DNA from: Streptococcaceae bacterium
GTDB lineage: Bacteria > Bacillota > Bacilli > Lactobacillales > Streptococcaceae
Reading direction: 5' to 3'
NCBI GenBank assembly: GCA_031254295.1
Contig: JAIRUS010000046.1
Coordinates: 2,973 to 66,972 of the forward strand
Length of the DNA stretch: 64,000 nt
How positions within the stretch are numbered: position 1 is the first letter of the stretch; every line of letters starts with the position of its first letter. Under the pieces are notes generated by a model that was given only the letters and a program-made list of their open reading frames with translations, made no database searches and had not been told where the DNA came from. The position numbers and the translations under genes were made by a program. This document shows, in pieces, positions 1-64,000 of this stretch.

Positions 1-451
1 CCATGATCACGATCGCAGGATTTTCGGTGAGGAAGAGATAGCTTTCAAACTCTCCTCCGTCGGAGTAAATGACGGAAAGTCGACTGCAAGGTGCATCAGA
101 TGAAGCAGCGGTCGGAACAATTACGGCAGGAACATGCGCGTAATAAGCAACGGCCTTTGCGCTATCTAAAGTTTTTCCTCCTCCAATTCCGATGATTACA
201 TCAGCCCCATCAAGAGCCGCAAGGTGTCTGTCAATTTCATTCTTTGAACATTCTCCCCCAAAGAGATTAAAGGTTTGAGGAAGATTTTGACTTATAAAAC
301 TTGATAAAATATCAGCTTGATAAGTCTTAGCGATAAATGGATCAACCAAAATATAAGCTTTTTTTCCTTTTAGACTGGAATAATTAGCCAATTTTGTGAT
401 CTCGCCGTCTCCGATAATGAAGCTACCAGGAGAGCAAATGATTTTTGTCAT
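1..451 (-). CDS. gldA: Glycerol dehydrogenase (iron-containing ADH family); 5' part only, runs off the window edge
   Basis: Manual translation: MTKIICSPGSFIIG...VIIGIGGGKTLDSAKAVAYYAHVPAVIVPTAASSDAPCSRLSVIYSDGGEFESYLFLTENPAIVIM. ATG at 451 with AGAAAGG RBS. Not in the ORF track. Confidence 0.9.
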   Translation of the reverse strand, partial: MTKIICSPGSFIIGDGEITKLANYSSLKGKKAYILVDPFIAKTYQADILSSFISQNLPQTFNLFGGECSKNEIDRHLAALDGADVIIGIGGGKTLDSAKAVAYYAHVPAVIVPTAASSDAPCSRLSVIYSDGGEFESYLFLTENPAIVIM

Positions 452-667
452 GTGAAAAGCCTTTCTTTTTTGTATCTTGGCTGTATTATAATACTTAATC
501 AGTTAAAAGACAAAGATATTAAAAATGTTTTCACATGTTCAAAAGGTTGTAACCAGCCCAAACTCGATTATTCGTCTGTGTGTGGTAAACTCGTGTTCTA
601 TAACACAAAAAAGTGTACAAGAGCAATTTTTGCAACTATAGAATAATCGCTAAAGAATACGTTGAAT

Positions 668-681
668 TGAAAGCGGTTTTT
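668..681 (+). promoter_or_regulatory. Candidate cre (CcpA) site upstream of the PTS gene
   Basis: TGAAAGCGGTTTTT, a partial match to TGWAARCGYTWNCA. Confidence 0.5.
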
Positions 682-722
682 TGATAATATTTGACCAAGT
701 CATTAATAGGAGAAGGAGAAAT

Positions 723-2828
723 ATGATGCGGTTAAAAAAGGAGCAAGCTGAGGCGAAACTTTACGCACCTGTTTCAGGTGAGATGGTTCCCTTAGATAAG
801 GTTTCAGATCAAACATTTGCATCTAAAATGCTGGGAGACGGATTTGCGATTGAACCTTCGGATAGAAAAATTGTGAGTCCCGTATCTGGAACAATCAGTG
901 TGCAACAGGGACATGCGATTGGGATTCAAAGTGAGGAAGGACTTGAAATTCTGATTCACTTGGGAATTGATACAGTAGCTTTAAAAGGGACTCCATTCAA
1001 TATCAAAGCTCGGGTTGGAGATAAAGTTCAGGTGGGGGCACTTCTTGGAGAAGTGGACTGGGAGCAAGTAGACGCAGCATCTATCCCTAAAACTACACTT
1101 GTAATCATTACTAACACGGCAGATAAACTTGAGAAAATTTCAGCTGCTACAGGAAAAGTTATCGCTGGAAAAGAAGCAGCCAGATGTGAATTGAAACAGT
1201 CAAAATCAGAAGTTAAAAAGGCTGGAAAGGCAACGGGTTACCTTCAAAAATTAGGTAAGTCTCTCATGATGCCGATTCCGATCATTGCGGCAGCAGGAAT
1301 TTTCTTGGGGCTTGCGAGTGTTCTGCAAAATCCCAATATTGTAGGCCCAGCTTTTGTGGCCAATCTTGATGCGCAAAATGTCATTGGATTTATCAAAACG
1401 ATTATCGCAGCCTTATTTGCGAATTTGCCGATTTTGTTTGCAGTTTCAGTGACTATCGGTTTGGCCAAAGCTGAAAAAGCCAATGCAGCCTTTTCATCCG
1501 TCGTTGCCTTCTTGTTGATGCATGTCACGATTAGTTACATGCTGAGCCTTAAGGGAATCACAGCAGCAACTTATTCGGTTGATTTGTTAGTGAAGAGTGG
1601 GCAGTCAGTTTTAGAGGCAACAAAGGCTGTTTCCATGTATACGAGTGTCCTCGGTGTCTTTTCTTTCAATATGAATGTCTTTGGCGGCGTACTCGCTGGT
1701 GTGCTTGCGGCGGCTATTCATAACCGCTTCTATAAGACAGAGCTTCCAATGGCTATTTCTTATTTTGGCGGCAAACGGCTTGTGCCAATTATGACCACAC
1801 TTTTTGCACCAGTCCTTGGTGTGATTCTTTACTTTGTCTGGCCCTTCATTGGGACAGGCATTCAGAGTCTCGGAGAAATTATTGCCTCAGCTGGGCTGTT
1901 TGGAACCTTTATCTTTGGAATGCTGGAGCGTTTGCTCATCCCTACAGGCCTGCACAATATCCTCAATCAAATGGTTCGTTTCACACCAATTGGGGGTTCA
2001 GCGACCATTGACGGCAAACAATTTGTTGGCGCTTTGAATATTTTCAACGCTTTACTTGCTCAGGGGCATCCTAATATGGAAATCATGCGTTCGGCAACGC
2101 GCTTCCTTGCTCAAGGTAAGATTCCTTACATGATGTTTGGACTTCCAGCGGCTGCGTTAGCAATGTACCGCACGGCTTTACCAGAAAATAAGAAAAAAGT
2201 GGGCGCTCTGCTCTTTGCAGCAGCCTTGACGTCATTTACTACAGGGATTACAGAGCCCATTGAATTTCTGTTTATCTTCATCTCTCCAATTCTGTTTATA
2301 TTCCATGCAATCATGGGGGGCTTGGCCTTCATGCTCACAAACTTATTGGGAGTCGCGATTGGAAATGTTCAAGGGGGAGCCATTGATTTGGGAGTGTTCG
2401 GAGTGCTTCGTGGACTTGATACGCGCTGGTACTTTGAGCTTCTTCTAGGAGCCATTTATGCGCCAGTTTATTATTTCACATTCAAAAAAGTGATTATGTG
2501 GAAAAATCTGAAAACGCCAGGTCGTGAAGTAGAAGAAGATTTGGGAAGTTCCGCCGTCATGGACAACGCTCCAAAATTAACAGGAGACCTAGGACATAAA
2601 ATAATTGCCGCTCTGGGTGGTTTAGGAAATGTTGAATCCATTGACAATTGTTTCACGCGTCTTCGTCTAGTTTTGAATGATGCAAGCAAAATTGACGAAG
2701 AAACTCTGAAATCAACGGGAGCAGTCGGAATCGTCAAGTTGGATTCTAAAAATATTCAAGTTGTTTACGGACCACAAGTTGAATCTATCGCCTTGAAAGT
2801 AAAAGAGGCGGCAGGTCTGTCAGAATAA
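723..2828 (+). CDS. Glucose-family PTS enzyme II, domain order IIA-IIC-IIB
   Basis: IIA motif LIHLGIDTVAL at the N-terminus, IIC (LQKLGKSLMMP...GITEPIEF), C-terminal IIB (IDNCFTRLRL). ATG 723/726 follows an AGGAGAAGGAG RBS; the track start at 681 is too early. Confidence 0.92.
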   Translation: MMRLKKEQAEAKLYAPVSGEMVPLDKVSDQTFASKMLGDGFAIEPSDRKIVSPVSGTISVQQGHAIGIQSEEGLEILIHLGIDTVALKGTPFNIKARVGDKVQVGALLGEVDWEQVDAASIPKTTLVIITNTADKLEKISAATGKVIAGKEAARCELKQSKSEVKKAGKATGYLQKLGKSLMMPIPIIAAAGIFLGLASVLQNPNIVGPAFVANLDAQNVIGFIKTIIAALFANLPILFAVSVTIGLAKAEKANAAFSSVVAFLLMHVTISYMLSLKGITAATYSVDLLVKSGQSVLEATKAVSMYTSVLGVFSFNMNVFGGVLAGVLAAAIHNRFYKTELPMAISYFGGKRLVPIMTTLFAPVLGVILYFVWPFIGTGIQSLGEIIASAGLFGTFIFGMLERLLIPTGLHNILNQMVRFTPIGGSATIDGKQFVGALNIFNALLAQGHPNMEIMRSATRFLAQGKIPYMMFGLPAAALAMYRTALPENKKKVGALLFAAALTSFTTGITEPIEFLFIFISPILFIFHAIMGGLAFMLTNLLGVAIGNVQGGAIDLGVFGVLRGLDTRWYFELLLGAIYAPVYYFTFKKVIMWKNLKTPGREVEEDLGSSAVMDNAPKLTGDLGHKIIAALGGLGNVESIDNCFTRLRLVLNDASKIDEETLKSTGAVGIVKLDSKNIQVVYGPQVESIALKVKEAAGLSE

Positions 2829-2950
2829 ATCAAAGAAGCACGGGACGTCCGACCCACGTGCTTCTAGGGGGAATCCCTATGGGACCTGTCCTATGATTTG
2901 AAGAAGGAAGGAAAGCAGAAATAAGCTTGTTTCCGCCTCTCTTCCATCGT

Positions 2951-2976
2951 AAAAACGCGACTCGCGTCGCGTTTTT
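2951..2976. terminator. Bidirectional intrinsic terminator between the PTS gene and rpiR
   Basis: AAAAACGCGAC-TCGC-GTCGCGTTTTT. Confidence 0.8.
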
Positions 2977-3709
2977 AATTATAAGTCGCAAGATATTCCC
3001 TAAAAATAAGGCTCACGATATAGGTGAAGGAGAGGCGACTGGCCATGTCTAGTCCATTGATGAGTGTATTATCCGTCATCGCATAGAGTTGAAGATCTGA
3101 AAGCTTGGACAGGCTATTCTGCGAGAATCCAGTGATTGAGATGACTTTGGCAGAGTTTGCTTTGGCAATTGTCGCTGGAATTAAGACATTTTCTTGTTCT
3201 CCAGAAATTGAAAAACTAATCAGTAAATCTTTTTGAGTTAATTTTTTCGCCGCATATTTGACCATGTGGGGATCGACAAAAAGTTGAGAATTTTTACCTA
3301 AAACTTCCAGATAAAAATGAAATTCTTCAGCAGGAAAACGTGAAAGACCTAAGCCGTCCACCAAAATTTTATCAGACTCATGAATGAGGACTAGAACTTG
3401 TTTGATAAGCTCATCATTGAGTAACTGCTTGGTTTTGATAATTTGCTCATCGAGGCTAGTCGTTTCAAGCAGAGTCTGACCATCTTGTCGCGCAGCCTTA
3501 AGATTTTCCCTAAAGCTAGTATAGCCAGAAAAACCTAGCTTTTTAACCAGTCTTATAATTGTATTCGGACTGGTAAAATGTTTGACTGCAATGTCTCTAA
3601 CTGTAGGACTTTTTACTTCGGAGCGATTGTCAAGCAAATCTTGCAAAATCTCTTCTTCAAAGGAATTTAATTTATTCCGATTAGCTTTTAACACATCATA
3701 AAAGAACAT
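2975..3709 (-). CDS. RpiR/MurR-family regulator (HTH + SIS)
   Basis: TVRDIAVKHFTSPNTIIRLVKKLGFSGY; SIS motif ISFSISGE. Likely ATG at 3709 with GAGGT RBS. Confidence 0.9.
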   Translation of the reverse strand: MFFYDVLKANRNKLNSFEEEILQDLLDNRSEVKSPTVRDIAVKHFTSPNTIIRLVKKLGFSGYTSFRENLKAARQDGQTLLETTSLDEQIIKTKQLLNDELIKQVLVLIHESDKILVDGLGLSRFPAEEFHFYLEVLGKNSQLFVDPHMVKYAAKKLTQKDLLISFSISGEQENVLIPATIAKANSAKVISITGFSQNSLSKLSDLQLYAMTDNTLINGLDMASRLSFTYIVSLIFREYLATYN

Positions 3710-3721
3710 AAGGACCTCACC

Positions 3722-5374
3722 ATGAAATTTATAGAACAATTATATCAGAAATTAGCAGAAGTCTACTCAGGCCAAAAGCTAGAAGAAGCAAGAATAGCCT
3801 TTGAAGAGCTGGTTGAGGACTACTCAAAGCAGACTTTTTCAGAACGTGCACCCTTATCAGAAAAAAATGTTTATTTGATTACTTATGGGGATGCTTTTGT
3901 AGACGGCGATAGAAAAGGCTTATCAGTTCTTAAGGACGTTGTAGATAATAAACTGTCGGATACAGTCACAGATATTCATTTGCTTCCAATGTTTCCTTAT
4001 ACGAGCGATGATGGTTTTTCAGTAAGGGATTATGAGCAAATTAATTCTATCCTTGGAGATTGGAGGGATGTTAAGAGGCTTTCAGATGATTATCGCCTAA
4101 TGTTTGATTTTGTGGCCAACCATATGTCGCAATCAAGTGACTGGTTTCAGAAATTTTTGAATCAAGAGCCAGATTTTTCGGAGGCTTTCATCAAATTTGA
4201 TGAAAAGTTTGATAGCTCAAATGTCACACGCCCGAGGGTTTCTCCACTTTTCCATACTTATAAAAATGGACTGAAGGTTTGGACGACTTTTTCAGAGGAT
4301 CAGGTAGATGTTAATGCACAAGAGGTGAAGATGCTGGTAAGGCTGACTAAGATTCTGCTTGACTATGCAGCCAAGGGAGCAAGCAGCATTAGATTAGACG
4401 CAATTGGCTTCTTATGGAAAGAATCAGGCACGACTTGTATGCATCGGCCGCAAACTCATGCGATCATTCAGCTTTGGCGCTTACTGCTTGAAGAATTTGC
4501 ACCGAATACTCAAATAATAACAGAAACTAATGTGCCACATAAGGACAACGTTGCTTACTTTGGTAACGGAAATAATGAAGCGCAGCAAGTCTATCAATTC
4601 CCACTGCCTCCACTAGTATTACATACTTTTATCACAGGAAATAGCGAAAAGTTATCTGGTTGGGCAAAAGGCATAGAGCATGTGAGCCAAACAGCTAGTT
4701 ACTTTAATTTTTTAGCGAGTCATGATGGAATTGGATTACGTCCGACGGAAGGGATTTTATCAGACGAGGAGCGAGCACAACTTGTCGAACGCGTACTGGA
4801 AAACGGAGGTAAAGTTTCCTATAAAAATAATCCAGATGGCTCAGAATCAGTTTATGAGATGAATATCAATTTTTCCGAGGCGTTGAAAGAGGGAGAAAAT
4901 GATAAGTGGGTAACAGATAAAATGCTCGCTGCACATCATATTCTGCTTTCTGTAATTGGAGTTCCGGCTATTTATTATCACTCAATTTTTGGTTCAAAAA
5001 ATGATTACAAAGGCTTAAAGGAATCTGGGATAAATCGGCGAATAAATCGTGAAAAATTAGATATGCAGCAATTGTTTAACAGCTTAGAAGACGATGTTTA
5101 TCGAAAGGAGATATACCAAGGCATTCAGCGAATGATTAGAGTTCGGCAAAAAGAAATTGCCTTCAATCCTTATGGAAGCCAGAAGATTCTTGACTTGGGG
5201 AGTGGATGCTTTGGCGTGTTGAGAGAATTTAAAGGGCAACAAATTATTTGTGTCACGAATGTGACAAAGGAAAAACAAACATTGGGTGATTATGCGGGCT
5301 ATGATCTCATTTCTGAAAGGAAAGTTCAAGAACTTGGAGTCTATGAAACAGTTTGGATAAAGGAAGTCAGATGA
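3722..5374 (+). CDS. GH13_18 sucrose-phosphorylase-family enzyme, YcjM/glucosylglycerate-phosphorylase-like
   Basis: Motifs LITYGD, HLLPMFPYTSDDGFS, FDFVANH, RLDAIGFLWKESGT, ITETNVPHKDN, NFLASHDGIG, YEMNINF closely follow E. coli YcjM as I recall it. Confidence 0.85.
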   Translation: MKFIEQLYQKLAEVYSGQKLEEARIAFEELVEDYSKQTFSERAPLSEKNVYLITYGDAFVDGDRKGLSVLKDVVDNKLSDTVTDIHLLPMFPYTSDDGFSVRDYEQINSILGDWRDVKRLSDDYRLMFDFVANHMSQSSDWFQKFLNQEPDFSEAFIKFDEKFDSSNVTRPRVSPLFHTYKNGLKVWTTFSEDQVDVNAQEVKMLVRLTKILLDYAAKGASSIRLDAIGFLWKESGTTCMHRPQTHAIIQLWRLLLEEFAPNTQIITETNVPHKDNVAYFGNGNNEAQQVYQFPLPPLVLHTFITGNSEKLSGWAKGIEHVSQTASYFNFLASHDGIGLRPTEGILSDEERAQLVERVLENGGKVSYKNNPDGSESVYEMNINFSEALKEGENDKWVTDKMLAAHHILLSVIGVPAIYYHSIFGSKNDYKGLKESGINRRINREKLDMQQLFNSLEDDVYRKEIYQGIQRMIRVRQKEIAFNPYGSQKILDLGSGCFGVLREFKGQQIICVTNVTKEKQTLGDYAGYDLISERKVQELGVYETVWIKEVR

Positions 5375-6180
5375 TGCATCTTAAAATGCTAGTCACCGAT
5401 ATGGACGGAACTTTCTTGCGAGAAGATAAAAGCTATGATGAGAAACGATTTGAAAAAATCTTAATAGAGTTAGAGAAACGAGGTATTATTTTTGTTGTCG
5501 CCAGTGGAAATCAAATTTTCCGCCTCAAAGAATACTTTCAGAACTTTTCAAACAGAATTATTTATATTGCAGAAAACGGAGCCCAAGTATGGATAGACAA
5601 TGAGATGCTTTTTTCAGAAAAACTGGCAAGAGAACTCGTGCTTAATGTAAGCTGCGCAATTCTAGAACACCCCAAAATGGAAGGGAGAAAAGTTCTTCTT
5701 TCTGGCGAAAAGGGAGCTTACCTCTTGAACTCTGCCGATGAAGCCTATAAGAAAAAAATGAGTCGTTTTTATCGACAAATAAACTATGTCGAGGATTTCT
5801 CAAAGGTAGATGACGAGATTGTCAAGATAACAATGAACCTCCAAAATGAAAACTTAGGTGAAGTTGAAAAGTTTTTGAATACAATTCAGGGAGTAAGAGC
5901 AACAACAAGTGGCTTCCAGTCAATAGATGTAATCAAATCTGGAATTTCGAAAGCTAGTAGAATAAAATTTTTGGAAGACTATTTCAAAATTTCCTCGAAA
6001 GAAATTGCAGCCTTTGGAGATAATCTGAATGATAAAGAAATGCTAATGAGAGTAGCCTACCCATTTGCGACAGAAAATGCCGTTAACGCCATAAAAGAAA
6101 TAGCCCGAGAAGTTACCCCCTCTTGTGAAGAACAAGGAGTCTTAACCAAAATTGAAGAACTCCTAAAAAGCAATATATAG
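5371..6180 (+). CDS. Cof-type HAD-IIB sugar-phosphate phosphatase
   Basis: DMDGTFL, ASGN, GISKA, FGDNLNDKEM. ATGA overlap with the upstream stop. Confidence 0.9.
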   Translation: MMHLKMLVTDMDGTFLREDKSYDEKRFEKILIELEKRGIIFVVASGNQIFRLKEYFQNFSNRIIYIAENGAQVWIDNEMLFSEKLARELVLNVSCAILEHPKMEGRKVLLSGEKGAYLLNSADEAYKKKMSRFYRQINYVEDFSKVDDEIVKITMNLQNENLGEVEKFLNTIQGVRATTSGFQSIDVIKSGISKASRIKFLEDYFKISSKEIAAFGDNLNDKEMLMRVAYPFATENAVNAIKEIAREVTPSCEEQGVLTKIEELLKSNI

Positions 6181-6213
6181 AGTTAATAGAAAACGAAGAA
6201 ATAAGAATGCCCC

Positions 6214-7113
6214 TTATTTCTTAAAGCCATACTTCATCAAAACTTTTCGCTTTCTTTCAACTGAAACTTCAGTATAAATTTCAGTTGTCGTAATGCTTGA
6301 ATGTCCGAGAAGTTCTTGAATATCTCGCAGATTGGCTCCATTATCAAGTAAGCCCGTTGCAAAACCATGACGCAAGTAATGGGGAGTTGCAGCAGGATTT
6401 ACTCTGGCTAAAAGTTTATATTTAGAAAAAATATTTTCAATCGAAAAAATAGACAGCCTTTTCCCGTATTTATTGAGGAAAAAGGCTTTTTCATGCTCGC
6501 TGGGAAAATATTGTTTTCTCATGCTGAGATAAGCTTTGAGGCTACTTTTATCCTTTTTATGGAGAATGTAAAGAATGCGTTCCTTGCGATTTTTACCATG
6601 AATGACGATTTTTCCACTTTGTGCATCATAGTCGCCGAGTCGCATATTGCTGACCTCGCTGATACGTAAGCCAATGCTAACTAAAATATGCAAAATCGCA
6701 AGATTACGTATCTGATCTCGAAGTTTCTTAGGAGAAAGAGAAACAATGTTTTCAGCAGCCGAAAGCAGATTTTGGGTTTCACGAACGGTTAAAGTTCGAG
6801 GGAGCCTTTTTCCCTTACGAATCGCAATATGAGGGAGAGAGGAATCACTTATCAGCTTTTGCTCAAGCAAAAACTTATGAAAAAATTTAAGTGTAATCAA
6901 TTTTCTCTGCTTGGTACTGGCTTTATAATCCTCCTTTCGCTCAACAAATTCCATATAGTCAGCAATCCCTGAGACCAAGGTAAGTTGATGTTCAATGCAA
7001 AAATCTGAAAAAAGATTTAAATCAAAAGCATAGGATTTTAAACTACTAACAGATAAATTTTCCAATTCCTTTTTCTGAATAAAAGTTTCAATAAGTTTTT
7101 CCTTGTAGATCAT
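6214..7113 (-). CDS. Tyrosine recombinase/integrase (XerC/D-like)
   Basis: Complete catalytic set: GLRISE (R), HGKNRKER (K), PHYLRHGFAT (HxxR), LLGH, TEIYT (Y). Confidence 0.92.
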   Translation of the reverse strand: MIYKEKLIETFIQKKELENLSVSSLKSYAFDLNLFSDFCIEHQLTLVSGIADYMEFVERKEDYKASTKQRKLITLKFFHKFLLEQKLISDSSLPHIAIRKGKRLPRTLTVRETQNLLSAAENIVSLSPKKLRDQIRNLAILHILVSIGLRISEVSNMRLGDYDAQSGKIVIHGKNRKERILYILHKKDKSSLKAYLSMRKQYFPSEHEKAFFLNKYGKRLSIFSIENIFSKYKLLARVNPAATPHYLRHGFATGLLDNGANLRDIQELLGHSSITTTEIYTEVSVERKRKVLMKYGFKK

Positions 7114-7170
7114 AGAGTTCTTTCTAATCGAGAGTAATCTGCGCTGAAAGCGCTAATAATATGTTACAAT

Positions 7171-7203
7171 AATCTCAAAATAACTACATATTATTTTGAG
7201 ATT
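7171..7203. repeat. Perfect 13-bp inverted repeat with 7-bp spacer; candidate recombinase site or operator
   Basis: AATCTCAAAATAA-CTACATA-TTATTTTGAGATT, 57 bp upstream of the recombinase start. Confidence 0.75.
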
Positions 7204-7221
7204 CCACAGCAACTATTTGCC

Positions 7222-7250
7222 TTGACCCTCCCCCAAAAAAGTGATAAACT
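7222..7250 (+). promoter_or_regulatory. Sigma-A promoter of the riboswitch-deaminase transcript
   Basis: TTGACC-17 bp-TAAACT with TG extension. Confidence 0.75.
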
Positions 7251-7257
7251 AAGTCAA

Positions 7258-7324
7258 CTTATTTATACCCAGAATATGGCTGGGCGTCTCTACCTCGCAA
7301 CCAATGGAAATGCGGGACAATAAG
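7258..7324 (+). ncRNA. Purine riboswitch aptamer, guanine-type discriminator
   Basis: P1 CTTATT/AATAAG; P2 CCCAG/CTGGG with loop AATATGG; J2/3 GTCTCTAC; P3 CTCGCA/TGCGGG; C at 7318. Confidence 0.85.
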
Positions 7325-7475
7325 GTTGTTTTTTAACAGCTTTTTTGATAATCCAGTTCGCCCAAGCAGAAAACTAGGAAAAAAGATGACTTGGAACCTG
7401 CGCTTTGCGCAGAACCACAAGCTCCCTATTTTTCTACGTTTTCTATCATGCTAGGGCTAACTTTTTATGTAAAGT

Positions 7476-7504
7476 CGCCCTATCTTTTTGGATAGGGCGT
7501 TTTT
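7476..7504 (+). terminator. Leader (attenuator) terminator just upstream of the deaminase start
   Basis: CGCCCTATC-TTTTTG-GATAGGGCG-TTTTT. Confidence 0.75.
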
Positions 7505-7515
7505 GGAAGGAAATT

Positions 7516-8502
7516 ATGGAAAACAAAAAGTCGAACGTTTTAACAGATCTTGCAGAGCTTCATATGCATATTTCGTCTTCGGTCACACCGGAGATTCTTT
7601 GGGATTTGGCACATGAGCAGGGGATGAAGTTGCCTGCGCGTGATTATTTCGAGTTTTCAAGGCTTGTCACAATTGATGGGCAGGTTGGCTATGAGGATTA
7701 CTTGAAGATGTATGATTTACTCGAAGAGATTCAGTCAACGCCTGAGTCGATGTTTCATTTGGCTGAGTCTGTACCGACACATCTCTATCAGCATGATAAT
7801 ATCGACCTAGTCGAGATTCGTATGAATCCGATGTTGCGTTCGCGTGGTGGGAAGATTGATCTTGACCATATCATCGTGTATACTTTGCAAGGCCTTGAAC
7901 GGGCAAGTTTGAAGTTCCCAAAGCTCCGCACAGGTTTGATTTTATCCATGGATCGACGCTTTAGTAAAGAAGTCAATACGATTATTGTAGATAAGGCCAT
8001 CAAATACAAGGATCGTGGCGTTGTCGGGATTGATTTGGCAGGCCCAATTGATCCGAAGTTCTCAATTGACGATATCGCAGGTCTGTCAAAACGTATCCAT
8101 GCTGAGGGGCTTGGTTTGACGATTCATACTGGAGAGGCAACTAAAGCGGATGAGATGTGGGAGGTTGTGCAAAAGCTTCGCCCAAATCGGATTGGGCATG
8201 GCGTGGCGGCTGTGCATGATGAAAATTTGATGAAGTTTTTGGTGGATCATAATATCATTCTGGAAACTTGTCCCTCTTCAAACTTGCAAACACTTGCAGT
8301 CAAGGATTTGGAAGAGATGAAATTCAACTATCGGACCTTGATTGACCACGGTGTGCCTTTTACTATCAATACTGATGGCCCGATTCTGCAAAATACGACT
8401 CTGCCTAAGGAATACCAGATGTTGCTGGATAATAACATCTTGACACTTGAAGAGGCAAAGGCTGCCAATGCGCGCTCTCATGTGGCAACTTTTATCAAAT
8501 GA
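7516..8502 (+). CDS. Adenosine/AMP-deaminase-family metallohydrolase
   Basis: ELHMH, TIHTGE, RIGHG, LETCPSSN, NTDGP. ATG 7516 after AAGGA; the track start lies inside the leader. Confidence 0.85.
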   Translation: MENKKSNVLTDLAELHMHISSSVTPEILWDLAHEQGMKLPARDYFEFSRLVTIDGQVGYEDYLKMYDLLEEIQSTPESMFHLAESVPTHLYQHDNIDLVEIRMNPMLRSRGGKIDLDHIIVYTLQGLERASLKFPKLRTGLILSMDRRFSKEVNTIIVDKAIKYKDRGVVGIDLAGPIDPKFSIDDIAGLSKRIHAEGLGLTIHTGEATKADEMWEVVQKLRPNRIGHGVAAVHDENLMKFLVDHNIILETCPSSNLQTLAVKDLEEMKFNYRTLIDHGVPFTINTDGPILQNTTLPKEYQMLLDNNILTLEEAKAANARSHVATFIK

Positions 8503-8543
8503 TCGAGAATTACCAATTAAAAAATGCCACAGGCGTTTTTTAA

Positions 8544-8984
8544 TTAATCAAGTGTTGCATCAAGTGTAATGGTGACACCTGTCAAGACTTTAGAGACAGG
8601 GCAATTTTCCTTGACGATTTGAGCTATTTCTTGAAATTTATCATTGCTGCTCAGAGCTGAAATCTTGGAGTGATTGATAAGGTGAATGCCAGTAATGGCT
8701 GGACCATCTGCCGTGGCTGCAAAAGTAACCTCGGCTGTCGTATCTATGGATTCAGGCTTGATTCCCTTTGTGCCAAGGACGAGCGAGAAAGCCATGGAGA
8801 AACAGGCTGCATGAGCGGCACCTAGTAATTCTTCGGGAGTTGTGATGTGGACTTGGCTTTCAGCACGTGCTTTGAAGTTATAAGGTGCATCAGTAAAAAG
8901 CTGAGAAGATTCAGCTGAGATAGTACCCAAACCGTCTTCAAGGCCGCCCTCCCAATGTGCGGAAGCAGTAGATATATTTGCCAT
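8544..8984 (-). CDS. osmC: OsmC-family peroxiredoxin
   Basis: SAHWEG, TTPEELLGAAHAACFSMA, ENCPVSK. Confidence 0.9.
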   Translation of the reverse strand: MANISTASAHWEGGLEDGLGTISAESSQLFTDAPYNFKARAESQVHITTPEELLGAAHAACFSMAFSLVLGTKGIKPESIDTTAEVTFAATADGPAITGIHLINHSKISALSSNDKFQEIAQIVKENCPVSKVLTGVTITLDATLD

Positions 8985-9102
8985 GATTATTCTCCTTTAT
9001 GAGATGTAAAATGTTTTTGACATCTTTAGTATAGTAAATTTTCACAAAAATCACAAGAAATCTGCCTAGTGCAAAAAAATAATAGCGTATGGATATTAAG
9101 TG

Positions 9103-9131
9103 TTGAAAGCGCTCTAATATCGTGCTATAAT
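9103..9131 (+). promoter_or_regulatory. Near-consensus sigma-A promoter of LXG locus A
   Basis: TTGAAA-17 bp-TATAAT with TG extension. The -35 overlaps a cre-like TGAAAGCGCT. Confidence 0.7.
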
Positions 9132-9160
9132 AGACCCATTAAATACTCAGGAGGATAGTG

Positions 9161-9433
9161 ATGGGAGTTACAAATATTAGCTCAGACACAGTTGCAGCAC
9201 AGGAAGCCATTGCCGAGCTGACAGGCATTGACGCATCGAGCTTTACGAACCAAACAGTAGACATTGGAGAGAGTAATATCACAGCGATGAAAACTGGCAG
9301 CCGTGTGAATAATCAACTCATGAATGACCTATCAGGCTTTGTGCAAGCATTTTTGACTCAGGCAAATAAATTTCCAGAGCTTGCAGCTCGAATCGAAGCC
9401 AATGACAGGCAAGATGCACAGGATTGGAGATAA
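9161..9433 (+). CDS. TIGR04197/DUF3130-like small T7SSb accessory protein
   Basis: ~90-aa helical protein ending QANKFPELAARIEAND, first gene of a small-small-LXG triad; paralog at 40153-40428. Confidence 0.8.
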   Translation: MGVTNISSDTVAAQEAIAELTGIDASSFTNQTVDIGESNITAMKTGSRVNNQLMNDLSGFVQAFLTQANKFPELAARIEANDRQDAQDWR

Positions 9434-9435
9434 AT

Positions 9436-9798
9436 ATGCCAAAAGATATAAGTGCTGATAAACGTTATGAAATGGGATTAACCATCAGCCAAAAAGAGAA
9501 TGATATTGATAGTCTTTATCAAGAAAAAAAGAATTTTGAGGAACAACTTCAAAGTTTTCAAGCGACTACGCATCAAAACTTTCAACGCTCCTCTTTGCTT
9601 TATGAAAAAATGGCAAGATCAGGGAATCGCTACTCAGAGCGAGAGCTCTCAGTCGAATACGAGATGGAGATAAATATAAATCAGACTCTGACGCAACAGA
9701 GTGAGGAGTTTGATAAATATTACAAAGAGACAAGAGGAAAACTAGAAGCAGACATTGAGAAACTGCACAAGGAGAGGAACGCACTCCCATGGGATTGA
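9436..9798 (+). CDS. LXG-associated helical accessory protein (Lap-type)
   Basis: 120-aa coiled protein ending LHKERNALPWD, overlapping the LXG gene start. Confidence 0.75.
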   Translation: MPKDISADKRYEMGLTISQKENDIDSLYQEKKNFEEQLQSFQATTHQNFQRSSLLYEKMARSGNRYSERELSVEYEMEININQTLTQQSEEFDKYYKETRGKLEADIEKLHKERNALPWD

Positions 9799-11378
9799 GA
9801 TATAACTTTTTGGATTCACAGCTTTTTGTAACGGCGCTAAAAAGCAATATGTCCCAATGTCGTACAGTCAATGGGCAAATCAAACACGGAACAAACTATC
9901 TCATCTCCTCTTTGGGAGATGGGACAGGACTTTCAGGTGCTGCCTACACTGCGGGCGAGGGGCTTTTCACAGAGGTGATGTATCCAACAACAAATCAGTT
10001 TGAAGCGGCTCTTGACGATGTTCAGTCTGATTTGAATCGCTATTTGAGCGCTGAAAACTCGGTCTATCAGTATGGGGATTTGAACGAAGATGATCTCAAA
10101 GAACAGATTAATCAGAAGCAAGAGCAGATAGCTGACCTAGAAAATCAGAAACAATACTATGAAAATATGGCCTATGGAAACCCAGCTTTCTACAGCTCCA
10201 TGATAGCAGCGGCCAAAAATATCCAAAACGTAATCAACGAGACAGAGCGACAGTTGAATGACCTCCAGAAACAACTGTCCGCATTAGAAGATTTTGAGTA
10301 TCAGACAAGTCCTTTATTCCAAGATAGCTTAACTGCCTTTAGTGATATCGTCAGAGGAATTACAGCAATAAATAACATCACAGTAGATAGCTCAGGAAAC
10401 TATTATACGAACGGTGCAGATATGAGCTGGCTTACTATGCTAGAAAATCAAGGCTTTGACTCAGAGTCAGGCGAAGACAAAGCTCTGGAAAAAGCTGTCT
10501 CAAAGCTGGGCTTGGATGATGAGGCACGAGCTTACTGGGAAAAGGAAATGAAATCGGAATTAAAAAATATTCCGAAAAGTCAGTGGAACGCCAAGATAAA
10601 AGAGGCCGCTGCGAATCTTCAGTTTGATGCCGATGGGAATATCTTGCAAATTGGCCCTTTTCAACAGGGCATCATTGTACTGAAAAATGGAGTTTATGAT
10701 GAGACTCTGACTGAGCAGGCTAACAAAGAAATTGATTCAGAACGTTGGGAAGCCGTAAGAGATAGCTTTACACAATTATTAGTAGGCGGACTGACGATGC
10801 TTGGTGGTGGGCTGCTTGACCTAGCAGGGGTAGCTGTCATTACGGGCGGTGCGGGCTTCACCCTGACAGGCGCAGGCGCAGTAGTTGGAACTCCAGCCAT
10901 TGCAGGAGGTGTCGCGCTAGAGGGAGTAGGGACAGGCGCGCTAATAACAGGAGGCGCGACAGTCGGGAATGTGCTGAGTAGGATTAACCTATCCACAGAG
11001 GGTATGCAGTATAGCTTTACTGTTAGCGCAGAGGAACGAGCCAAAGCGGTTAGTGATACTGAACAAAAGATTGCTGGACTTACAAAAGGCCTCGATAATA
11101 TAACCGAATCAGGTGCCAGATTTCCAAATTATGAACAATCTGGTGGTATGGATCAGCTTAACAAGGATTTTGATGAGTTGAATCTATCAAATATTAAAGA
11201 GATCGAGACAAAAAAGTATGGTGTGGGAAGAGCGGGGAAATTACCTGATGGTTCGTCAGTTACTGCAAGAGCAGGAAGTAAAAGTGGTCCAACTGATGAC
11301 GGGTTTCCAACTCTTGAAATCAAGCGACCAAATGGTATGAAAGTTAAAATTAGGTATCCAGAGGAAATAGAAAAATGA
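9789..11378 (+). CDS. LXG-domain polymorphic toxin A
   Basis: N-terminal LXG (GLSGAAYTAGEGLF), Gly-rich hydrophobic middle, ~90-aa C-terminal tip (NKDFDEL...GKLPDGS...PTLEI...KIRY). Confidence 0.85.
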   Translation: MGLRYNFLDSQLFVTALKSNMSQCRTVNGQIKHGTNYLISSLGDGTGLSGAAYTAGEGLFTEVMYPTTNQFEAALDDVQSDLNRYLSAENSVYQYGDLNEDDLKEQINQKQEQIADLENQKQYYENMAYGNPAFYSSMIAAAKNIQNVINETERQLNDLQKQLSALEDFEYQTSPLFQDSLTAFSDIVRGITAINNITVDSSGNYYTNGADMSWLTMLENQGFDSESGEDKALEKAVSKLGLDDEARAYWEKEMKSELKNIPKSQWNAKIKEAAANLQFDADGNILQIGPFQQGIIVLKNGVYDETLTEQANKEIDSERWEAVRDSFTQLLVGGLTMLGGGLLDLAGVAVITGGAGFTLTGAGAVVGTPAIAGGVALEGVGTGALITGGATVGNVLSRINLSTEGMQYSFTVSAEERAKAVSDTEQKIAGLTKGLDNITESGARFPNYEQSGGMDQLNKDFDELNLSNIKEIETKKYGVGRAGKLPDGSSVTARAGSKSGPTDDGFPTLEIKRPNGMKVKIRYPEEIEK

Positions 11379-11974
11379 AATTAAAAGTTATTGGAAAAAA
11401 TGAAATACCTCAAATTGAGAATGAAGATATAGAAAGAGTTGATTATAATCTTAAAGGTTTATTTATTTATATTGTTGGGGTAAACAAGTTAAATGATAGA
11501 CAATATGTTAGAATTACATTAGATTTTGGTAATATTTGGCATTTTCGTGTTGGAGATGAAGGCGAGTATTTAAATTGGGAAAACGATTTTCCAACGCCAA
11601 AGACCCCTGAATGGAAAGAATATTCTCAAAACTATATTTTTGAGTTCTTTGAAACAGACTATCAAGAATGGTTCAAATATTCTAGCGCAGGAGTTTTCGA
11701 TGATAGTTGGGTAAGACACTTTTGTGTTGCAACGCGTAATGACATTGTAGATGTCATTTCAAACAGTGGACCAACTATTAAAATTGAATACATTGATAAA
11801 AAAGTATACGATCCAATGCAAGGCCACAGAAATGACGAACTCGAGCAAGAAATCGAAGAACTACGTAAATATAAAGCTGAACAAGAAAAGAAAGAGGATA
11901 TAAGCCCTGAGGAATTTGAAGAATTCAAAAAATGGAAGAAGCAACAAGATGAGTTCGAGGCATGGGGATTTTAA
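11375..11974 (+). CDS. Putative cognate immunity protein
   Basis: ATGA overlap with the toxin stop; acidic and AT-rich. Confidence 0.7.
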   Translation: MKLKVIGKNEIPQIENEDIERVDYNLKGLFIYIVGVNKLNDRQYVRITLDFGNIWHFRVGDEGEYLNWENDFPTPKTPEWKEYSQNYIFEFFETDYQEWFKYSSAGVFDDSWVRHFCVATRNDIVDVISNSGPTIKIEYIDKKVYDPMQGHRNDELEQEIEELRKYKAEQEKKEDISPEEFEEFKKWKKQQDEFEAWGF

Positions 11975-11983
11975 TAATAAAAG

Positions 11984-12595
11984 ATGGATAATTTAAGCTT
12001 TATTTTTGAGAAAACAGATAATCCATTTTTAAAAGAGCAAAACGGTTCTCAATACGATTTATGGGGAAGTCTTACGCTGAAATATGGAGATAAAATTCTT
12101 TTGGAATGTGAATGGGAAATGCACAACTGGATTTTGAGCTTTCTGGATAAAAAAGAAATATTGGAAACTGAAAATTATCCGTTTGAATATATCAATTCTA
12201 TAGCTGAAAGTAGAGATACTTTGTTTGGGAGAATAGATTATGAGAATGGCGATGATGAGAAAATTTATGCCGAAGAAAATATTTTGGAAGAATATTTTCC
12301 GAACCATTATTTCAAATTGATGGGAATAGAAAGTCAAAGTTTTTATATTGGCTTAAACCCAGATGGAGTTGGCGAAATTTCCTATTATGTTGAAGACGAA
12401 GATAAGTATTACAAATACGAATTTGATATGCCAACTTTTGTGAAACAAGCCGATCAAGCGATTATCAACTACTTGAAAAAATTTCAGCTCACACTTGTGA
12501 GTGATGAGGAGTATTTCAAGAAATTTTTTGGGGAGGAGTATTCTAAATATATCGGTGAGAATGCTCGGTTAGATGCGATGAGTTTTGGATTTTGA
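11984..12595 (+). CDS. Acidic hypothetical protein, possible second or orphan immunity protein
   Basis: Co-oriented, 9 bp after the first immunity gene; very acidic, AT-rich. Confidence 0.55.
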   Translation: MDNLSFIFEKTDNPFLKEQNGSQYDLWGSLTLKYGDKILLECEWEMHNWILSFLDKKEILETENYPFEYINSIAESRDTLFGRIDYENGDDEKIYAEENILEEYFPNHYFKLMGIESQSFYIGLNPDGVGEISYYVEDEDKYYKYEFDMPTFVKQADQAIINYLKKFQLTLVSDEEYFKKFFGEEYSKYIGENARLDAMSFGF

Positions 12596-12676
12596 TAGGA
12601 AATATAGAACTTTGTAAGGCTTATAAGAGCTTTTAAGTATGATAAAATTTCTGCTATAATAAATCTGGAGGTTATC

Positions 12677-13738
12677 ATGACATTAAAAATGGGATTTATC
12701 GGCTTTGGTAAGTCGGCGACACGCTATCACTTGCCTTATGTGCTTTTGCGTGAAAATATTCAGGTGAAGACGATTATGAACTTGAAGGTAGATGAGGCGA
12801 TGGCAGCGCCTTATCGTGAAAAGGGAATCGGCTTTACTGAGAATATTGATGAACTGCTCAATGACCCTGAAATCAGTTTTGTGACGATTTGTACGCCACC
12901 GTCAACTCACTATGGCTTAGCCAAGCAGGTGATTGAAGCAGGTAAGTCAGTTGTTGTGGAGAAACCTTTCTGTGATTCAGTAGAGCATGCACGTGAGCTT
13001 TTTGCTTTGGCGCGTGAGCATGGTGTTGTTGTCACGCCTTATCAGAATCGTCGTTTTGATGGAGATTATCTGGCAGTTAAGCAGGTTATTGAACAGGGCT
13101 TCCTTGGTGATATTCTCGAGGTTGAAAGTCATATTGATTACTTCCGTCCAGGCACGTCGCGTCAGCCAGGGGCTAAAGAAAATGGGGCTTTTTATGGCTT
13201 GGGGATTCATCAGATGGATCGAATGCTGGCTCTTTTTGGCCGTCCAGAGACTGTAACTTACGACATCCGAAATAATGAGACGACAGAAACTGGCGCAACA
13301 GATAACTATTTTGATGTTGACTTGCATTATGGCAATCAGCTCAAAGTCAAAGTGAAAACGAACTATACGGTTGCCAAAGACTATCCACGCTTCATCGTGC
13401 ATGGTCGCAATGGTTCATTTATCAAATATGGCGAAGATCAGCAGGAAAATGATTTGAAAGCAGGTATCATGCCTGAAATTGCAGGCTTTGGTGAGGATTC
13501 GCCGATGCTTTACGGAATCGCGAAATATCGCAATGCCAATGGCGACTGGATTGAAAAACAGATTAAAACGCCTGTTGGCGACTATGGCCGTTTCTATGAT
13601 GCCCTTTATGAAACTTTGGTCAATGGAGCGGAGCCGCTCGTAACTGAGGAACAAGCTGTGACAGCGATTGAAATATTGGAAAATGGCTTTGCTGCAGAGA
13701 GCCCGTCGGTTTATAAACTCAAAATCCCAAATGTCTGA
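12677..13738 (+). CDS. Gfo/Idh/MocA oxidoreductase (YhhX-like)
   Basis: GFIGFGKSATRYHLP, VEKPF, YQNRRFDGD. Confidence 0.9.
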   Translation: MTLKMGFIGFGKSATRYHLPYVLLRENIQVKTIMNLKVDEAMAAPYREKGIGFTENIDELLNDPEISFVTICTPPSTHYGLAKQVIEAGKSVVVEKPFCDSVEHARELFALAREHGVVVTPYQNRRFDGDYLAVKQVIEQGFLGDILEVESHIDYFRPGTSRQPGAKENGAFYGLGIHQMDRMLALFGRPETVTYDIRNNETTETGATDNYFDVDLHYGNQLKVKVKTNYTVAKDYPRFIVHGRNGSFIKYGEDQQENDLKAGIMPEIAGFGEDSPMLYGIAKYRNANGDWIEKQIKTPVGDYGRFYDALYETLVNGAEPLVTEEQAVTAIEILENGFAAESPSVYKLKIPNV

Positions 13739-13843
13739 AACATTTGGGATTTTTTTACGTATTAATAAGTAGGTCGGAATTTAGTAGTTGATAATTGTAC
13801 ATACGAAGTGTATACTTAATTATCAAATATATGGAGCTGAGAA

Positions 13844-14062
13844 ATGACGACTGTAAAAACTAGAAAGGTTGGAAATTCAATGACAATCACAATTCCAAAG
13901 AAAATGAACATCGAAGCAGGGCGGGAGTATGTTGCCTATCAGGGAGTCGACGAAGTTTTAGTTTTTTCTCCTAGGATCAAAAATCCCTTAGATAGCATAG
14001 AGCCAATGGTTATGGAGGACGATTTTTCAGAGATTTATTTCACAGATCATGAGGTAGATTAG
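13844..14062 (+). CDS. AbrB/MazE-type antitoxin
   Basis: VKTRKVGNSMTITIP; overlaps the toxin gene. Confidence 0.85.
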   Translation: MTTVKTRKVGNSMTITIPKKMNIEAGREYVAYQGVDEVLVFSPRIKNPLDSIEPMVMEDDFSEIYFTDHEVD

Positions 14063-14403
14063 TGTCTTACATTCCAGAAAAACAAGATATTATATACATC
14101 AATTTTAATCCCTCTCTCGGAAAAGAGATTCAAAAACGTCGCCCAGCCGTTGTAGTGTCGAGCCATAAATACAGTGAAATGACAGGTTTCGTTGCTGTCT
14201 TCCCTGTTACGCATGGGTCGGAAAAGCTGCGAAAACAAGGAATGCTTATTGAGGTTCAGAGCCGCAAAGTAGATGGATTTGTGAATCCTTTCCAGCTTCA
14301 CACTTTTGATTTTAGGGCTAGAGAAGCAGAAAAGGTCGGATTCATGAAGACCGCTGCATTTTTCAGGCTAGTGCAGCTTTATCACTATATTTTTGAGGAA
14401 TGA
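14062..14403 (+). CDS. PemK/MazF-family toxin
   Basis: DIIYINFNPSLGKEIQKRRPAVVVS. Confidence 0.9.
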   Translation: MSYIPEKQDIIYINFNPSLGKEIQKRRPAVVVSSHKYSEMTGFVAVFPVTHGSEKLRKQGMLIEVQSRKVDGFVNPFQLHTFDFRAREAEKVGFMKTAAFFRLVQLYHYIFEE

Positions 14404-14432
14404 TAGATGGCCAAGGCCCGCATAATAGCAAT

Positions 14433-14461
14433 TTGACAAAACTTAGAGTTTTTGATAAAGT
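14433..14461 (+). promoter_or_regulatory. rpsU promoter
   Basis: TTGACA-17 bp-TAAAGT with TG extension. Confidence 0.75.
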
Positions 14462-14519
14462 AGATAGAGCGATTCGATATTAAGTCGACGACTATAAAAC
14501 GGAAATGGGGTGAAAATAT

Positions 14520-14696
14520 ATGTCAAGAACAGTTGTTCGTAAGAATGAGTCTCTTGAAGACGCACTCCGCCGTTTCAAACGTGATACGTTGAAGGCTGGT
14601 ACACTTCAAGAACTTCGTAAACGTGAGCAATACGAAAAGCCATCTGTAAAACGTAAGAAAAAATCAGAAGCTGCTCGTAAGCGTAAAAAATTCTAA
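14520..14696 (+). CDS. rpsU: 30S ribosomal protein S21
   Basis: Manual translation [58 protein letters not shown] (58 aa, below the ORF-track cutoff). Confidence 0.97.
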
Positions 14697-14753
14697 ATTA
14701 TAATGAAAAATAGTCATGAAAATGGCTATTTTTTTATTATGGCGATGATTCAG

Positions 14754-15737
14754 TTACAGCTTGACAGACTCTAAGATGTTGAGATGGGGAACAATTTGCG
14801 TGTGTGTATAAGGAAGGTCTGGGTTTTCGAGACGATTAAGGAGAGTCGTCACACCAAGTTGAGCCATGTATTTTAAATCTGTACTGACATTTGTAATGCT
14901 TGGTATGGCCATGTGATTAAACTCGGTCTCGTCAAAGCAAATGATGCTGATGTCACGCGGAATGACATAGCCTAATGACTGTAGGTAGTAATTCAACATA
15001 AAAGCAAGACCTGAGTTGACGCAGAACCAAGCCTCAGGAATTGTTTCAATTCCTTTGAGACGATTAAATAACTCGCCTTGATTTTCCTTGATTTTTGTAA
15101 TGGTAACTTTTTCTTCAAGGGGAAGGTCAGAGTCAGTGAGTGCTTGAACATAGCCACGGTAGCGTTCCTTGTAGCTGGGAGAAAAGTCAATATCACCAAT
15201 AAAGCCAATTTTTTTATAACCATGTTCAATCAGGAGATTTGTGGCGAGATAGGCACCATCTGTATTTTTCGTCAAGATGCAATCGGCAGCAAATTTATAG
15301 CTATGATGGTCGATAATGACGGTCGGAATGTTTTGGTTGATAATCTTTGAGATGTAGCGATCGGAGATGTGTGAAACGATAAAGACTCCTTCATAATCAG
15401 AAAGTTGCACAGGTAATATTTCATGCTCAACCATCTCAGGCGTGACCTCGACAGTTAGGATATCTCGTTGATTCTCGCCTGAGTAGAAATAGAGATATTT
15501 GATAATCTCGCCAAAGAAACTCGCTTGCTGCAAGGCAAAACTCGTTGCTAAAACTGCGAAAGTCCCTTTGGGCTTTTTTTTATGCGGACTATAGTCATAA
15601 CCCAGTTTTTCAGCGACGCGTCTGACTTCAGTTTTCAGTTCATCGCTAACCTCTTTTGTATCCCTGAGAGCTTGAGATACGGAGTTTTTTGAGATGCCTA
15701 ATTCATCAGCGATTTTCTGCATGGAAACATTTTTCAT
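14754..15737 (-). CDS. LacI-family regulator
   Basis: VSMQKIADELGISKNSVSQAL HTH plus sugar-binding domain; divergent from the ABC operon. Confidence 0.9.
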   Translation of the reverse strand: MKNVSMQKIADELGISKNSVSQALRDTKEVSDELKTEVRRVAEKLGYDYSPHKKKPKGTFAVLATSFALQQASFFGEIIKYLYFYSGENQRDILTVEVTPEMVEHEILPVQLSDYEGVFIVSHISDRYISKIINQNIPTVIIDHHSYKFAADCILTKNTDGAYLATNLLIEHGYKKIGFIGDIDFSPSYKERYRGYVQALTDSDLPLEEKVTITKIKENQGELFNRLKGIETIPEAWFCVNSGLAFMLNYYLQSLGYVIPRDISIICFDETEFNHMAIPSITNVSTDLKYMAQLGVTTLLNRLENPDLPYTHTQIVPHLNILESVKL

Positions 15738-15819
15738 AGGAATATTTTAACACGAAATAAAGTAATTGTGTTTTCCAGTTGTTTATTTAGTAATGTTTTG
15801 TAATGTTAATTATTTATAC

Positions 15820-15886
15820 TTGACAAATAAAATTAAAAAGAGTATCCTGTTTTTGAAAGCGGTTCACATGAAGCGAGACGCTTCAT
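15820..15886 (+). promoter_or_regulatory. Promoter, cre site and inverted repeat of the sugar ABC operon
   Basis: TTGACA(15820)-17-TATCCT(15843); cre-like TGAAAGCGGTTCAC (15854-15867); IR ATGAAGCG-AGA-CGCTTCAT (15868-15886). Confidence 0.75.
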
Positions 15887-15920
15887 ATTCATAAATAAAA
15901 GTTTCATACAGGAGGAAAAA

Positions 15921-17189
15921 ATGAAAATTCGTAAAATTGCACTAGGAGTAACAGGGCTGATGGCGACTGTCGCTTTATTGTCGGCTTGTTCATCTAGCAA
16001 GTCATCAAGCACATCAGGAAAGGTTGAGATAAAAATTGCAACATGGGCAGGGGCAGATGAGGCTAAGCAGTTTGATAAGATTCTGGCGACGCTAAACAGC
16101 AAGTCAAAAGACTATAAAATCACACAGACGGTCATTCCAGGATCTGATTACTATACAAAAATCCAGACGATGATTGCAGGACAGAAAGCTCCAGACTTGA
16201 TGTGGCTGTCTCAAGAGTATATCCCAGCCTATGCCAGTAAAGGGGCGCTGGTTGATTTGACATCAGATTTAAAAGCTCAAAAAACAGTCAATATGTCCGA
16301 TTACTTCTCGGCTTCTTTAGATACTGCGAAGTATTCTGGTAAAACCTATGGTTTGCCTTGGATCAGTCAACCCTATGTAATTTATTACAATAAAACTGAT
16401 TTTGACAAGGCAAGTATTTCCAAACCAAGTCTGACTTGGACTTGGACTGACTTTGAAAAAGCAGCCACCACACTGACGACAAATGGTATCTATGGCTATG
16501 CCAATGATGGGACGCTACCACTGGCTGTTCCCGTCTGGGGCGAAGGTGGAGATATCTGGTCGAGCTCAGGAAAGGCCGCAATAAATAGCTCTGAGGCAGA
16601 AAAAGGGCTTCAACAGCTTTCAGATATTTCAACTCAGGATAAGATGACAATGCCTTATGCTCAGGCAAGTGCCAGCGGTGCGACACAGGCATTTGTTCAG
16701 GGCAAGGTAGACATGATTGTTGGCGGGGCCAATGATGACATTGAAAAACAAGTCAAAGCGGCTGGTGGAAAATTTGAAGTTGGCATGGCTGTCATGCCAG
16801 CGGGGACGAAGAAGCAAGTGACTTTTTCATATGTAGCTTCAACAGTTGTTTCTTCTCAAACCAAAAATAAAGCAATAGCTGAGGAAGCTATGGAAGATGT
16901 CACAAATGCGATGTTTGACTGGAAAGTTCCAGCACCTGTGAAGTCTGCCCAAAACAAGTTAGCCACGATAAATCCAGATAAAAGCTATGCGACAGACGTG
17001 ATTCAAAAATCAATGGAAATTGCCCGTGGCTTTAACAACTTGCCACAATCGGCTGATCTGAACAATTCCCTCTGGAATAAACTTTGGCTACCAGTTATTA
17101 GTAATAACAACGGTAAAGGTAGCTTAGATATTAAGGCTTCTGCAGAAAGCACTCAGAAAGAATTTGAAAATATATTAAGCAAAAAGTAA
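15921..17189 (+). CDS. Sugar ABC transporter substrate-binding lipoprotein
   Basis: Lipobox LSAC; CUT1-type SBP. Confidence 0.9.
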   Translation: MKIRKIALGVTGLMATVALLSACSSSKSSSTSGKVEIKIATWAGADEAKQFDKILATLNSKSKDYKITQTVIPGSDYYTKIQTMIAGQKAPDLMWLSQEYIPAYASKGALVDLTSDLKAQKTVNMSDYFSASLDTAKYSGKTYGLPWISQPYVIYYNKTDFDKASISKPSLTWTWTDFEKAATTLTTNGIYGYANDGTLPLAVPVWGEGGDIWSSSGKAAINSSEAEKGLQQLSDISTQDKMTMPYAQASASGATQAFVQGKVDMIVGGANDDIEKQVKAAGGKFEVGMAVMPAGTKKQVTFSYVASTVVSSQTKNKAIAEEAMEDVTNAMFDWKVPAPVKSAQNKLATINPDKSYATDVIQKSMEIARGFNNLPQSADLNNSLWNKLWLPVISNNNGKGSLDIKASAESTQKEFENILSKK

Positions 17190-17271
17190 TCTATCGAGGA
17201 CTATGGCTTCTTTGTAGCTTTAGTCCTTTTTAAAGACTTTAAGTTGCTAAAACTAATTAGAAAGGAGTTGT

Positions 17272-18210
17272 ATGAAAAATCTTCAATTAGAAAATCTAAG
17301 CACAAGTGAAAAAATTGCTGAGCTCAATAAGATAAAAAAGAAGACGCATTTTAGCGCAGGCTATTTTTATATCTTGCCATGGTTTTTTGCATATGCCCTG
17401 TTTGCCTTGATCCCAACCTTAATGTCGATTTATATGAGCTTTACAGACTGGTCGGCCATTGGAGGAAATCCCAATTTTGTTGGCTGGAAGAACTTTCAAG
17501 ATATTTTTCAAGATGCTGACTTCATCAATGCTTTACTTGTCACAGTACGCTATGCCGTTATTGCAGTTCCTTTAGGGATGCTGGCTTCATTTTCTGTGGC
17601 ACTCATTATGGCTTCAAAGACTAAAGCGCTAAACTGGTATCGGACGATTTACTACTTGCCGGCGGTTGTCTCAGGAGTGGCTGTGGGTATCATTTGGCGT
17701 TGGATACTCGACCCTACCAATGGTCTGATGAATAATATGCTGGCTCTGTTTGGAATCAGAGGACCAGGCTGGCTGACAGATCCAAACTGGGTGCTCCCGT
17801 CTTACATCGTCATGAGCCTTTGGAGTGCCGGTGCGGGTATGCTGACCTATCTAGTTTCCATAAATGAAGTGCCAAATGACTTGCACGAAGCTGCCGAGGT
17901 TCAAGGGGCGGGATACTTTAAGAGAATTTGGCTGATTACCATTCCTTACGTGCGGCCGATTCTTTACTATAACCTGATTATGGGGATTATTGGGGCTTTC
18001 AAGACTTTTAATACTGCCTATATCCTAGGTGGAGCAGGAAATCAAGGCGAATTTATCTTACTGCATATCTACAACACGGCCTTCAAATATTTCAAGATGG
18101 GCTATGCCTCTGCGATGTCTTGGATATTTCTCATCATTGTTTTGGCAATCACGATGGTCGTTTTCAAGTTTACAGATTTTTGGCAATACAGTCAGAAAAA
18201 TGAAGAGTAA
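17272..18210 (+). CDS. Sugar ABC permease
   Basis: EAA loop LHEAAEVQGAG; multiple TM segments. Confidence 0.92.
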   Translation: MKNLQLENLSTSEKIAELNKIKKKTHFSAGYFYILPWFFAYALFALIPTLMSIYMSFTDWSAIGGNPNFVGWKNFQDIFQDADFINALLVTVRYAVIAVPLGMLASFSVALIMASKTKALNWYRTIYYLPAVVSGVAVGIIWRWILDPTNGLMNNMLALFGIRGPGWLTDPNWVLPSYIVMSLWSAGAGMLTYLVSINEVPNDLHEAAEVQGAGYFKRIWLITIPYVRPILYYNLIMGIIGAFKTFNTAYILGGAGNQGEFILLHIYNTAFKYFKMGYASAMSWIFLIIVLAITMVVFKFTDFWQYSQKNEE

Positions 18211-18219
18211 GGAGACATA

Positions 18220-19161
18220 ATGGAAGTTCAAAAAATAAATCAATCGAATTCTCGTTCCCACTCCCATTCTAATGATACTTTCATCGCGTCGTTAGTAAAA
18301 GCGCGCGCAAAACGAAAGACTTTCAAGCAAATAGTTCCCTCGCTCATCAAGCATAGTCTGTTAATTTTGGTCGGGCTTTCGATGCTACTGCCTTTTTTCT
18401 GGATGGTCTCGACCTCTCTGAAAACCTCTGGAAATGTCTTTGCTGTTCCTCCACAGTGGATTCCAAATCCAGCCAGGATTCAAAACTTTGCAGATGTCTT
18501 CACGGCGGTGCCATTTCTTAGGTTTGTGTTAAATACAGTTGGCTATACCGTCGCGGTCGCATTTTTTGAGGTCACGGCCTCGATTATGGTAGCTTATGGA
18601 TTTGCTAGATTCAGATTTAGATTTAAGAAGACTTTATTCATGTTTTTGCTGGTAACAATCATGATTCCCGGAGAAATAAGTATCGTGCCAGGCTATATTT
18701 TCTGGGTCAAGCTGGGGCAAATTTTTGGAACGAGTTTTATCAATACTTATGTACCACTGATTTTACCCGCAATTGGAGGGCAGGCGGTCTTTATCTTCTT
18801 TATGACCCAGTATTTTCGGACGATTCCGAAAGACTTCTCAGAAGCTGCTTATATTAATGGGGCAGGAAGCTGGACGATTCTCTGGAAGATTTATTTCCCC
18901 ATGTCTTTACCGGCCATTTTGACAATTACAATCAGCTCGGTAATGGGTGTCTGGAATGCCTTTCTAGCTCCTCTGATTTATTTGAATGACAGTAATTTAT
19001 TTCCGATTCAGGTAGGGTTATCTTTGTTTAAAGGCTCGTTTAGCACAAACTGGTCCCTCCTAATGGCGGCGACAACGCTGTCGGTGATTCCGATGATTCT
19101 ATTGTTCTTCTCACTACAGAAGTATTTTATCCCATCAAACAAGCAGGATGGGGTGAAGTGA
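18220..19161 (+). CDS. Sugar ABC permease
   Basis: EAA loop FSEAAYINGAG; multiple TM segments. Confidence 0.92.
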   Translation: MEVQKINQSNSRSHSHSNDTFIASLVKARAKRKTFKQIVPSLIKHSLLILVGLSMLLPFFWMVSTSLKTSGNVFAVPPQWIPNPARIQNFADVFTAVPFLRFVLNTVGYTVAVAFFEVTASIMVAYGFARFRFRFKKTLFMFLLVTIMIPGEISIVPGYIFWVKLGQIFGTSFINTYVPLILPAIGGQAVFIFFMTQYFRTIPKDFSEAAYINGAGSWTILWKIYFPMSLPAILTITISSVMGVWNAFLAPLIYLNDSNLFPIQVGLSLFKGSFSTNWSLLMAATTLSVIPMILLFFSLQKYFIPSNKQDGVK

Positions 19162-19667
19162 TGAAGAAGATTGTAAAAAAGATAGAAGATAATATTCAAA
19201 AGTTACCGAGATATTTTCAAATCATGACTGGCTTATTTCTGTCTCTTAATATCGCGGGTTATCTGGCCATGCGAGAGATTTCAGACATCTTGATGTCATC
19301 ATCAAGCGGCGGAAGCAGTCAAGCTGAAGTCGCTAAGCTGTCAGCGCATGATTTTATAAACTATTCGAACAGTGTATTTTTCCTTGATACGGCAAAAAAT
19401 CTTATGATGCTGATATTTATTGTGGCAATTGTCACGATTGCCCTGCAAGTCTTAATCAAGTTTAGATTAAAGCTGCCACGCTTACTATCCGCTTTGCTTA
19501 TCAGTCTTTTTGTGGGAATGCTGCTATTAGTGCTTTCTTCGCTAGTTTTTGACTTCAAGGTTGAGTTCCTAGTTTTTGCTGTTGTATTTGCTGGGACAAT
19601 GACGGCTTTGATGGCTTCGGAGATAAAAAAACGGCTAACAGCCTATGACATGGGAGAAAGGATTTAA
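19158..19667 (+). CDS. Hypothetical membrane protein (about 4 TM) inside the ABC operon
   Basis: Overlaps the upstream stop and ends 1 bp before the ATPase start; hydrophobic segments. Confidence 0.7.
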   Translation: MMKKIVKKIEDNIQKLPRYFQIMTGLFLSLNIAGYLAMREISDILMSSSSGGSSQAEVAKLSAHDFINYSNSVFFLDTAKNLMMLIFIVAIVTIALQVLIKFRLKLPRLLSALLISLFVGMLLLVLSSLVFDFKVEFLVFAVVFAGTMTALMASEIKKRLTAYDMGERI

Positions 19668-19668
19668 C

Positions 19669-20754
19669 ATGAGTTATATAGAATTAAAAGATATTTACAA
19701 GGTCTATGACAAGAAGGTACTGTCGATTGATAACTTTAATCTGGAAGTTGAAAAGCATGAGTTTGTCTGCTTGATCGGGCCTTCGGGCTGCGGAAAATCC
19801 ACCTTGCTGCGCATGATTTCAGGACTTGAAGACATTACAAGTGGAGATTTGCTGATAGATGGAAAGAGGATAAATGATGTGCATGCCAAAGCCCGTGATA
19901 TGTCGATGGTCTTTCAGAACTATGCTCTATACCCTCATTTAAAAAATCGCGACAATATTGCCTTTGGACTCAAACTCCGTAAGGAAAAGAAAGAAGTCAT
20001 CAAAGAGCGCGTGGATAGGGTAGCAGAGATGTTAGATCTTAGCGAATATTTGGATAGGTACCCGAGTGAGCTTTCTGGAGGCCAACGACAACGTGTCGCA
20101 TTGGGACGTGCGATGGTTCAAAATTCACAGATATTCTTGATGGATGAGCCACTGTCTAATCTGGACGCTAAGTTACGCAGTCGGATGCGACTAGAAATAT
20201 TGAAGCTTCATAAAAGTCTCGGCGTGACGACGATTTATGTTACGCATGATCAGATTGAAGCGATGACGATGGCCGATAAGATCGTAGTGATGAGCATGGG
20301 GCAAATTCAACAAATCGGAAAGCCAAAAGATCTCTACTACAATCCAGCCAATCTTTTTGTGGCAAAGTTCATCGGAGATCCTGAAATCAATTTGTTGAGT
20401 GGGAGAATAACTGGAAATGTATTGAAAATTGGTGATATCTCTCTTGCTTTAACGGAGAATCTCTATCCTAATCTCAAAGACTATCAAGGAAAAGAAGTCA
20501 TTGCTGGGATTCGAGCTGAGGATTTCAGGACGGAAAATGTTTATCTTGAAAGCACAGGGCAGAGCTATAAGAGCAAAATTGACCTGATTGAAATGCGGGG
20601 GGACAGTCTGATTTTGATTACAAAGCTAGGAGAAAATGAAATTGCGATAAAGGTTTCGTCTAGTCAGAATCTGGAAGTCGGTGACGAGCTAGAATATACG
20701 GTAAATGTTCCAAAGATTTTGCTCTTTGACAAGGATTCAGGCTTGCGGATTTAG
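19669..20754 (+). CDS. Sugar ABC ATPase (MsmK/MalK-like)
   Basis: GPSGCGKST, LSGGQRQR, FLMDEP. Real start ATG 19669. Confidence 0.95.
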   Translation: MSYIELKDIYKVYDKKVLSIDNFNLEVEKHEFVCLIGPSGCGKSTLLRMISGLEDITSGDLLIDGKRINDVHAKARDMSMVFQNYALYPHLKNRDNIAFGLKLRKEKKEVIKERVDRVAEMLDLSEYLDRYPSELSGGQRQRVALGRAMVQNSQIFLMDEPLSNLDAKLRSRMRLEILKLHKSLGVTTIYVTHDQIEAMTMADKIVVMSMGQIQQIGKPKDLYYNPANLFVAKFIGDPEINLLSGRITGNVLKIGDISLALTENLYPNLKDYQGKEVIAGIRAEDFRTENVYLESTGQSYKSKIDLIEMRGDSLILITKLGENEIAIKVSSSQNLEVGDELEYTVNVPKILLFDKDSGLRI

Positions 20755-20772
20755 AAAAGGAGGAGCCGAATA

Positions 20773-21699
20773 ATGGAAGTTAAAGAACTACTCGAAGCGC
20801 ATCGACTTGATAAGTCGCCAAGACAAGCAGAAAAGTTAATATTTGAAGGTGTTGATGGATTTGATGTCTATAATATAAGTGCCCCTTTTGAGTTTTCTGG
20901 ATTGAAAATCATTGCAGGCCGAGTGGAAAAAACGGACTCTGAAGATTCAAGGATTTGTTTTTTTTCAGAAGCTGATACTGAAAAAAGTGCGGGCTTTTGG
21001 CGTTTGATTGAAGAGGCCAGTCAGCTAAAACTTCAAGATCCATTTACTTTCACTGTAAATCAGCAACGTTTCATTGGAGGAGTTGAAGTTATATTTGCAG
21101 AAAAAGTTGACGAAAAGACAACTTGGCGGACGATAGTTTATAAGATGGAAAGTTTGTCTGCCTTTGAACGGATTTTTGAAGGCCCTTGGGGAATGAAAGA
21201 CCTACGATTTAAACAAATACCCGATGGGAGTATTCTTGTTTTGACTCGACCGCAAAATGAAAATAAGAAAAAAGGCGGACGGGGAAAAATAGGCTTGGTG
21301 CATCTTAAAAGTTTTTCAGATTTATCGCTTGAAGTGATTGATAAGGCTCTTTTACTTGAAAATCAATTCATTGATGCCGAGTGGGGAGGAGCCAATGAGA
21401 TTCATTTTATTGATGGAAGGATTTGGATTCTAGGCCATATAGCAAATTTTGACCGTGCAGGAAATCGTCATTATTATTCGGCTTTATATCTCTTATCTGA
21501 GGATAGGAAGTCAATTCAGTTTTCAAAGATTATTGCGGAGAGAAAAGACTTTAAGGATGGAAAGTCAAAGCGGTCTGACTTGATAGATGTTGTGTTCAGT
21601 GGCGGACTTATACTTGATGGGAAATATGCAGTTATCTACGTCGGAACGTCAGATGCTGAAGCGCAAAGTTTGAAAATTTTAAATCCATTTATTAAGTAA
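20773..21699 (+). CDS. DUF1861/GT108 (MTP-like) beta-1,2-mannoside phosphorylase/transferase homolog
   Basis: DVYNISAPF, AGRVE, LQDPF, MKDLR, EWGGANE, DVVFSGG. Confidence 0.8.
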   Translation: MEVKELLEAHRLDKSPRQAEKLIFEGVDGFDVYNISAPFEFSGLKIIAGRVEKTDSEDSRICFFSEADTEKSAGFWRLIEEASQLKLQDPFTFTVNQQRFIGGVEVIFAEKVDEKTTWRTIVYKMESLSAFERIFEGPWGMKDLRFKQIPDGSILVLTRPQNENKKKGGRGKIGLVHLKSFSDLSLEVIDKALLLENQFIDAEWGGANEIHFIDGRIWILGHIANFDRAGNRHYYSALYLLSEDRKSIQFSKIIAERKDFKDGKSKRSDLIDVVFSGGLILDGKYAVIYVGTSDAEAQSLKILNPFIK

Positions 21700-21715
21700 A
21701 CAGAAAAGATAGACT

Positions 21716-22780
21716 ATGAAAATTAATAGATTTGTTGAAAATCCTTTGATAACTCCTGATGATGTTAAACCTTACCATCAGGGATTTGAGGTCATTGGTG
21801 CCTTTAATGCAGGGGTTGCGTTTTACAAGGGAGAGACCTTGCTTCTTTTGAGGGTAGCCGAACGTCCTATTAGTGAAACGCCCAATATCATCAAAGTCCC
21901 GCTACTAAAAAATGGTGAGTTGACCTTACTTGAGATAGAGCGAGATGACCCCAGATATGATTTTTCCGACCCTCGCATTATACATGAAGTCGGCTCAGAG
22001 GCAGACTTTATTTATCTGACCTCACTGTCTTATATTCGCATTGCGAGAAGCCGTGACGGGCATCGCTTTACGATTGATGAGAGCCCTTTTCTTTATCCTT
22101 TTAACGAATTTCAAAACTTTGGAATCGAAGATGCACGCTGTACTCAAATAGGTGATGAAAATTACTATATTAATTTCACTTCTGTTTCGGAGATGGGAAT
22201 TATTGAATCATTAGTCAAGACGACAGATTTTGAAAGTTTTGAAGACATGGGAAATATCTTTTTGCCGGATAACAAAGATATTTTAATCTTTCCAGAAAAA
22301 ATCAACAATCGCTACTATGCCTTGTCACGTCCTGTTTCGAGTAGTTTAGATCGAAAAGACATTTGGATTTCAAAAAGTTCTGATCTCAAAGCTTGGGGAG
22401 AACATCGCCATCTTCTAAATACGAGCAAGGACGACTGGGATAATGGACGCGTCGGTGGTGGACTTGTTCCTATCAGAACTGAAAAAGGTTGGCTAGAAAT
22501 TTATCATGGTGCAACCAAAAACAATGTTTATTGTATGGGCGCTCTGCTACTTGATTTAGATGATCCTACAAAAGTTCTAGCGAAGTCGAAAGCTCCGCTT
22601 ATGATGCCTGAAATGCCTTATGAAAAAGAAGGATTCTTTGGCGAAGTCGTTTTTGCTTGTGGTGGAATTGTCAATGGAGATAAACTGACCCTATACTATG
22701 GCGTGGCGGATAGGTCGATGGCTGCCTGTGAATTAAGCATTTCCGAAATTCTCAGCCAGCTAGAAAGTGAATTAGAGTAA
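21716..22780 (+). CDS. GH130 glycoside phosphorylase, beta-1,2-mannobiose/oligomannan-phosphorylase-like
   Basis: GAFNAG, LLRVAERP, FSDPR, YLTSLSYIR, GIEDAR, DNKD, EIYHG, VVFACG. Confidence 0.88.
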   Translation: MKINRFVENPLITPDDVKPYHQGFEVIGAFNAGVAFYKGETLLLLRVAERPISETPNIIKVPLLKNGELTLLEIERDDPRYDFSDPRIIHEVGSEADFIYLTSLSYIRIARSRDGHRFTIDESPFLYPFNEFQNFGIEDARCTQIGDENYYINFTSVSEMGIIESLVKTTDFESFEDMGNIFLPDNKDILIFPEKINNRYYALSRPVSSSLDRKDIWISKSSDLKAWGEHRHLLNTSKDDWDNGRVGGGLVPIRTEKGWLEIYHGATKNNVYCMGALLLDLDDPTKVLAKSKAPLMMPEMPYEKEGFFGEVVFACGGIVNGDKLTLYYGVADRSMAACELSISEILSQLESELE

Positions 22781-22786
22781 ATTAAC

Positions 22787-23539
22787 ATGAAAAAATTGAT
22801 TGCCTTTGATCAGGACGATACCATTAACATCACTAAAATGCCGATAGATGGCGAAATGGCTGAGCTTCTCAGTCAACTGATGGAAAAGTTTCAAGTCTGC
22901 ATCATCTCAGGGACAGATTGGGAAGTCATGAAACGAAATGATATTGATACACTCCCAGCTAATGCCAATTTGACTAACTATATCATCATGCCGACGACTG
23001 GAACACAGTATTGGTATTTTGAAAATGGAGACTGGAAACGAGAGTATGCACACTTTCTGACTGAAGAACAGTCAGAGAAGGTCAGTGAAAGTTTGGAGAA
23101 GGCAGCAAAAAGTCTAGGTTATTGGCCAGACTTTCCAGAGGGAGAAGTGATTGAAAATCGTGGCTCGCAGATTACCTATTCGGGTCTGGGACAGTGGGCC
23201 AAGCCTGAAGAGAAGCACGCTTGGGATCCAGACATGAAGAAACGCCAGAAAATTTTGGCACTCATTGAAGAAGAGTTAAAGGAACTCGGTGTGAAAATGG
23301 GCATCGGGGGTGCAACCAGCATTGACGTGACGTTACCAAATATTGACAAGGCTTATGGTATACGCGAACTCATGAAAATCACGGGACTAAAAAAAGAGGA
23401 AATCCTATTCATTGGCGATATGCTTGACGAAGGTGGAAATGATTATCCCGTCAAGGCTTTTGGTATTGACACGATACAAGTCAGAAATTGCGAGGATACA
23501 AAATGGATTTTGCGAGGGATTTTAGCTATTTCCTATTAG
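22787..23539 (+). CDS. HAD-IIB phosphomannomutase-like enzyme
   Basis: AFDQDDT, IISG, ENRGSQIT, GGATSIDVT, FIGD...GGNDYP. Confidence 0.8.
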   Translation: MKKLIAFDQDDTINITKMPIDGEMAELLSQLMEKFQVCIISGTDWEVMKRNDIDTLPANANLTNYIIMPTTGTQYWYFENGDWKREYAHFLTEEQSEKVSESLEKAAKSLGYWPDFPEGEVIENRGSQITYSGLGQWAKPEEKHAWDPDMKKRQKILALIEEELKELGVKMGIGGATSIDVTLPNIDKAYGIRELMKITGLKKEEILFIGDMLDEGGNDYPVKAFGIDTIQVRNCEDTKWILRGILAISY

Positions 23540-23550
23540 GATTGAGTTCA

Positions 23551-23582
23551 AAAGAAAAAGCCAATTATTTGGCTTTTTCTTT
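23551..23582. terminator. Bidirectional terminator
   Basis: AAAGAAAAAGCCAA-TTAT-TTGGCTTTTTCTTT. Confidence 0.85.
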
Positions 23583-23718
23583 AAACTGTAGTATTTTGTG
23601 ACTGCACAACTAATGTAGCTCTGGGTTCAACTGTAGCCGAGATTTGGTGATTTCCTGATAGGACAACTGCAGTGGCGGTGGTCAAGATAACAATAATTTT
23701 AGCTAATTTCGTATTCAT
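23581..23718 (-). CDS. 45-aa peptide with signal-peptide-like N-terminus
   Basis: MNTKLAKIIVILTTATAVVLSGNHQISATVEPRATLVVQSQNTTV*; AGGAGAA RBS; stop codon sits in the terminator. Confidence 0.7.
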   Translation of the reverse strand: MNTKLAKIIVILTTATAVVLSGNHQISATVEPRATLVVQSQNTTV

Positions 23719-23742
23719 GATAATTTTCTCCTAATGATTCAA

Positions 23743-23856
23743 TTAATTAATTTTAATATTTACAGTGTAAGTGTTGATTTCGTAAACCATCATTGAATTC
23801 TCAGAAATTACACTATAATTTACTCTAAGTTTCACGATATTTGTATTTTTCATCAT
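23743..23856 (-). CDS. 37-aa hypothetical peptide
   Basis: MMKNTNIVKLRVNYSVISENSMMVYEINTYTVNIKIN*; AAGGAG RBS. Confidence 0.55.
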   Translation of the reverse strand: MMKNTNIVKLRVNYSVISENSMMVYEINTYTVNIKIN

Positions 23857-23902
23857 ATTTCCATTCTCCTTGCCTTAAAGGCTTTTCGCTTTCGATGATG
23901 TT

Positions 23903-23957
23903 ATTATAGGTTGCGTAGCTTAAAGAAATATTAGCTAGGACTGAAATCAAACTGAAA
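23903..23957 (-). promoter_or_regulatory. Promoter with 11-bp-phased CiaR-like hexamers
   Basis: Minus strand: TTTCAG-5-TTTCAG-5-GCTAAT-5-TTTAAG-10-TATAAT. Confidence 0.6.
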
Positions 23958-23996
23958 TTGTAAATTTCAGTCCTATAGATAAAAAGAAGCTCAATA

Positions 23997-24758
23997 TCAG
24001 AGCTTCTTTTTCATTTTGATTGTTCCGAGATTTCGATAGATAGAAAAACAATCAAGCAAGATTCTTGCATTAATCTGTAGCGCGATACGGCTAGAAGAAT
24101 CAACATCGAATTCATAACGACTGACGGGGGACTTGTAAGCGAGCATAGAATAATCGGCAAGATGGTGTAAGCGACTTCCTTTGCCACAAGTCAAAAGCAT
24201 TATGGTGATGCCTCTTTTTTTGGCCTCTTTGACAGCATTTATTAGGCTGTTAGTTTCACCAGATTGTGATAAGACGAGAATGACATCTTTCAGTCCTATT
24301 TGGTGGGAGTAGTAGAGAAAAAGGTCGTCATCATCAACATTGATACAGGGCTTTGCAATGAGATTCAACTTCCGATTGATATAATTTGCAATCGCTGTTG
24401 TGGTACCCGTGCTATAAATGTAGATGGTTTGAGCGCGATTCATCACTTGTACAAGATTTTCTACAATTTCAGGCTCTAATAACTCTAAAGTTTGATTGAC
24501 TTCAATAAAGTTTTTTTCGATAACGTGATTGACCTCATCAGAGAAGTTATTGAAGTGACGGAGTTCTTTTCTTTTGACAAAATTTTTATAGTCCGAATAG
24601 CCACTAAAGCCATGCTTTTTCAGACTGCGGATAATCGTTGCAGGTGATGCCGTCGCAAAGACTGACAGATCTTTAATTCCTAATTGAAGGACTTTCTGAG
24701 GATTTAGCTCAAGCTTAATAAATGTCTGCTTTTCCGTATCTGTAATTTCTTTTTTCAT
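23997..24758 (-). CDS. RpiR/MurR-family regulator
   Basis: ASPATIIRSLKKHGFSGY; SIS motif VLSQSGET. Confidence 0.9.
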   Translation of the reverse strand: MKKEITDTEKQTFIKLELNPQKVLQLGIKDLSVFATASPATIIRSLKKHGFSGYSDYKNFVKRKELRHFNNFSDEVNHVIEKNFIEVNQTLELLEPEIVENLVQVMNRAQTIYIYSTGTTTAIANYINRKLNLIAKPCINVDDDDLFLYYSHQIGLKDVILVLSQSGETNSLINAVKEAKKRGITIMLLTCGKGSRLHHLADYSMLAYKSPVSRYEFDVDSSSRIALQINARILLDCFSIYRNLGTIKMKKKL

Positions 24759-24919
24759 AAGAAATTCCTTCCTTATCTGATCACGAGTACTCTGTTTTCA
24801 TTGTAACAGATTTAATAGAGATTTAATAAAGAATAAAAATATTTTCAAGAAAATCAAGAAAAATAAAAAATTTTTCAAAAGTTCGATGCTAAGATGAACT
24901 TAACAGAAAAGGAGATTAG

Positions 24920-26236
24920 GTGAAAAAGATTAATATAACGGTTGCTGGGGCAGGGAGTGGCTATACTCCAGGAATACTACTGACGGCGCTTAACTTTCCA
25001 GATGAGTTGCCAGTTGGCGAGATTAGACTTTATGATATTGATGAAGAACGTCTTCGTGACATGGAGACGATTATGGCTTATCTTTTGGAAAAGAGACAAG
25101 AAGATGTAAAGTTGATTGCAACAGTGAATCCAAAGCTGGCTTTTGAGGGCTGTGACTTTGCCTTCACTCAAATCCGAGCGGGTGGAATGGAAATGCGCGA
25201 GTTGGATGAAAAAATACCTCTCAAGCATGGACTGGTCGGTCAAGAAACGTGTGGTTTAGGTGGTTTTGCCTATGGGATGCGCTCAATGAAAAGTTTTAAA
25301 GAGCTAGTTGGCTATATACAATTGTATGCTCCAGACGCTTGGATTCTTAATTACACAAATCCAGAATCCATTATCTCTGAATCGGTTCGTCGTTTTTTTC
25401 CAGAGGCCAAAATTATCTGCGCTTGCGATATGACCATAGGGATTGAAGAGATCATTGAGAAATCCTTTGGATATGATAGAAAGAATTTTATTTCTCAATA
25501 TTATGGTCTGAACCATTTTGGCTGGTATCGAGAAATTTTTGACATCTCAAGAGGAAAAGATATACTTCCAGAGATTATTGAAAAGACTATCGCAGAGGGA
25601 TATAAGGTTGATGAAGAGGAACTAGATTGGCAACATACCTGGAAATTTCTGGAGTTTCTGACAGGTCAGTTTCCAAGTGCGCTCCCGAATAACTATCTAC
25701 AGTATTATCTTTATCCAAACAAAAAGGTTGCGGAGGCAAATCCAAACTACACGCGGGCAAATGAAATCATGGACGGCCGTCTTAAGAAGATAAAGGATAC
25801 AGTTGCTAAAATCAAAGAAAATAGAGATTTGGATACAATTGATTATGCAGGAACAGGGCATGGTCTTTACATTGTTCAGATTGCCATTTCTTTGCTTCAG
25901 AATAAAAATGGCCGCTTCATGTTGATTGTGCCAAATAAAGGAGCCATTCCTAATCTTAGAGAAGACGCAGTGGTCGAAGTGCCTTGTTATGTCAATTCAA
26001 GAGGGGTGGAGCCTATTTCACTCAGATTTGATATTCCTGATTTTCACAAAGGTTTGATGGAAGCGCAAGTAGCCGCTGAAAAATTACTTGTAGATGCTTT
26101 CGTTGAAGGTTCTTATCAAAGAGCCTTTGAAGCTTTTACGTTAAATCAAACTGTTCCCAATGCAGAAGTAGCCAAAATAGTCTTAGACGAGTTTATCGAA
26201 GCAAATGGAGATATGTGGGTTGACTTGAAAAAATAG
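24920..26236 (+). CDS. GH4 6-phospho-alpha-glucosidase
   Basis: TVAGAGSGYT, GQETCGLGG, NYTNP, CACDM, GLNHFGW. Confidence 0.9.
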   Translation: MKKINITVAGAGSGYTPGILLTALNFPDELPVGEIRLYDIDEERLRDMETIMAYLLEKRQEDVKLIATVNPKLAFEGCDFAFTQIRAGGMEMRELDEKIPLKHGLVGQETCGLGGFAYGMRSMKSFKELVGYIQLYAPDAWILNYTNPESIISESVRRFFPEAKIICACDMTIGIEEIIEKSFGYDRKNFISQYYGLNHFGWYREIFDISRGKDILPEIIEKTIAEGYKVDEEELDWQHTWKFLEFLTGQFPSALPNNYLQYYLYPNKKVAEANPNYTRANEIMDGRLKKIKDTVAKIKENRDLDTIDYAGTGHGLYIVQIAISLLQNKNGRFMLIVPNKGAIPNLREDAVVEVPCYVNSRGVEPISLRFDIPDFHKGLMEAQVAAEKLLVDAFVEGSYQRAFEAFTLNQTVPNAEVAKIVLDEFIEANGDMWVDLKK

Positions 26237-26321
26237 CTTTCCAATAAAAGTTAGAGGTTTATAGGGAAGCTATAAAGATGTTCGCACAGTTGAGTGAACG
26301 CAATTTAAAGGAGTTAAAAAT

Positions 26322-27908
26322 ATGATGGCAAAAATTCAGCGCTTTGGAGGCGCAATGTTCACGCCAGTTCTATTCTTTGTTTTTTCGGGATTGATTGTTT
26401 CGATTTTTGGGGTGTTAAATAATCCAGCAATTGTAGGAAGTATTGCAACAGATGGAACGACCTATCATGGAATTATGAAAGTTGTTGAAAATGGTGGCTG
26501 GACAGTTTTTAATAATATGGATATTCTCTTTGCTGTTGGGCTTCCTCTCGGATTAGCCAATAAAGCAAGAGGACGGGCAGCTCTGGAAGCCTTCCTGCTC
26601 TATATGACCTTTCAAACTTTTCTTTCAACTTTATTGGAAAATTTTGGAAAAATCGTTAAGATTGACTTTGCTTCTGAAGTTGGAGATACAGGAAAAGGCT
26701 TAACCATGATTGGGGGAATCAAGACGCTTGATACAGGAGTGCTTGGTGCCATTGTGATTGCTGCGATTATTGTCTATCTACACAATAAATTTTTCGATGT
26801 GCGTTTGCCAGATTGGCTCGGAATTTTCCAAGGCTCTGCCCTTGTAGCTGTGATTGGATTTGTTGTCATGTTTGCGTTAGCAATCGTCACTTTCTTTGTT
26901 TGGCCAATCCTCCAAAATGGAATTAATGACATGCAACATTTCATGGTGAAATCTGGTGATTTTGGGGTCTTTATCTATATTTTCCTTGAAAAAGCTTTGC
27001 TTCCGACGGGGTTACATCACTTCATTTATGCCCCATTTCAATTTGGCCCTGCAGTTGTAGAAGGTGGAACAACCCTTTATTGGTACGATCATTTACAACA
27101 ATTTGCAGCTTCTCATCAAACGTTGAAGTCTTTATTTCCAGCAGGAGGATTTGCACTCCAAGGTTTGTCAAATTTCTTTGGTGTACCAGGAATTGCACTG
27201 GCATTTTGGTCAACAACTAAAAAAGAAAATCGTAAGAAGCTTGCCGTGTTAATTATCCCAGGAGTGATTACCTCAGTCTTTGCAGGAATTACGGAGCCAT
27301 TTGATTATACTTTCCTCTTTATTGCACCTGTTCTATTCTTTGTTCATGCAGGTTTAGCTGCCATATTTGCAACAATTTCCTATGCGCTAGGCACGGTGGG
27401 AAATATGGGAGGTGGTTTGATTGAAATCACAACCTCCAATTTTATCCCTCTTTGGGCCAATCACTACATGACTTATATCGTCATGTTTGTTGTGGGAGCT
27501 TTCTCACTCTTGACTTACTTCCTTGTTTTCAGATTTTTAATTCTTAAGTTCAACTTTCAAACGCCTGGTCGAGCTGAAGGCGAAGTTCAGATGTTTCATA
27601 AAGAAGATTACAAGGCCAAAAAAGCCGCGAAAAAGTCAAACGGAGACTCTGCAAGTGATTCTCAATATGATGAGCAAGCCATCGGCTTGATAGAGGCTTT
27701 TGGTGGAGTTGAAAACATTGATACGATTACCAATTGTGCAACACGCCTGCGAGTTTCAGTTTTTGATGAAGCAAAGGTCTTGAGTGATGCGGATTTTAAA
27801 AACTATCAAGCCCTAGGCGTTGTAAGAAATGGCAAAGCCTTTCAAGTTATTATCGGTCTCTATGTTCCAAATTTACGGGAAGTTTTTGAAAAGATTGTCA
27901 AAGGTTAA
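26322..27908 (+). CDS. Alpha-glucoside PTS IICB (GlvC/AglA-like)
   Basis: IQRFGGAMFTPVL, PTGLHHFIYAPF, GITEPF, NCATRLR. Confidence 0.9.
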   Translation: MMAKIQRFGGAMFTPVLFFVFSGLIVSIFGVLNNPAIVGSIATDGTTYHGIMKVVENGGWTVFNNMDILFAVGLPLGLANKARGRAALEAFLLYMTFQTFLSTLLENFGKIVKIDFASEVGDTGKGLTMIGGIKTLDTGVLGAIVIAAIIVYLHNKFFDVRLPDWLGIFQGSALVAVIGFVVMFALAIVTFFVWPILQNGINDMQHFMVKSGDFGVFIYIFLEKALLPTGLHHFIYAPFQFGPAVVEGGTTLYWYDHLQQFAASHQTLKSLFPAGGFALQGLSNFFGVPGIALAFWSTTKKENRKKLAVLIIPGVITSVFAGITEPFDYTFLFIAPVLFFVHAGLAAIFATISYALGTVGNMGGGLIEITTSNFIPLWANHYMTYIVMFVVGAFSLLTYFLVFRFLILKFNFQTPGRAEGEVQMFHKEDYKAKKAAKKSNGDSASDSQYDEQAIGLIEAFGGVENIDTITNCATRLRVSVFDEAKVLSDADFKNYQALGVVRNGKAFQVIIGLYVPNLREVFEKIVKG

Positions 27909-27912
27909 AGAG

Positions 27913-28182
27913 ATGAATCAAGCATTAGTTACAGTGATTGGACTGCTGGCTTCATTTTTAACAACGGCCTCTTTTCTTCCGCAAGCCTTCTATGTGATCC
28001 GAACCAAAGATACAAAAAGTCTTTCTCTCCCAATGTATATCATGTTCGTCGTAGGAGTAATGAGCTGGTGTATATATGGACTGTTTTTACGGGACTTCCC
28101 GTTGATATTTGCCAATGTCGTCACAGGAATTTTTGCAGGGATTATATTATTTTATAAAATTAGGGAAAAGAAGAGTGGGTAA
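27913..28182 (+). CDS. SemiSWEET / PQ-loop transporter
   Basis: 89 aa, 3 TM, FLPQA motif, TKDTKSLS; ATG 27913. Confidence 0.88.
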   Translation: MNQALVTVIGLLASFLTTASFLPQAFYVIRTKDTKSLSLPMYIMFVVGVMSWCIYGLFLRDFPLIFANVVTGIFAGIILFYKIREKKSG

Positions 28183-28230
28183 GTTTGACAAAAAAGCTTT
28201 TATTAACTCTAGAAGATGTAACTTGAAGCA

Positions 28231-28306
28231 AAAGGAAAAGCTATTTGGGAGGATGACTTTTCTAGGAGTATTTATGAACAAGCCAACTAAGATTCGCAAG
28301 GAGTAT
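28231..28306 (-). ncRNA. csRNA-like small RNA, tandem copy 1
   Basis: -10 TATACT at 28313-28318; core TTCATAAATACTCCTAG; terminator-like hairpin 28234-28262. Confidence 0.6.
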
Positions 28307-28380
28307 GTAAATAGTATAAGTATTTTTTAGAGTTTCTATTAACAAAATTCATAAAATAGCAGGTACGTGATAGTTGAAAT

Positions 28381-28457
28381 AAAAAGAAAAGCCATCTTAG
28401 GGGGGTGGCTTTTCTAGGAGTATTTATGAACAAGTCAACTAAGACTTGTAGGAATAT
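28381..28457 (-). ncRNA. csRNA-like small RNA, tandem copy 2
   Basis: TTGAAA-16-TATACT (28464-28469); hairpin ACAAGTC/GACTTGT; same core; terminator hairpin. Confidence 0.65.
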
Positions 28458-28626
28458 GATACTAGTATAGCGCTTGACCTCAAAATTTCAATAACAAAGT
28501 TTAAAAAATTGTATAATTTAGGCTAAATTTGGACTGGTTTTCAAAAAATGATATTTGATTTTCTGAAAATCAGACCAAATTTTTTCATAATTACTATTTG
28601 AAAAATAGATTTTATAATTTAGGAGA

Positions 28627-28702
28627 AAGTGAAAAGCCATCTGAGGAGATGACTTTTCTAGGAGTATTTATGAACAAGTCTACAAAGACTTGTAAGGAGT
28701 AT
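28627..28702 (-). ncRNA. csRNA-like small RNA, tandem copy 3
   Basis: TGaTATACT (28709-28714); hairpin ACAAGTC/GACTTGT; same core; terminator hairpin. Confidence 0.65.
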
Positions 28703-28833
28703 GAAAATAGTATATCATTTGTTTTAGAAAAATTCATTAACAAAGCTCACAAAGTTGTATTGAATTAGAGAAAAAATATAGCAGATGCTCTAAGGTTTCC
28801 TGTATTGGAGAAAAAAAGTAGTAGAATTATTCT

Positions 28834-30576
28834 ATGATTAACATTGGAAAAAAGTATTTACAAGCTTTGCCAGTAACTCTGGCAATTTTATTTTTAATTG
28901 TGCAGGTTGTGACAAACTTGATGTTGCCTAATATCACTGCGGATATTATCAATAAAGGAATTGCGAAATCAAATCTGAATTATATCTGGATGCAAGGTTT
29001 TTGGATGTTGCTTGTTGCTTTGATTTCTTGGCTGGCAGCTATTTTAAATGTTTATTTTGCTTCACAACAGTCCCAGAGGCTTGGTAGAAAACTGCGCTCG
29101 GATGTATTTAAGCGGATCGTCAAAATGGATGAATCAAGCTTTAAAGAATTTGGAGATGCAACCTTAATCACGCGTAGCACAAATGATGTTACACAGCTCC
29201 AGAATGTCTATCAGACCGCACTTCGGATGATGCTAATGTCGCCTCTTATGTTAGTTGGTTCAATTTTTATGGCTTGGAATCTTGATCATAACTTAATTTT
29301 GGTCTTTCTGGTGGCTTTACCTCTTTTGGCTATTGCGGCTGTGATAAATATTATGCTGGTCATGCCACGTTTTCGTAAAATGCAAGAGAAGATTGACAAG
29401 ATAAATTTGGTTTTTCAGCAGGGCTTAACGGGTGTACGGGTGATTCGTGCATTTAACCGAGATGATTATGAGCTTGAGAAATTTGATCTAGCAAATAAAG
29501 ACCTTACGAGAATTAGCCAATTTGTGATGGCAACTGTGGCTATGCTTGGGCCAATTATGACCGTGATTTTGTCAGCGACAAATCTAGCCATTGTCTGGTT
29601 TGGCGCTCAGCTCATCGGAAAAGGACTTATGGGAATGGGAAATCTGGTGGCTTTCCTGACCTATGCCAATCAGATTTTATTGTCATTTATGCAATTAACT
29701 GCGGTGATGGTGATGATTCCACGGGCGCAGGTTTCAGCTGTTCGGGTTAGTGAGGTATTGAATAGTAAAGAGAAAATCCTAGAGCCTGTAAATCCGATTG
29801 AATTACTTTCGGCCGATGAAATGAAATTTGAAAAAGTTACATTTGCTTTTTCTCAGGCAGAGCGTCCGGCCTTATCAGATATTAACTTCACTGTCAAAAA
29901 AGGCAAAACATTGGCGATTATTGGTGGTACAGGTTCAGGGAAATCAACCTTGCTCAATCTGATTGTGCGTCTGATGGACGTAAGTTCTGGAAATATTTCA
30001 ATTTCAGGGATAGATATTCGTAATCTAAGCCAGAAAGCTCTACATGACAAGGTTTCATTAACTCAGCAGAAGGCAGTTTTATTCTCCGGAACTATTCGCA
30101 GTAATATGCTTTTTGGAAAACAAGACGCAAGTGATGAGGAAATCTGGTCAGCCCTTGAGATTGCTCAAGCTAGTGATTTTGTCAAAGTCCAGGGCGGGCT
30201 TGAGATGACAGTTGAGCAAAATGGTAGTAATTTCTCTGGTGGTCAACGTCAACGCCTTGCGATTGCGCGTACCTTAATCAAAAAAGCAGATTTTTACTGT
30301 TTTGATGATTCATTTAGCGCGCTTGACTTTGCGACAGATGCCAAGTTGCGAGCTGCCATAAATGCCAGTCCAAGTCATCGAGATAAGATAAAGATTATTG
30401 TAGCTCAGCGTATCGCAACCGTCATGAATGCTGATTTAATTTTGGTGCTTGATAAAGGGCAAGAAGTTGGATTTGGTAGCCATGCGGAGCTGGTCAAAAG
30501 TTGTGAAACCTATCAGGACATCATGCGCTCGCAGCTGTCAGATAAAGATTTGGAAAAAATGGGGGTGACCTTATGA
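28834..30576 (+). CDS. Heterodimeric ABC exporter subunit 1
   Basis: TM domain + GGTGSGKST, FSGGQRQR, degenerate Walker B FDD. Confidence 0.92.
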   Translation: MINIGKKYLQALPVTLAILFLIVQVVTNLMLPNITADIINKGIAKSNLNYIWMQGFWMLLVALISWLAAILNVYFASQQSQRLGRKLRSDVFKRIVKMDESSFKEFGDATLITRSTNDVTQLQNVYQTALRMMLMSPLMLVGSIFMAWNLDHNLILVFLVALPLLAIAAVINIMLVMPRFRKMQEKIDKINLVFQQGLTGVRVIRAFNRDDYELEKFDLANKDLTRISQFVMATVAMLGPIMTVILSATNLAIVWFGAQLIGKGLMGMGNLVAFLTYANQILLSFMQLTAVMVMIPRAQVSAVRVSEVLNSKEKILEPVNPIELLSADEMKFEKVTFAFSQAERPALSDINFTVKKGKTLAIIGGTGSGKSTLLNLIVRLMDVSSGNISISGIDIRNLSQKALHDKVSLTQQKAVLFSGTIRSNMLFGKQDASDEEIWSALEIAQASDFVKVQGGLEMTVEQNGSNFSGGQRQRLAIARTLIKKADFYCFDDSFSALDFATDAKLRAAINASPSHRDKIKIIVAQRIATVMNADLILVLDKGQEVGFGSHAELVKSCETYQDIMRSQLSDKDLEKMGVTL

Positions 30577-32387
30577 TGCGTGGAAATTATCTAAAGCGAG
30601 ATGGAGCGGCTGGCCGATTTGGTAATCGCAGTCAAAAGCCGGTCAAGTTCTGGCCCACGATTACTCGACTTTTTGGCTATATGGAGCATGATAAATGGGG
30701 CGTCATCTTTAGTTTGATTATTGCGGCTGTGTCGGTTATTTTATCTGTTCAGGCGCCGAAGATTTTGGGAACTGCAACAACGATTGTCGCAAAAGGAGTG
30801 ACAAGCAAGTCAGGAATAAACTTTGATAAAGTTGGCTCAATTTTGCTGACAGTTGCGATTATTTATGCTGTGAGTTTTGTCTCTGGTATTTTGCAGCAAC
30901 AAGTCATGACGCGTATTTCTCAACGGACAGTTTATCGGCTACGTAAACAATTTAAAAGCAAGATGGTGAAGCTTCCGGTCAGCTATTACGATCGGCATTC
31001 AAATGGTGATATTATGTCTCGTATGATTAATGACATGGATAATATCGCGGGGACCTTAAACCAGACTTTGATTCAGGTGGTGACATCGGCGTTACAATTT
31101 ATTGGCGTTTGTTATTTTATGTTGACGATTAACTGGCTGCTTGCTTTAGTGGCCTTTGTGACAGTGCCTTTGGCAATTGTTCTGGTGCGCGTGATTGCGC
31201 CCCTGTCGCAGAAATATTTTTCTGAACAGCAAAAAAATCTAGGTTTATTAAATAATCAAATCGAGGAAAATTATGCAGGACATACTGTGATTAAAACATT
31301 TAATCATCAGGAGACGGCATTGCTAGAATTTGATGAAAAAAATGAAAAGTTCTTCAAAGCTGCTTGGCGCGCCCAATTTGTCTCGACTCTTATTTTTCCG
31401 ACAATGCGTTTTTTGAATAACCTAGATTATCTAGCTATGGCAGTTATTGGTGGTATTTATGTCGTGAACGGTCAGGTAAATATTGGTGATGTTCAAGCTA
31501 TGTTGCAGTATACGAATCAATTTAGTCAGCCCATCACAAATATGTCAAATTTGATTAATACAATTCAGGCGACAGCGGCTTCTGCTGAACGCATTTTTGC
31601 CCTTTTAGACGAAGAAGAGATGAAAGAACTTCAAGCAGTTGAGGATATAGAGACAGACAGTATTATCCGCTTTGATGATGTGGCCTTTGCCTATGTTGAG
31701 GATCAGCCTCTGATGACAGATGTTTCAATCGAAGTAACCGAGGGAGAAATGGTCGCAATTGTTGGCCCAACAGGTGCTGGGAAGACTACGCTGATTAATC
31801 TGCTTGAGCGTTTTTATGAGAGCACTGCTGGTACGATTCGCTTATGGGGCAAAGATACGAAAGGCCTCAGTCGAGAAGTACTTCGTTCAAAAATTTCTAT
31901 GGTACTTCAAGATACTTGGCTTTTCTCAGGGACAATTCGTGATAATCTTCGTTATGGGAAGCTTGAGGCGACAGACGATGAAATCTATCAAGCTTCTAAA
32001 ATGGCTTACGCAGATGAATTTATCAAGACTTTACCGCAAGGCTATGACACAGTTTTGAATGAAGAAGCCAGTAATATTTCACAAGGACAACGTCAGCTTT
32101 TGACAATTGCCCGTGCTTTTCTAGTAAATCCAGAAATCCTAATCCTCGATGAGGCGACATCATCAGTTGATACACGCACTGAGCGCATGATTCAAGAGGC
32201 AATGTCTCGTTTGTTAAAAGGTCGCACGAGTTTTGTTGTGGCGCACCGCCTGTCTACGATTCGTGACGCAGATCAAATCTTGGTTATGAATCAAGGGAAT
32301 ATTGTGGAGCAGGGAACACACAAGACGCTTCTAGCGAGTGGAGGAATGTATGCAGATTTGTATAATTCACAGTTCGCAGAGGCTTGA
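30573..32387 (+). CDS. Heterodimeric ABC exporter subunit 2
   Basis: TM domain + GPTGAGKTT, ISQGQRQ, ILDEATS. Confidence 0.92.
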   Translation: MMRGNYLKRDGAAGRFGNRSQKPVKFWPTITRLFGYMEHDKWGVIFSLIIAAVSVILSVQAPKILGTATTIVAKGVTSKSGINFDKVGSILLTVAIIYAVSFVSGILQQQVMTRISQRTVYRLRKQFKSKMVKLPVSYYDRHSNGDIMSRMINDMDNIAGTLNQTLIQVVTSALQFIGVCYFMLTINWLLALVAFVTVPLAIVLVRVIAPLSQKYFSEQQKNLGLLNNQIEENYAGHTVIKTFNHQETALLEFDEKNEKFFKAAWRAQFVSTLIFPTMRFLNNLDYLAMAVIGGIYVVNGQVNIGDVQAMLQYTNQFSQPITNMSNLINTIQATAASAERIFALLDEEEMKELQAVEDIETDSIIRFDDVAFAYVEDQPLMTDVSIEVTEGEMVAIVGPTGAGKTTLINLLERFYESTAGTIRLWGKDTKGLSREVLRSKISMVLQDTWLFSGTIRDNLRYGKLEATDDEIYQASKMAYADEFIKTLPQGYDTVLNEEASNISQGQRQLLTIARAFLVNPEILILDEATSSVDTRTERMIQEAMSRLLKGRTSFVVAHRLSTIRDADQILVMNQGNIVEQGTHKTLLASGGMYADLYNSQFAEA

Positions 32388-32406
32388 AAGAGATTTGAAA
32401 TTTAAT

Positions 32407-32448
32407 AAAAAAGTGTATCGATGAAAATTATCATCGATACACTTTTTT
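32407..32448. terminator. Bidirectional terminator
   Basis: AAAAAAGTGTATCGATGA-N6-TCATCGATACACTTTTTT. Confidence 0.85.
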
Positions 32449-32449
32449 A

Positions 32450-33769
32450 TTAAATCTTTCGTCCGTCTTTGCTAAAGCCGTGCTTTAATCGCGTGCGTTG
32501 ATTTGCATGCGGTGTAAATTTTTCCAAAGTAGCGCCCATGATACCTGCAGCCGCAATACCTGCAACACCTAATGCCCAGATGCCACCTGCTAGCCAGCTC
32601 AAAGCGGCTCCGATTGCGACAATTAAAGGCCCAGCAGCTGCACCTAAATCTCCAAATAAACGGGTCGTAGCAAGGAATTGCGCGCGATATTCGTGAGGGG
32701 CCATATCGGCGGAAATAGTCATGATCATACCTGCCCCGATTGAGTTACCGAGCCCCATGACAAGAGAGACAAGCGCAATCGACCAGACCGAATGAGTAAA
32801 AGGAAGAAAAAGAATCGAAGCGCCCAGAATCAACATTGATGGAACAGCCACCCAAAGCCGGCCATAACGATCCATAATTTTACCAGCTGGGTAAAAGAGC
32901 ATCGCATCAAGTAGATTTGCTAGACCGTAGACATAGGAGATTGTTGAGGCATTGAGGCCGATATGGGCAGACCAGAGCGGGATTGCAGTGTTGGAAGTTT
33001 GACGGACAGCGCCAACTAAGATGATGGCAATCCCCAGACTGGCAAACATTTTTTTGTGCTTTTTCAGGATAAAGCTCGGCTTGACCTCGTGTTTTTCAAA
33101 TTTTACTTTGTCTGTATTTTCTTTGATTTCTGGAATGAGGTAAACAACGACTAGAGTAATAGCTGACAAGACTGCGGCAACCCAGTAAGCTCCAGCTAAC
33201 CAGTCCTTTGAGCCATGTAGCGAGTGAATGACAAAAAGTGACATCACAAAACCACCGATAAATGGCCCAATTAAAGAGCCGATTCTCTGCATGCCTCCGA
33301 GCATGGATAAAGACAGTGAACGCTTATATACAGGTGTCACTTCAGTCAGATAGGCTTGTCTGGCGAGCACAAAAAGTGAGTTAATCATACCTAGCAGGAA
33401 AGTTGCCAGCGCAAAAACCCACCAATTTGGACTAAAGGTACATAGAATCAGAAGCGATAAAGTTGCTACTGCTCCATAAAGCATGGCTTTACGGTCACCC
33501 AGACGAGTGGCTAAGATACCTGCAGGGATATCACCGACAACCTGCCCAATTCCTAGAAGTGCAACAATAAAAGCGGCGATACCAGCATTGGCGTGTAGCT
33601 GTAACGCCATCAATGGAATGACAGGAGTAATCGCACCGATTCCCGTTTCATATATCATAGTGGGGAGAAAAACGCTCGTAAATTGTTGAGCGAAACTTAA
33701 TTCGTTACTTTTGCTTTCGTTTTCGTTTTGATGAGGAGATTTTATCTTATTTTCTAAATTATTCTTCAT
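32450..33769 (-). CDS. MFS transporter
   Basis: About 12 TM; motif A GKIMDRYGR; start ATG 33769 with AGAAGG RBS. Confidence 0.9.
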   Translation of the reverse strand: MKNNLENKIKSPHQNENESKSNELSFAQQFTSVFLPTMIYETGIGAITPVIPLMALQLHANAGIAAFIVALLGIGQVVGDIPAGILATRLGDRKAMLYGAVATLSLLILCTFSPNWWVFALATFLLGMINSLFVLARQAYLTEVTPVYKRSLSLSMLGGMQRIGSLIGPFIGGFVMSLFVIHSLHGSKDWLAGAYWVAAVLSAITLVVVYLIPEIKENTDKVKFEKHEVKPSFILKKHKKMFASLGIAIILVGAVRQTSNTAIPLWSAHIGLNASTISYVYGLANLLDAMLFYPAGKIMDRYGRLWVAVPSMLILGASILFLPFTHSVWSIALVSLVMGLGNSIGAGMIMTISADMAPHEYRAQFLATTRLFGDLGAAAGPLIVAIGAALSWLAGGIWALGVAGIAAAGIMGATLEKFTPHANQRTRLKHGFSKDGRKI

Positions 33770-34057
33770 GACCTTCTGAACTTTCTGCTTTAAATTATAA
33801 CGTAAAATATTGCAAACGGCCATTTTGTAATATTTTATTAAAAGGAGCGCTAGAAAGTTTGTTGACCATTTACTCTAATGTGCTAAAGCATAAAGGTAAA
33901 TCACAGCGACTTTTGTTTGCTTGTTCTTGATTTATCAAGATCCGAGCATTTCGCCTTATAACAAAAAGTGAAGAGAAGCGTTTTGAAGCGTAGAAAGATG
34001 GGACTAAAAATAATGAAAGACCTAGCTTCTGTGCTTGTTTGGTTATATAGTGTTGTT

Positions 34058-34170
34058 AAAAAAGTAAAAAGCCCCAACGGGACTTTTTACTTTTAGGAGT
34101 AATTTATGAAAAAGTTTTTGAAGCTTTCGCTTCATTTTAGAGGTGTTTAGGAGTCACCTCTTAGGAGTAT
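34058..34170 (-). ncRNA. CiaR-dependent-type small RNA (csRNA)
   Basis: TTTCAG-5-TTTAAG-10-TATAAT promoter; three ACTCCT anti-SD tracts; TTTTTCATAAATTACTCCT core; terminator AAAGTCCC-GTT-GGGGCTTTTT. Confidence 0.8.
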
Positions 34171-34227
34171 AATTGTATTATAGAGTAGCTAACTTAAAGC
34201 AATCTGAAAGTTTATAAAATTAAAATT

Positions 34228-35730
34228 TTATTTTATGAGCCCTTGAGATTCAAGGTAAGTCTTGGCAACCGTTGCCGCATCTTTTTGCTCGACAGAGACT
34301 TCGTAGTTCATTTTCACCATCTGGCTGTCTGTGACTTTCCCAGCGAGTTCATTGAGGATAGATTCGAGCTTGGGATATTTTTTGAGAAGACTTGGCTTCA
34401 TGAGTGGAGCTGCTTGATAGGGAGGGAAGAGATGTTTGCTGTCTTTGAGGACAGTTAGTTTGTATTGTTGAATTTGACTATCGGTTGAATATACCTGCGC
34501 AACGTCAATCGCATTTGAAGTTAGGGCACTATAAATTAATGAGGTCTGCATGGTATTGACAGTGAGATTTAGACCATAAAGTTTTTGGAGGCCAAGGTAG
34601 CCATCATTGCGACTGGCAAATTCGAGGTCAAAACCTGCTCTAGCGCTACTTAGATTTTTCAAATCAGAGATATTTGTAAGATGATTTGTAGTCGCGTAGC
34701 TTGTTTTAACTGCCAGCGCATAGGTGTCTTGAAACTTCATCGGTTTCAGATAAGTCAAATCCTTTTGCTTTGCGATGTCTGTTTGAGCAGCTTTCCAAAC
34801 GGTCACAGGATCTGTTGAGCTTGTCGGATTTTTGATAAAGGTTGTGAGAATCGTCCCCGTATACTCAGGATAAATGTCAATCTTGTTTGCATTGAGCGCA
34901 CTATAACAAAAAGTTGTGTCGCCAAAGTTTGGCTTGAGATTAACCTTGATATCACTATTGGCCTCAATCAATTCTTTGTACATGTTGATAAGAATAGTTG
35001 GCTCAGTACCGAGTTTTCCGCCAATGGTAATATTTTTTTGAGAACTACTAGGACGATAAAAACTGCCAAGTAAAATCAGAAGTCCGATGAAAAAACTAAT
35101 AAGAATTGTACGGATACGGGCTTTTTCCAAGCGGTGTAAGATGAAGCTGAAAATCACGGCTAAGATGGCACTTGAGATTGCACCGATAAGAATTAAGTTG
35201 ACATCGTTTTGGTTGATGCCAAGCAAGATAAAGTTACCCAGTCCGCCTGCGCCTATCAAAGCTGCAAGAGTAGCTGTTCCGATAATCATGACAGTCGCCG
35301 TGCGAATGCCCGCCATGATAAAGGGCATCGCCAGAGCTAATTCATAAGTCATGAGACGTTCACGGCGGCTCATACCAAAGGCAACGGCGGCTTCGGTGAG
35401 GCTAGGGTCAATCTGTTGTAGGCCAGTATAAGAATTTTGCAAAATTGGAAAAATGGCATAGACAACCAGTGCGATGATGGCAGGGACAGAACCAATGCCG
35501 ACAAGAGGTATCAATAAACCTAGGAGTGCAAGTGAAGGGATTGTCTGGAAAATGCCTGTGATTTGGAGGCACCATTCAGCTACTCTGGGGAAACGTCTCA
35601 AAAGCAAGGCAATAGGCAAGGCGATTAAAATTGCAATAAAAAGTGAAATGAGTGAAATTTGAATATGCTCAAGTAAACTTTGCCAAAAATGCCCTTGCTG
35701 TGATTGCCAAGTTGAAATTAAAGCGTTCAT
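34228..35730 (-). CDS. Osmoprotectant (glycine betaine/choline) ABC permease-SBP fusion
   Basis: QTIPSLALLG, EAAVAFGMS, GGKLGTEP, YPEYTGT. Confidence 0.92.
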   Translation of the reverse strand: MNALISTWQSQQGHFWQSLLEHIQISLISLFIAILIALPIALLLRRFPRVAEWCLQITGIFQTIPSLALLGLLIPLVGIGSVPAIIALVVYAIFPILQNSYTGLQQIDPSLTEAAVAFGMSRRERLMTYELALAMPFIMAGIRTATVMIIGTATLAALIGAGGLGNFILLGINQNDVNLILIGAISSAILAVIFSFILHRLEKARIRTILISFFIGLLILLGSFYRPSSSQKNITIGGKLGTEPTILINMYKELIEANSDIKVNLKPNFGDTTFCYSALNANKIDIYPEYTGTILTTFIKNPTSSTDPVTVWKAAQTDIAKQKDLTYLKPMKFQDTYALAVKTSYATTNHLTNISDLKNLSSARAGFDLEFASRNDGYLGLQKLYGLNLTVNTMQTSLIYSALTSNAIDVAQVYSTDSQIQQYKLTVLKDSKHLFPPYQAAPLMKPSLLKKYPKLESILNELAGKVTDSQMVKMNYEVSVEQKDAATVAKTYLESQGLIK

Positions 35731-36569
35731 GTAAGGTCTCCTTCGTAAGCTTTATCTGCTAGCTCGCGTATTGCGACGTTTAGCTTTGTTTCTGGACTTA
35801 AGCCAAGTCTTGTCAAGTCTTCAAGATTAAAATTTGAGAGATTCGGTTGATAATCCTTGAAAAAATTTGCAACAAAGTCATTGGCAGGATTTGATAAAAT
35901 TTCGGCAGGGCTTCCAAGCTGGGCGAGTTTTCCGTCTTGCACAATCGCAATGTGGTCAGCCAAAGCCATGGCTTCATTCATATCGTGGGTAACGAAAACT
36001 GTCGTGATTTTTAAGTCATGCTGTAGTTTCTTAATGAGCTCTTGTAGCTGTTTTCGAGAAATCGGATCAAGTGCGCTGAAAGGCTCATCCATGAGAATAA
36101 TTTTTGGATTGGCCGCGAGGGCGCGCAAGATACCGATGCGCTGTGCTTCGCCGCCAGATAACTCTGAGGGGAAACGATTCATATAAATATTTGGGTCAAG
36201 TCCGACAAGTGGAAGAAGTTCCTCAGCGCGTGCCTGAATTTTTTTCTTGTCCCAGCCTTTCATTGCAGGGATAAGCCCGATATTTTCAAGGACTGTCATA
36301 TTAGGGAAAAGGGCGATTTGCTGTAGGACATAGCCAATCTGCAAACGCAAATCCCGCAGATTCATCTCAGTGATAAGCTCATCATCAATAGAAATAGTTC
36401 CTGAGCTAGGCTCTATAAGTCGATTTAGCATCTTTAGGAGAGTTGTTTTTCCTCCCCCAGAAGGCCCGACCAAAACAAAAAACTCCCGAGACAAGATTTT
36501 AAGTGAAATGTCCGATAGGACTGCCTTGTCTTGGTAGCTTTTTGAAATATTTTTTAATTCAATTGTCAT
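35727..36569 (-). CDS. Osmoprotectant ABC ATPase
   Basis: GPSGGGKTT, LSGGEAQR, LMDEPFSALD; likely ATG 36569. Confidence 0.92.
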   Translation of the reverse strand: MTIELKNISKSYQDKAVLSDISLKILSREFFVLVGPSGGGKTTLLKMLNRLIEPSSGTISIDDELITEMNLRDLRLQIGYVLQQIALFPNMTVLENIGLIPAMKGWDKKKIQARAEELLPLVGLDPNIYMNRFPSELSGGEAQRIGILRALAANPKIILMDEPFSALDPISRKQLQELIKKLQHDLKITTVFVTHDMNEAMALADHIAIVQDGKLAQLGSPAEILSNPANDFVANFFKDYQPNLSNFNLEDLTRLGLSPETKLNVAIRELADKAYEGDLT

Positions 36570-36655
36570 GTATGTATTATAACGTAAAAACTGCGAATAG
36601 CGTGTTTGCAAGTTTCACTAATTATAGCCCAAAGTGAGGATTACGTTTTGTAGAT

Positions 36656-37186
36656 TTATATAGCGCCGTTGTTACTTTGAGCAATATTTATCATATTTTT
36701 CTCTTCGTGTTCCTGTAACAGAGCGTCGCCTTTTTCGAGGTGCTTGATAAAATCAGTCATTGCTTTTTCGAACTCTTCATAAGTTTTAAGATAATCAGCA
36801 AAATATTGCCCTTTCCATTCACTTTCGATGGTTGCATTCATTTCGGCTATTTTTTGGATTATATTCTCTAATTTTCTTTTCTCATCAAGATAGATTCTAT
36901 TATGATTTTCTGAGACTTGATTATTTAGCAGGTCTTGGAAGCTTAATTCTTCACTGTCTAAGAGACCCATTTGGAAGATATACGTAATGTCATCGGCGTT
37001 AAACAAGTAGAGTTGATCAGCATTTTGATAACCCTCTGGGAAAAGAACTCCAGCATAGTCAAATTCTTTTTGAGTTTCTACCGAAATTTGCTTACGCCCA
37101 ATTATCATCAGTCTCTTTTCACCACCATCTAATAATATGACACTACCGAGAGGTAAAAAGCCTGTTAAATTATTGTCATTATTCAT
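36656..37186 (-). CDS. DUF4176 protein with a C-terminal WXG100-like extension
   Basis: N-terminal LPLGSVILL...MIIGR...FDYAGVLFPEG...FNADDI (DUF4176); C-terminal helix-EWKG-helix. Confidence 0.8.
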   Translation of the reverse strand: MNNDNNLTGFLPLGSVILLDGGEKRLMIIGRKQISVETQKEFDYAGVLFPEGYQNADQLYLFNADDITYIFQMGLLDSEELSFQDLLNNQVSENHNRIYLDEKRKLENIIQKIAEMNATIESEWKGQYFADYLKTYEEFEKAMTDFIKHLEKGDALLQEHEEKNMINIAQSNNGAI

Positions 37187-37221
37187 TTATTTAAGATCCT
37201 TTTTCTTATAGATTTATTCAA

Positions 37222-37569
37222 TCAAGCTATGAATCTCACGGTTAAAGTCCATATCTCTGCTTTTCTTCGTCTGGGGTCAATTTTTTTCGGAGTATCTTGC
37301 TTGTTTTCTATGAGCATATCTTGATATTCTTTACTTTTCATGATCTTTCTTCCACGTTTGATTATAGCGAAGTAGAAAGATATGGCAAGTAAAAAACAAA
37401 ATATCTTGCTATAATTTTCCAGATCATTCCACCATAGTGGTTTCTTAATTACAGGGGATAGTGGAAAAAATGCTTGAATAGATATCTCGACTACGAAAGC
37501 AGTGAATATGCTCACAACAGCAATTATCCACAATTTTCTCTCATATTTATCACTTACTATGTATTTCAT
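37222..37569 (-). CDS. Membrane protein, cassette 2 large gene (C-terminus altered by +1 frameshift)
   Basis: Paralog of 37835-38158 (IKRGRKIM.SKEYQDMLIENKQ). Removing one base of the T7 tract 37281-37287 restores PKKLTPDEEKQRYGL*. Confidence 0.75.
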   Translation of the reverse strand: MKYIVSDKYERKLWIIAVVSIFTAFVVEISIQAFFPLSPVIKKPLWWNDLENYSKIFCFLLAISFYFAIIKRGRKIMKSKEYQDMLIENKQDTPKKIDPRRRKAEIWTLTVRFIA

Positions 37570-37757
37570 TTTATAACTCCTGAAATTCTACCAATAATTG
37601 TGATAAGCATATTTAATAGTCCTATACTAGTTATGAGCATTAAAACTAAATTTCCTATCAAAAACCACATTCGCTTTTTTTCTATTCGTGGTTTATCATT
37701 TTCAAAGTCTTCTGCAATATATAAATGAACATAGTAATTAATTAGCTTATTTATCAC
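37566..37757 (-). CDS. Small membrane protein, cassette 2 small gene
   Basis: Paralog of 38161-38349 (NK.INY.V.LYI..D....PRIE..R..FLIG). Confidence 0.75.
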   Translation of the reverse strand: MINKLINYYVHLYIAEDFENDKPRIEKKRMWFLIGNLVLMLITSIGLLNMLITIIGRISGVIK

Positions 37758-37834
37758 TTTTTCTCCAAATTACTTTATTTTAAAATTGATTCCAATTTCT
37801 TACAGATTTATTCAATTAGCTATGAACTTTAGCA

Positions 37835-38158
37835 TTAAAGTCCATATCTCTTTTTCTCTTCTTCAGGGGTCAATTGCTTAGGTTCATTTTGTTTGTTTTC
37901 TATGAGCATATCTTGATATTCTTTGCTTCTCATGATTTTTCTTCCACGCTTGATGACTGTTCTAATGAAAAGTATTGCTATAATTATCCAAATCCAATTG
38001 ATAATATCTAGATATAATTGGGGCATTTTAGGATTAAGTTTAGCGATATCAATATTATTGGTAATAAAGCTTAGAATAGCTATGGGAATAAAACATAAAA
38101 ACATAATTACAGTGAGCATATTTTCTTGTTTTGAAGTTGTCTGAAAACTGAATTTCAT
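37835..38158 (-). CDS. Membrane protein, cassette 1 large gene (putative immunity)
   Basis: 2 TM plus basic/acidic tail; its RBS lies in the end of the small gene. Confidence 0.75.
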   Translation of the reverse strand: MKFSFQTTSKQENMLTVIMFLCFIPIAILSFITNNIDIAKLNPKMPQLYLDIINWIWIIIAILFIRTVIKRGRKIMRSKEYQDMLIENKQNEPKQLTPEEEKKRYGL

Positions 38159-38160
38159 TA

Positions 38161-38349
38161 CTATTTTCCTCCTACAAATAAATTATAGATGACAATCATA
38201 ATGAGTGAAGTCCAATATGAACCTACTATGCAAACAGCACTCATACTTCCAATCAAGAAAGCTAAACGGCTGCTTTCAATTCTGGGATTTTTTTTACGGG
38301 TATCCTGTCCAATATAGAGATTGACAAAATAATTTATAAATTTATTCAT
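38161..38349 (-). CDS. Small membrane protein, cassette 1 small gene (putative immunity)
   Basis: ATGA overlap with the toxin C-terminal ORF stop; 1 TM. Confidence 0.75.
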   Translation of the reverse strand: MNKFINYFVNLYIGQDTRKKNPRIESSRLAFLIGSMSAVCIVGSYWTSLIMIVIYNLFVGGK

Positions 38350-39795
38350 TTTTTCTTTTTCTCCTCCGATATTTTAAAATTAAATCCGGCGCCTGCACCA
38401 ACAGAAGTTTTTCCTCCTAGTGAAAATTCGCCTTTATTAGGGTTAATGTCTACATGTCCAGTTAAACCAGCAGATAGCACAGAACCTTCGAAGCTTGCAT
38501 TCGCTTTCAAATCAGTAAATGGAATTGTAAATGAAAAAGGTATTTCTAGCTTTGTAGCGGCTATTTCTGCGCCGCCCCCAATATTGAAGTTATTTTTATT
38601 TATATCAGTATAGCCACCTAATTTTCCTGTAACTAAGTTAATATTTGGCCTTGTATTCCATACTTTTGGAGACCATTCCAGCCATGTTCCCGATCCGCCA
38701 ATGCTCGGCCCCATATGGACGTTATCACCCACAGCCTTTGAGCCAAAAGTTTTTCCTTTAGGAGAAATAAGGCTAAAATTTCCATCCATCAGATTTTTTT
38801 TCCGTGACGGCTTTTCCAAATTCAACTTTACCTAATGCGGTATTCCACTGAAAGGCGGAGGCTTCTCCGTATTTTTTCAGTTTTTCTTTATACTCATCAT
38901 GATCGTCTTTTGTACTATATTCGCCATTCAAGAAATTTGATAATCTATTGAGCTTGTCCATTCTTTTTTGATTTTCACTATACTTTTTAAGAGCTAAATA
39001 AAGATCTTCAGCTTTCAAAGGTGAAAGTCCCATAGATTTTGCCATCTCCATAATGGCTTTCAGATCTTTAGGGTCTTTCTTATACTTGATAGTTAATCCT
39101 CCGGCTCCTTCGTCAAATTTCTCATTTCCAAGCTTTTTAGTCCAGCTCATATCGGCATTATTAATGTAGTAATTACCAGAACTGTCAAAACTAACTTGAT
39201 TCAGCGCTATTGCTCCTTGGATAGCCAGTTGAAAGGCTTCTAAACTATCGCTAAAAAGAGAGGAAACTGCAGATACAAACCATTGTAATTTATCAAGTTT
39301 AGTTTTAATTTCGCTAATTTGCGGTTCAAGGATTTGGTCACGCATGTATTCTAATGCTTGATTTTGAGCGATGATAGCCCCAAGCTCTCCAGAGAAAGTT
39401 TCCTGTATAAGATTAAAAAAATTATTATTTCTCTCAAGCTGATCATTGATTTCATCTACTTGCGCATTTTTTAATGTAAGTTGTTGCCTCAAGTTATCCT
39501 CATCTAGCAAATCATAGCCACTGATTTGAGAGTCTGCATAGCTGTAGGAAGAAAGATCGTTTCTAACATCATCAATAGCAGCGTGCACTTTATAAATGGC
39601 TGGAATGATAATCTGCTCAATGAGTCCTTTGCCTGCAGTATACACTGCTCCAGAAAGCAGGCCTGTATTGAGTACGGCTATCAAATGCTTACAACCATTT
39701 GTCAAACGCTCAACAATTTGCGTAGCGATATTTGAGTTATTTGTCAACGCTTGAATAAGTGCTTCAGACTCTGAACTACTATATTTTACTCCCAC
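38346..39795 (-). pseudogene. LXG toxin B split by a frameshift (ORFs 38773-39795 and 38346-38825)
   Basis: LXG N-terminus paralogous to toxin A. The reading frame shifts at the A8 tract (plus-strand T8, 38794-38801) or the adjacent TGGA duplication. Repair gives ~480 aa with a Gly-rich C-terminal domain. Confidence 0.75.
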
Positions 39796-40149
39796 GGCAG
39801 TGCATTCCTTTCTTTATGCAGTTTTTCAATGTCATCATCAGCTGTTTGCCTTATACAAGAATAAGTAAGATTTATTTCTTCGGACTGCTCTGAAATGTAA
39901 TTTCTCATACGTTGATTAAGTTCTTGGTTGAGTTCAAACTCCTCTTGAGCTTTTTGACTTCCCTTTGTAACCTGTTGATAAGAAATTTCGTCATACTGGG
40001 CAGATAGCTGCTGAAATTGACGATTGAAATTTTCTAAAATCACGTTGGTAGTTTTCTTTTTCTTGATATAGCGTATCTATATCATTCTCTTTATGTTGAA
40101 TTTTTAATCCAAGTTCGAGTCGCTCATTCGCATTAATATCTTTTGGCAT
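39786..40149 (-). pseudogene. LXG accessory (Lap-type) gene with a 1-bp insertion
   Basis: MPKDINANERLELGLKIQHKENDIDTLYQEKENYQR, then an extra base at ~40041, then ILENF...LHKERNALPWE. Repaired length is 363 nt, the same as paralog 9436-9798. Confidence 0.8.
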
Positions 40150-40152
40150 TGA

Positions 40153-40428
40153 CTACTCCCAACCTCTAGCATCGGCCTGATCGCGCTGTTCAATATGATA
40201 AGCCAACTCTGGGAATTTATTTGCTTGACCTAAAGTGGCAGAAACTAAATCAGAAACTGCAGTTAGCATTTGATTGGCTAGATTTTTTCCTGTTTCCATT
40301 CCTGATATTCCAGAGCTGTAGTTCAACTCAATATTCTGATTTTGAAAATTAGACGCATCAATTCCTGTTAGCTCGGCGATTGCCTCTTGAGCATCGACGG
40401 TATTTGATTGTATATTCCCTGACGACAT
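40153..40428 (-). CDS. TIGR04197/DUF3130-like small T7SSb accessory protein
   Basis: Paralog of 9161-9433 (AQEAIAELTGIDAS.F.NQ...QANKFPELA). Confidence 0.8.
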   Translation of the reverse strand: MSSGNIQSNTVDAQEAIAELTGIDASNFQNQNIELNYSSGISGMETGKNLANQMLTAVSDLVSATLGQANKFPELAYHIEQRDQADARGWE

Positions 40429-40509
40429 ATAAACTCCTTCTTTTTAATTCACGATTTAATTTTACTATTTTTTTGTAAAAGTTTCCGCATAGAGGGATAA
40501 AATGTCGAT

Positions 40510-40574
40510 AAAAGTAAAAGAAAAGCTAGGTTCAACAACCTAGCTTTCCCGGAGAATTTATGAAGATCTTCTTT
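40510..40574 (-). ncRNA. Short CiaR-dependent-type small RNA (csRNA)
   Basis: TTTAAG-5-TCTAAG-10-TATAAT; core TTCATAAATTCTCC; terminator AAAGCTAGG-TTGTTGAA-CCTAGCTTTT. Confidence 0.75.
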
Positions 40575-40679
40575 AAATATATTATAAGCCATAGAGCTTA
40601 GAAAGAACTTAAAAAATACGATAAAATACAGTAAAATAGAAGCTAAAGATAATTTAAAAAATATAGGAATTTAATTAAT

Positions 40680-41069
40680 ATGAAAAGTTTAAAAAAGTTA
40701 AGTCTGCTTTTGCTCTTTGCCATACTAAGTATGGGGCTTGTAGCTTGCTCAAATATTTCGGTCACAAAAGAAAGCTCAACGAAGAATGTTGTTCCGACCG
40801 CAAATAAGATTTTAGTAAAAGTTATGATTGCACAGAAAAGCAAGGATTATACTGTTAAGAGTGAGACTAATTTATTGACATTTGCTAAAAATCAACTCGC
40901 TGCAAATGAGGCAAATGGCTTGATTAACTCGGTAGCTGGAATGAAGTCAGACCCCACCAATAAAGCCTATCTGATGTTTAAGCTAAATGGAAAAGTTTCA
41001 AATGTGGGAGCAGAAGAGGTCAAATTAAAAGAGGGCGACAAGATTGAGTTCTATATTTCAAAATTCTAA
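40680..41069 (+). CDS. DUF4430-like lipoprotein
   Basis: Lipobox LVAC; GLINSVAG...YLMFKLNGKVSNVGA...LKEGDKIEF. Confidence 0.8.
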   Translation: MKSLKKLSLLLLFAILSMGLVACSNISVTKESSTKNVVPTANKILVKVMIAQKSKDYTVKSETNLLTFAKNQLAANEANGLINSVAGMKSDPTNKAYLMFKLNGKVSNVGAEEVKLKEGDKIEFYISKF

Positions 41070-41577
41070 TCGAAATCTTAAGAGCTTTAGTCCAAAACAT
41101 CTAGCGACATTAGGTTTACTGACAGCAGTTTGTGTGGTGATACGTTTGTTTTTTACTTGGCTTCCGAATTTTACAGCTGTAACGGCGCTGATTCTCCTCG
41201 TTTGCCTTTATTGGGGATTATTTGATGCCTTGATTGTCGCAAATCTTATGGTTTTGGCAACAGGCCTTTATCTGGGAATAGGCTACTGGGTCTTCGAGCA
41301 GATGTTGGCTTATAGTTTGGTTCTTTTGATTTATTTTTTACTCTGTAAAATTCCGAGCTTAAAAAAACTGCCGATGCAAATGATGCTCGCTTTTTGTAGC
41401 GCTTTGCTTTATGGTTTTATCATTTCAGCTTGTGAAGTCTTCATCTTCAGAATTAATTTTTTCTGGGCTTATTACGGAGCTGGCATTCCCTTTGATCTGA
41501 TGCACGCGTCAGGAAGTTTTCTGTTTATGTTGATATTAAAAAAGCCTGTCGAACTACTTAGAAAACGACTAGGCTAA
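41044..41577 (+). CDS. ECF transporter S component (CbrT-like)
   Basis: About 6 TM; LTAVCVVIR...LPNF, GIPFDLMHA; start codon uncertain (TTG). Confidence 0.75.
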   Translation: MSSIFQNSNRNLKSFSPKHLATLGLLTAVCVVIRLFFTWLPNFTAVTALILLVCLYWGLFDALIVANLMVLATGLYLGIGYWVFEQMLAYSLVLLIYFLLCKIPSLKKLPMQMMLAFCSALLYGFIISACEVFIFRINFFWAYYGAGIPFDLMHASGSFLFMLILKKPVELLRKRLG

Positions 41578-41609
41578 TCAGTATATCAATGACGAAAAAG
41601 AAGCTTATA

Positions 41610-41771
41610 TTATTTCGCGCCTTTTTGTTTTTTCATTTTTTCTCGGAGATTGGCAATTTTTGAATTCGTCTCCTTTTGGGTATTGCTTCCTCTACCACCA
41701 GCAGTAGAGTTCTTCTCGTGAAATTTTCCAACTGCGGCTGTTCCTTTATTGTCAAGTTGATATTTTCCCAT
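41610..41771 (-). CDS. 53-aa basic small protein translationally coupled to luxS
   Basis: [53 protein letters not shown]; TAATG overlap with the luxS stop; AGAAAGG RBS. Confidence 0.75.
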   Translation of the reverse strand: MGKYQLDNKGTAAVGKFHEKNSTAGGRGSNTQKETNSKIANLREKMKKQKGAK

Positions 41772-42265
41772 TAGATAACCTTTCTTTCAAATGCGTCAAT
41801 AGAGATGCCCTCAGCCAGAATTTTCTTTGCCCACTCTTTAGCCCCAAAGACGCTATGGTTTTTATAGTTTCCACATTCCTTTTCTGCAACACCAGGAACT
41901 TGCTCCCAGTCGAAGGCGTCACTTGCAATTTCTTCAAGAGAGGCCTTAATGACCTGAGCGATTTCTGCGGAGGAATGCTCTCCCCACATGATCATGTGAA
42001 AGCCAGTCTGACAACCAAATGGCGAGAAATCAATCATCCCGTCAATGCGATTGCGGATCAGGCTCGCCATGCTATGCTCGATAGTATGCAATGCAGCCAT
42101 GCCGATAACATTGCGGTTAGGTTGTACAAAACGGACGTCAAAGTTAGTAATGCTATCGCCATGTGGGCCTTTTTCAATATTGATTAGGCGCACATAAGGG
42201 GCCAGCACTTTTGTGTGATCCAGTTGAAAACTTTCTACATTATTTATCTTTTTTGTTTCAGCCAT
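41771..42265 (-). CDS. luxS: S-ribosylhomocysteine lyase
   Basis: [33 protein letters not shown]. Confidence 0.97.
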
Positions 42266-42330
42266 TTATAAAATCCTCCATATTTAATTTGAATTAGTTA
42301 TATTGTACCATTGATTGAAGGATATCAATA

Positions 42331-42359
42331 AAAAATCTTGATTCAAAATCAAGATTTTT
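42331..42359. terminator. Terminator downstream of the pullulanase gene
   Basis: AAAAATCTTGATT-CAA-AATCAAGATTTTT. Confidence 0.65.
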
Positions 42360-42385
42360 TATCTCTGCTGATATGTTAGTTCTTG

Positions 42386-45300
42386 TTATTCATATTTCTT
42401 TTTCTTGTTCAACAGGATTGAACCTGAGATCAAAAGAGCATAGATGCCAAGTGCTTCAAGTCCAGTTGCTTCACTCAGGTTTTCACCAGTCCTAGGAAGT
42501 ATAGATGCTGGAGAGCTTGCCGTGGAAGAATTAGGATTTGCATTACTAGCAGATTTTGCTTTACTTGAACCTTGCGAAATCTCTGAGGATGGAGTTGGAG
42601 CTACATTTGACCATTTTGCGTAAAGCGTTAAGTCAGAAATAACTGTTTGAGCGAAGTTGTAAGCTTGGGTGAGCTGACTGTCAGCATACCAGCCAGAAAA
42701 AGTGTAGCCAGATTTGCTCGGAGTAGCAGGAGCGTTGACTTTTTCTCCCTCGACAATCGTAAGATTTGAGAGACGATTTCCACCATTGCTGTTGAAGGAG
42801 ACGGTGAAATCTTGGGCAAGGCGAATAATGGTCGCGGATAAGTCAGAGAGGGCGAGAGTTTTAGAAGCGACTTTTTGACCAGAGATCAAGCCAGTGCTGT
42901 CGCTGACCTCAACTTCGGCCTCTGTAAAGTCGGTCGTCGCATAGTTATTCAGTCCCGCTAGGCTACTGGAGCCTTGACCAAGGGAAACGACCTTCCCAGA
43001 AGCATTATAGACAACGAGGAATTTCTGCTTGCCCTGAGTGACTTCATAAGTAATCAGACCTGAACCTGGAAGCTGATTGGTGATTTTAACGCTCGCATTG
43101 ATTTCATTGAAAGTTGGCAGAGTAAAGGATGGGTTAGTTTTTTTGAAGGTAATGACATCTTGGATAAATTTGACCATGCTAGAGTTTGTGCCTGCTAGAT
43201 TCCAATTAATACTGTTTACAGTATCTCCAGCGTTGTAAGAATTAACGGCGGCTTCCCATTCACTGTCATCAATTTTCCCATTATTATTGGCGTCGACGAC
43301 TTTTGTGCGGTCAAATTCTTGGCCTGTTTCCATGATAGTGGAACCTGCGGAAAGGAGATTGATGGCATTTGCAAGATTGACACGGAGATTATGCTGGACC
43401 TGCGTGTCGGTTGGATTCTGCTTCCAGATGAGGTCGTTCAGCGTAGCATTGTCATGGACTTCGACGAAGTTGAAGATTTGAGATGGCGTAAGAGCTGGAA
43501 TGGATTTTTCTCCCATGGCTTTCTGCGTGCCAGTGATGACGTCGGCGACCCCAGCCACGGTATCGTCAAAGACATTGTTCGTCGTGGATTCATTGACAAA
43601 TCCAGTCTTTGGATCTGTCTTGCTGTAGACATCGGAGCCCTTAATAGCATCGCGGGCAATGTCGTTGAAGACACCGATGCCAGGAATTTCTTGAATATTA
43701 TTCTGGTCTGAGAGTTGCTTCTTCGGCAAGGCAGTTGAGCTGCCGTTCCAGCCCTCGCCATAGAGGAGGATATTGGGGTCAATGGCATTGAGCTTGGCGC
43801 GAATGCTGTTCATCGTATTGACATCAATATTCATCATTTGGTCGAAGCGGAAGCCATCAATGTTGTAGTTATTCACCCAACCGAGGAGGGAATTGACGAT
43901 GTAATTAGAGTACATTTCACGCTCGCTGGCCGTGTCATTGCCCATGCCAGATCCGTTGGACTTGCGGAAGTAGTAATCAGGTGTGAGAACTTGGAAAGGA
44001 GAGCTGGCGACATTTGCCACGTGTGGATAGACGACATCCATGATAACGCCAATTCCTGCATTATGTAGGCCTTGAACCATTTGCTTCATTTCAGTGACAC
44101 GGGTCAGAGGATTTGCTGCATTTGTAGAATAGCTTCCCTCTGGCACATTATAATTCAAGGGATTGTAGCCCCAGTTTTGTTCGTCTTTGGTCTCATCATT
44201 GGCAAAATCAGCCGTCGGCATGACTTCGACATAGTTAATCCCTAGCTTTTTGAGATAATCCAGACCAGTTGGGTTTCCAGCTGCATTCTTTGTCCCTGTC
44301 TGAATGACACCGAGATATTTACCACGGATAGCTTTGTCAACGCCAGAGCTTGCGGAAATCGTGAAATCACGAATGTTCATCTCCTGAATGATGGCATCGG
44401 TTGGAGATGAAACGCGCCAAGTCGCCTCTGCGCCCTGCTTAACGCTGAAGCCAGCTGGAATGGTATCCGCAGGATTCACAACGACAGAGCGTGTACCATT
44501 GAGAATCGTTGCGACCGTGTAAGGATCTTCGACCAGAACCGAAGTTCCGTCTTGATAAGTCACCTTATAAGCGTAAACTGTATTTTTCTGATCGCCAGAC
44601 CTTGTCAGTGTCCAAAGCCCGACGGTGTTGAGCGTGTGATTGTCAGGATTTGAAACTTTTCCTTGGACCATGTCGTAGGTTGAAAGGGCAGGCGCTGTGG
44701 GACTCGTATTCGTCCCATAGTCGACCAATTGAACCTTCGATATGCCAGTGTCGGCAGTTGTAGGTGCCCAGACCTTGTAGGTCGTGCTGTTAGGACTGTA
44801 AATCGCTCCAAGTGCACCATCATAGCCCCATTGTTTGTCAAAGGCGGCATAGTCAATATTTCCACGAGCGAAAGCAGCCATGGCATCTGTAGAGTTTTGG
44901 AAGACCTTATTGACCCCAGACACAATATAAATGTCTTTTGGGCTACCGTCAAGATTTGGACTGACAGAAAGATCAGAGGTCTGAGCCGCCCAATCATTGC
45001 CGGCAACACTTTGACGAATGATGAGATTGACCTTGTTGAAGTTGGCCTTAGCATTGCCGTCTGTGGCAGAAGTATCATATTTGAGCGTGCCTGTGTTCCA
45101 AGTATTTCCGTCAATCGTTGTCGTGCCTGAGAACTGATTGCTAGCTCCATTGCCATCGACCCATTTCCAGATGTTCCAATCTGTGTAGCCTGCTGGATTG
45201 TAGAAATGGACATTGAGTGTGGCAGCCGAAACAGCATCAGGAGCGGGAGCGATTGTCAGCGTTTGGCGAACAAATGCTGGAGCGGTATCCTGTCCCATGT

Positions 45301-46303
45301 ATTGGACAGTGTAAGTCCCGACAGGTAAGCTATACGTTCCGCTTTTATCGGGGACGAGCAGTGTGTCAGCTTTAAAAACGGTAATATTTGTCGGATTTCT
45401 GGAACTATCTGATAAAGCAGCAGGAGTATAGGACGTCTCTGTCTGTCCTTGGGGCAGAGTAATGATCTGGCTAGTAATAGGCACTTGCAAGGTCGCCTGA
45501 TTGGCCGCCGCCACGTTAAAGATGAGTTGCTTTGTCGCCGTGACCTTTCCTTCATTTGGACTTGTATAGCCATAACTGTAGTCAACGGTGTAAGTTCCAG
45601 CGCTTGTCGGTGTAAATTGGCTTGGGTCTGTCGTAAGGGCAGCACCATTTACAGAAATTGAAAGCCCAGTGCTTGGTGTGAGTTGACTCGGATTATTAAT
45701 CGTTGCGCTCAGGTTGACAGCTTGATTGACAGTGGCAGTTGTGATGGTTGGAACTGTAATGGAGATTTCATTATAAGATTTGTCAGTTGGAAGTCCAGCC
45801 GAGTTGATATTGATTTGCTCAGAAGTCCCAGTGGCGACAGTAGCTTTAATGTCGTCACCGGCTGTGCCGTCGCCATTGACATCTCCGTTTAGTTTCTGAG
45901 CCGTACTCCAGTCATTTGTCGTCGTGACAATCACGCCAACATCTGTAGGTGTCTTGACATCAGGAATCGTGGTCTGGTATTGATTGGTCGTTCCTGTGGC
46001 AAGGGTCATATTATTGAAGTTTCCATCGGCCGTCGTTCCTGTTCCCCAAACATAGGCATATGGAGCTGTTGTTTGACTGGCTGGTGCCGTGTAATTAACC
46101 TGCACGCTTGGTGCAATTGTATCGGCAGCAGCCACGAGAGTCCAATTTGTGAATTGGTTAATGACTTCTGGAGTAGCTGCCGTGAAAGTGAGGGCCGCAA
46201 GGGCAGTAGAAGCATAAAGCCAAGTTTTCCCAGATTTCCAACTCCGATAGTGTGATTTGCTCGTGTGTAAACGGGTGACACGGCTCAAATTTTGCGTTTT
46301 CAT
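42386..46303 (-). CDS. pulA: Cell-wall-anchored type I pullulanase (GH13)
   Basis: KxYKxGKxW-type signal (YRSWKSGKTWLY); CBM-like modules; NWGYNP, DVVYPH, GFRFDQM, YGEGW, FVEVHDN; InlB-B-type repeat; LPRTG anchor; ATG 46303 with AAGGAG. Confidence 0.9.
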   Translation of the reverse strand: MKTQNLSRVTRLHTSKSHYRSWKSGKTWLYASTALAALTFTAATPEVINQFTNWTLVAAADTIAPSVQVNYTAPASQTTAPYAYVWGTGTTADGNFNNMTLATGTTNQYQTTIPDVKTPTDVGVIVTTTNDWSTAQKLNGDVNGDGTAGDDIKATVATGTSEQININSAGLPTDKSYNEISITVPTITTATVNQAVNLSATINNPSQLTPSTGLSISVNGAALTTDPSQFTPTSAGTYTVDYSYGYTSPNEGKVTATKQLIFNVAAANQATLQVPITSQIITLPQGQTETSYTPAALSDSSRNPTNITVFKADTLLVPDKSGTYSLPVGTYTVQYMGQDTAPAFVRQTLTIAPAPDAVSAATLNVHFYNPAGYTDWNIWKWVDGNGASNQFSGTTTIDGNTWNTGTLKYDTSATDGNAKANFNKVNLIIRQSVAGNDWAAQTSDLSVSPNLDGSPKDIYIVSGVNKVFQNSTDAMAAFARGNIDYAAFDKQWGYDGALGAIYSPNSTTYKVWAPTTADTGISKVQLVDYGTNTSPTAPALSTYDMVQGKVSNPDNHTLNTVGLWTLTRSGDQKNTVYAYKVTYQDGTSVLVEDPYTVATILNGTRSVVVNPADTIPAGFSVKQGAEATWRVSSPTDAIIQEMNIRDFTISASSGVDKAIRGKYLGVIQTGTKNAAGNPTGLDYLKKLGINYVEVMPTADFANDETKDEQNWGYNPLNYNVPEGSYSTNAANPLTRVTEMKQMVQGLHNAGIGVIMDVVYPHVANVASSPFQVLTPDYYFRKSNGSGMGNDTASEREMYSNYIVNSLLGWVNNYNIDGFRFDQMMNIDVNTMNSIRAKLNAIDPNILLYGEGWNGSSTALPKKQLSDQNNIQEIPGIGVFNDIARDAIKGSDVYSKTDPKTGFVNESTTNNVFDDTVAGVADVITGTQKAMGEKSIPALTPSQIFNFVEVHDNATLNDLIWKQNPTDTQVQHNLRVNLANAINLLSAGSTIMETGQEFDRTKVVDANNNGKIDDSEWEAAVNSYNAGDTVNSINWNLAGTNSSMVKFIQDVITFKKTNPSFTLPTFNEINASVKITNQLPGSGLITYEVTQGKQKFLVVYNASGKVVSLGQGSSSLAGLNNYATTDFTEAEVEVSDSTGLISGQKVASKTLALSDLSATIIRLAQDFTVSFNSNGGNRLSNLTIVEGEKVNAPATPSKSGYTFSGWYADSQLTQAYNFAQTVISDLTLYAKWSNVAPTPSSEISQGSSKAKSASNANPNSSTASSPASILPRTGENLSEATGLEALGIYALLISGSILLNKKKKYE

Positions 46304-46337
46304 AAATATCTCCTTGTGATAAATAATATCCAAAACA

Positions 46338-46379
46338 AGTAATCGCTTACATGATATACAATATTTTCTTATTTGTCAA
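46338..46379 (-). promoter_or_regulatory. Pullulanase promoter with cre
   Basis: TTGACA-17-TATCAT followed by TGTAAGCGATTACT. Confidence 0.75.
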
Positions 46380-46455
46380 GTGTAAATAGAGTTTGAAATA
46401 GAGAGTTGGAAATCTAAAAGAACAGATTTTTTTAAAATCTGGTACAATTCTAAAC

Positions 46456-47004
46456 ATGAAGAAGAATATCTTTCCGCTGACCTTGATTGCCTTAGGTGCA
46501 GCGTTAATTGCGGTTGCGTCACAAATTTCTTTTCCAATTGGCACAGTTCCAATTACTTTACAGACCTTAGCAGTTGGCTTGATTGCGAGCATTTATAAGA
46601 TTCGAGAAACATTTTTGACGATGTTACTTTATCTTTTGCTTGGAGTTATCGGTTTACCAGTTTTTAGTGGAGGAGCGGGTGGATTTGCTATCCTTTATGG
46701 GCCAACGGGAGGTTTCTTACTTGCTTTTCTAATCTCGGGAACATTGATTTCAGTGCTTTTAAGTCTCTTCAAAAAAGGCCTTGTGTCCTTAGCAATTGCC
46801 AATAGTTTGGCAGTGCTACTGACCTTGTTTATCGGGACGATTTGGCTTAAAATTTTTGCAAATATGAGCTGGTCGTCGGCTTTCCTCGCAGGCTTTATTC
46901 CCTTTGTCGCAGGAGAAATTCTTAAAGTTATCGTCATTATCTTGATTACAAGAGCGCTCCTGAGAATCCTACCGAGAGTCAATAATTATTTTAAAAGCGA
47001 ATGA
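46456..47004 (+). CDS. bioY: Biotin ECF S component
   Basis: VPITLQT, GLPVFSGG.GG, GPTGGFL. Confidence 0.93.
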   Translation: MKKNIFPLTLIALGAALIAVASQISFPIGTVPITLQTLAVGLIASIYKIRETFLTMLLYLLLGVIGLPVFSGGAGGFAILYGPTGGFLLAFLISGTLISVLLSLFKKGLVSLAIANSLAVLLTLFIGTIWLKIFANMSWSSAFLAGFIPFVAGEILKVIVIILITRALLRILPRVNNYFKSE

Positions 47005-47141
47005 AAATGCCTTCGGGTATTTTTTTTGTAACTTTTTTATAATTTAGTGATAGACAAGTGAAATATATTGTGTTAATATCTTAAAGTAATGTTAAGTTAA
47101 ATAATTAACAAACTAGAGAATTAGGGGAAATTTTTAGGGAA

Positions 47142-49964
47142 ATGAAAAAGTTAAAGAAAAAGCGCGTGCTTTTATCTCTTGTCTTTGCACTGATTATTGG
47201 GTTTGGGAGCCTATTTGTCAGTCAGGCTGTCTCAGCCGCAAGTCCAGCTATAGCGAGTCCAGTAAAAAGCACGACAGTTCAAAAAGCGCTGATGAGCCAA
47301 ACGGCTGCGTTGCTACAAGCTCAAGCGCAAAGTCAGGCACAGGCACTCGCTCAAAGCACTGTGACAAATAACAGCCAAGTCTCGCCAACAGCTCCCATCA
47401 CAAAGACAGTGGATCCGACTGTCTCAGCTTCCGCCACAGTTGTCAATCAACCTGTGACAGGAGCGGACATTGCAAGTGCATCGGCCGGACAAGACCCAGA
47501 AATCACTAATATAAAAGTAACAGGTGCAGTTGATAACAATGCCACAGGCGCACCTGTTTTTGATGGCGTGGATATTACACTCCAAGCCAATAACCTAACA
47601 CCCGATAATTTCCTAACCCCAGATGGCTTGCACTGGTCGGATAAGACAGAGCTAGTCCCTATCACAGGAACAGCCGTCGGTCAGCTCGATGTGGGAAACT
47701 TTGGCGACAATGGCCCAATCAAACCTGCGACCATCTACAGTATGAATGATAATGACAGTGGTCGATTAACTTATGTCGGACAGACCTTATCAGGAATTGA
47801 CCTCGACATGATTTATACCGTCATCACCAGTGATAAAGACTATTGGGCAGCTAATAGTGGCGGTGCCAGTCTACCTGTTGGCGTGGCCTTTACAGGTGAG
47901 CAAAATACACTAAATAGTACAGGAGACTCTATCGCGGCTTACTACTATGGTGCCAACTCGCTGAGTATGGCCTATCAAATCGTGGCACATGGCACAGATG
48001 TTGAAATGCCAGTTGTCGCCTCCTTTATCACGACAGACATTGATGTGGCGCAGGGAGTAGATACCAACCTCGCCAATCTGATGACGATTATCCCCAACAC
48101 CACAAATCTGAAACAAGACGGAAACATCATCTATGATGCAAGCCCAGACTACGGCCAACTTTACGGTGCATCAAGCTTGCCCTATGGTGGTTATCTGGGT
48201 GTTGGCTTCCAGTCAGAGTTTTACTACAACTACTATGCGCCAGCGCCTGCTCGAGCAGAGGACAGCTATTTCTTCTCCCAAGGTGTGCGTTATGACCTTT
48301 TCGGCAGTGCGCTTCAAGCCCATCTGACAACCCAAGTCCGCCAACAAGTTACCGTCAACTACTATGACCTCAGCGGGCATCAGATTGCCTCAACCGACCA
48401 CTACCAATGGTTTACCAATCAAGACTACAAAGTCCCAACGCCAACGATAGCAGGTTATGGCTTTGTGAACTTCACACAGGACAGCAGTATCGCCAATCAC
48501 CCCGTCATCAACGTCTACTATGACAAGCAGAACGTCCAAGACTACCGCCAAGGCTATATTAACAATGCGGTCTACAACGACGGCACATTTTATACGCCAA
48601 GTGTCAATGTGAACTTCTCGAACTATGGGGATACGAGCTATCAGGTGTCTTATGATAACTATGACCATACAAAGAACTTGGCGACATTTAATTTGTTGGC
48701 GTCAAATCAGAAACCTGTGCCAAGTTCTGGAAGTGTGAGTGGCACAGGTCTGACTGAACAAGAGCTACAGAACTATATGGCAAATAATGGAATTAGTCGA
48801 AAAGATGCGATTAGCTTGCTTCAGTATATGGACGAGGTAGCTAAAAATAATAAAGGCAATAAGAATCATGCGGTAGATAATTCCTTAGCCTATCCGAGCT
48901 ACTATAACGATCCGCTACAACCGAAGTATAATGATTTTTCAATTGGTAAGTATGACAGAAATAATGATGACAAAATAAACAGGATGCTTCAAAGAATGCA
49001 TAGAGGCTCAACACTGGACCTACCTCATCTTGCGACAACTTTAGCCTCCATAGAAAAGAGCGGAGGAAAATGGGACACGACGAAAGGTTGGGCATCTTTC
49101 CCGTTTTCTCTTCGTATTGGTTTTTCAAAACCTGACAGACTTCGACATGGTACGACAACATTTTCTCTTGATTTTGATAAAGAAACTATTTTACAACAAA
49201 ATGGTTTAGTGGGTGATTTGCTTACAAACTACGATAAACCAGAGATTGCGGCAGACTTAGATGCCCTCATCATGGCAAATGACCCTAAATGGTCGAAATA
49301 TCCGATGAATGAGCGACTGAAAAGATACTATAGTCAAAGTCCCGAAGAAATTGATAAACTCCGTCGAAATGAAGCTAAAAAGTTTAAGAAATCAAGTGAC
49401 GTTTATCGAGTAATATTTAGTCCAGGTGGCGTTGGTTTAGCAGGAATGGGTCTTATTAAAGCCATTAAAGGGGGAGATGTAAATAATGTCTTTACTCATG
49501 CGATTAAATCAATCAAAACCGCTTTTAATAATTTAAAAAATAATGCAAAAAATGGCTTTAATATAGCAATAAGAACAGGGCAGAATGTCTTTAATAGTTT
49601 TGCGGAACAAGTCAAAGCCTCAGGAGAAGATATCGGACAATTTGTAGGAGGGACAGTAAGAGGCGCTCAAAGCGCGCTTAACGCGCGCGTTATTGCAAGG
49701 CAACTCGCAGAAGCAGCCCGAAATGCGATGAATTATGCCACTAATGTTGTCTCAACAGTATGGAATGGTGTGACTTCGGTGTATAATAACTATGTAGCCC
49801 CTGTTGTGAATGCAGTAAGCACCGTAGTAAGTCAAGTTGTGCAGGCAGCAGGAAATGTGATACATCAAGTAGCACAGGCTGTCTCACACGCTGTAAATAA
49901 TGTCGTACACGCGATTGGGAATGCGGTAAATGGAGTGGTCAATTGGGTAAAAAATCTTTGGTAA
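47142..49964 (+). CDS. 940-aa secreted multidomain protein (signal peptide, MucBP-like domain, candidate toxin domain, amphipathic tail)
   Basis: Sec signal ending VSA; MucBP-like VTVNYYDLSGHQI...PTIAGY...VINVYYDK; Asp-rich GLVGDLLTNYDKPEIAADLDAL; no LPxTG. Confidence 0.85.
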   Translation: MKKLKKKRVLLSLVFALIIGFGSLFVSQAVSAASPAIASPVKSTTVQKALMSQTAALLQAQAQSQAQALAQSTVTNNSQVSPTAPITKTVDPTVSASATVVNQPVTGADIASASAGQDPEITNIKVTGAVDNNATGAPVFDGVDITLQANNLTPDNFLTPDGLHWSDKTELVPITGTAVGQLDVGNFGDNGPIKPATIYSMNDNDSGRLTYVGQTLSGIDLDMIYTVITSDKDYWAANSGGASLPVGVAFTGEQNTLNSTGDSIAAYYYGANSLSMAYQIVAHGTDVEMPVVASFITTDIDVAQGVDTNLANLMTIIPNTTNLKQDGNIIYDASPDYGQLYGASSLPYGGYLGVGFQSEFYYNYYAPAPARAEDSYFFSQGVRYDLFGSALQAHLTTQVRQQVTVNYYDLSGHQIASTDHYQWFTNQDYKVPTPTIAGYGFVNFTQDSSIANHPVINVYYDKQNVQDYRQGYINNAVYNDGTFYTPSVNVNFSNYGDTSYQVSYDNYDHTKNLATFNLLASNQKPVPSSGSVSGTGLTEQELQNYMANNGISRKDAISLLQYMDEVAKNNKGNKNHAVDNSLAYPSYYNDPLQPKYNDFSIGKYDRNNDDKINRMLQRMHRGSTLDLPHLATTLASIEKSGGKWDTTKGWASFPFSLRIGFSKPDRLRHGTTTFSLDFDKETILQQNGLVGDLLTNYDKPEIAADLDALIMANDPKWSKYPMNERLKRYYSQSPEEIDKLRRNEAKKFKKSSDVYRVIFSPGGVGLAGMGLIKAIKGGDVNNVFTHAIKSIKTAFNNLKNNAKNGFNIAIRTGQNVFNSFAEQVKASGEDIGQFVGGTVRGAQSALNARVIARQLAEAARNAMNYATNVVSTVWNGVTSVYNNYVAPVVNAVSTVVSQVVQAAGNVIHQVAQAVSHAVNNVVHAIGNAVNGVVNWVKNLW

Positions 49965-50575
49965 AAAAAAGAATTCAGTTTTCAACAAGGAAAATCATAT
50001 TCATCTCAGTTATAATGGGGCTTTTCATGTCCTTGGCACCTTTAGCACAGCTTGCAAAAGATAACTTAGCAAAATATTCCGTTTATTATGCAGGAAATTT
50101 ACCCCATAAAGAGGGAACAGACCCAGAGCTTGTGGCGATACTTGATAATCTGGACAAGATATATATTCCGAATCTTGATGAAAGTACACGAATGGATGAT
50201 GATTTCAGTGCAAATCACTATATTTATAGCATTAATAGAAAATATCAATACGTCTTTGATACTTTGGAAATAGATTACAAAGATTCTAACATTGAATGGA
50301 GTATCAATAAAAATGAGAATTCGGGGGAAAAAAAGAGCTATTGTATAGTGATTTATCCATTATCTGATTCAGAGAGAGAGTATTTTGATTCAAGAGGGGA
50401 GCCTACATATGTTTTGGAAAGAGATGGGAGCAAGCATTCTCCAAGCCAGTCAGATTTAAAAGACATTAAGGAAAAACGAGAAATTCTCATTGGAAATATC
50501 ATCAGAACAAAGCAAAAACCAGTAATAAATCTCCAATTCATTTATGATTATTTGAATAAATCAAAGTTTAATTAA
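49943..50575 (+). CDS. Putative membrane-anchored immunity protein, copy 1
   Basis: TTG start overlapping the upstream 3' end; one N-terminal TM; AT-rich. Confidence 0.75.
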   Translation: MGKKSLVKKRIQFSTRKIIFISVIMGLFMSLAPLAQLAKDNLAKYSVYYAGNLPHKEGTDPELVAILDNLDKIYIPNLDESTRMDDDFSANHYIYSINRKYQYVFDTLEIDYKDSNIEWSINKNENSGEKKSYCIVIYPLSDSEREYFDSRGEPTYVLERDGSKHSPSQSDLKDIKEKREILIGNIIRTKQKPVINLQFIYDYLNKSKFN

Positions 50576-50596
50576 TGGAACAGATGGAGTGGTCAA

Positions 50597-51231
50597 TTGG
50601 GTAAAAAATCTTTGGTAAAAAAAGTAAGTTTTCAACAAGGAAAATTGTATTCATTTCAGTCATAATAGGACTTTTCTTGTCCTTGGCACCTTTAGCACAA
50701 CTTGCGAAAGATAACTTGGCGAAGTATTCTGTTTACTATGCAGGAAATTTACCACACAAAGAGGGAACAGATCCAGAGCTTGTGGCAATTATAGATAACT
50801 TAGACAAGATATATATTCCTAATCTTGATGAGAACTCTCGTGTAGTTGATGAATTTAGTGCAAAAAATTATATTTCTTCAAAAAATCGGTTATATCAATA
50901 TGATTTTTTGACATCTAGTATAGATTTTCAAAATGGAGATACAGAATATATTTTGTATAAAATGGAAAATTTCAATAAAACACAAACGACATATGTTTTA
51001 ACAAAAAGGAATAATCTAGGTTCGATAGGCGAGACAATTGGAACAGACGGTCATTTAAATTCCATTTATGAGAATATAAATGACCATGAATATTATCCCC
51101 AAAAGGCAGATTTATTAAAATTTGAAAAAGAAAAAGAAAGTATTTTTGGAAACATCATCAAAGCCAAGCAAAAACCAGTAATAAATCTCCAATTTATTTA
51201 TAACTATTTGAATCAATCGAAGTTTAATTAA
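50597..51231 (+). pseudogene. Immunity-like copy 2, frameshifted in an A7 tract
   Basis: A7 at 50617-50623 versus A8 in copies 1 and 3; adding one A gives 211 aa paralogous to copy 1. Confidence 0.75.
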
Positions 51232-51252
51232 TGCGGTAAATGGAGTGGTCAA

Positions 51253-51375
51253 TTGGGTAAAAAATCTTTGGTAAAAAAAAGTAAGTTTTCAACAAGGAAA
51301 ATCATATTCATCTCAGTTATAATGGGACTTTTCATGTCCTTGGCACCTTTAACACAACTTGCGAAAGATGACTGA
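51253..51375 (+). pseudogene. Immunity-like copy 3, truncated remnant (40 aa)
   Basis: LGKKSLVKKSKFSTRKIIFISVIMGLFMSLAPLTQLAKDD*; homology stops abruptly. Confidence 0.75.
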
Positions 51376-51500
51376 GATACTATGATGCGATATAAACGAC
51401 TCTTTAATTCATTGATGTGTAAGTAATCTATGGAGTAGCCTTGATGTCATCTTAAACTTGTGTATATTTTGCAGATTTCATTAAAAAATGAACTGATTTT

Positions 51501-52238
51501 TTAGTCAGTCCATTTTTTTAATGAAATCTCCCCAGAGTTTAAACAGCGTTGTATCCCATCGTTACAGTCTATGATTAATTCTCCCAGAGGGCTTAGGTCT
51601 ATAGCGCGTCCCTGATAGTTTTGATTATTCTGTGTAAATTCAACAGTCATTCCAAGGATAAAGCAGTGAGATTTGTAGATATCAAGATAATTTTCGCTTT
51701 TTAAGCGATAAAACTCAGACCAAATCTCAGCTATGAGGTCAGACTCAGTAATGTCTGGCTTAGACTCTCCAAAAAGAGAGGTTGCTCGTCCAAGCAAATC
51801 ATCAGGAAATTCTTTGATCTGGAAGTTAATTCCCATGCCAAGTACGGTGCCGCTAGGCCCAGACTCAGCTAAAATTCCGACCAATTTTTTATTGTCTAGA
51901 TAAATATCGTTCACCCATTTGATTAAGGGTTTCTTATCTGTTAATTTTTCGATGGCAGAAACAACAGCCACGGCGGCAAGCAGAGTATATTGAATAGGTT
52001 TATCATTTAGGTCAATTGAACCTAAATTAATACTCATATATATACCGCCAGTTTCTGGGGCGAAATAGTTTCGCCCAAAGCGTCCATAGGTAGCAGTTTG
52101 TCGATCTGTCAAGTAAAGGCTATTCTTTTTACTAGTAGACTTGGCTTCTAGCTGAGTAGAAGGCGTTTCAGCAAGGACAGTCAACTCAGACAGCCAAGGA
52201 TTTTTTTGTGAGATAAAATCTTTATCAAAAGTAGTCAT
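51501..52238 (-). CDS. birA: Biotin protein ligase lacking the N-terminal HTH
   Basis: STQ, QTATYGRFGR, IKWVNDIYLDNKKLVGIL, GMGIN. Confidence 0.9.
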   Translation of the reverse strand: MTTFDKDFISQKNPWLSELTVLAETPSTQLEAKSTSKKNSLYLTDRQTATYGRFGRNYFAPETGGIYMSINLGSIDLNDKPIQYTLLAAVAVVSAIEKLTDKKPLIKWVNDIYLDNKKLVGILAESGPSGTVLGMGINFQIKEFPDDLLGRATSLFGESKPDITESDLIAEIWSEFYRLKSENYLDIYKSHCFILGMTVEFTQNNQNYQGRAIDLSPLGELIIDCNDGIQRCLNSGEISLKKWTD

Positions 52239-52284
52239 GACTTATTTTAACAAAATCGAAGATTTTTACTTCTCTTTATCATTA

Positions 52285-52548
52285 TCATTTTTTGACAATC
52301 ATCTTGATAGCTTGATTGATTTTGTCAAGTTTATCTGGACTTTCGTTGCCGTTGGCGTCAAGCAGGCAATTTTTTAAATTCTCGGCTACAATAAGGCCAA
52401 TGAGTGTGTCAAGACTGGCGCGAGTGGCTGAAAGCTGCGTGATGACATCTGGGCAATCTTGTTCATTTTCCATCATGCGAAGCACGCCATGGAGTTGTCC
52501 TGTTGCACGTTTGAGACGATTTTTCATTTTAACATCGTATTTTTCCAT
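52285..52548 (-). CDS. CsoR/CstR-family repressor
   Basis: NRLKRATGQLHGV...CPDVITQLSA. Confidence 0.9.
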   Translation of the reverse strand: MEKYDVKMKNRLKRATGQLHGVLRMMENEQDCPDVITQLSATRASLDTLIGLIVAENLKNCLLDANGNESPDKLDKINQAIKMIVKK

Positions 52549-54239
52549 TATCTAGTCTCAGCCTCTTTTTTTACCTGTTTCTCAGCTTTTTTTTCTAAAA
52601 GTGCATCGGTCATGCTACTGTAAAGTCCGTAGGCGCCATCAAGATTTTCAACTTCAAAGCCAGACTGTTTCAAAATGCGCTCGGCATTGTAAGAGCGAAG
52701 TCCAGATTGGCAACTGACGATGTAGGCTTGGTCTTTATCAAGCTCAGTAAGGCGCTCGCGGAGTTCATCAAGCGGAATGTTTAGGCTGTTTTTAAAAGCG
52801 CCACGTGCAATCTCACTTGGATTACGCACATCAAGTAAGACTTTTCCTTGAGCGAGTTCATCAGCGAGTTGGTACCATTGAATATTATCAGAGAGCCCCA
52901 AGGCAAGATTCATCGCAGCGTAGCCAATCATATTGACAGGGTCTTTGGCTGAGCCAAAAGGTGGTGCATAACTTAGCTCAAGCTCGGGCAAGTCAAAAAT
53001 AGTTAGTCCGCCTTTGATGGCAGTCGCGATCACATCAACTCGCTTGTCTACACCATTCTTTCCAGTGGCTTGTGCCCCATAAATGGCACCAGACTCGGGG
53101 TTAAAAATCAACTTCAGCAAAATAGGACTTGCGCTAGGATAGTAACCTGCATGATGATTGGCCGAGATATGCACGACTTTATGAAGCCAGCCAGTGACTT
53201 TGACCTGTTGTTCTGAAAGGCCAGTGCTGGCGGCTGTTTGCTCAAAGACGCGCACGATGGCAGTACCGAGAGAACCTCGATTTTTGACATCTAAGCCTGA
53301 AAGAATATCCGCCACTTGTCGGCCTTGTCGATTAGCAGGGCTTGCGAGTGAGATGAGGCTGTCCGCTTTGGTTTGTTCTTGCTTGACGATAATGGCATCT
53401 CCGACAGCATAGATATCTTTTACAGATGTCTCATAGCGCTCGTTGACCAAAATTCCGCCTCGTAAACCAAGCGCGATTTCGGCATCGGCTGCAAGAGTTG
53501 TCTCTGGCTGAACACCGACAGACATGAGAGTTAAGCCACTTGAGATGACTTGTCCGTCATCAAGTAGGATTTCTCGTCCATCATCTTCGAATTGACTGGC
53601 AGAATGTCCGGTGAGAACGCGGACACCATGAGCTTCAAGGGAAATTTGAATAGGCTTTGCCATTTCTGGATCAAGTGTTGGCAAAATATGATCAGCCTTT
53701 TCTATAATTGTGACAGCTAGTCCACGCTGAGTAAGATTCTCAGCCATCTCAATCCCGATAAAACCTGCTCCGATGACGACAGCTTGCTTTACCGTCTGAT
53801 TTTCAATAAAGTGTGTGATTTTATCTAAATCAGGGATATTTCTCAATGTGAAAATATTTTTTGCCTCAGAAAGGCCAGGCAAAGAGGGTAAAATGGGTTT
53901 TGCGCCTGGCGAAAGGATTAGGCTATCATAGCTTTCTAGATAGGTTTGATTACCTGACTTTACGATGACTGTTTTTTCACTCGGATTGATTTTGATAACT
54001 TCAGAGTTTTCTCTGATATCCAAGCGAAAGCGCTGTGTCAAAGCTTCAGCAGACTGAACGATAAGCTGCTCGCGCTTTTCGATCTCTCCAGAAATATAAT
54101 AGGGAAGCCCGCAATTGGCAAAAGAAACATGAGGACCTTTTTCAAAGACGATGATTTCTGCTGACTCCTGAAGGCGACGGAGGCGCGTTGCGGCGCTCAT
54201 TCCACCGGCCACCCCTCCGATAATAAGATATTTAGACAT
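52548..54239 (-). CDS. CoA-disulfide reductase with C-terminal rhodanese domain
   Basis: GGVAGGMSAA, SFANCGLPY, YAPPF, SCQSGLRS. Confidence 0.92.
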   Translation of the reverse strand: MSKYLIIGGVAGGMSAATRLRRLQESAEIIVFEKGPHVSFANCGLPYYISGEIEKREQLIVQSAEALTQRFRLDIRENSEVIKINPSEKTVIVKSGNQTYLESYDSLILSPGAKPILPSLPGLSEAKNIFTLRNIPDLDKITHFIENQTVKQAVVIGAGFIGIEMAENLTQRGLAVTIIEKADHILPTLDPEMAKPIQISLEAHGVRVLTGHSASQFEDDGREILLDDGQVISSGLTLMSVGVQPETTLAADAEIALGLRGGILVNERYETSVKDIYAVGDAIIVKQEQTKADSLISLASPANRQGRQVADILSGLDVKNRGSLGTAIVRVFEQTAASTGLSEQQVKVTGWLHKVVHISANHHAGYYPSASPILLKLIFNPESGAIYGAQATGKNGVDKRVDVIATAIKGGLTIFDLPELELSYAPPFGSAKDPVNMIGYAAMNLALGLSDNIQWYQLADELAQGKVLLDVRNPSEIARGAFKNSLNIPLDELRERLTELDKDQAYIVSCQSGLRSYNAERILKQSGFEVENLDGAYGLYSSMTDALLEKKAEKQVKKEAETR

Positions 54240-54240
54240 A

Positions 54241-54531
54241 TTAGACCAGCTTTCCAGCCCAAGCAGAAGTGCCGCCTAGTACATTGATTACGTCCAAGCC
54301 TTGTGTGGCCAAATATTGGCAGGCTCTCTCTGAGCGAGCACCAGACTGACAGATGATATAGCTACCCGGTTGGACTTCGGAAAGACGCTTTTCTAGCTGG
54401 CTAAGTGGCAGATTTCTAGCCGCTGGAACATGACCTCCAGCATATTCAAAGTCCTCTCGGATATCAAGCAAGATAGCCTTATCTTCTAAAACAATTGCGA
54501 GTTCATCAGTTGTGATTGAGTTCATTTTCAT
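54241..54531 (-). CDS. Rhodanese-like protein
   Basis: LDIRE...GHVP...ICQSGARS. Confidence 0.9.
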   Translation of the reverse strand: MKMNSITTDELAIVLEDKAILLDIREDFEYAGGHVPAARNLPLSQLEKRLSEVQPGSYIICQSGARSERACQYLATQGLDVINVLGGTSAWAGKLV

Positions 54532-54558
54532 CTCCTAAATTTAATTTGATAGTTAATT

Positions 54559-54578
54559 ATATACCCTATGGGGTATAT
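54559..54578. promoter_or_regulatory. CsoR-family operator
   Basis: Perfect IR ATATACCC-TATG-GGGTATAT upstream of the rhodanese operon. Confidence 0.8.
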
Positions 54579-54675
54579 TTTTTGCTAAAATGCTCATTCA
54601 AAATTTTGATAAATTTAAAATGGTTTTTATTTTTAAAAAAATTAAAAATATTTTTAAAAAAATTCAAGTTTTTGA

Positions 54676-54723
54676 TTGACAAATATTTTGGGGAAGACTA
54701 AGATTGAGGTGTAATCGATTTCA
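54676..54723 (+). promoter_or_regulatory. Citrate transporter/oad promoter with cre
   Basis: TTGACA-17-TAAGAT; TGTAATCGATTTCA at 54710-54723. Confidence 0.75.
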
Positions 54724-54756
54724 ATCGAATTCATGAAAAATTTATAGGAGGAAAAT

Positions 54757-56130
54757 ATGTTAACGGTATTGGCTTATCTGATGATTATTGCCTTTATGAT
54801 AGTCATCATGAAAAAATGGCTCTCTCCATTTATCACACTTGTGCTTGTTCCTATTGTCTTCGCAGTCGTTGCGATTTTGACTGGACTCGCTCAATATGCC
54901 AAAGGTGATGATGGTGTCGTCGTTAAGAACTTAGGGACGATGATTATGAATGGGATGTCGGGTGTCGCAGGAACAGGGATTATGCTGATTTTTGCGATTC
55001 TTTATTTCTCTATCATGCTAGATGCAGGACTTTTTGATCCCATCACCAAGCGTATGATTTATTTTGCCAAAGGTGATCCAATGAAAATTCTGGTTGCTAC
55101 AGCGATAGTCGCTGCAGCAGTCTCAATGAATGGTGATGGTACAACGACAACTCTGATTGTAGTTTCAGCTTTCTTGCCCATCTACAAGAAGCTTGACATG
55201 AAAATCATGAATCTGGGTGTGCTGCTGATTCTACAAAATACGATTATGAACTTGCTTCCTTGGGGCGGTCCAACCGCACGTGTTATGGCTGTCATGAAGG
55301 TAGATGCAAAAATTCTGACCTACCTACTTCCCGGTATGATTCTTGCTCTTGTCTATGTCATCGCTTTTGTCGCAGTACGTATGGGACGCCAAGAGCGCAA
55401 ACGGCTTGGGATTTCAACTCTGACTTATCAAGAAATTGATGCCATGCTTGAGATCAAAGACGAAGCAACTTTGAAACTTCGTCGCCCTAAATTCTTCGCT
55501 TTTAATGGTGTTTTGACAATTGTATTGATTGTATGGTTGGTAACAAGTTCATTTGTAGAGGCAGTTGCTGTTCCACCGTCAGTTCTTTTCTTGATTGGAA
55601 CTGTCATTGCTTTGATGGTCAACTATCCAAATCTTAAAGAGCAGTCGTCACGTATTGCAGAGCATGGCGGAGATGCCCTCCAAGTTGTCATCTTGATTTT
55701 TGCAGCAGGTGTTCTTTTGGGACTATTCAGCGGGACAGGCATGGCGTCTGCACTATCAGCCAATCTTGTGAGTATTATTCCAGCTTCTTGGGGTAAAGCC
55801 TACGGCCTCATCATTGCCTTTCTCTCAGCACCAGGTACTTTCTTCCTCTCAAATGATGGCTTCTACTTTGGCGTCATGGCGTCTCTAGGTAAGGTGGGAG
55901 CTTCCTTCGGCTTTACGAATATGCAACTTGCCGTTGCCTCTTTGATGGGACAAGCCTTCCACTTACTTAGTCCACTCGTTGCCTTTATCTATCTCCTACT
56001 TCGTTTGACAGGACTTGATATGGGTGCTTGGCAAAGAGAGTCGGCCAAATATGCATTAGGTGTCTTTGCCATCTTTATTTTGACAGGCCTGATGTTCTTC
56101 GCTGTGCCAGGTCATATGCTCTTTGGCTAG
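54757..56130 (+). CDS. CitMHS-family citrate:metal symporter
   Basis: NGDGTTTT, NLLPWGGPT, SNDGFYFG. Confidence 0.9.
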   Translation: MLTVLAYLMIIAFMIVIMKKWLSPFITLVLVPIVFAVVAILTGLAQYAKGDDGVVVKNLGTMIMNGMSGVAGTGIMLIFAILYFSIMLDAGLFDPITKRMIYFAKGDPMKILVATAIVAAAVSMNGDGTTTTLIVVSAFLPIYKKLDMKIMNLGVLLILQNTIMNLLPWGGPTARVMAVMKVDAKILTYLLPGMILALVYVIAFVAVRMGRQERKRLGISTLTYQEIDAMLEIKDEATLKLRRPKFFAFNGVLTIVLIVWLVTSSFVEAVAVPPSVLFLIGTVIALMVNYPNLKEQSSRIAEHGGDALQVVILIFAAGVLLGLFSGTGMASALSANLVSIIPASWGKAYGLIIAFLSAPGTFFLSNDGFYFGVMASLGKVGASFGFTNMQLAVASLMGQAFHLLSPLVAFIYLLLRLTGLDMGAWQRESAKYALGVFAIFILTGLMFFAVPGHMLFG

Positions 56131-56209
56131 ATGTAGTAAAATTAAAAATGAAAGTGTCGGGGAGGAAACTCACCCGACCTTTCGTATTAAGTAAGAGACG
56201 AGGTAATAA

Positions 56210-56518
56210 ATGGTGTTCTTTCGCAGAAAAAAGACAAAAGAGAATGAAAAGAAATTTGAAGAAGTGGCGTCTAATCAAGAGGGTTGGGAAGAACTTCCGG
56301 CCTATATCCTTGCAGATGCAAAAGATATTAAGACAGTCTCAATCATAGCAAGTAGTCTCTTGGCTGGGGACTATCCTGAGTCTAAGTTTACAGTCAAAAA
56401 GATTTGGCAACGTAATCCAGAAGTAGAGTTAGTTTCAGTGATTGCCACAGCTCTGACTGCAAGAGAAAATACAAGCTCAGTCAAAGTGACAAAAATTAGT
56501 AAGAAATTAGCAAATTAG
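56210..56518 (+). CDS. OadH-like oxaloacetate decarboxylase accessory subunit
   Basis: WEELPAYI, internally duplicated VS.IA....A motif; position before oadD as in Enterococcus. Confidence 0.7.
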   Translation: MVFFRRKKTKENEKKFEEVASNQEGWEELPAYILADAKDIKTVSIIASSLLAGDYPESKFTVKKIWQRNPEVELVSVIATALTARENTSSVKVTKISKKLAN

Positions 56519-56551
56519 TAAATTAGCAAACTAGTAAATTGGAAAGAGGAA

Positions 56552-56932
56552 ATGATGTTACGTAAATTTAAAATCCGCATTGACGGAAAAGAATATCTGG
56601 TTGAAATGGAGGAAGAAGGTGTTGCGCAAGCTCCTCTTGCCCCACAAGCAGCAGTTGTATCAGAAAGCGCACCCACTCCAGCACCCACTATTCCAACAGA
56701 AATTGTAACTGTAGCAGGTGAAGGCGCACTTCTGGCTCCCATGCCGGGTGCGATCTTGAAAGTTTTGGTAAATGTCGGAGACACAGTTGAGGAAAATCAG
56801 CCCGTCATGATTCTTGAAGCCATGAAAATGGAAAATCAGATTGTGGCGGACAAGACAGGTAGTGTATCAGGCATCCACGTCACAGTCGGAAATCAAGTAA
56901 ATCCGGGTGATGCCCTGATAACAATTGTATAA
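56552..56932 (+). CDS. oadD: Biotin carboxyl carrier subunit of oxaloacetate decarboxylase
   Basis: APMPG, LEAMKMEN. Confidence 0.9.
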   Translation: MMLRKFKIRIDGKEYLVEMEEEGVAQAPLAPQAAVVSESAPTPAPTIPTEIVTVAGEGALLAPMPGAILKVLVNVGDTVEENQPVMILEAMKMENQIVADKTGSVSGIHVTVGNQVNPGDALITIV

Positions 56933-56943
56933 GGAGAGAAGAC

Positions 56944-58059
56944 TTGGAGACTTTACTACACGGAATCACACAAATGGGAGCAGAGCCTGGGCGTATCGTT
57001 ATGATGCTGGTTGGTGCTGTTCTCATGTACCTAGGAATCAAAAAAGACTATGAACCAACCCTGCTCGTTCCGATGGGACTTGGGGCTATTCTTGTCAATT
57101 TTCCCAATACGGGTGTCTTACAGACTGGTTCTGATGCTGGACCTTTCAAGGTATTATTTGATGCTGGAATTAATACTGAACTTTTTCCGCTTTTACTTTT
57201 TATAGGAATTGGTGCCATGATTGACTTTGGCCCGATCCTCCAAAATCCTTTCTTGCTACTTTTCGGTGCAGCTGCTCAGTTTGGCATTTTCTTTACGATT
57301 ATAGTGGCGACTTTGCTCGGTTTTCATATGAACGATGCCGCTTCAATCGGAATTATCGGTGCTGCAGATGGCCCAACCTCGATATTTGTAGCCAATACCT
57401 TGCATTCGCAATATCTTGGTGCCATCATGGTTGCAGCATACAGCTATATGGCCTTAGTTCCGATTATCCAACCTGTTGCGATTCGGGCGGTGACAACGAA
57501 ACATGAGCGACGCATTCGGATGACTTATCGCGCAGGGGAAGTGTCACAAACAGCCAAAATTCTTTTCCCAATCGTCATTACGGTTATTGCTGGACTGATA
57601 GCGCCTGTTTCGCTTCCACTAGTTGGCTTCCTCATGTTTGGAAATCTGTTACGTGAATGTGGTGTGCTTGAGCGCTTATCGCTGACAGCTCAAAATGAAC
57701 TTGTGAATATCATTTCTATCCTGCTCGGTCTAACAGTCTCAGTCAAACTTGAGTATCATGATTTTTTGAAGGTCAATACCCTCATCGTCATCGCTCTCGG
57801 ACTTGTGGCCTTTACGATGGATTCTATCGGTGGCGTACTGTTTGCTAAACTTCTAAATCTTTTCCGTAAAGAGAAAATCAATCCAATGATTGGTGCTGCA
57901 GGTATATCTGCCTTCCCGATGAGTTCTCGTGTTATTCAAAAAATGGCAACGGCTGAAGATCCGCAAAACTTTATTCTCATGCACGCCGCAGGTGCCAATG
58001 TCGCAGGGCAAATTGCCTCCGTTATCGCAGGTGGGCTTGTTCTGGCTCTGTTGGCCTAA
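56944..58059 (+). CDS. oadB: Na+-translocating decarboxylase beta subunit
   Basis: YEPTLLVPMG, IGAADGPT, GISAFPMS. Confidence 0.95.
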   Translation: METLLHGITQMGAEPGRIVMMLVGAVLMYLGIKKDYEPTLLVPMGLGAILVNFPNTGVLQTGSDAGPFKVLFDAGINTELFPLLLFIGIGAMIDFGPILQNPFLLLFGAAAQFGIFFTIIVATLLGFHMNDAASIGIIGAADGPTSIFVANTLHSQYLGAIMVAAYSYMALVPIIQPVAIRAVTTKHERRIRMTYRAGEVSQTAKILFPIVITVIAGLIAPVSLPLVGFLMFGNLLRECGVLERLSLTAQNELVNIISILLGLTVSVKLEYHDFLKVNTLIVIALGLVAFTMDSIGGVLFAKLLNLFRKEKINPMIGAAGISAFPMSSRVIQKMATAEDPQNFILMHAAGANVAGQIASVIAGGLVLALLA

Positions 58060-58074
58060 CTGAAAGGAGACCTA

Positions 58075-58221
58075 ATGTCTGAAAATTTATCTAAAGCCTT
58101 TGAACTCCTGACTTTTGGTTGGGGTGGCGTCTTTGTAGTCTTAATCATTATCATTTTTGCTTCTTGGGCGCTGAGTCGCCTATTTCCTGCCAAGAAGCCC
58201 GACGAGACGAAAGGAAGCTAA
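58075..58221 (+). CDS. oadG: Small gamma-type decarboxylase subunit (48 aa, 1 TM)
   Basis: MSENLSKAFELLTFGWGGVFVVLIIIIFASWALSRLFPAKKPDETKGS*; AAAGGAG RBS; not in the track. Confidence 0.8.
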   Translation: MSENLSKAFELLTFGWGGVFVVLIIIIFASWALSRLFPAKKPDETKGS

Positions 58222-58222
58222 G

Positions 58223-59623
58223 ATGATGAGAAAAATTCAATTCATGGAGACAGTCTTGAGAGATGGAAATCAATCACAGATTGCTACTCGGATGCCGATA
58301 ACGGATATGCTCCCGGTTCTTTCGACGTTGGATCAGGCTGGTTACAGGGCTTTGGAAGTCTGGGGAGGCGCAACATTTGATGCCTGCCTTCGCTTTTTAA
58401 ATGAGGATCCTTGGGAACGTCTGCGTTTGATTCGTGCCCAAGTGAAAGATACAAAGCTACAAATGCTCCTGCGAGGACAAAATCTTCTCGGCTATCGGCA
58501 TTATGCTGATGATGTGGTTGAAAAGTTTGTCGTAAAGTCAGTTGAAAATGGCATTGATGTGATACGTATTTTTGATGCCCTGAATGACACACGCAATATA
58601 CGGACAGCTCTCGAGGCGACAAAAAAAGCTGGAGCAGAAGCGCAGGCTGCAATTGCCTACACGACTTCGGACTTTCATACGCTAGAGTATTTTGTAAATC
58701 TGGCAGATGAAATGGCCCAAATGGGCGCAGACTCCATCTGTATCAAGGATATGGCAGGTGTCTTGCTACCGGAGACAGCCTACAAGCTCGTTTCACAAAT
58801 TAAAGACAAAATAGATTTACCACTTGAAATACATTGCCATGCAACAGCAGGTGTCTCTGAAATGACCTATTTAAAAGCTGTAGAAGCTGGTGCGGACATC
58901 ATTGACACCTGTATTTCAAGCTTTTCAAGTGGAACCTCGCAGCCGGCAAGCGAATCAATGGCAATTGCCCTTGAAAATCTAGGTTTTGAAACAGGTCTAA
59001 AACTCGAAAAACTTACAGTCATTGCTGGGCATTTTGATTCTGTACGTGATCGTTTTAGAGATGAAAAAATCCTCAACCCGAAAGTTAAGGATATAGATCC
59101 TAAAGCCCTGATTTACCAAGTACCTGGTGGTATGTTGTCAAATCTCATGAGTCAACTGCAGGAACAGGGGATTTCAGAAAAATATGAAGAAGTTCTGAAA
59201 GAAGTACCTAAGGTTCGAGCAGATTTAGGATTTCCACCTCTCGTAACACCTTTGTCACAGATGGTGGGGACACAAGCTGTTATGAACGTTGTAACAGGTG
59301 AGCGCTACAAACTTATCCCGCAGGAAGTCAAAGACTATGTAGCAGGGGGATATGGAAAGCCACCCGTTGAGATTTTGCCAGAGATTCGTCAAAAAATCAT
59401 TGGTCAAATAGCAGTTGAGACAGGACGACCAGCCGATAAGCTAAAGCCAGAATTTGACCGTCTGAAAGCAGAAATTTCTCCTTATGCGAAGTCAGACGAG
59501 GACGTCTTGGATTATGCACTGTTTCCAAAGCAGGGACGAGATTTTCTCGGCCGTCGAGAAGATCCATTTTATGACATTCCGATACAAACAGTCGACCTTA
59601 AAATTGATCTCAAATTTCTTTAA
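58223..59623 (+). CDS. oadA: Oxaloacetate decarboxylase alpha (carboxyltransferase) subunit
   Basis: LRDGNQS, WGGATFD, IKDMAG, HCHAT, QVPGGM, PPLVTP; no biotin domain. Confidence 0.93.
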   Translation: MMRKIQFMETVLRDGNQSQIATRMPITDMLPVLSTLDQAGYRALEVWGGATFDACLRFLNEDPWERLRLIRAQVKDTKLQMLLRGQNLLGYRHYADDVVEKFVVKSVENGIDVIRIFDALNDTRNIRTALEATKKAGAEAQAAIAYTTSDFHTLEYFVNLADEMAQMGADSICIKDMAGVLLPETAYKLVSQIKDKIDLPLEIHCHATAGVSEMTYLKAVEAGADIIDTCISSFSSGTSQPASESMAIALENLGFETGLKLEKLTVIAGHFDSVRDRFRDEKILNPKVKDIDPKALIYQVPGGMLSNLMSQLQEQGISEKYEEVLKEVPKVRADLGFPPLVTPLSQMVGTQAVMNVVTGERYKLIPQEVKDYVAGGYGKPPVEILPEIRQKIIGQIAVETGRPADKLKPEFDRLKAEISPYAKSDEDVLDYALFPKQGRDFLGRREDPFYDIPIQTVDLKIDLKFL

Positions 59624-59634
59624 TAAATCTTGTT

Positions 59635-60573
59635 CTAGTTCATGTTCATCTCAGCTAGGATACGCTGTGCTACATCTTCGGATAGGATGACATCTGTAAA
59701 GAACTTGCCACGGAGAGCTCCTAGTGTGGATTGAGCCTTAAATTTACTAGGGATAACACCAATTCTGGTCGGAGTTCTGAGAACTTGGAGCATAGACAGT
59801 CCAAAAACATTGTCAACATCAGGATGAATGAGGATTTTACCGTTAATGTCAAAAGGACGCCCATAGCACATTCCTGCAACCTCATTGAGATTGACATTAG
59901 GGAATATCTTGTGAATATTGGTTCGCCAGGTTGGTATTGAATTGACAGAGGCGAGAGTGCCAAGACCAGAGAAAAGCATGTTCATTCGCTTCGCTGCGGC
60001 GATTGCGTCTACAGCTGCAATGTCTCGTATCAATCCGATGCGACTTGTTTTGTCTAAAATGTAAAGAGGACCAGATAACGTGATAAAATCAGAGGAGAAC
60101 TTTTGAGCAGCATTTTCTACCATGCGACGCGAGCCAGCTAGCGACTTATATTTGCGATTTTCGCCCATAAACTGAGTAAAGGTTAGCCCCTCTCGTTCAG
60201 TTGGGGTGAAATGGTCCATGACTTCATACATGGTTGTTCCCCAAAGCGTTCCAACGATTGAACTTTTCATAATTTCCTGTTGAATATAGTCGGCCGCAAA
60301 TTTAATCAAATTCTTGCGCCCAGTACTCCCTCCACCATTTTCGATAATGGCAATCTCGTGGATATCAAAGAGTTTGTGAAAAACTTGTTCCAGCTCGTGA
60401 TTACGCTGAAGTGAAGAAGCAATAGAAATTGTGACAATACCAGAGTCACGTGCCTCGTCAAGATATTTGTTGACCAAATAGCGACTCAATGAGTATTTTT
60501 CTGCTAAATCTGCAAAGCTCATTTTTTTGAGATAAAAATCTTTTGCAAGATTGGATAATAAGTCGATGTTCAT
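59635..60573 (-). CDS. SorC/DeoR-family citrate regulator (CitI/CitR-like)
   Basis: N-terminal HTH (LAEKYSLSRYLVNKYL), sugar-binding domain; divergent from citC. Confidence 0.85.
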   Translation of the reverse strand: MNIDLLSNLAKDFYLKKMSFADLAEKYSLSRYLVNKYLDEARDSGIVTISIASSLQRNHELEQVFHKLFDIHEIAIIENGGGSTGRKNLIKFAADYIQQEIMKSSIVGTLWGTTMYEVMDHFTPTEREGLTFTQFMGENRKYKSLAGSRRMVENAAQKFSSDFITLSGPLYILDKTSRIGLIRDIAAVDAIAAAKRMNMLFSGLGTLASVNSIPTWRTNIHKIFPNVNLNEVAGMCYGRPFDINGKILIHPDVDNVFGLSMLQVLRTPTRIGVIPSKFKAQSTLGALRGKFFTDVILSEDVAQRILAEMNMN

Positions 60574-60635
60574 TTATTCAGTATAACACTTTTTAAAAAT
60601 TTAAAATTTATTTTTAAAATAAGAAAAGAAATCCT

Positions 60636-61685
60636 ATGGAAAAAATACAAGATATATTATTGAAAATTCCAAGTATGAGAAAGCAGTGGCAAGATTTTCT
60701 CAGAGCTTTTCATTTACGTCCGCCAGATGACCTATCACAGCTTGATGAAACGGTGGGAATCTATGATGAAGTAACAGGGGAGCTTCTTGCTTGTGGATCG
60801 TTGAAGGCAAATGTGATTCAGCTTGTTGCAACTTGCAGGGAGGAACAGGTATCATCGCGATTTAATGCGATACTAACAGAACTTGGTCGACGCTTAGCGC
60901 TTCGGGAGATTTACCACAGCTTTGTTTTCACAAAACCTGAGTATCGTCAAAGTTTTGAATATCTTGGATTTCATGAGTTGGTTAGGACAGATCGGGCAGT
61001 GCTCCTCGAAAAAGGTAAGCCAGATATTCAGGACTTTTTGATAAACTTTGATTTGCCAGAAAAAACAAAAGGAAAAAGTATTGCCAGCATCGTCATGAAT
61101 GCAAATCCGTTCACGCTGGGACATCTCTCACTGGTAAAAAAAGCGGTGGCGGAGAATGACCTCGTATATGTTTTCGTCCTTGCGGCTGACGGCTCACTCT
61201 TTAGTCCAATAGAAAGATTAGAGCTGGTGAGAAAGGCTTGCGTAGATTTGGATAATGTAATGGTTAGCTCGGGTGGTGACTATATGGTCAGTTTTGCGAC
61301 TTTCCCAAGTTATTTTATCCCCGATGAAGCTGAAATCGTCCGATATCAGACAGAGCTAGATGCAAAGCTGTTCGGTAGATGGATAGTTCCAAATCTAGGT
61401 ATCACGAGTCGCTATCTGGGGGAAGAACCATTTTCCCCCACGACTGAAATTTATAATAAAACTTTGCTCCAAGAACTAGGCACACAGATAGAGGTCAAGA
61501 TTGTTCCACGAGAAAAGACAGCCAAGGGCGAGATCATCTCAGCTACTCAAGTGCGTCTTGCGATAAAAGCGGGGAATATCCCAGATATTAAAGAATTTCT
61601 ACCGTCAACGACTTATGCCTTTATCTTAGAAAATCTGGAAAACCTCCGAGAGAGAGAAGTAAAAAAGAACTATAGAAAGAAGTAA
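60636..61685 (+). CDS. citC: [Citrate lyase] ligase
   Basis: IVMNANPFTLGH, SFATFPSYF, RYLGEEP, ISATQVR. Confidence 0.95.
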   Translation: MEKIQDILLKIPSMRKQWQDFLRAFHLRPPDDLSQLDETVGIYDEVTGELLACGSLKANVIQLVATCREEQVSSRFNAILTELGRRLALREIYHSFVFTKPEYRQSFEYLGFHELVRTDRAVLLEKGKPDIQDFLINFDLPEKTKGKSIASIVMNANPFTLGHLSLVKKAVAENDLVYVFVLAADGSLFSPIERLELVRKACVDLDNVMVSSGGDYMVSFATFPSYFIPDEAEIVRYQTELDAKLFGRWIVPNLGITSRYLGEEPFSPTTEIYNKTLLQELGTQIEVKIVPREKTAKGEIISATQVRLAIKAGNIPDIKEFLPSTTYAFILENLENLREREVKKNYRKK

Positions 61686-61689
61686 CAAA

Positions 61690-61980
61690 ATGGAGCTTAA
61701 AAAAACGGCAGTAGCCGGCACGCTTGAGTCCTCAGATCTTCAAATCACCATTTCGCCAGCAATAAATGGTCTGAGCTTTGAGCTAACAAGCGATGTTAAA
61801 AAACAATTTGGCGATCAAATCATCGCGACGATTGAAGATGTTCTAAAGAAATATGAGATAGAAAATGCTACGATACAGATTGTGGATAAGGGAGCGCTAG
61901 ATCTCGTGATTCGTGCGCGGGCGGTAGCAGCCGTTGAGCGTGCCCTTGAAACTGAAGATATTAACTGGGAGGCGCTCTAA
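61690..61980 (+). CDS. citD: Citrate lyase acyl carrier protein
   Basis: AGTLESSD, DKGALD. Confidence 0.95.
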   Translation: MELKKTAVAGTLESSDLQITISPAINGLSFELTSDVKKQFGDQIIATIEDVLKKYEIENATIQIVDKGALDLVIRARAVAAVERALETEDINWEAL

Positions 61981-62912
61981 TGGCTGAAAAATTACGTCGG
62001 ACGATGATGTTTGTGCCAGGAAATAATCCAGCAATGATAAAAGACGCTGGAATTTTTGGTGCCGATTCAATCATGTTTGACCTTGAAGACGCAGTTTCTC
62101 TATCTGAAAAGGATGTGGCAAGGCTGCTGGTCTATGAAGCGGTCAAAAATATTGATTATGGAGAGGCAGAGCTGGTTGTGCGAATCAATGGTCTCGACAC
62201 GGCCTTTTGGAAGCAAGACGTTCGTGCCATGGTAAAGGCTGGCATCGAAGTCATTCGTGCGCCTAAAGTTGAGACCGCTGCTATGATGGAAGAGCTCTCG
62301 GCAGAAATTGAAAAGGCCGAACTCGAGTTTGGTCTTGAAGTCGGGAAAATTCAGGTCATGGCTGCGCTTGAATCAGCTCTTGGTGTCATGAATGCCTTCG
62401 AAGTGGCACGGAGTGTGCCAGAACGCATGATGGGAATTGCGCTTTCGGGTATGGATTACCGTGTTGATATGAAGACAAAAACATATCCAGATGAGGAAGA
62501 ACTGTACTTTGCACGCAATATGGTGCTTCATGCTGCAAGAGCCGCTGGTATCGCCGCGTTTGATACAGTTTATGGAAATGTGGATGACGAATCAGGTTTC
62601 CTACGGGGAGTAGAGCTGATTCATAAACTCGGATTTGACGGCAAGTCAGTAATCAACCCACGTCAAATTCCACTTGTGGACAAGGTCTATACACCAACAG
62701 AAAAAGAAATCTTAGAGGCTCAGAAGATTATGCTAGCCATCGAAGAAGCCAAAGCCAAAGGCTCAGGCGTCATCAGCTTAGATGGAGAAATGATTGACCG
62801 CCCTATTGTATTGCGTGCAGAGCGGATTATCCAGCTTGCAAAAGCTGTTGGCGTTCTTGCTGAAGATAAGCCGATGAATGAAAAGGAAAAGGAGGAAGAG
62901 AATGCAAAATAA
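61980..62912 (+). CDS. citE: Citrate lyase beta subunit
   Basis: [30 protein letters not shown]. Confidence 0.95.
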
Positions 62913-64000
62913 AGCAGGGAGAGAATTACCCGATCAACTGATGACAGAGCTTGGCTATGAAGCTTTTGAAACGACAGACTACGGAAACAAAGTGACACAG
63001 CGCATTGCACCAAAAGTCAGAGCTTCAACGGCAGAAAATAAACTTGTGGCTTCGCTTGAAGAAGCAGTAAGACTGTCTGTCAAAGACGGGATGACAATTT
63101 CTTTTCATCATCATTTTCGTGAAGGCGATTTTGTTTTTAATATGGTCATGCGTATTATCATTGAGGCGGGCTATAAAAATTTGACGATTGCGCCCTCCTC
63201 GCTCACAAATGTCATGAATGATATTTTGGTTGAAGCAATCGAGAAAGGCTGTGTCACGAATATTACCTCATCAGGAATGAGGGGGAGTTTGGGAGATGCC
63301 GTATCGCACGGTGCCCTAAAAAATCCAGTCATATTTCGTAGCCATGGTGGACGTGCGCGTGCTATTGAAGAGGGGACGATAAAAATTGATGTCGCCTTTC
63401 TAGGCGTCCCCAACTCGGATGAAATGGGAAATGCTAACGGAATGGACGGAGAGACGGCATTTGGCTCACTCGGCTATGCTCTGATGGACGCAGCTTATGC
63501 CGACAAGGTCATTCTCGTCACAGATAATCTTGTCGCCTATCCTAATACACCTGCCTCAATCAGACAAACACAGGTGGATATGATTGTCAAAGTAGAGGCA
63601 GTCGGAGACCCCACTAAAATCGGAGCAGGCGCAACACGCTTTACCAAGGATCCAAAAGAGCTAAAAATAGCTCAAACAGTCAATGACGTTATCATAAATT
63701 CTCCTTATTTTAAAGATGGTTTTAGTTTTCAAACTGGAACAGGTGGTGCCGCCCTTGCTGTGAGCCGTTTTCTTCGCCAGTCGATGATTGAGAAAAATAT
63801 TAAGGCCTCCTTTGCTTTAGGTGGGATCACTTCCCCGATGGTAGAACTCTTAGAGGAGGGACTTGTTGCCAAGCTCATGGATGTACAAGACTTTGATGCT
63901 GGTGCTGCGCAATCCATGCACAAAAATAAGGCGCAGCAAGAAATCGACGCTTCATGGTATGCCGATCCTGCGAATAAAGGAGCCATGGTTGACAAACTTG
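62902..64000 (+). CDS. citF: Citrate lyase alpha subunit; runs off the window end
   Basis: Manual translation [10 protein letters not shown]...[15 protein letters not shown]...SHGGRARAI...FQTGTGGA. Confidence 0.93.

Follow-up and report, generated by a model that had tools for sequence, protein, structure and literature searches.

A putative PTS-linked module for glucosylglycerate catabolism in a termite-gut Streptococcaceae bacterium

Introduction

Which compound is taken up and degraded by a gene cluster that joins a glucose-family phosphotransferase system (PTS), an RpiR regulator, a GH13_18 phosphorylase and a HAD phosphatase, and does the glycerol dehydrogenase gene (gldA) beside it belong to the same pathway? 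The cluster opens the window, the 64,000-nucleotide stretch of DNA analyzed here, which derives from a Streptococcaceae bacterium of the termite gut. All five genes picked out in an earlier, sequence-only reading are present where it had placed them. That reading proposed PTS-dependent catabolism of glucosylglycerol or glucosylglycerate; its tie between a YcjM-like enzyme and the PTS, RpiR and HAD proteins stands, and its glycerol aglycone and new enzyme specificity are not supported. Judged by sequence, positions 600-6180 may well form a four-gene catabolic module for exogenous glucosylglycerate (GG), an osmolyte, acting through the PTS, HAD and phosphorylase proteins, a view held here with moderate confidence.

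Gene content of the locus

2-451, minus strand: 5′ part of gldA, glycerol dehydrogenase of the Fe-ADH family (NF006941 and PF00465 matches)
603-620, plus strand: candidate RpiR operator ACACAAAAAAGTGTACAA, half of a TTGTACACAAT/ATTGTGTACAA-type palindrome
662-690, plus strand: promoter-like region found by eye, with -35 TTGAAT (662-667) and TG-extended -10 TAATAT (685-690)
668-681, plus strand: cre-like TGAAAGCGGTTTTT, inside the promoter-like region of the PTS gene
723-2828, plus strand: PTS enzyme II of the glucose/maltose family, fused EIIA-EIIC-EIIB, 701 aa (PF00358, PF02378, PF00367)
2950-2977, no strand assigned: terminator-like palindromic hairpin AAAAACGCGACTCGCGTCGCGTTTTT, between the convergent PTS and rpiR genes
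2975-3709, minus strand: RpiR/MurR-family regulator (PF01418, HTH_6; PF01380, SIS)
3722-5374, plus strand: GH13_18 glucosylglycerate phosphorylase (GGaP), YcjM-like, 550 aa (44% identity to YcjM)
5371-6180, plus strand: Cof-type HAD-IIB sugar-phosphate phosphatase (TIGR00099 and PF08282)

The PTS ORF spans 681-2828 (+), with a probable ATG at 723, and encodes the domain order EIIA_1-EIIC-EIIB with its phosphorylatable residues in place (His site IHLGIDTV, Cys site NCFTRLR). Its top model, TIGR02004 (MalX/PtsG-type, 494 bits), is under cut-off, and no substrate-specific PTS model reaches cut-off for this protein, which matches the PDB PtsG EIICB at 7e-76. The protein is proposed to be both the importer of GG and its 6-phosphorylating enzyme. 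A separate, canonical alpha-glucoside PTS/GH4 system occurs in the same genome at 23997-27908.

The HAD ORF (5353-6180, +) has a probable ATG at 5371 that overlaps the GH13 stop codon (ATGA). It scores 156.9 bits against TIGR00099, above the cut-off of 137, and carries motif I (DxDGT) as DMDGTF and motif IV (GDxxND) as GDNLND; its nearest structures are those of E. coli YbiV/SupH, a sugar phosphatase of the hexose-phosphate type (2e-46). A role as 6-phospho-glucosylglycerate phosphatase is proposed. Glycosyl-3-phosphoglycerate phosphatases (MPGP/GpgP) were considered and rejected, the scores being 43.4 against a required 164.75 bits for TIGR01486 and 38.5 against 244.35 for TIGR02461.

A YcjM-like phosphorylase

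Characterized GGaPs (EC 2.4.1.352; GH13_18) include E. coli YcjM and the enzymes of Meiothermus silvanus and Spirochaeta thermophila (reviewed in PMC7178133). Of these, the comparison made here was with YcjM. For the characterized GGaPs, the source named is reportedly Franceus et al., 2017. The window enzyme is 44% identical to YcjM (E 3e-152) and 26-30% identical to GtfA-type enzymes, and in the tree it groups inside the GGaP clade, with a long branch separating the GtfA sucrose phosphorylases. The YcjM-like ETNVPH and YEMN motifs noticed earlier are both present: ITETNVPH occupies residues 266-273, where T267-E268-T269-N270 conforms to a (T/S)ETN signature, and VYEMN occupies residues 377-381, with E379 as the loop-A Glu. 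These are the marks of GGaPs, other GH13_18 clades having Gln at the loop-A position (PMC7178133), as do the sucrose phosphorylases of related genomes with their IYQIN. Loop B (TRPR) is common to the window enzyme and YcjM.

With reference active-site residues taken from PMC6720575, the catalytic D226 (nucleophile), E268 (acid/base) and D335 (transition state) and the subsite -1 residues D97, H134, R224, H334 and R439 prove invariant in 89 aligned GGaP-clade sequences. At its catalytic, -1 subsite and loop A/B positions the enzyme agrees with YcjM and with 78 relatives from another, HAD-less gene context, and the active-site segments hold no group-specific basic residue, the differences being conservative (L/M, I/L, Y/F).

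Two other identities were rejected. Sucrose phosphorylase GtfA fails on TIGR03852 (204.6 bits, where 334.4 are required) and on motifs, with TETN rather than PEIH and Glu rather than Gln; the enzyme is YcjM-like and not a plain sucrose or sucrose-6F-phosphate phosphorylase. Glucosylglycerol phosphorylase (GGoP) has VGA(IYQ) as its loop-A motif (PMC7178133), which is absent here, the window loop A reading GSESVYEMNINF, with SVYEMN.

By sequence the enzyme is an ordinary GGaP, and its substrate would be unphosphorylated GG, the -1 and catalytic residues being those of YcjM and the 78 relatives. A new GH13_18 specificity had been proposed from a mismatch between motifs and gene context; it is unsupported by an active site and loops A and B that are as in E. 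coli YcjM.

Conserved contexts and a swap with GH4

The clustering of the PTS, RpiR, GH13 and HAD genes is not due to chance, since the same quartet occurs in seven further loci, from Streptococcus zalophi, Enterococcus asini, other Enterococcus and Streptococcaceae MAGs. PTS orthologues with 65-72% identity are found in every locus of this type, and the HAD gene lies next to GH13 in 7/7 PTSglc-type loci and 0/71 MngA/GH38-only loci; none of eight GH4-type loci has it. The cluster HADs are 33-61% identical among themselves, and that of locus L002 is equally close to the window HAD and to a paralogue on contig C34. With PTS, RpiR and HAD functionally tied to the phosphorylase in this way, the suggested route of import, dephosphorylation and phosphorolysis is plausible. 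More broadly, in about 73 of 83 related loci the phosphorylase gene has MngA/MngB-like genes on its flanks; this genome carries such genes on contig C95.

Orthologues of the PTS and RpiR proteins also occur elsewhere. Of the Lactobacillales genomes sampled, 14 encode an EIICB of 60% identity or more, and 13 of these are without GH13_18; in all eight of the corresponding loci examined, genes for a GH4 6-phospho-alpha-glucosidase and an orthologous RpiR come after the PTS gene. The GH4 proteins match PDB 6VC6 (8.6e-168) and GlvA (1.4e-132), and four of the eight loci, from three families, have an adjacent glycerate kinase. RpiR identity is 52-74% in GGaP-type loci, 44-49% in GH4-type loci and 22-30% to other RpiRs. 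In the PTS tree the GGaP/HAD-type proteins form one clade, nested among the GH4-type. Because these orthologues stand elsewhere with GH4, often near a glycerate kinase and never with the HAD, it appears that HAD and phosphorylase took over from the GH4 6-phospho-alpha-glucosidase. The GH4 pairing also suggests that the pathway intermediate is a 6-phospho-alpha-glucoside. Since the swap was a single evolutionary event, the HAD/GGaP co-occurrence counts are not independent of one another.

Glycerate kinase, rather than gldA, emerges as the conserved neighbor. It is adjacent in all seven loci of the same architecture, in 47/83 related loci overall, and in 11/15 loci of the PTS/RpiR orthogroup, where it spans two enzymatic settings and no fewer than four families. 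The single glycerate kinase of this genome lies on contig C164, unlinked to the module; it is followed by ispA-tlyA-argR-recN-DUF805, and in locus L100 (74% identical) the kinase within the operon has the same genes after it. The kinase linkage points to glycerate as the aglycone, in agreement with the glycerate-type motifs.

Proposed route

Gene content, orthology, conservation of context and an active site identical to that of YcjM are what was observed; from them a route can be proposed whose substrates and reaction steps are all read from sequence and gene context. The PTS (EIIA-C-B) would take up 2-O-alpha-D-glucosyl-D-glycerate and phosphorylate the glucose at C6, yielding 6-phospho-GG, which the Cof-type HAD would convert to free GG. 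The GH13_18 enzyme would then turn GG and phosphate into alpha-glucose-1-phosphate and D-glycerate, and glycerate kinase (encoded in the operon in relatives, on C164 here) would convert glycerate to phosphoglycerate. The divergent RpiR, proposed as the sensor of the phosphorylated glucoside, would probably act at the palindrome ahead of the PTS gene. No account of a route combining PTS, HAD phosphatase and GG phosphorylase in this way was found.

Other readings of the module

It is conceivable that the PTS imports another alpha-glucoside, glucose or maltose, that the phosphorylase degrades GG formed intracellularly or released from a larger glycoside anchored on glycerate (mannosylglucosylglycerate, for example), and that the HAD is a general sugar-phosphate-stress valve. 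This is a real, if minor, possibility. The best PTS models are MalX/PtsG-type (yet below their cut-offs), an MngA-like PTS and GH38 lie just upstream in loci L099 and L100, and the GH4 enzymes of the orthologous loci are 75-92% identical to widespread PagL/MalH-type 6-phospho-alpha-glucosidases annotated for maltose-6′-P; moreover, a neighboring glycerate kinase is missing from four of the eight GH4-type loci, so other alpha-glucosides may be substrates of this PTS orthogroup. Against this stand the kinase in 11 of the 15 orthogroup loci, the EIIA gene that ends the GH13-GlxK-HAD operon in Enterococcus-type loci, and the canonical alpha-glucoside system already available at 23997-27908.

GG uptake by the PTS being retained, the phosphorylase might instead cleave 6-phospho-GG directly, giving glucose-1,6-bisphosphate and glycerate, with the HAD trimming the bisphosphate or having another role. 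The idea has some appeal: it too predicts a HAD limited to the GGaP/PTSglc combination, and about 70 loci with a PTS operon (MngA-like plus GH38) and no phosphatase could mean tolerance of the 6-phosphate. It is nonetheless improbable, given that the glucosyl-binding and catalytic residues are all as in YcjM, which uses plain GG, that the active-site segments lack any basic residue peculiar to the group, and that PMC6720575 presents subsite -1 as essentially the same throughout GH13_18; as for the GH38 contexts, removal of a 6-phospho-mannose cap by GH38, leaving free GG, would account for them just as well. The version in which the PTS-linked Firmicute GH13_18 clade takes 6-phospho-GG to glucose-1,6-bisphosphate and glycerate, the HAD acting afterwards, is likewise quite improbable. 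If true, direct cleavage would be a new specificity with a new product for the family, and acceptance of the 6-phosphate would explain the phosphorylase in PTS operons of about 80 genomes.

Some glycosyl-3-phosphoglycerate phosphatases are HAD-IIB members, which lends something to the notion of a biosynthetic module, where the phosphorylase, run in reverse, makes GG, or else glucosyl-3-phosphoglycerate that a GpgP-like HAD converts to GG, as a compatible solute. GGaP reactions are indeed reversible (PMC11009771), but the links to an uptake PTS, glycerate kinase and, in sister loci, a hydrolytic GH4, a HAD far under the MPGP/GpgP models and closest to YbiV/SupH, and a cre-like site in the PTS promoter that fits a catabolic operon make this very unlikely.

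Finally, the window holds only the N-terminal 150 aa of gldA, which continues past the window edge to a complete 361 aa on the same contig. The gene is found at none of the 83 related loci and is absent from five same-genus and two same-family genomes; its closest homologues are clostridial, at no more than 66% identity, and lie within PFL/FSA/GldA clusters (also PFL/FSA/DeoR). gldA is thus linked to the cluster in none of the other genomes, an outcome that the earlier reading had itself named as refuting it, and it is judged an unrelated bystander outside the system, which leaves nothing to suggest a new enzyme specificity. That the substrate is glucosylglycerol, with gldA oxidizing the freed glycerol and GH13_18 newly specific despite its glycerate-type motifs, is accordingly hardly credible and largely refuted: the 270 bp and divergent transcription between gldA and the PTS gene favor it, against the missing linkage, the clostridial relatives, a loop A with SVYEMN instead of VGA(IYQ) (motif from PMC7178133) and glycerate kinase as the conserved partner.

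Comparison with known systems

The proposed GG module resembles YcjM-type GGaPs in its TETN, loop-A Glu, loop B TRPR, catalytic and -1 residues, and in the association with glycerate kinase in relatives. YcjM belongs to an ABC-transporter/kojibiose operon, whereas the window clade is found in PTS operons (glucose-family PTS/RpiR/HAD or, elsewhere, MngA-like PTS with GH38).

The maltose route of Enterococcus faecalis, reportedly described by Mokhtari et al. in 2013, offers the closest parallel in logic. As far as it is set out in papers that cite it (PMC3737437, PMC8950772), it consists of MalT (PTS EIICBA), MapP (maltose-6′-phosphate phosphatase) and MalP (maltose phosphorylase). Much like the window module, as these accounts have it, it pairs a glucose-family PTS yielding a 6-phospho-alpha-glucoside with a dedicated phosphatase and a phosphorylase acting on the free glucoside, and for both, other bacteria use a GH4 6-phospho-alpha-glucosidase instead. 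On the same accounts, MalP is an inverting GH65 enzyme yielding beta-G1P and its route serves maltose, whereas the window phosphorylase is a retaining GH13_18 enzyme yielding alpha-G1P and the proposed substrate is glucosylglycerate. Membership was rejected, the window phosphatase being HAD-IIB and not MapP-type (EEP-family), and the phosphorylase GH13_18 and not GH65; the module would work like this route without being a member of it.

E. coli MngA/MngB, reportedly characterized by Sampaio et al. in 2004, combines a fructose-family PTS EIIABC with a GH38 hydrolase of 6-phospho-mannosylglycerate. It too relies on a PTS to bring in a glycosyl-glycerate osmolyte, whose breakdown leads to glycerate and on to glycerate kinase. 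The window PTS is, in contrast, of the glucose family, the module has no GH38, and its sugar would first lose the phosphate and then be phosphorolysed, whereas MngB hydrolyses a substrate that is still phosphorylated.

The GH4 6-phospho-alpha-glucosidase systems include Bacillus subtilis GlvA/MalA, with the MalP PTS and GlvR, and Klebsiella AglA/AglB. They share RpiR-family control, and orthologues of the window PTS and RpiR are paired with GH4 in sampled Lactobacillales. The window module differs in having no GH4, in a PTS that falls in the MalX/PtsG-like branch and not in the alpha-glucoside-specific one (TIGR02005), and in its glycerate kinase linkage, which points to a glycerate aglycone.

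Regulatory sequences

The rpiR ORF (2975-3739, -) has a probable ATG at 3709, 12 bp from the GH13 start codon, and its product is assigned to RpiR by an N-terminal HTH_6 and a sugar-phosphate-binding SIS domain. No promoter or operator was identified for GH13-HAD. The promoter-like region at 662-690 scores under the consensus-scan threshold and is therefore weak evidence; a comparable layout is seen in L100 and L001. The candidate operator ACACAAAAAAGTGTACAA is the sole site in its own genome at one mismatch or fewer, and the motif recurs ahead of the PTS gene in L001, L100, L099 and L102. It occurs as well in the GH4-type loci L115-L117, where L117 carries a perfect 22-bp palindrome.

Gene content of the module

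Six-frame open reading frames, combined with Pfam and NCBIfam scans of the window, confirmed the gene list of the sequence-only reading (gldA, PTS, RpiR, GH13 and HAD), and the module proper occupies positions 600-6180.

Genes of the module, its borders and a second alpha-glucoside system in the window
2-451, minus strand: gldA, first 150 codons; the whole gene (361 aa) continues on the same contig just beyond the window
723-2828, plus strand: glucose-family PTS enzyme II; its domains stand in an unusual order, EIIA-EIIC-EIIB
2975-3709, minus strand: RpiR regulator (HTH_6 and SIS domains)
3722-5374, plus strand: GH13 protein of 550 aa
5371-6180, plus strand: Cof-type HAD-IIB phosphatase; its start and the GH13 stop overlap as ATGA
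6214-7113, minus strand: Xer-type recombinase, downstream of the HAD gene
within 23997-27908, minus strand: RpiR of the second system
within 23997-27908: GH4 of the second system, 40% identical to the 6-phospho-alpha-glucosidase of locus L110
within 23997-27908: EIICB of the second system, alpha-glucoside-specific type (TIGR02005, 699 bits, above the cut-off)

The second system, at 23997-27908, is a canonical one. In the module's own PTS protein, the EIIA domain (723-1230) is fused N-terminally, and the same A-C-B order is seen in Streptococcus zalophi and in locus L100.

Identity of the phosphorylase

The GH13_18 enzyme is very probably a glucosylglycerate phosphorylase (GGaP), and an ordinary one by its sequence. 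Escherichia coli YcjM, a characterised strict GGaP (PMC7178133), is 44% identical to it over 514 residues (E 3e-152), and the best named relative, from S. zalophi, reaches 73% identity. GGaPs are marked by (T/S)ETN at beta-5 and by a Glu in loop A, at a position taken by Gln in every other clade (PMC7178133); both marks are found in the window protein, as T267-E268-T269-N270 and as E379 within VYEMN. A tree built from 95 sequences places the window protein inside the YcjM-like clade, which a very long branch sets apart from the GtfA-type sucrose phosphorylases found in related genomes, and in a profile scan the protein scores 204.6 against the sucrose phosphorylase model, below the cut-off of 334.4. 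The VGA motif of glucosylglycerol phosphorylases is absent from it. The YcjM-like identity proposed earlier thus stands on sequence identity, both marks and tree position.

Subsite -1 of GH13_18 enzymes is defined by five glucosyl-binding and three catalytic residues (PMC6720575). All eight (D97, H134, R224, H334 and R439; D226, E268 and D335) are invariant in the window protein, YcjM and 86/86 other aligned clade members. Solved GH13_18 structures are only distant relatives of the window protein (best 3e-48); fold and active site can be taken as settled through sequence identity to characterised enzymes. A new GH13_18 specificity had also been proposed, and was rejected: in loop B (VTRPRVSPLF) as in loop A (SVYEMNINF) the protein is almost identical to YcjM, only eight group-specific positions, all of them conservative, were found, and no new specificity emerges from the analysis. 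No further GH13_18 copy was found in the own genome.

gldA and the aglycone

The sequence-only reading had taken gldA to mark glycerol as the aglycone. No gldA homologue was found within 8-9 kb of the phosphorylase gene in any of 83 loci (80 from named genomes, with relatives 52-73% identical, and three from assemblies), nor, at E <= 1e-40, in seven related genomes (five of the same genus, two of the same family). The closest homologues, at most 66% identical, come from Lachnospiraceae, Lacrimispora and Eubacterium, and both clostridial neighbourhoods examined are PFL-like/activase/FSA/GldA/DeoR clusters. Missing linkage, clostridial affinity and a different usual context together speak for separate histories of gldA and the sugar module. 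As a pathway member gldA was therefore rejected; it is probably an orphan that was acquired separately, and glycerol as the aglycone loses its support, missing linkage in other genomes being an outcome that the sequence-only reading had itself named as refuting it. On the window's contig, C51 (L083 2338-3423), gldA stands alone among unrelated genes (SDR, DUF2461-like and RibD-C-like), and its nearest relatives, which are clostridial, sit in PFL-like/FSA/DeoR/PTS clusters.

Judged from sequence and gene context, the aglycone is probably glycerate. A glycerate kinase gene (PF02595) adjoins the phosphorylase gene in 47 of the 83 loci and in 7/7 loci with the window's architecture, the window being the exception. 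The single glycerate kinase gene of the own genome lies on contig C164 (6.5 kb), where ispA, tlyA, argR, recN and DUF805 come after it, and this order is that found after the operon-linked kinase of L100, a 74%-identical locus. Module and kinase are thus separated in the own genome.

On C164 (L084 3-1344) the kinase gene is immediately preceded by the 3' part of another RpiR-family gene, truncated by the contig end. Streptococcus-type glycerate kinases are about 350 aa long (L084 292-1344; L001, the S. zalophi locus, 11458-12510; L100 10458-11513). Their alignment to the family profile is broken in two, with about 25 profile positions (153-178) skipped, which indicates a common deletion.

Three gene contexts

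The first context (a), seen in about 73 of the 83 loci, consists of RpiR, a fructose-family PTS EIIABC, GH38 and GH13_18, with or without glycerate kinase. Its carriers (L005-L080, about 70 loci) are Bacillaceae, Listeria, Clostridia and several Lactobacillales. The best models for its PTS and GH38 are E. coli MngA and MngB (mannosylglycerate), with scores below the cut-offs. That a GGaP for unphosphorylated 2-O-alpha-D-glucosyl-D-glycerate (GG) sits inside a PTS operon is consistent with uptake of mannosylglucosylglycerate, from which GH38 would take off the 6-phospho-mannose cap to leave free GG.

The second context (b) is that of the window and seven further loci: a glucose-family PTS, a divergent RpiR, GH13_18, HAD and glycerate kinase, the last unlinked in the window. 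In its Enterococcus type the operon is closed by a separate EIIA gene (L004 12560-13042; L099 11615-12079). L099 and L100 carry both contexts, with (a) next to (b).

A third context (c) came from searching 400 Lactobacillales genomes with the EIICB part of the window protein. Copies at least 60% identical occur in 14 of them, only one of which (Enterococcus asini) has GH13_18. In 8/8 loci fetched from the other genomes the PTS gene is followed by GH4 and RpiR, and this RpiR is 44-49% identical to the window's, compared with 22-30% for other RpiRs. The GH4 is, from its matches to PDB 6VC6 (8.6e-168) and Bacillus subtilis GlvA (1.4e-132), a clear predicted 6-phospho-alpha-glucosidase. Glycerate kinase adjoins in four of the eight loci, spanning three GTDB families. 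The PTS tree unites the HAD/GGaP-type transporters, with good support, in a single clade that lies within the GH4 type.

Four Lactobacillales loci (L110, L111, L112 and L115) have the order PTS EIICB, GH4 6-phospho-alpha-glucosidase, RpiR, glycerate kinase, a candidate hydrolytic route for 6-phospho-glucosylglycerate, which would be a GH4 substrate so far undescribed. A GH4 gene just upstream of the E. asini PTS gene was rejected as a member of context (c): it is part of a distinct EIIC/SIS operon of the cellobiose type, and its product shares only about 30% identity with the sister-locus GH4.

A proposed PTS-dependent route for glucosylglycerate

The best explanation of these contexts is a PTS-dependent GG route with a HAD bridge, which retains the PTS import and HAD dephosphorylation of the sequence-only reading and drops its glycerol and new-specificity parts; to the full scheme we would give an even chance. 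We infer all substrate assignments for the module from sequence. The PTS/RpiR orthogroup would handle an alpha-glucoside of glycerate and deliver its 6-phosphate. In most lineages GH4 would hydrolyse this to glucose-6-P and glycerate; in one lineage a HAD phosphatase and GGaP would stand in place of GH4, the GGaP probably coming from a neighbouring MngA/GH38/GGaP/GlxK (glycerate kinase) operon, as L099 and L100 suggest. Removal of the 6-phosphate would fall to the HAD, and a phosphorylase whose glucose pocket is unchanged could then cleave free GG to alpha-glucose-1-P and glycerate.

A HAD gene adjoins the phosphorylase gene in 7/7 type-(b) and 0/71 type-(a)-only loci, and none was found in the type-(c) loci (0/8), counts that are not independent because the replacement of GH4 by HAD and GGaP would be a single evolutionary event. 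The motifs of the window HAD are intact. Its closest match is the E. coli hexose-phosphate phosphatase YbiV/SupH (2e-46), and its scores fall far short of the glycosyl-3-phosphoglycerate phosphatase models.

The same logic is known from maltose use in Enterococcus faecalis, which proceeds through MalT, MapP and MalP, with GH4 instead in other bacteria (as cited in PMC3737437). Both systems would combine PTS, phosphatase and phosphorylase, and both have GH4 as the alternative elsewhere. In contrast to the maltose route, however, the phosphatase and phosphorylase of the window come from other families, so the solution would be convergent.

A GGaP gene is carried by many bacteria in which no glucosylglycerate synthesis is known, and a 2020 review of GH13_18 gives its cellular role as unknown (PMC7178133). 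The contexts offer a testable role in Firmicutes, namely the scavenging of exogenous glycosyl-glycerates through PTS, with three interchangeable back-ends: a GH38 hydrolase, a GH4 6-phospho-alpha-glucosidase, or HAD phosphatase with GGaP. If true, this would be the first PTS for glucosylglycerate, with a new intermediate (6-phospho-glucosylglycerate), a candidate 6-phospho-GG phosphatase, a candidate GH4 6-phospho-GG hydrolase, and a second, independently evolved bridge of PTS, phosphatase and phosphorylase after that of enterococcal maltose use. No account of a PTS-dependent glucosylglycerate pathway was found in the searchable literature, which did not include the primary GGaP and MapP papers.

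Control sequences

Upstream of its PTS gene the window carries an 18-nt motif, ACACAAnAATGTGTACAA (603-620), which also precedes the PTS gene in S. zalophi, L099, L100, L102 and the GH4-type loci L115-L117. In L117 (9693-9714) it forms a perfect 22-bp palindrome, TTGTACACAATATTGTGTACAA, and at no more than one mismatch it occurs a single time in the whole own genome. The motif is a good, if tentatively assigned, candidate for the RpiR operator, and its place upstream of the -35 may point to activation. Read by eye, the sequence downstream of it suggests, tentatively, TTGAAT as a -35-like element, TGAAAGCGGTTTTT as a cre-like site and, beyond these, a -10 of the TG-extended kind. At up to three mismatches the motif was not found near GH13 or near the C164 glycerate kinase.

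The divergent start codons of rpiR and GH13 (3709-3722) are 12 bp apart, so each promoter must sit within the coding region of the other gene; spacing in relatives (L001, L004, L099, L100 and L102) ranges from overlap to a 43-bp gap. No GH13-HAD promoter was found, a consensus promoter/terminator scan matching no more than in shuffled sequence, and a repeat search of two control regions gave nothing informative.

Origin of the module

The phosphorylase gene is patchy, occurring in 9 of 61 related genomes, and the window GH13 groups in the tree with those of S. zalophi and L100. In L010, a MAG of the same genus, the GH13 belongs to a type-(a) locus and shares only 59% identity with the window protein. 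From this patchiness, tree grouping and divergence, the module probably came from a Streptococcus-like donor, or has at least changed its place. The own genome also has MngA-like and GH38 genes on C95, which carries RpiR, an MngA-like PTS, GH38 and a second MngA-like PTS; C95 and C164 are separate contigs of a fragmented assembly. The module probably landed between the orphan gldA and the recombinase gene.

Follow-up and report, generated by a model that had tools for sequence, protein, structure and literature searches.

The locus considered here raises the question of why a gene for a tyrosine recombinase is accompanied by a single, perfect inverted repeat with two 13-bp arms around a 7-bp spacer. 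Is the repeat the enzyme's own site, and if so, on what would the enzyme act here? Both lie in a stretch of 64,000 nucleotides from a Streptococcaceae bacterium (GCA_031254295.1, JAIRUS010000046.1:2973-66972), which was analysed as a whole and is referred to as the window.

The recombinase gene had been described in an earlier note on this DNA as looking intact, and this is borne out by the reading frame (P0001), which starts with ATG, runs for 299 codons without internal stops and encodes the full catalytic set. P0001 matches the Phage_integrase catalytic domain of Pfam (118.6 bits) as well as an N-terminal SAM-like domain. The catalytic residues R150, K174, H245, R248, H271 and Y280 are complete in an alignment of 28 family proteins, and all 54 of the 54 family-invariant residues are kept, the catalytic R-K-H-R-H-Y included. 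The top curated profiles are those of XerC (201.4 bits, cut-off 335.15) and XerD (199.2 bits, cut-off 329.6), both of which score below their cut-offs, and P0001 likewise falls outside XerS (107.8 bits, cut-off 267), the IntI subfamily (97.7 bits, cut-off 265, with the match confined to the C-terminal box) and the FimB/FimE-type invertases (59.1 bits, cut-off 221). The nearest solved structure by sequence is that of E. coli XerD. Relatives in a large protein collection have 43-68% identity and a length of about 296-303 aa; they come from Lactococcus, Enterococcus, Listeria, Vagococcus, Pediococcus, Miniphocaeibacter and metagenomes, and the named ones are annotated merely as "tyrosine-type recombinase/integrase". 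Judged by its sequence, P0001 is a member of an accessory Xer-like family of predicted cassette invertases.

The accessory character of the family is seen in its distribution. Five other genomes of the genus have no orthologue of P0001, their best matches (E about 1e-14) being XerS-like, and relatives at E <= 1e-60 occur sporadically, in 10 of 401 Lactobacillales genomes. The genome studied here also encodes a genuine XerS (502.4 bits, cut-off 267) on contig C45, with a difSL-like sequence (containing TTTCCGAAAAACTATAATTTTCTTGA) ahead of the xerS gene, so that chromosome dimer resolution is already covered. A scan of genome contigs with P0001 returned only distant Xer proteins of Clostridia (at most 41% identity) and no close relatives, and a scan of metagenome contigs with the family alignment found the site in none of 80 loci, the back-translated patterns being generic Xer motifs.

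The repeat begins 57 bp upstream of the recombinase start codon, with its arms at 7171-7183 and 7191-7203 and its spacer, CTACATA, at 7184-7190; sequence and coordinates are exactly as the earlier note had given them. First-order Markov simulations gave an expectation of 0.03 perfect repeats in the window for arms of at least 13 bp and spacers of 3-12 bp. Five perfect repeats of that size are present, and the four besides the core site look terminator-like. No terminator-like site was found in 6150-7450, and the core site folded as RNA (-11.1 kcal/mol) is A/U-rich and has no U tail. A terminator reading of the repeat was rejected on account of the missing GC-rich stem and T run, in agreement with the earlier description of an AT-rich element that is not a terminator. 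It had further been noted that the window holds no second copy, which a search allowing 2 mismatches per arm confirmed, and that a partner might lie to the left of position 1. The latter suggestion did not hold: neither the whole contig nor the 2.12-Mb assembly contains a second core site (at most 3 mismatches, together with looser core, half-site and spacer scans). A partner could lie in unassembled DNA, since the assembly consists of 181 contigs and is 96% complete.

Table 1. Features at the recombinase locus (positions in the window)
Feature	Position	Strand	Basis
Xer-like tyrosine recombinase gene, intact (P0001, 299 aa)	6214..7113	-	ORF, translation, Pfam, family alignment
GCGCT-GAAA-GCGCT, a short GC-rich repeat in the leader of the recombinase gene	7141..7154	.	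Read from sequence
Candidate outward extended -10 promoter, TATGTTACAAT	7160..7170	+	Conserved block beside the proximal arm
Solo 13-7-13 core site, AATCTCAAAATAA-CTACATA-TTATTTTGAGATT	7171..7203	.	Perfect repeat, homology to the family site
Own promoter of the neighbouring operon, TTGACC-17-TAAACT, with TG	7222..7250	+	Promoter scan; outside the element
Purine riboswitch of the adenosine-deaminase-family gene	7239..7340	+	Rfam RF00167, 54.9 bits (gathering score 37)
Adenosine-deaminase-family gene, downstream of the riboswitch	7405..8502		Pfam A_deaminase

Several elements are packed closely around the site (Table 1). The promoter candidate TATGTTACAAT, with TG at 7162-7163 and TACAAT at 7165-7170, abuts the site and would read across it, away from the recombinase gene. 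By sequence it matches a block, TATGATAYAAT, that is conserved in the family; the -35/-10 promoter scan which we used does not score extended -10 promoters. For the recombinase gene itself the sole plausible -35/-10 pair, read from the sequence, is TTATTT-16-TATTAT on the minus strand, and it overlaps the core site. The three nearest relatives (L101, L043 and L099) carry similar short direct repeats, with variable spacing, at the same leader position as the short GC-rich repeat.

The strongest indication of what the repeat is comes from the relatives. We aligned the upstream regions of 15 distinct type I loci, those homologues in which the recombinase gene is read divergently and has the site upstream of it. 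They come from Listeria, Enterococcus, Lactococcus, Vagococcus and metagenomes; P0001 is orthologous to their recombinases, with 49-68% identity. A site of the same build is found 43-69 bp ahead of the start codon at 13 of the 15 loci, in at least five genera, and is missing within 129-148 bp of the start codon at L003 and L053. The family consensus from the aligned loci is AACCTCCAAATAA-N7-TTATTTnnnGnTT, with the core AAATAA-N7-TTATT, in which the arm remote from the gene is nearly invariant and the arm on the gene side looser. Each arm of the window site matches AACCTCCAAATAA at 11 of 13 positions. Directly next to the near arm a block tATT(g/a)TAtCATA is conserved, which on the opposite strand reads TATGATAYAAT, a putative outward extended -10 promoter; it takes the form TATGATACAAT in L043, L099 and L065, TATGATATAAT in L047, L063, L064 and L066, TATGGTATACT in L044 and TGCTATAAT in L185. 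The exact pattern ACCTCCAAATAA-N7-TTATT was found in 9 of the 401 Lactobacillales genomes, and seven of these nine are among the ten recombinase-positive genomes; the same pattern written backwards, used as a control, gave 1 match.

At eight type I loci a second, inverted site with the reverse-complement spacer lies 1.6-3.8 kb away, and two convergent cargo genes are found between the paired sites; an inverted pair with reverse-complement spacers is also present at one type II locus. The start codons of the cargo genes lie 2-11 nt (typically 2-5) past the inner arms, and the arm supplies the ribosome-binding site GGAGG. Both arms of the distal sites are perfect consensus, and such a site is therefore a perfect palindrome save for the spacer. 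The type II subgroup (41-48% identity) differs in that the site overlaps the 3' end of the recombinase gene.

The one conserved platform is combined with at least five unrelated pairs of cargo genes, which join it exactly at the sites. An SHMT-like protein is paired with a NACHT/TPR STAND-type NTPase of about 810 aa in Listeria, Enterococcus and L. petauri, and an ATP-grasp enzyme with an 800-aa AAA_16-type ATPase, which resembles STAND proteins in size and position, on a plasmid-like L. lactis contig. Two different methyltransferase pairs are present in Enterococcus and Vagococcus, and one type II Enterococcus cassette is Thoeris, with ThsA (E = 3.7e-100) adjoining a TIR-domain ThsB.

A clean inversion with breakpoints at the sites distinguishes the L. 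monocytogenes locus L047 from that of another Listeria, G198 (L063), and a further clean inversion is seen between Enterococcus G320 and G226, where the segment is 96% identical yet reversed and both flanks are collinear. These orientation differences are between species and not within one culture; as read from the sequences, they document inversions in the past and say nothing of activity at present. The proposal that the repeat is the recombination site of the enzyme is thus borne out both by the 13 of 15 loci and by the inversion breakpoints in the relatives, and strong comparative evidence supports its reading as the predicted own site of the adjacent recombinase.

Among the short-read assemblies, several contigs break off precisely where a site lies (L099/L100, L101, and contigs C57 and C44 of G411). 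Such ends fit the behaviour of assemblers at inverted repeats or mixed orientations, and are only suggestive.

From these observations a complete switch can be pictured in which the recombinase gene, the outward extended -10 promoter and the proximal site would form a fixed platform. The leader made from the fixed promoter would run through the site, and whichever cargo gene adjoins the promoter would be read. With a promoter that stays in place and inner arms that supply the ribosome-binding sites, inversion would swap the gene behind the promoter. If the distal flank also provided transcription, the switch would shift the ratio of expression between the two genes and would not be a strict either/or choice, a point of relevance to Thoeris, which needs both genes.

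The window locus has the platform without the cargo. The core site is flanked by the recombinase gene and the riboswitch operon, no convergent genes or further copy of the site accompany it, and its arms are without GGAGG. When the assembly was searched by tblastn with 12 cargo proteins of relatives, the sole match was a weak one, to an SHMT of 25% identity on contig C181, which is probably a housekeeping enzyme.

The spacer gives a clue to how this state may have arisen. Read towards the recombinase gene, the proximal spacers of the relatives have the form YYnnrTA (TCCGATA, CTAAATA, TTCGATA, TCAAATA, TTGTATA, TTAAATA, TTGCGTA and TTCAATA), and the distal spacers are the reverse complement, of the form TAYnnrA. 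The window spacer read in this direction is TATGTAG, which is the distal form and opposite to that of the relatives' proximal sites, and the window arms are perfectly symmetrical, as is typical of distal sites. An inversion was considered as the cause of the flipped spacer and rejected. Conservative recombination keeps the half-site and the spacer polarity with the flank, and because the polarity stays attached to the flank, an inversion is unable to flip the spacer relative to the recombinase gene.

A crossover of the distal with the proximal site would, on the other hand, delete the cassette, keep the two outer arms and leave either spacer. Solo sites that fit both scar types predicted by this cassette-loss model exist in relatives: L043 (66% identity) has a solo site with a proximal-type spacer, and L185 (62-63% identity) one with the distal-type spacer TATTCGA, next to a recombinase gene that is split into pieces of 122 aa and 170 aa. 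Type II solo sites are found as well (L069, L070 and L183; genomes G380, G194 and G240), and in G159 there is an orphan palindromic site, for which the 18 kb examined yielded no recombinase gene. Taken together, our data suggest, with a probability of roughly 0.7, that the locus is a cargo-less platform, the emptied base of a gene-flipping switch, and that the repeat is the core site of the recombinase and the scar of a lost cassette. We infer the deletion origin of the solo site from these sequence comparisons.

Two mirrored positions set the arms of the window site apart from the family consensus, and the arms read GAGA, the GGAGG being lost. These changes are not predicted by the deletion model, and could instead point to a lineage in which cargo was never present or to a later co-evolution of site and enzyme. 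They were rejected as strong evidence for selection. Relative to arms of the L043 type a single mirrored substitution pair is enough to account for them, at a chance of about 1 in 40, and little should therefore be read into them.

Since there is no partner site, the recombinase has nothing to invert here, and as a switch the locus is probably an inactive remnant. The solo site would probably remain as a binding site for the recombinase. As it overlaps both the predicted transcription start of the outward promoter and what is probably the -35 element of the recombinase gene, the bound enzyme would probably repress both, in line with the autoregulatory role that the earlier note had considered. 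We infer the binding, the autoregulation and the activity of the outward promoter from the arrangement of these elements in the DNA. The outward promoter would now point through the site into the purine riboswitch/deaminase operon, which has its own promoter.

The earlier note had taken the site as the right end of a mobile catabolic island. In that case the recombinase would have integrated, or could excise, the gldA-PTS-RpiR-GH13-HAD block, with the repeat as the right-hand att site. The closest relative, G001 (deaminase 94% identical), lacks this block of about 7.8 kb (contig C51 2338-10175) at the locus and has instead a 467-aa gene directly upstream of the riboswitch promoter, ending about 25 bp before it. 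Further left, our contig and the G001 neighbourhood have in common an SDR gene and a 192-aa gene, and between these and the riboswitch it is gldA, PTS, RpiR, GH13, HAD and recombinase that replace the 467-aa gene. Homology with G001 resumes at window position 7220, which is 17 bp past the end of the site, so that a real break in synteny is present here. It is as well explained by a separate insertion of the platform, about 1 kb (6181-7203), beside an older or independent acquisition. The GC content of the right part of the block (about 3300-7200, recombinase included) is 0.35-0.38, a stretch near 4200-4800 reaching 0.43, and that of the PTS part is 0.42-0.45, as high as on the deaminase side; GC content fails to separate a platform insertion from the neighbouring acquisition. 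The left border of the block, however, is an ordinary bidirectional terminator, and no copy of the site, half-site or spacer is present there (contig C51 about 2240-2340) or elsewhere in the assembly, nor does any arm at up to 3 mismatches carry the spacer or a second arm. Nine other genomes of the bacterial family also have the GH13 cluster, and the five of them that were searched for the recombinase (G002, G004, G010, G019 and G021) have no orthologue of it. Moreover, homologous recombinases stand in many unrelated contexts, and in the paired loci examined the sites are inverted around small cassettes of 1.6-3.8 kb and do not bound islands. The comparison with a relative lacking the block at this locus, of the kind proposed at the outset, thus yielded the break at the site but no site at the left border, and with the GH13 cluster found without the recombinase in the five genomes searched we consider an island boundary improbable.

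A different view of the same platform is that it is empty but live, an integron-like docking station which would capture circular, promoterless two-gene cassettes, largely for defence, and then flip them. If true, such an acceptor state would explain why unrelated cargo is joined in the same place in Listeria, Enterococcus and Lactococcus. The range of pairs on one platform (SHMT-like with STAND NTPase, ATP-grasp with AAA_16 ATPase, the two methyltransferase pairs, ThsA with ThsB), the recurrence of cargo-less platforms in several genomes and the intact recombinase found here are all in line with it. Integration of a circle at one site would, however, give sites in direct orientation, whereas every pair seen is inverted; no circular cassette was observed, and the solo platform of L185 with its split recombinase gene fits decay after loss. 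Capture is therefore a rather unlikely account, though one worth keeping in mind. The inner part of the site, ATAA-N7-TTAT, resembles dif cores, and the best profile matches of P0001 are XerC and XerD, as they might be for a second dif-like module for dimer resolution. The gene also adjoins its own site as in the XerS/difSL system of streptococci and lactococci, where a single Xer-type gene lies directly beside the site on which its product acts, about 31-33 bp long and AT-rich in the middle (PMC2731167, PMC2965235). Against such a role stand the genuine XerS with difSL in this genome, the sporadic occurrence of the family (10 of 401 genomes of the order, none in the five others of the genus), the two inverted sites around cargo in the relatives and XerC, XerD and XerS scores far below the cut-offs, and we regard it as very improbable. 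The same very low probability applies to the repeat as an operator for an unrelated regulator of the riboswitch/deaminase operon, or as a chance hairpin, readings that were already disfavoured. The repeat does lie 18 bp upstream of the -35 hexamer of that operon, but G001 and G004 have the same riboswitch and deaminase genes with no such repeat upstream, and the sequence travels with the recombinase gene across genera, at a chance expectation of 0.03 per window.

Read as the base of a switch that has lost its cassette, the locus would give a minimal view of the fixed platform, i.e. enzyme gene, outward promoter and one site, together with evidence for cassette loss. The cargo of the family is often of phage-defence type, and its carriers belong to well-studied genera: Thoeris ThsA/ThsB is found in one Enterococcus, while pairs with a STAND NTPase occur in Listeria, Enterococcus and Lactococcus. 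A description of this site or of the cassette design was not found in the literature searched, an absence which is no proof of novelty; Milman et al. 2023 (PMC9881135) contains no mention of Listeria, Enterococcus or Thoeris. If the switch works as proposed, some defence systems would be phase-variable in these bacteria, and this would bear on the heterogeneity of phage resistance and on defence genes that are silent in some cultures. Solo sites of either spacer polarity provide a testable model for the loss, and perhaps the gain, of cassettes. It is also tempting to speculate that the 33-bp site and its small recombinase could become an orthogonal recombination tool for Gram-positive bacteria.

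The family can be compared in some respects with known systems. Promoter invertons, such as fimS of E. coli with FimB/FimE and the invertible promoters of Bacteroides and C. difficile, are alike in that a tyrosine recombinase acts in phase variation on short inverted repeats and its gene lies beside the switch. They flip the promoter while the genes stay, whereas in the cassette family the promoter would be fixed and the genes flip. The integron platform consists of intI, Pc and attI, and cargo-less In0 integrons exist. The likeness here lies in the divergent recombinase gene, the outward promoter for promoterless cargo and the exchangeable cargo at a constant site; the cassette family differs in having no attC-type folded sites and a two-gene unit between inverted sites in place of a directly repeated array. 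The pdif modules of Acinetobacter plasmids are small groups of genes with an inverted Xer-type site on either side, which occur in varied contexts and in either orientation, but they use the host XerC/XerD and have neither a dedicated adjacent recombinase nor a fixed promoter. With XerS/difSL the likeness is one of layout, the gene lying next to its own site, while the P0001 family is accessory and sporadic and has inverted pairs around cargo.

In functional terms the complete switch, as we picture it, is closest to the vpma (Xer1) and M. bovis vsp (Mbr) systems of Mycoplasma, which likewise have an adjacent Xer-like recombinase, a fixed promoter and sites in 5' leaders. In M. agalactiae vpma, recombination by the adjacent Xer-like Xer1 between the leader sites brings another gene under the control of the one promoter (PMC2268961). 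The Mycoplasma systems involve many paralogous surface-protein genes and many sites, whereas the cassette family has two unrelated convergent genes, often of defence type, and two sites, with the ribosome-binding site inside the site arm; the window, with one site and no swappable genes, would retain of this design the platform on which such a switch is built.

A full Thoeris pair in convergent arrangement is bracketed by two inverted family sites, the core sites of the cassette-invertase family, in an Enterococcus-group genome, and it adjoins a recombinase of the more distant type II subgroup, the 3' end of which overlaps the site. ThsB is a TIR-domain protein and ThsA is of the SIR2-STALD type (PADLOC E = 3.7e-100); the two are required together for Thoeris function.

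A locus with 62-63% identity to the window's recombinase has the gene broken into two ORFs of 122 and 170 aa. It retains a solo site with spacer polarity flipped as in the window, as well as a candidate outward promoter, TGCTATAAT, predicted from sequence, and looks like an emptied platform (cargo lost) in decay. In genome G159 a perfect-palindrome family site, AACCTCCAAATAA-TAGGCAA-TTATTTGGAGGTT, is an orphan, with no recombinase homologue in the 18 kb examined around it. Two further homologues (L003/L072 of G011, and L053; 53% and 55% identity) have no family site within 129-148 bp upstream; one sits on a 3-kb contig next to a phage-type integrase of 449 aa, and the other is accompanied by the apparent terminus of a different ORF where its contig stops.

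In several independent samples, short-read contigs stop precisely at or within the family site, a pattern consistent with mixed orientations or with assembly breaks caused by the repeat. The recombinase leader in the window carries a short repeat; in the nearest relatives, the matching position is occupied by short direct repeats that are GC-rich and differ in spacing.

Table. Coordinates of the features discussed (L, individual loci)
Feature	Locus	Position	Sequence
gldA-PTS-RpiR-GH13-HAD cluster	window	1-6180
	contig C51	1-2972
Leader repeat	window	7141-7154	GCGCT-GAAA-GCGCT
Leader repeats of relatives	L101		GGCGC-TAT-GGCGC
	L043		AGCGT-GAA-AGCGT
	L099		AACGC-A-AACGC
Broken recombinase	L185	5843-6797
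Orphan site	L182	7709-7741
XerS gene	L023 (contig C45)	1462-2658 (-)
Thoeris cassette	L068 (G303)	6067-8221
SHMT-like/STAND pair	L047	2127-5942
	L063	9162-12949
	L044	1134-4933
	L046	1207-4931
Contig end at family site	L099/L100	1
	L101	1
	L067	end
	L184	end

The sugar cluster with GH13 next to the window's recombinase stands in place of a 467-aa gene that the closest relative has, and was found in 10 of 151 genomes of the family, at differing locations. The genome also has a genuine XerS gene (502 bits). Since a difSL-like sequence, TTTCCGAAAAACTATAATTTTCTTGA, falls within the annotated 5' extension of its 398-aa ORF, the true start codon probably lies further downstream than annotated.

Another cargo pair is shared by invertible segments in Listeria, Enterococcus and Lactococcus petauri. 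It joins an SHMT-like PLP enzyme (a weak match to Pfam SHMT, 49.6 bits) with an NTPase of the NACHT/TPR STAND type, about 810 aa long. Compared with the known systems in PADLOC the pair gave zero matches, and it is probably a conflict system so far undescribed.

Follow-up and report, generated by a model that had tools for sequence, protein, structure and literature searches.

An xpt-type guanine riboswitch, probably duplicated with its expression platform, precedes an atypical ADA-family deaminase gene in Lactovum

A 64,000-nucleotide stretch of Streptococcaceae DNA (the window) carries a purine riboswitch of the guanine class ahead of a gene for an ADA-family deaminase. The arrangement is probably best explained as a standard xpt-type guanine-I OFF riboswitch that was duplicated, together with its platform, ahead of a laterally acquired guaAB-add-type deaminase gene and places that gene under end-product control. 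The closest proteins to those of the source genome (G000, a draft assembly of 96% completeness) come from L. miscens and L. odontotermitis, which assigns it to the termite-gut Lactovum. RF00167 is the sole Rfam family that Infernal finds in the window, on the forward strand. The neighbours of the deaminase gene, a tyrosine recombinase gene and OsmC, lie on the opposite strand, and neither guaA nor guaB adjoins it within the window. G000 contains two purine riboswitches. The second (aptamer at L001 862-959, minus strand) stands upstream of a 199-aa gene that is presumably xpt and comes after a guaC-like gene. In locus L001, a GMP-reductase/IMPDH-family gene (1021-2010, minus strand; 329 aa, 170 bits to TIGR01302) directly adjoins the xpt riboswitch on its upstream side. 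The features of the window are collected in Table 1.

Table 1. Predicted elements of the riboswitch-deaminase unit, in window coordinates
Feature	Position	Strand	Basis
Promoter: TTGACC, 17-nt spacer, TG-extended TAAACT	7222-7250	+	Promoter scan, sigma-70-type
Purine aptamer, guanine class, P1-P2-P3 three-way junction	7255-7328	+	RF00167, 54.9 bits over 7239-7340; core as in the xpt aptamer of the same genome
Antiterminator strand of the aptamer: P2 3' strand and J2/3, GGGCGUCUCU	7282-7291	+	Pairs with 7471-7481; truncated-transcript fold
Anti-P1 hairpin: C74 and P1 3' strand with AACAGCUUUUUUG (7335-7347)	7318-7347	+	MFE folds
Dispersed palindromic repeat copy, MITE/REP-like, about 110 nt (113 nt)	7354-7466	+	13 matches in the draft genome
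Intrinsic terminator T2	7471-7504	+	Stem 7476-7499, 10 pairs, 6 of them G-C, -16.7 kcal/mol, then U5
Ribosome-binding site GGAAGGA and start ATG 7516	7505-7518	+	Sequence; N-terminus aligns with homologues
ADA-family deaminase, guaAB-add-type clade, 328 aa	7516-8502	+	PF00962, 192.7 bits

In cmscan the aptamer clears the RF00167 gathering score of 37 (window match E 1.2e-6), and the alignment shows P1, P2 and P3 formed. P1 pairs 7255-7263 with 7319-7328, and its top pair, U21 (7263) with A75 (7319), is U-A rather than A21-U75. J1/2 is UAU (7264-7266), J2/3 is the 8-nt GUCUCUAC (7286-7293), and J3/1 is the dinucleotide AC, formed by A73 (7317) and C74 (7318). The ligand-contacting positions read from the alignment are U22 (7264), U47 (7287), U51 (7291) and C74. 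Position 24 is a U, and the 25/45 pair is a non-Watson-Crick A.C. L2 spans 7273-7279, while L3 (7300-7310, A-CCAAUGGAAA) has 11 nt where 7 are usual. The GG of L2 and the CC of L3 (G37 and G38 with C60 and C61) are present for the loop-loop contact, within an L3 that departs from the 7-nt form. In folds, CCAAUGG in L3 is a possible mini-stem competing with this contact, and the longer loop and its mini-stem may lower ligand affinity. The C at 7318, the U-A top pair and the enlarged L3 had all been picked out in the preliminary description, and alignment and sequence confirm them. The promoter predicts a transcript start just 5' of P1, and a like promoter layout precedes the aptamer in the two other deaminase-linked leaders, from L. 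miscens (L003) and a Lactovum MAG (L006).

These features acquire a different meaning when the aptamer is compared with its relatives. Thirty xpt-type aptamers from six genera were read in a sample of 81 Streptococcaceae genomes, and 29 of them combine U21-A75 with U24; the textbook A21-U75 and A24 occur in one, L087. The same swapped pair, U24 and non-Watson-Crick 25/45 pair are found in the xpt riboswitch of G000 itself, and the core of that aptamer (UUAUUUAUACCC ... GGGCGUUUCUAC ... GACAAUAAG) is identical to the deaminase-linked one, U48C being the only pocket-adjacent difference. By this comparison U21-A75 reads as a lineage-wide swap in Streptococcaceae guanine riboswitches and no mark of the deaminase-linked element. 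Mulhbacher and Lafontaine give position 24 as A or U; in their work with the ligand analogue 2-aminopurine, an xpt aptamer bearing U24, that of Streptococcus pyogenes, ranked with the tightest-binding RNAs (PMC2018637). The length of L3 differs among the three deaminase-linked copies (11 nt in the window, 9 in L003, 5 in L006), so its enlargement is not a conserved adaptation. The RNA had been introduced as a guanine-riboswitch variant; the supposed variant features are the norm of the family. It is most likely a standard guanine-I riboswitch of the Streptococcaceae xpt type, with guanine or hypoxanthine as its ligand.

The expression platform was read from folds of transcripts ending just before the 3' arm of the terminator. 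In these folds the terminator 5' arm pairs with the P2-3'/J2-3 segment of the aptamer (GGGCGU...) in the window, in L003 and in 7 of 7 xpt controls, and this pairing encloses both P3 and the anti-P1 hairpin. The xpt leader of L096 carries a compensatory change, aptamer GGGUGUUUCUA against arm UAGAAACACCC. The antiterminator duplex is predicted at -14.6 kcal/mol in the window, -16.7 in L003, -15.5 in the xpt leader of G000 and -7.7 in L006, and the terminator of L003 is weak (-3.8 kcal/mol). The anti-P1 hairpin and P1 are mutually exclusive in folds, and the hairpin (CAA.UAAG... with ...CUU.UUG) recurs in all seven xpt leaders folded. T2 itself lies directly 5' of the ribosome-binding site. A terminator 5' arm of GAAACGCCC-like sequence, complementary to aptamer P2-3'/J2-3, is seen across the Streptococcaceae xpt platforms examined (L001, L084, L088, L094, L096, L097 and L103). 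Two other couplings were rejected. The P1 3' strand does not serve as antiterminator in equilibrium post-aptamer folds, where it is uncoupled from the terminator in the window and in the xpt controls; nor do P1 and the U6 that follows it make an integrated terminator, since the distance separating P1 from the U-run is anything between 0 and 15 nt in the xpt leaders.

These pairings suggest a model of control. With ligand bound, P1, P2 and J2/3 would be locked, the terminator stem would form and transcription would end before the gene. With ligand absent, the P1 3' strand would be drawn into the anti-P1 hairpin, freeing the P2-3'/J2-3 strand, which would then pair with the terminator 5' arm to form the antiterminator and let polymerase read through. 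The terminator is favoured at equilibrium whether or not P1 is formed, in the window and in the xpt controls, and control must therefore be kinetic, as it must for those controls. The element is most likely an OFF switch of the same design as the xpt leaders. Because the deaminase leader repeats this design element by element, it can be read as a duplicate of the xpt riboswitch and its platform.

The leader of the window is long because a repeat of about 113 nt has inserted between the aptamer and the terminator. The best other copy in the draft genome is 80% identical over 113 nt, and the aligned copies have long arms in inverted orientation, their central hairpin (GAACCUGCGC...GCGCAGAACC) showing covariation. 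Other copies lie, for example, in L113 (1501-1615), L114, L115, L116, L117, L118 and L120; several have at their borders CTTTTTGnTA(T)AAT-like direct repeats resembling extended -10 boxes. The repeat has no Rfam match and is absent from the deaminase-linked leaders of L003 and L006. It folds on itself and sits in the loop closed by the antiterminator, which is predicted all the same, and would be a passenger element that adds length to the leader. A 21-codon open reading frame with an AGGA box (7386-7451) lies inside the repeat and was taken as fortuitous.

The pairing of riboswitch and gene is narrowly distributed. Among 121 Streptococcaceae genomes, counting genes at 76% identity or more, the NTDGP-type deaminase gene (named for the motif described below) occurs in 5 of 6 Lactovum genomes and in 6 of 20 genomes of genus g9, taken to be Lactococcus, while a riboswitch precedes it in three genomes only, all Lactovum. 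All six Lactococcus homologues from the family search lack a riboswitch ahead of the gene, and the Lactococcus copies with leaders L004 and L005 have plain promoters. The Lactovum genome G020 (L125 2600-2700, minus strand) still has the promoter and the beginning of P1, the aptamer being deleted, in what looks like a recent loss. Together with the weak terminator of L003 and the weak duplex of L006, this loss allows that selection on the deaminase-linked element, with its non-uniform leaders, may be relaxed. The protein shares 44-56% identity with Patescibacteria and Chlamydiales members against 24-33% with the canonical add of Streptococcaceae; being closer to the former than to the add of its own family, the gene appears to have been acquired laterally. 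In an ancestor of some Lactovum species, an xpt-type riboswitch and platform would then have been duplicated ahead of it. In the Lactovum MAG G012, a sub-threshold T-box leader (L131 3435-3608; 72.5 bits against a gathering score of 93) is placed some 1.2 kb 5' of the deaminase-linked riboswitch.

Three other explanations need to be weighed. The preliminary description had suggested that the specificity of the aptamer may have shifted; a new ligand could be, for instance, a nucleoside or modified purine matching an unusual substrate of the enzyme. Natural guanine-riboswitch variants with new ligands do exist (PMC9295807, PMC10556655), and the enlarged L3, along with the C48 or U48 and divergent L3 of the deaminase-linked copies, could be taken in the same sense. 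Yet xanthine-II and guanine-II riboswitches have a changed U51 (U51G) or nucleotides inserted in J2/3 and J3/1 (PMC9295807), and none of these hallmarks was found in the window aptamer, whose pocket nucleotides and junction lengths are those of the xpt aptamer of its own genome. Position 48 is solvent-exposed and variable (PMC2018637), and L3, as noted, is not conserved in the three copies. The suggestion of a new ligand is thus left unsupported and very improbable.

An ON switch would arise if the hairpin made by the P1 3' strand were itself a terminator that ligand disrupts, as in the pbuE adenine riboswitch. The 5' arm of this hairpin also belongs to P1, U-runs surround it, and activation by a substrate-like purine would suit a catabolic deaminase. 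When fully paired, however, it uses up the U-run and is followed by AUAAUCC, and it has few G-C pairs; the same hairpin stands in all xpt leaders alongside a separate strong terminator complementary to the aptamer core, and in the window that strong terminator would still stop expression. The chance of an ON switch is accordingly slim. Somewhat less remote, though still unlikely, is a decaying relic, in which the repeat insertion and the changes in L3 have uncoupled the riboswitch and left the gene constitutively expressed or silenced. The 113-nt insert, the deleted aptamer of G020, the weak terminator of L003 and the riboswitch-free Lactococcus homologues and leaders would all fit such decay. 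Against it, the aptamer scores well above threshold with its core intact, promoter, terminator and ribosome-binding site are likewise intact, and, since the insert forms a structure of its own, the antiterminator is predicted even in its presence. A working OFF switch of the xpt type remains the preferred reading.

The enzyme is unusual in its own right. Its reading frame starts at the ATG rather than at the upstream TTG of the mechanical open reading frame, and it scores 200.5 bits against TIGR01430, the adenosine deaminase equivalog, below the cut-off of 216.55. The preliminary description had noted NTDGP where adenosine deaminases have (S/T)DDP, and alignments agree: N285-T-D-G-P289 (8368-8382) replaces the TDDP or SDDP of the Vibrio, Pseudomonas and mammalian enzymes. 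They add a second replacement, since the first metal motif reads H16-M-H18-I-S-S against the HxHLDG of adenosine deaminases. In mouse ADA, Asp19 contacts the ribose 5'-OH and Asp296 contacts purine N7; the window enzyme has its own S20 in place of Asp19 and its own G288 in place of Asp296. The metal and catalytic residues (H16/H18, H204-T-G-E207, H228 and D287) are intact in the alignment, and the enzyme is to all appearances catalytically intact. A Protein Atlas look-up returned 'adenosine deaminase' clusters only. Aminofutalosine deaminases are recognized by an Arg after the first strand, and this identity was rejected on the lack of such an Arg, the gua context and the presence of the enzyme in Patescibacteria and Lactovum.

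The same replacements run through a large clade. Its members are defined by FTINTDGP, by HxH-[LIV]-[GS] and by at least 44% identity to other members, all of which the window protein shows. FTINTDGP is invariant in 20 diverse homologues, and NTDGP is present in 79 of 80 GTDB loci, with HxH-[LIV]-[G/S] and the ribose-contacting Asp lost. A pattern scan returned at least 600 stretches, 579 of them confirmed; among the matches listed are Patescibacteria, Chlamydiales, Ktedonobacterales, Nitrososphaerota, Micrarchaeota and a Rickettsiales endosymbiont. Judged by these alignments, the atypical motif is a trait of the clade and no local oddity. Genes for GMP synthase (guaA) and/or a CBS-less IMP dehydrogenase (guaB) adjoin the deaminase gene on the same strand in 42 of the 80 loci, and both do so in 33. 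In the Ktedonobacterales (Chloroflexota) loci L037-L055 the gene stands apart from gua genes, often near an APH-family phosphotransferase gene (19 loci), an M24 peptidase gene or a MOSC-domain gene. The clade is large, already annotated and apparently unassayed; the add product of the chlamydial plasticity zone, for example, has been named, without assays, both adenosine/AMP deaminase (PMC7694038) and adenine deaminase (PMC3622922).

The rest of the genome bears on what the enzyme may do. G000 has a single PF00962 gene, and searches of this 96%-complete draft found no COG1001 adenine deaminase, purF or purM; hpt, deoD, guaB-like and guaC-like genes are present. The organism is probably a purine auxotroph, and the deaminase is apparently the one enzyme recognisable in it that could turn adenine-ring compounds into hypoxanthine, inosine or IMP and thereby supply GMP. 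Given that it is the sole visible step of this kind in an auxotroph, repression by guanine or hypoxanthine makes physiological sense, and would amount to end-product control. The genomic context favours adenine-ring compounds that feed IMP and GMP synthesis over an unusual purine detected by an RNA of altered specificity. PNP-family genes occur in 4 of 5 clade genomes checked, and a check of the five for HGPRT gave sub-threshold phosphoribosyltransferase matches only, one of them beside guaA (L009); with both kinds of gene in view, adenosine, adenine and AMP are all possible substrates. A nucleotide substrate would fit well with the loss of the acidic side chain at the 5' position. It may be, though we hold this tentatively and at somewhat less than an even chance, that the NTDGP clade is not made up of adenosine deaminases and represents a distinct enzyme, the most attractive candidates being a prokaryotic AMP/dAMP deaminase and an adenine deaminase. 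If so, the clade would close the AMP to IMP to GMP interconversion in Patescibacteria, DPANN archaea, Chlamydiae and some Streptococcaceae, and the guanine-OFF riboswitch of Lactovum would be independent regulatory evidence that the product feeds GMP synthesis.

The locus matters for both of its parts. It would be a clear example of a riboswitch, aptamer and platform together, duplicated onto a newly acquired gene, where it has tolerated the insertion of a repeat or, in a sister species, has been lost again. For riboswitch biology it is mainly a caution: in Streptococcaceae guanine riboswitches, U24 and an exchanged top P1 pair come with the lineage and do not signal a new ligand. For the enzyme, it opens a way, through regulation and genomics, into a widespread ADA-family clade that lacks both classical substrate-contacting aspartates, that provides the sole visible adenine-to-guanine route of many symbionts with reduced genomes as well as of the apparent auxotroph G000, and that the literature annotates variously as adenosine, adenine or AMP deaminase.

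The unit can be compared with several known systems. The xpt-pbuX guanine-I riboswitches (Bacillus subtilis xpt and the Streptococcus and Lactococcus xpt leaders) share its three-way junction, U22, U47, U51 and C74, the 8-nt J2/3 and 2-nt J3/1, the L2 GG and L3 CC, and the terminator/antiterminator OFF design; the window element differs in controlling an ADA-family deaminase, in its 11-nt L3 and in the dispersed repeat within its expression platform. The add adenine riboswitches of Vibrio vulnificus and Clostridium perfringens likewise stand ahead of ADA-family genes. Mandal and Breaker are said to have found in 2004 that these RNAs have U74, sense adenine and switch ON, whereas the window RNA has C74, is predicted to switch OFF and precedes an enzyme from another ADA clade. 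The guanine-II, xanthine-II, 2'-dG-I/II/III and 8-oxoguanine variants are built on the same scaffold, the window element being set apart from xanthine-II and guanine-II by the absence of their hallmarks, and the variant classes described in PMC9295807 have a Paenibacillus, Propionispira and Clostridium distribution that differs from its own.

The deaminase stands in a similar relation to its relatives. Canonical adenosine deaminases (E. coli Add, mouse ADA) share with it the PF00962 fold and the HxH, HxGE, GHG and TD motifs, while the window enzyme has Ser/Gly for Asp19 and Gly for Asp296 and falls below the equivalog cut-off. The gua-flanked loci of the clade resemble the guaAB-add cluster of the chlamydial plasticity zone, compared here through Chlamydiales MAGs; loci L013 and L017 of these MAGs read add-guaB-guaA with NTDGP. 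The chlamydial genes form an operon, whereas the Lactovum gene is predicted to be monocistronic and controlled by its riboswitch.

What the first reader, a model, noticed from the sequence alone, without database searches (positions are those of the whole stretch)
23581..23957. Unannotated two-peptide operon with a secreted-signal-like peptide behind four phased CiaR-like boxes
Seen: two minus-strand ORFs of 37 and 45 aa, each with an AGGAG RBS, between a TATAAT promoter and a strong terminator. The 45-aa product has a basic N-terminus, a hydrophobic core and an I-S-A site that would release TVEPRATLVVQSQNTTV. There is no -35; instead TTTCAG-5-TTTCAG-5-GCTAAT-5-TTTAAG sits exactly 10 bp before the -10, the same geometry as at the two csRNA promoters in this window. 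Inference: a CiaR-type activated operon encoding an exported signalling peptide (Phr/PapR-like precursor layout) or a small antimicrobial or envelope-stress peptide. No cognate RRNPP receptor is adjacent.
Basis: partly seen in the sequence, partly recalled or inferred. Interest (0 to 1): 0.75.

Follow-up and report, generated by a model that had tools for sequence, protein, structure and literature searches.

The report
CiaR-box small-protein operon, orphan family
Two tiny genes, one coding for a peptide that looks built for export, are real and kept by selection in two uncultured termite-gut Streptococcaceae species, and they sit behind a promoter of the type used by the CiaRH envelope-stress regulator; what the peptides do is unknown.

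Summary
On the minus strand, four 11-bp-phased hexamers (TTTCAG, TTTCAG, GCTAAT, TTTAAG) end 10 bp before a perfect TATAAT, and there is no -35. Two AGGAG-led ORFs of 37 and 45 aa and a strong terminator follow.

The unit is not a chance ORF pair. A same-genus MAG (TD116_bin48) carries the same promoter, 5'UTR and ORF pair at a different locus, downstream of ptsI. This genome has a second copy at that ptsI locus, with two ORF1-type genes and no signal-peptide gene. Codon-position patterns and in-frame similarity show selection on the proteins.

The four-box layout aligns without gaps in all three loci. In other Streptococcaceae genera the same layout precedes csRNA-like genes, htrA and other putative regulon genes (about 60 hits against 3 for a reversed control). 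This genome encodes CiaRH. CiaR control is therefore well supported by inference but is untested.

Neither peptide family has a relative in 1.8 billion representative proteins or in six-frame scans of 401 Streptococcaceae genomes. No receptor, modification enzyme, transporter or immunity gene lies next to any copy.

ORF2 has a classic n-h-c signal peptide with an AxA-type cleavage site. A SpoV/Phr-like exported peptide is my best guess at function, and it remains a guess.

The parts
23952..23957 (-). Box 1, TTTCAG (TTTTAG in both relatives)
   Evidence: the column is conserved as TTTYAG in all three loci.
23941..23946 (-). Box 2, TTTCAG. With box 1 it forms a CiaR-like direct repeat TTTYAG-N5-TTTYAG, two helical turns upstream of the canonical position.
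   Evidence: It keeps T3, A5 and G6, the positions Marx 2010 found invariant.
23930..23935 (-). Box 3, GCTAAT. A degenerate half-site at the canonical distal position (ACTAGG and AGAAAG in the relatives).
   Evidence: It lacks the essential G6 here, and it is degenerate in a different way in each locus.
23919..23924 (-). Box 4, TTTAAG. A consensus proximal CiaR half-site 10 bp upstream of the -10.
   Evidence: TTTAAG or ATTAAG in all three loci, always 10 bp from the -10.
23903..23908 (-). -10 hexamer TATAAT, with no -35. Predicted transcription start near 23896.
   Evidence: The start site is inferred, not mapped.
23857..23896 (-). 5'UTR with the conserved block ATCGAAAGNGAAAA directly after the predicted start, and SD1 AGGAG at 23866-23870.
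   Evidence: the block is invariant in three loci; a 5'-proximal hairpin is clear in the two relatives and weaker and different here.
23743..23856 (-). ORF1, 37 aa (MMKNTNIVKLRVNYSVISENSMMVYEINTYTVNIKIN). A hydrophilic, probably cytoplasmic miniprotein and a member of an orphan family of 4 copies.
23581..23718 (-). ORF2, 45 aa. The predicted Sec signal peptide (residues 1-28) is encoded at 23635-23718. The predicted mature 17-mer TVEPRATLVVQSQNTTV is encoded at 23584-23634. SD2 AGGAG lies at 23728-23732.
   Evidence: Cleavage is inferred from n-h-c features and the -3/-1 rule. SignalP was not available.
23549..23582 (-). Intrinsic terminator (AAGAAAAAGCCAA-ATAA-TTGGCTTTTTCTT then TTTG). It is bidirectional and shared with the convergent HAD/PMM gene.

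Best explanation
This is a self-contained transcription unit of about 350 nt. It belongs to a small family restricted to this lineage: three operons in two termite-gut Streptococcaceae species.

Proposed mechanism, with each step marked:
1. [quoted passage not shown] Boxes 1-2 form a full repeat, and box 4 is a consensus half-site 10 bp from the -10. CiaR thereby replaces the missing -35 and activates transcription from about 23896. This step is inferred from comparative genomics.
2. Both ORFs are translated from their own strong Shine-Dalgarno sites. That the proteins are under selection is shown here. Translation itself is inferred.
3. ORF1 stays in the cytoplasm as a 37-aa hydrophilic miniprotein. 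This is inferred.
4. ORF2 is exported by Sec and cut by signal peptidase I after I-S-A, which releases a 17-residue linear peptide. The orthologue would release about 24 residues. This is inferred.
5. The released peptide is an output of envelope-stress signalling. Because the family is fast-evolving, patchy and duplicated, I think it most likely acts as an orphan extracellular signal in the manner of SpoV or Phr peptides, and not as a core feedback component. This last step is a guess, at roughly 0.3 on its own. The confidence given below refers to steps 1-4.
For: Anatomy:
- Searches show the boxes, -10, ORFs, SD sites and terminator.

Conservation:
- The same promoter, UTR and ORF pair lies downstream of ptsI in same-genus genome G005, which is MAG TD116_bin48.
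- A paralogous operon lies downstream of ptsI in the window's own genome, contig C155.
- All six small ORFs have GGAG-type SD sites 7-9 nt before the ATG.

Selection on the proteins:
- In-frame similarity scores exceed those of other frames and of shuffles. ORF1 scores 52 against 21 or less (z 4.9). ORF2 scores 61 against 50 (z 8.8).
- Codon differences at positions 1/2/3 are 10/15/29 of 37 for ORF1 and 25/15/31 of 45 for ORF2. Of the identical residues, 8 of 12 and 10 of 16 use different codons.

Regulation:
- The four-box promoter aligns without gaps in all three loci.
- The pattern TTTYAG-5-TTTYAG-16-WTTAAG-10-TANANT gives about 60 hits in 38 of 401 Streptococcaceae genomes, against 3 for the reversed control.
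- Those hits lie in front of csRNA-like genes, htrA, a membrane-anchored Q/N/G-rich protein and an FtsX-like permease.
- The window's genome has ciaR and ciaH. ciaR is 75% identical to pneumococcal CiaR as I recalled it from memory. Its recognition helix VVEVYMSKIRKKL compares with VVEVYVSKVRKKL in Marx 2010.
- CiaR-type boxes precede this genome's own htrA and csRNA-like genes.

Export:
- ORF2 has an n-region with 2 Lys, a 15-residue h-region and a c-region ending I-S-A. The orthologue keeps the layout with A-A-A.

Independent assemblies:
- The same loci, encoding identical ORF2-type proteins, were found in separate Logan assemblies.
Against: - There is no transcript, protein or CiaR-binding data.
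- Box 3, at the canonical distal half-site, breaks positions reported as invariant or essential for CiaR activation. It lacks G6 here and is degenerate in a different way in each locus. CiaR would therefore have to act through a non-canonical arrangement.
- SignalP was not run, so ORF2 could stay membrane-anchored.
- No receptor, Opp-linked regulator or any other partner gene is adjacent at any of the three loci.
- The paralogous operon lacks an ORF2-type gene, so export cannot be the function of the whole family.
- The structure prediction for ORF1 was uninformative: pLDDT 62.5 and no fold.
- The most conserved part is the promoter and the first 20 nt of the transcript, not the coding regions. 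An RNA-level role therefore remains open.
Confidence: 0.55

Rival explanations
1. Feedback modulator of the sensor kinase. The ORF2 product, either cleaved or left as a small membrane-anchored peptide, acts on the extracytoplasmic face of CiaH. CiaX does this in the S. mutans ciaXRH system, and MgrB does it for PhoQ in E. coli. The result would be a feedback loop on the system that induces it.
For: A CiaR-type promoter drives a small peptide with an N-terminal hydrophobic segment. There is a precedent for a small third component of a Cia system, CiaX (review PMC8317062). CiaH is present, with a large extracytoplasmic loop region.
Against: CiaR is present in all six genomes of the genus, but the operon is in only two. 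A core feedback component should travel with the two-component system. The operon is not in the ciaRH operon. It has no SD-rich or calcium-binding segment. The paralogous operon has no ORF2-type gene.
Confidence: 0.15
2. The RNA is the main functional product. The conserved start of the transcript (ATCGAAAGNGAAAA plus a hairpin) would be a regulatory RNA element or a dual-function sRNA, and the small ORFs would be secondary.
For: The promoter and first ~20 nt of the transcript are the best conserved part of the unit. The CiaR regulon is rich in small RNAs. The two relatives have a 5'-proximal hairpin.
Against: The codon-position pattern, synonymous changes at conserved residues, preserved frames and strong SD sites at all six ORFs point to selection on the proteins. 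The whole transcript is not more structured than shuffles (z -0.45). It has no csRNA-type anti-SD (CUCCU) motif, and Rfam gives no hit. The hairpin is not kept in the window copy.
Confidence: 0.1
3. The promoter is real, but a regulator other than CiaR controls it. This could be another OmpR-family response regulator or a factor that binds the window-specific palindrome. On this reading the TTTAAG resemblance is a coincidence.
For: Box 3 breaks the CiaR rules. The genome has at least four other OmpR-family regulators. The window copy carries a 12-bp inverted repeat TAGGACTGAAAT/ATTTCAGTCCTA over boxes 1-2.
Against: The same four-box layout sits before htrA and csRNA-like genes in other genera, and these are the hallmark CiaR targets. 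Box 4 and its 10-bp spacing are exactly canonical. The palindrome is absent from the other two loci.
Confidence: 0.12
4. ORF2 is a membrane-damaging or antimicrobial small peptide, that is, a type I toxin or a Sec-dependent bacteriocin. ORF1 would be its partner or antidote.
For: The size and the N-terminal hydrophobic helix resemble type I toxins. Two small genes in tandem recall two-peptide bacteriocins.
Against: There is no double-glycine leader, and no immunity, ABC-transporter or modification gene at any locus. The predicted mature peptide is short, with net charge 0. No convincing antisense promoter was found. The h-region of 15 residues, followed by an AxA-type site, fits a cleaved signal peptide better than a pore-forming helix.
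Confidence: 0.06

Closest known systems
CiaR-dependent promoters of streptococci (NTTAAG-N5-TTTAAG, 10 bp before the -10; Halfmann 2007, Marx 2010 PMC3091779; S. mutans NTTAAG-n5-WTTAAG, Wu 2010 as cited in PMC8317062)
   Same: There is a consensus proximal half-site exactly 10 bp from a good -10, and no -35. The repeats are phased at 11 bp. CiaRH is encoded in the genome, and its own htrA and csRNA-like genes carry such boxes.
   Different: The distal half-site at the canonical position is degenerate. A full TTTYAG-N5-TTTYAG repeat sits two helical turns further upstream instead, giving a four-box layout. The papers I read describe two boxes only. Here the four-box layout recurs in other Streptococcaceae genera.
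SpoV of Streptococcus pyogenes (PMC8117530)
   Same: SpoV is a 51-55-aa precursor with a secretion signal that gives a 20-24-aa unmodified extracellular peptide. It is a stand-alone gene with no adjacent receptor, and its promoter holds several response-regulator (CovR) sites. ORF2 is a 45-54-aa precursor giving 17 to about 24 aa, is stand-alone, and has several CiaR-type boxes.
   Different: No sequence similarity was detected. The regulator is different. ORF2 is paired with a second small ORF. No activity has been shown.
Phr / PhrA-type Sec-exported propeptides of RRNPP quorum-sensing systems
   Same: The precursor has a similar size and layout: a Sec signal followed by a short hydrophilic tail.
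   Different: A cognate receptor gene next to the propeptide defines these systems (PMC10075063 abstract), and there is none at any of the three loci. The conserved part of the tail is its N-terminal EPxxxxLVQ core, not the C-terminus.
CiaX of the S. mutans ciaXRH operon; MgrB-PhoQ of E. coli
   Same: Each is a small exported or membrane peptide whose gene is under the control of the two-component system it modulates.
   Different: This operon is not in the cia operon, has no calcium-binding SD-rich segment, and is present in only 2 of 6 species that have CiaR.
csRNAs (cia-dependent small RNAs)
   Same: They have the same promoter type, the same short promoter-to-terminator unit, and occur in the same genome and window.
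   Different: This unit encodes proteins that are under selection, has no anti-SD/anti-AUG core, and gives no Rfam match.

Membership tests
CiaR regulon promoter | Direct repeat NTTAAG-N5-TTTAAG with T3, A5 and G6 kept in both halves | tested here: not met
   The proximal half TTTAAG is perfect. The distal half at the canonical position is GCTAAT, which lacks G6 (ACTAGG and AGAAAG in the relatives). A full TTTCAG-N5-TTTCAG repeat that keeps T3, A5 and G6 lies 22 bp further upstream.
CiaR regulon promoter | Repeat ends 10 bp upstream of a -10 box, with no -35 | tested here: met
   TTTAAG-N10-TATAAT in the window, and the same spacing in both relatives. The sigma-70 scan finds no -35.
CiaR regulon promoter | CiaR and CiaH encoded, with a conserved recognition helix | tested here: met
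   ciaR and ciaH lie on contig C93. The recognition helix is VVEVYMSKIRKKL, against VVEVYVSKVRKKL. Orthologues are present in all 6 genomes of the genus.
CiaR regulon promoter | Same promoter layout in front of hallmark regulon genes (htrA, csRNAs) | tested here: met
   The four-box pattern precedes htrA and csRNA-like genes in other genera, with about 60 hits against 3 for the control.
CiaR regulon promoter | CiaR binding and CiaR-dependent expression | not testable with these tools
   This needs EMSA, reporter assays or transcriptomes.
RRNPP (Phr/PapR/PhrA) propeptide | Small ORF with an export signal | tested here: met
   The n-h-c layout and an AxA-type site are conserved in the orthologue. 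SignalP was not run.
RRNPP (Phr/PapR/PhrA) propeptide | Adjacent cognate TPR-type receptor gene | tested here: not met
   The neighbours are RpiR/SIS and HAD/PMM here, and ptsI and Dps/ferritin at the other two loci.
SpoV family | Sequence homology to SpoV | tested here: not met
   The only relative of ORF2 in 5.8 billion clustered proteins is the G005 orthologue.
CiaX | First gene of the cia operon, with a calcium-binding SD-rich segment | tested here: not met
   The cia operon on C93 has no such gene upstream. ORF2 has no Ser/Asp-rich segment.
Class II / two-peptide bacteriocins | Double-glycine leader, with immunity and ABC-transporter genes nearby | tested here: not met
   There is no GG motif, and no such genes lie at any locus.
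Type I toxin-antitoxin | Overlapping antisense RNA gene controlling a hydrophobic toxin ORF | tested here: inconclusive
   No sigma-70-like plus-strand promoter was reported. There is one TATAAT at 23814-23819(+) with TTGAAT at a poor 15-nt spacing. Its conservation was not examined.
csRNA (Rfam RF02379) | Non-coding RNA of about 100 nt with an anti-SD/anti-AUG core | tested here: not met
   There is no Rfam hit and no CUCCU core in the transcript, and the ORFs are under protein-level selection.

The most novel reading that the evidence does not exclude
The operon could be a new peptide module that couples envelope stress to signalling. On CiaRH activation the cell would export a short linear peptide with a conserved EPxxxxLVQ core. 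A receptor encoded elsewhere would sense it. The ORF1-type miniprotein, an orphan family that is the constant member of all three operons, would be the intracellular effector or partner. The four-box promoter would make the unit respond to a different CiaR~P level from the two-box csRNA and htrA promoters of the same genome, by hierarchical or cooperative binding of two CiaR dimers.
Probability: 0.15. Interest if true: 0.65.

Novelty: new variant of a known kind. Interest (0 to 1): 0.42.

Why it matters
In the papers I read, the described CiaRH regulon consists of small RNAs, HtrA and envelope genes. I found no small-protein or peptide operon described as part of it. If this unit is CiaR-controlled, it adds two orphan miniprotein families, one of them exported, to an envelope-stress regulon. 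It also shows that such accessory members can be gained, duplicated and lost within one genus.

The side result may be of more general use. A four-box, 11-bp-phased version of the CiaR promoter recurs before csRNA-like genes, htrA and other genes across Streptococcaceae genera. This suggests that two CiaR dimers can act at one promoter, which can be tested in laboratory lactococci and streptococci.

The limits are that the organism is uncultured, the family has only three loci, and no function can yet be assigned.

Tried and rejected
- Rfam at gathering threshold on the whole window gave no csRNA or other RNA family at the locus.
- Pfam and NCBIfam at E up to 5 on all six small proteins gave only weak signal-peptide look-alikes: DUF4148, GspC and Prli42.
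- Word-indexed searches of 5.8 billion proteins with both family profiles returned only the family's own members.
- A full HMM scan of 1.84 billion representatives with the ORF1 profile returned only the four known sequences.
- Six-frame HMM scans of the genus and of 401 Streptococcaceae genomes found nothing credible beyond G000 and G005.
- An HMM scan of this genome's six frames gave one marginal hit on C173, which lies inside a long gene on the other strand and is chance.
- The promoter/UTR pattern in genome contigs found only G005 plus 3 unrelated hits. In metagenome contigs it found 2 hits before an unrelated gene in a higher-GC organism, which I take as chance.
- AlphaFold2 on ORF1 with the 4-sequence alignment gave pLDDT 62.5 and no fold, so I ran no fold search.
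- RNAalifold on the three 5'UTRs found no convincing shared helix. Single folds show the hairpin in two of the three loci.
- Wu 2010 (PMC2937423) is not held in the library.

Readings I considered and rejected:
- RiPP precursor: no modifying enzyme lies near any of three different contexts.
- Leader peptide or attenuator: nothing lies downstream except a terminator and a convergent gene.
- Link to the RpiR gene: it has its own terminator, and the adjacency is not conserved.
- The 12-bp palindrome over boxes 1-2 as an operator: it is absent from the other loci.
Full report
**1. What is in the sequence**

- Read on the minus strand, the region after the terminator of an RpiR/SIS regulator gene (23997-24758; hairpin 23981-24011) runs as follows: TTTCAG (23952-23957), 5 nt, TTTCAG (23941-23946), 5 nt, GCTAAT (23930-23935), 5 nt, TTTAAG (23919-23924), 10 nt, TATAAT (23903-23908).
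- No -35 hexamer is present, and the sigma-70 scan does not call a promoter here.
- ORF1 (23743-23856, 37 aa) and ORF2 (23581-23718, 45 aa) each have AGGAG 9 nt before the ATG.
- A hairpin of about 19 bp with a T-run at 23549-23582 ends the unit. It also serves the convergent HAD/phosphomannomutase-like gene (22787-23539).
- ORF2 reads MNTKLAK-IIVILTTATAVVLSG-NHQISA|TVEPRATLVVQSQNTTV. This is an n-region with two lysines, a 15-residue hydrophobic core, and I-S-A at positions -3 to -1.
- Rfam at gathering threshold recognises no csRNA in the window.

**2. The unit is conserved**

- The window is contig C51 of a 2.1-Mb, 181-contig assembly. Earlier notes call it a termite-gut Lactovum; I did not check this.
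- Among six genomes of the genus, one (G005) has a homologous unit. G005 is 'MAG: Streptococcaceae bacterium isolate TD116_bin48'.
- The G005 unit has the same promoter, the same start of the transcript, an ORF1-type gene (47 aa) and an ORF2-type gene (54 aa, MSKKFTKIVVIVTATVAGILAGGTQQIAAAAVREPPTAHLVQ...). The two genes overlap in ATGA, and a terminator follows. The unit lies between ptsI and a Dps/ferritin gene, a different place in the chromosome.
- The window's own genome has a second operon at that same ptsI-dps position, on contig C155. It has the same promoter type but two ORF1-type genes (32 and 41 aa) and no signal-peptide gene.
- The four other species of the genus have nothing of the kind after ptsI.

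**3. The ORFs are under selection as proteins**

- In-frame similarity between the window and G005 copies is far above that of other frame pairs and of shuffled sequences:

| ORF | In-frame score | Best other frame pair | z against shuffles |
|---|---|---|---|
| ORF1 | 52 | 21 or less | 4.9 |
| ORF2 | 61 | 50 | 8.8 |

- Differences pile up at third codon positions: 10/15/29 of 37 codons for ORF1 and 25/15/31 of 45 for ORF2. Most identical residues are encoded by different codons: 8 of 12 and 10 of 16.
- All six small ORFs have GGAG-type ribosome-binding sites at 7-9 nt.
- The same loci, encoding identical ORF2-type proteins, appear in independent Logan assemblies, which rules out an assembly artefact. 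Gene callers called both ORFs there. NCBI lists the G005 pair as hypothetical proteins, so 'unannotated' is only partly right.

**4. Both families are orphans**

- No Pfam or NCBIfam family matches.
- Profile searches of 5.8 billion clustered proteins return only the family's own members.
- A full HMM scan of 1.84 billion representatives with the ORF1 profile returns only the four known sequences.
- Six-frame scans of 401 Streptococcaceae genomes add nothing credible.
- Pattern scans of genome and metagenome collections with the promoter/UTR signature add only G005.
- The ORF1 type is the constant member, with 4 copies in 3 loci and the motifs VK(L/I)(K/R)VN(Y/F)SV and (S/T)Y-x-(A/V)N. The ORF2 type occurs in 2 of the 3 loci.
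- AlphaFold2 gave no confident fold for ORF1 (pLDDT 62.5).

**5. The promoter**

- The three promoters align without a gap from box 1 to about +25:

| Locus | Box 1 | Box 2 | Box 3 | Box 4 | -10 |
|---|---|---|---|---|---|
| Window (C51) | TTTCAG | TTTCAG | GCTAAT | TTTAAG | TATAAT |
| G005 | TTTTAG | TTTCAG | ACTAGG | TTTAAG | TATACT |
| C155 | TTTTAG | TTTTAG | AGAAAG | ATTAAG | TATAAT |

- Marx et al. 2010 give the CiaR consensus as NTTAAG-N5-TTTAAG placed 10 bp before the -10. T3, A5 and G6 are invariant in it, and G is essential (PMC3091779).
- Boxes 1, 2 and 4 keep these three positions. Box 3, which sits where the distal half-site of a canonical promoter would be, does not, and it is degenerate in a different way in each locus.
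- The promoter therefore fails the strict two-box definition. It has a perfect proximal half-site at the canonical position, plus a full repeat exactly two helical turns upstream.
- I used the layout as a search handle. TTTYAG-5-TTTYAG-16-WTTAAG-10-TANANT, with at most 1 mismatch, hits 38 of 401 Streptococcaceae genomes. There are about 60 sites, against 3 for the pattern read backwards.
- Downstream of the hits lie csRNA-like genes (…ACTCCTAAAA plus a terminator), htrA, a membrane-anchored Q/N/G-rich protein and an FtsX-like permease. The first two are hallmark CiaR targets.
- In this genome only the two small-ORF operons match the pattern. Its own htrA, csRNA-like genes, a clpE-like gene and a 100-aa membrane protein carry two-box versions.
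- The genome encodes ciaR and ciaH on contig C93. The recognition helix differs from the pneumococcal one at two positions.
- CiaR orthologues are in all six species of the genus, but the operon is in only two. The operon is therefore an accessory, recently mobile addition to a conserved regulon.
- CiaR control is the best reading, but it rests entirely on comparison.

**6. Transcript leader**

- The block ATCGAAAGNGAAAA directly after the predicted start is invariant in the three loci.
- It forms the 5' arm of a hairpin in G005 and C155, but not in the same way in the window copy. RNAalifold finds no shared helix.
- The whole mRNA is not unusually structured (z -0.45).
- I have no explanation for this conserved block. 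A 5'-terminal stabilising stem or a protein-binding site are possibilities.

**7. Function**

- None of the three loci has a receptor, transporter, immunity or modification gene next to it, and the contexts differ. This argues against an RRNPP cassette, a bacteriocin locus, a RiPP cluster and a leader peptide.
- The mature ORF2 peptide is short and has net charge 0, which argues against an antimicrobial peptide.
- A CiaX- or MgrB-like feedback peptide is possible, but it fits poorly with presence in only 2 of the 6 species that have CiaR.
- The closest analogue in layout is SpoV of S. pyogenes. SpoV is a stand-alone 51-aa precursor with a secretion signal that gives a 20-aa extracellular signalling peptide, and its promoter holds several response-regulator sites (PMC8117530). 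There is no sequence similarity between the two.
- I therefore commit to this reading: CiaR-activated transcription, translation of both ORFs, Sec export and signal-peptidase cleavage of ORF2, and an extracellular role for the released peptide that is probably signalling. The ORF1 miniprotein is an intracellular component of unknown role.
- The last step is a guess. The earlier steps are inferences from sequence and comparison.

**8. Verdict**

- This is a new variant of a known kind, a small-peptide operon controlled by a two-component system. It has two orphan miniprotein families and an atypical four-box CiaR-type promoter.
- Interest is moderate. The unit is clearly real and conserved, but the family is tiny, the organism is uncultured, and function is open.

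Noticed in passing
own genome contig C155, about 4640-5010 (locus L011 1463-1860): There is a paralogous operon just downstream of ptsI. It has a four-box promoter (TTTTAG-5-TTTTAG-5-AGAAAG-5-ATTAAG-10-TATAAT), two ORF1-type genes (32 and 41 aa), no signal-peptide gene, and a terminator.
   Followed up: yes
loci L029-L058 (other Streptococcaceae genera): Four hexamers phased at 11 bp (TTTYAG-like) precede csRNA-like genes, htrA, a membrane-anchored Q/N/G-rich protein and an FtsX-like ABC permease. There are about 60 hits against 3 for the reversed control. The CiaR papers I read describe only two boxes.
   Followed up: partly
own genome contig C93, 6500-10300: The ciaR (222 aa) and ciaH (447 aa) operon lies here. 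Its upstream region has TTTAAG-5-GGAAAG-10-TAAAAT, that is, a good distal half and a degenerate proximal half. The recognition helix has V-to-M and V-to-I changes relative to the pneumococcal sequence quoted by Marx 2010.
   Followed up: partly
own genome contig C52 (reverse-strand offsets 12831 and 15386): CiaR-type two-box promoters lie before htrA (404 aa) and before a 100-aa membrane-anchored Asn/Ser/Gly-rich protein. Homologues of that protein carry four-box promoters in other genera.
   Followed up: partly
window 23935-23971: A 12-bp inverted repeat TAGGACTGAAAT ... ATTTCAGTCCTA spans boxes 1-2, with an inner palindrome ACTGAAATT-TAC-AATTTCAGT. It is absent from the two related loci, so it is probably a by-product of repeat duplication.
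   Followed up: partly
window 23881-23896 and the aligned positions in L002 and L011: The block ATCGAAAGNGAAAA at the very start of the predicted transcript is invariant in all three loci and has no assigned role.
   Followed up: partly
window 23789-23819 (+): On the plus strand, TTGAAT, 15 nt, then TATAAT lies inside ORF1. It could be a weak antisense promoter. The spacing is poor, and I did not check conservation.
   Followed up: no
window 40428-40613 (-): TTTAAG-5-TCTAAG-10-TATAAT drives a very short RNA with a terminator, directly upstream of a WXG100/LXG toxin locus. I confirmed the promoter geometry only.
   Followed up: partly
L025 5280-5340 and L026 10067-10107 (metagenome contigs Ga0256404 and Ga0256405): An unrelated, higher-GC organism has TTTAAG-10-TAAATT followed by ATCGAAAGCGAAAA...GCTTCGA, before a gene for a UBA-like N-terminal protein. 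The resemblance to the leader here is probably chance.
   Followed up: no
window 7239-7340 (+): This is a purine riboswitch aptamer (RF00167, 54.9 bits). It is the only Rfam gathering-level hit in the window.
   Followed up: no
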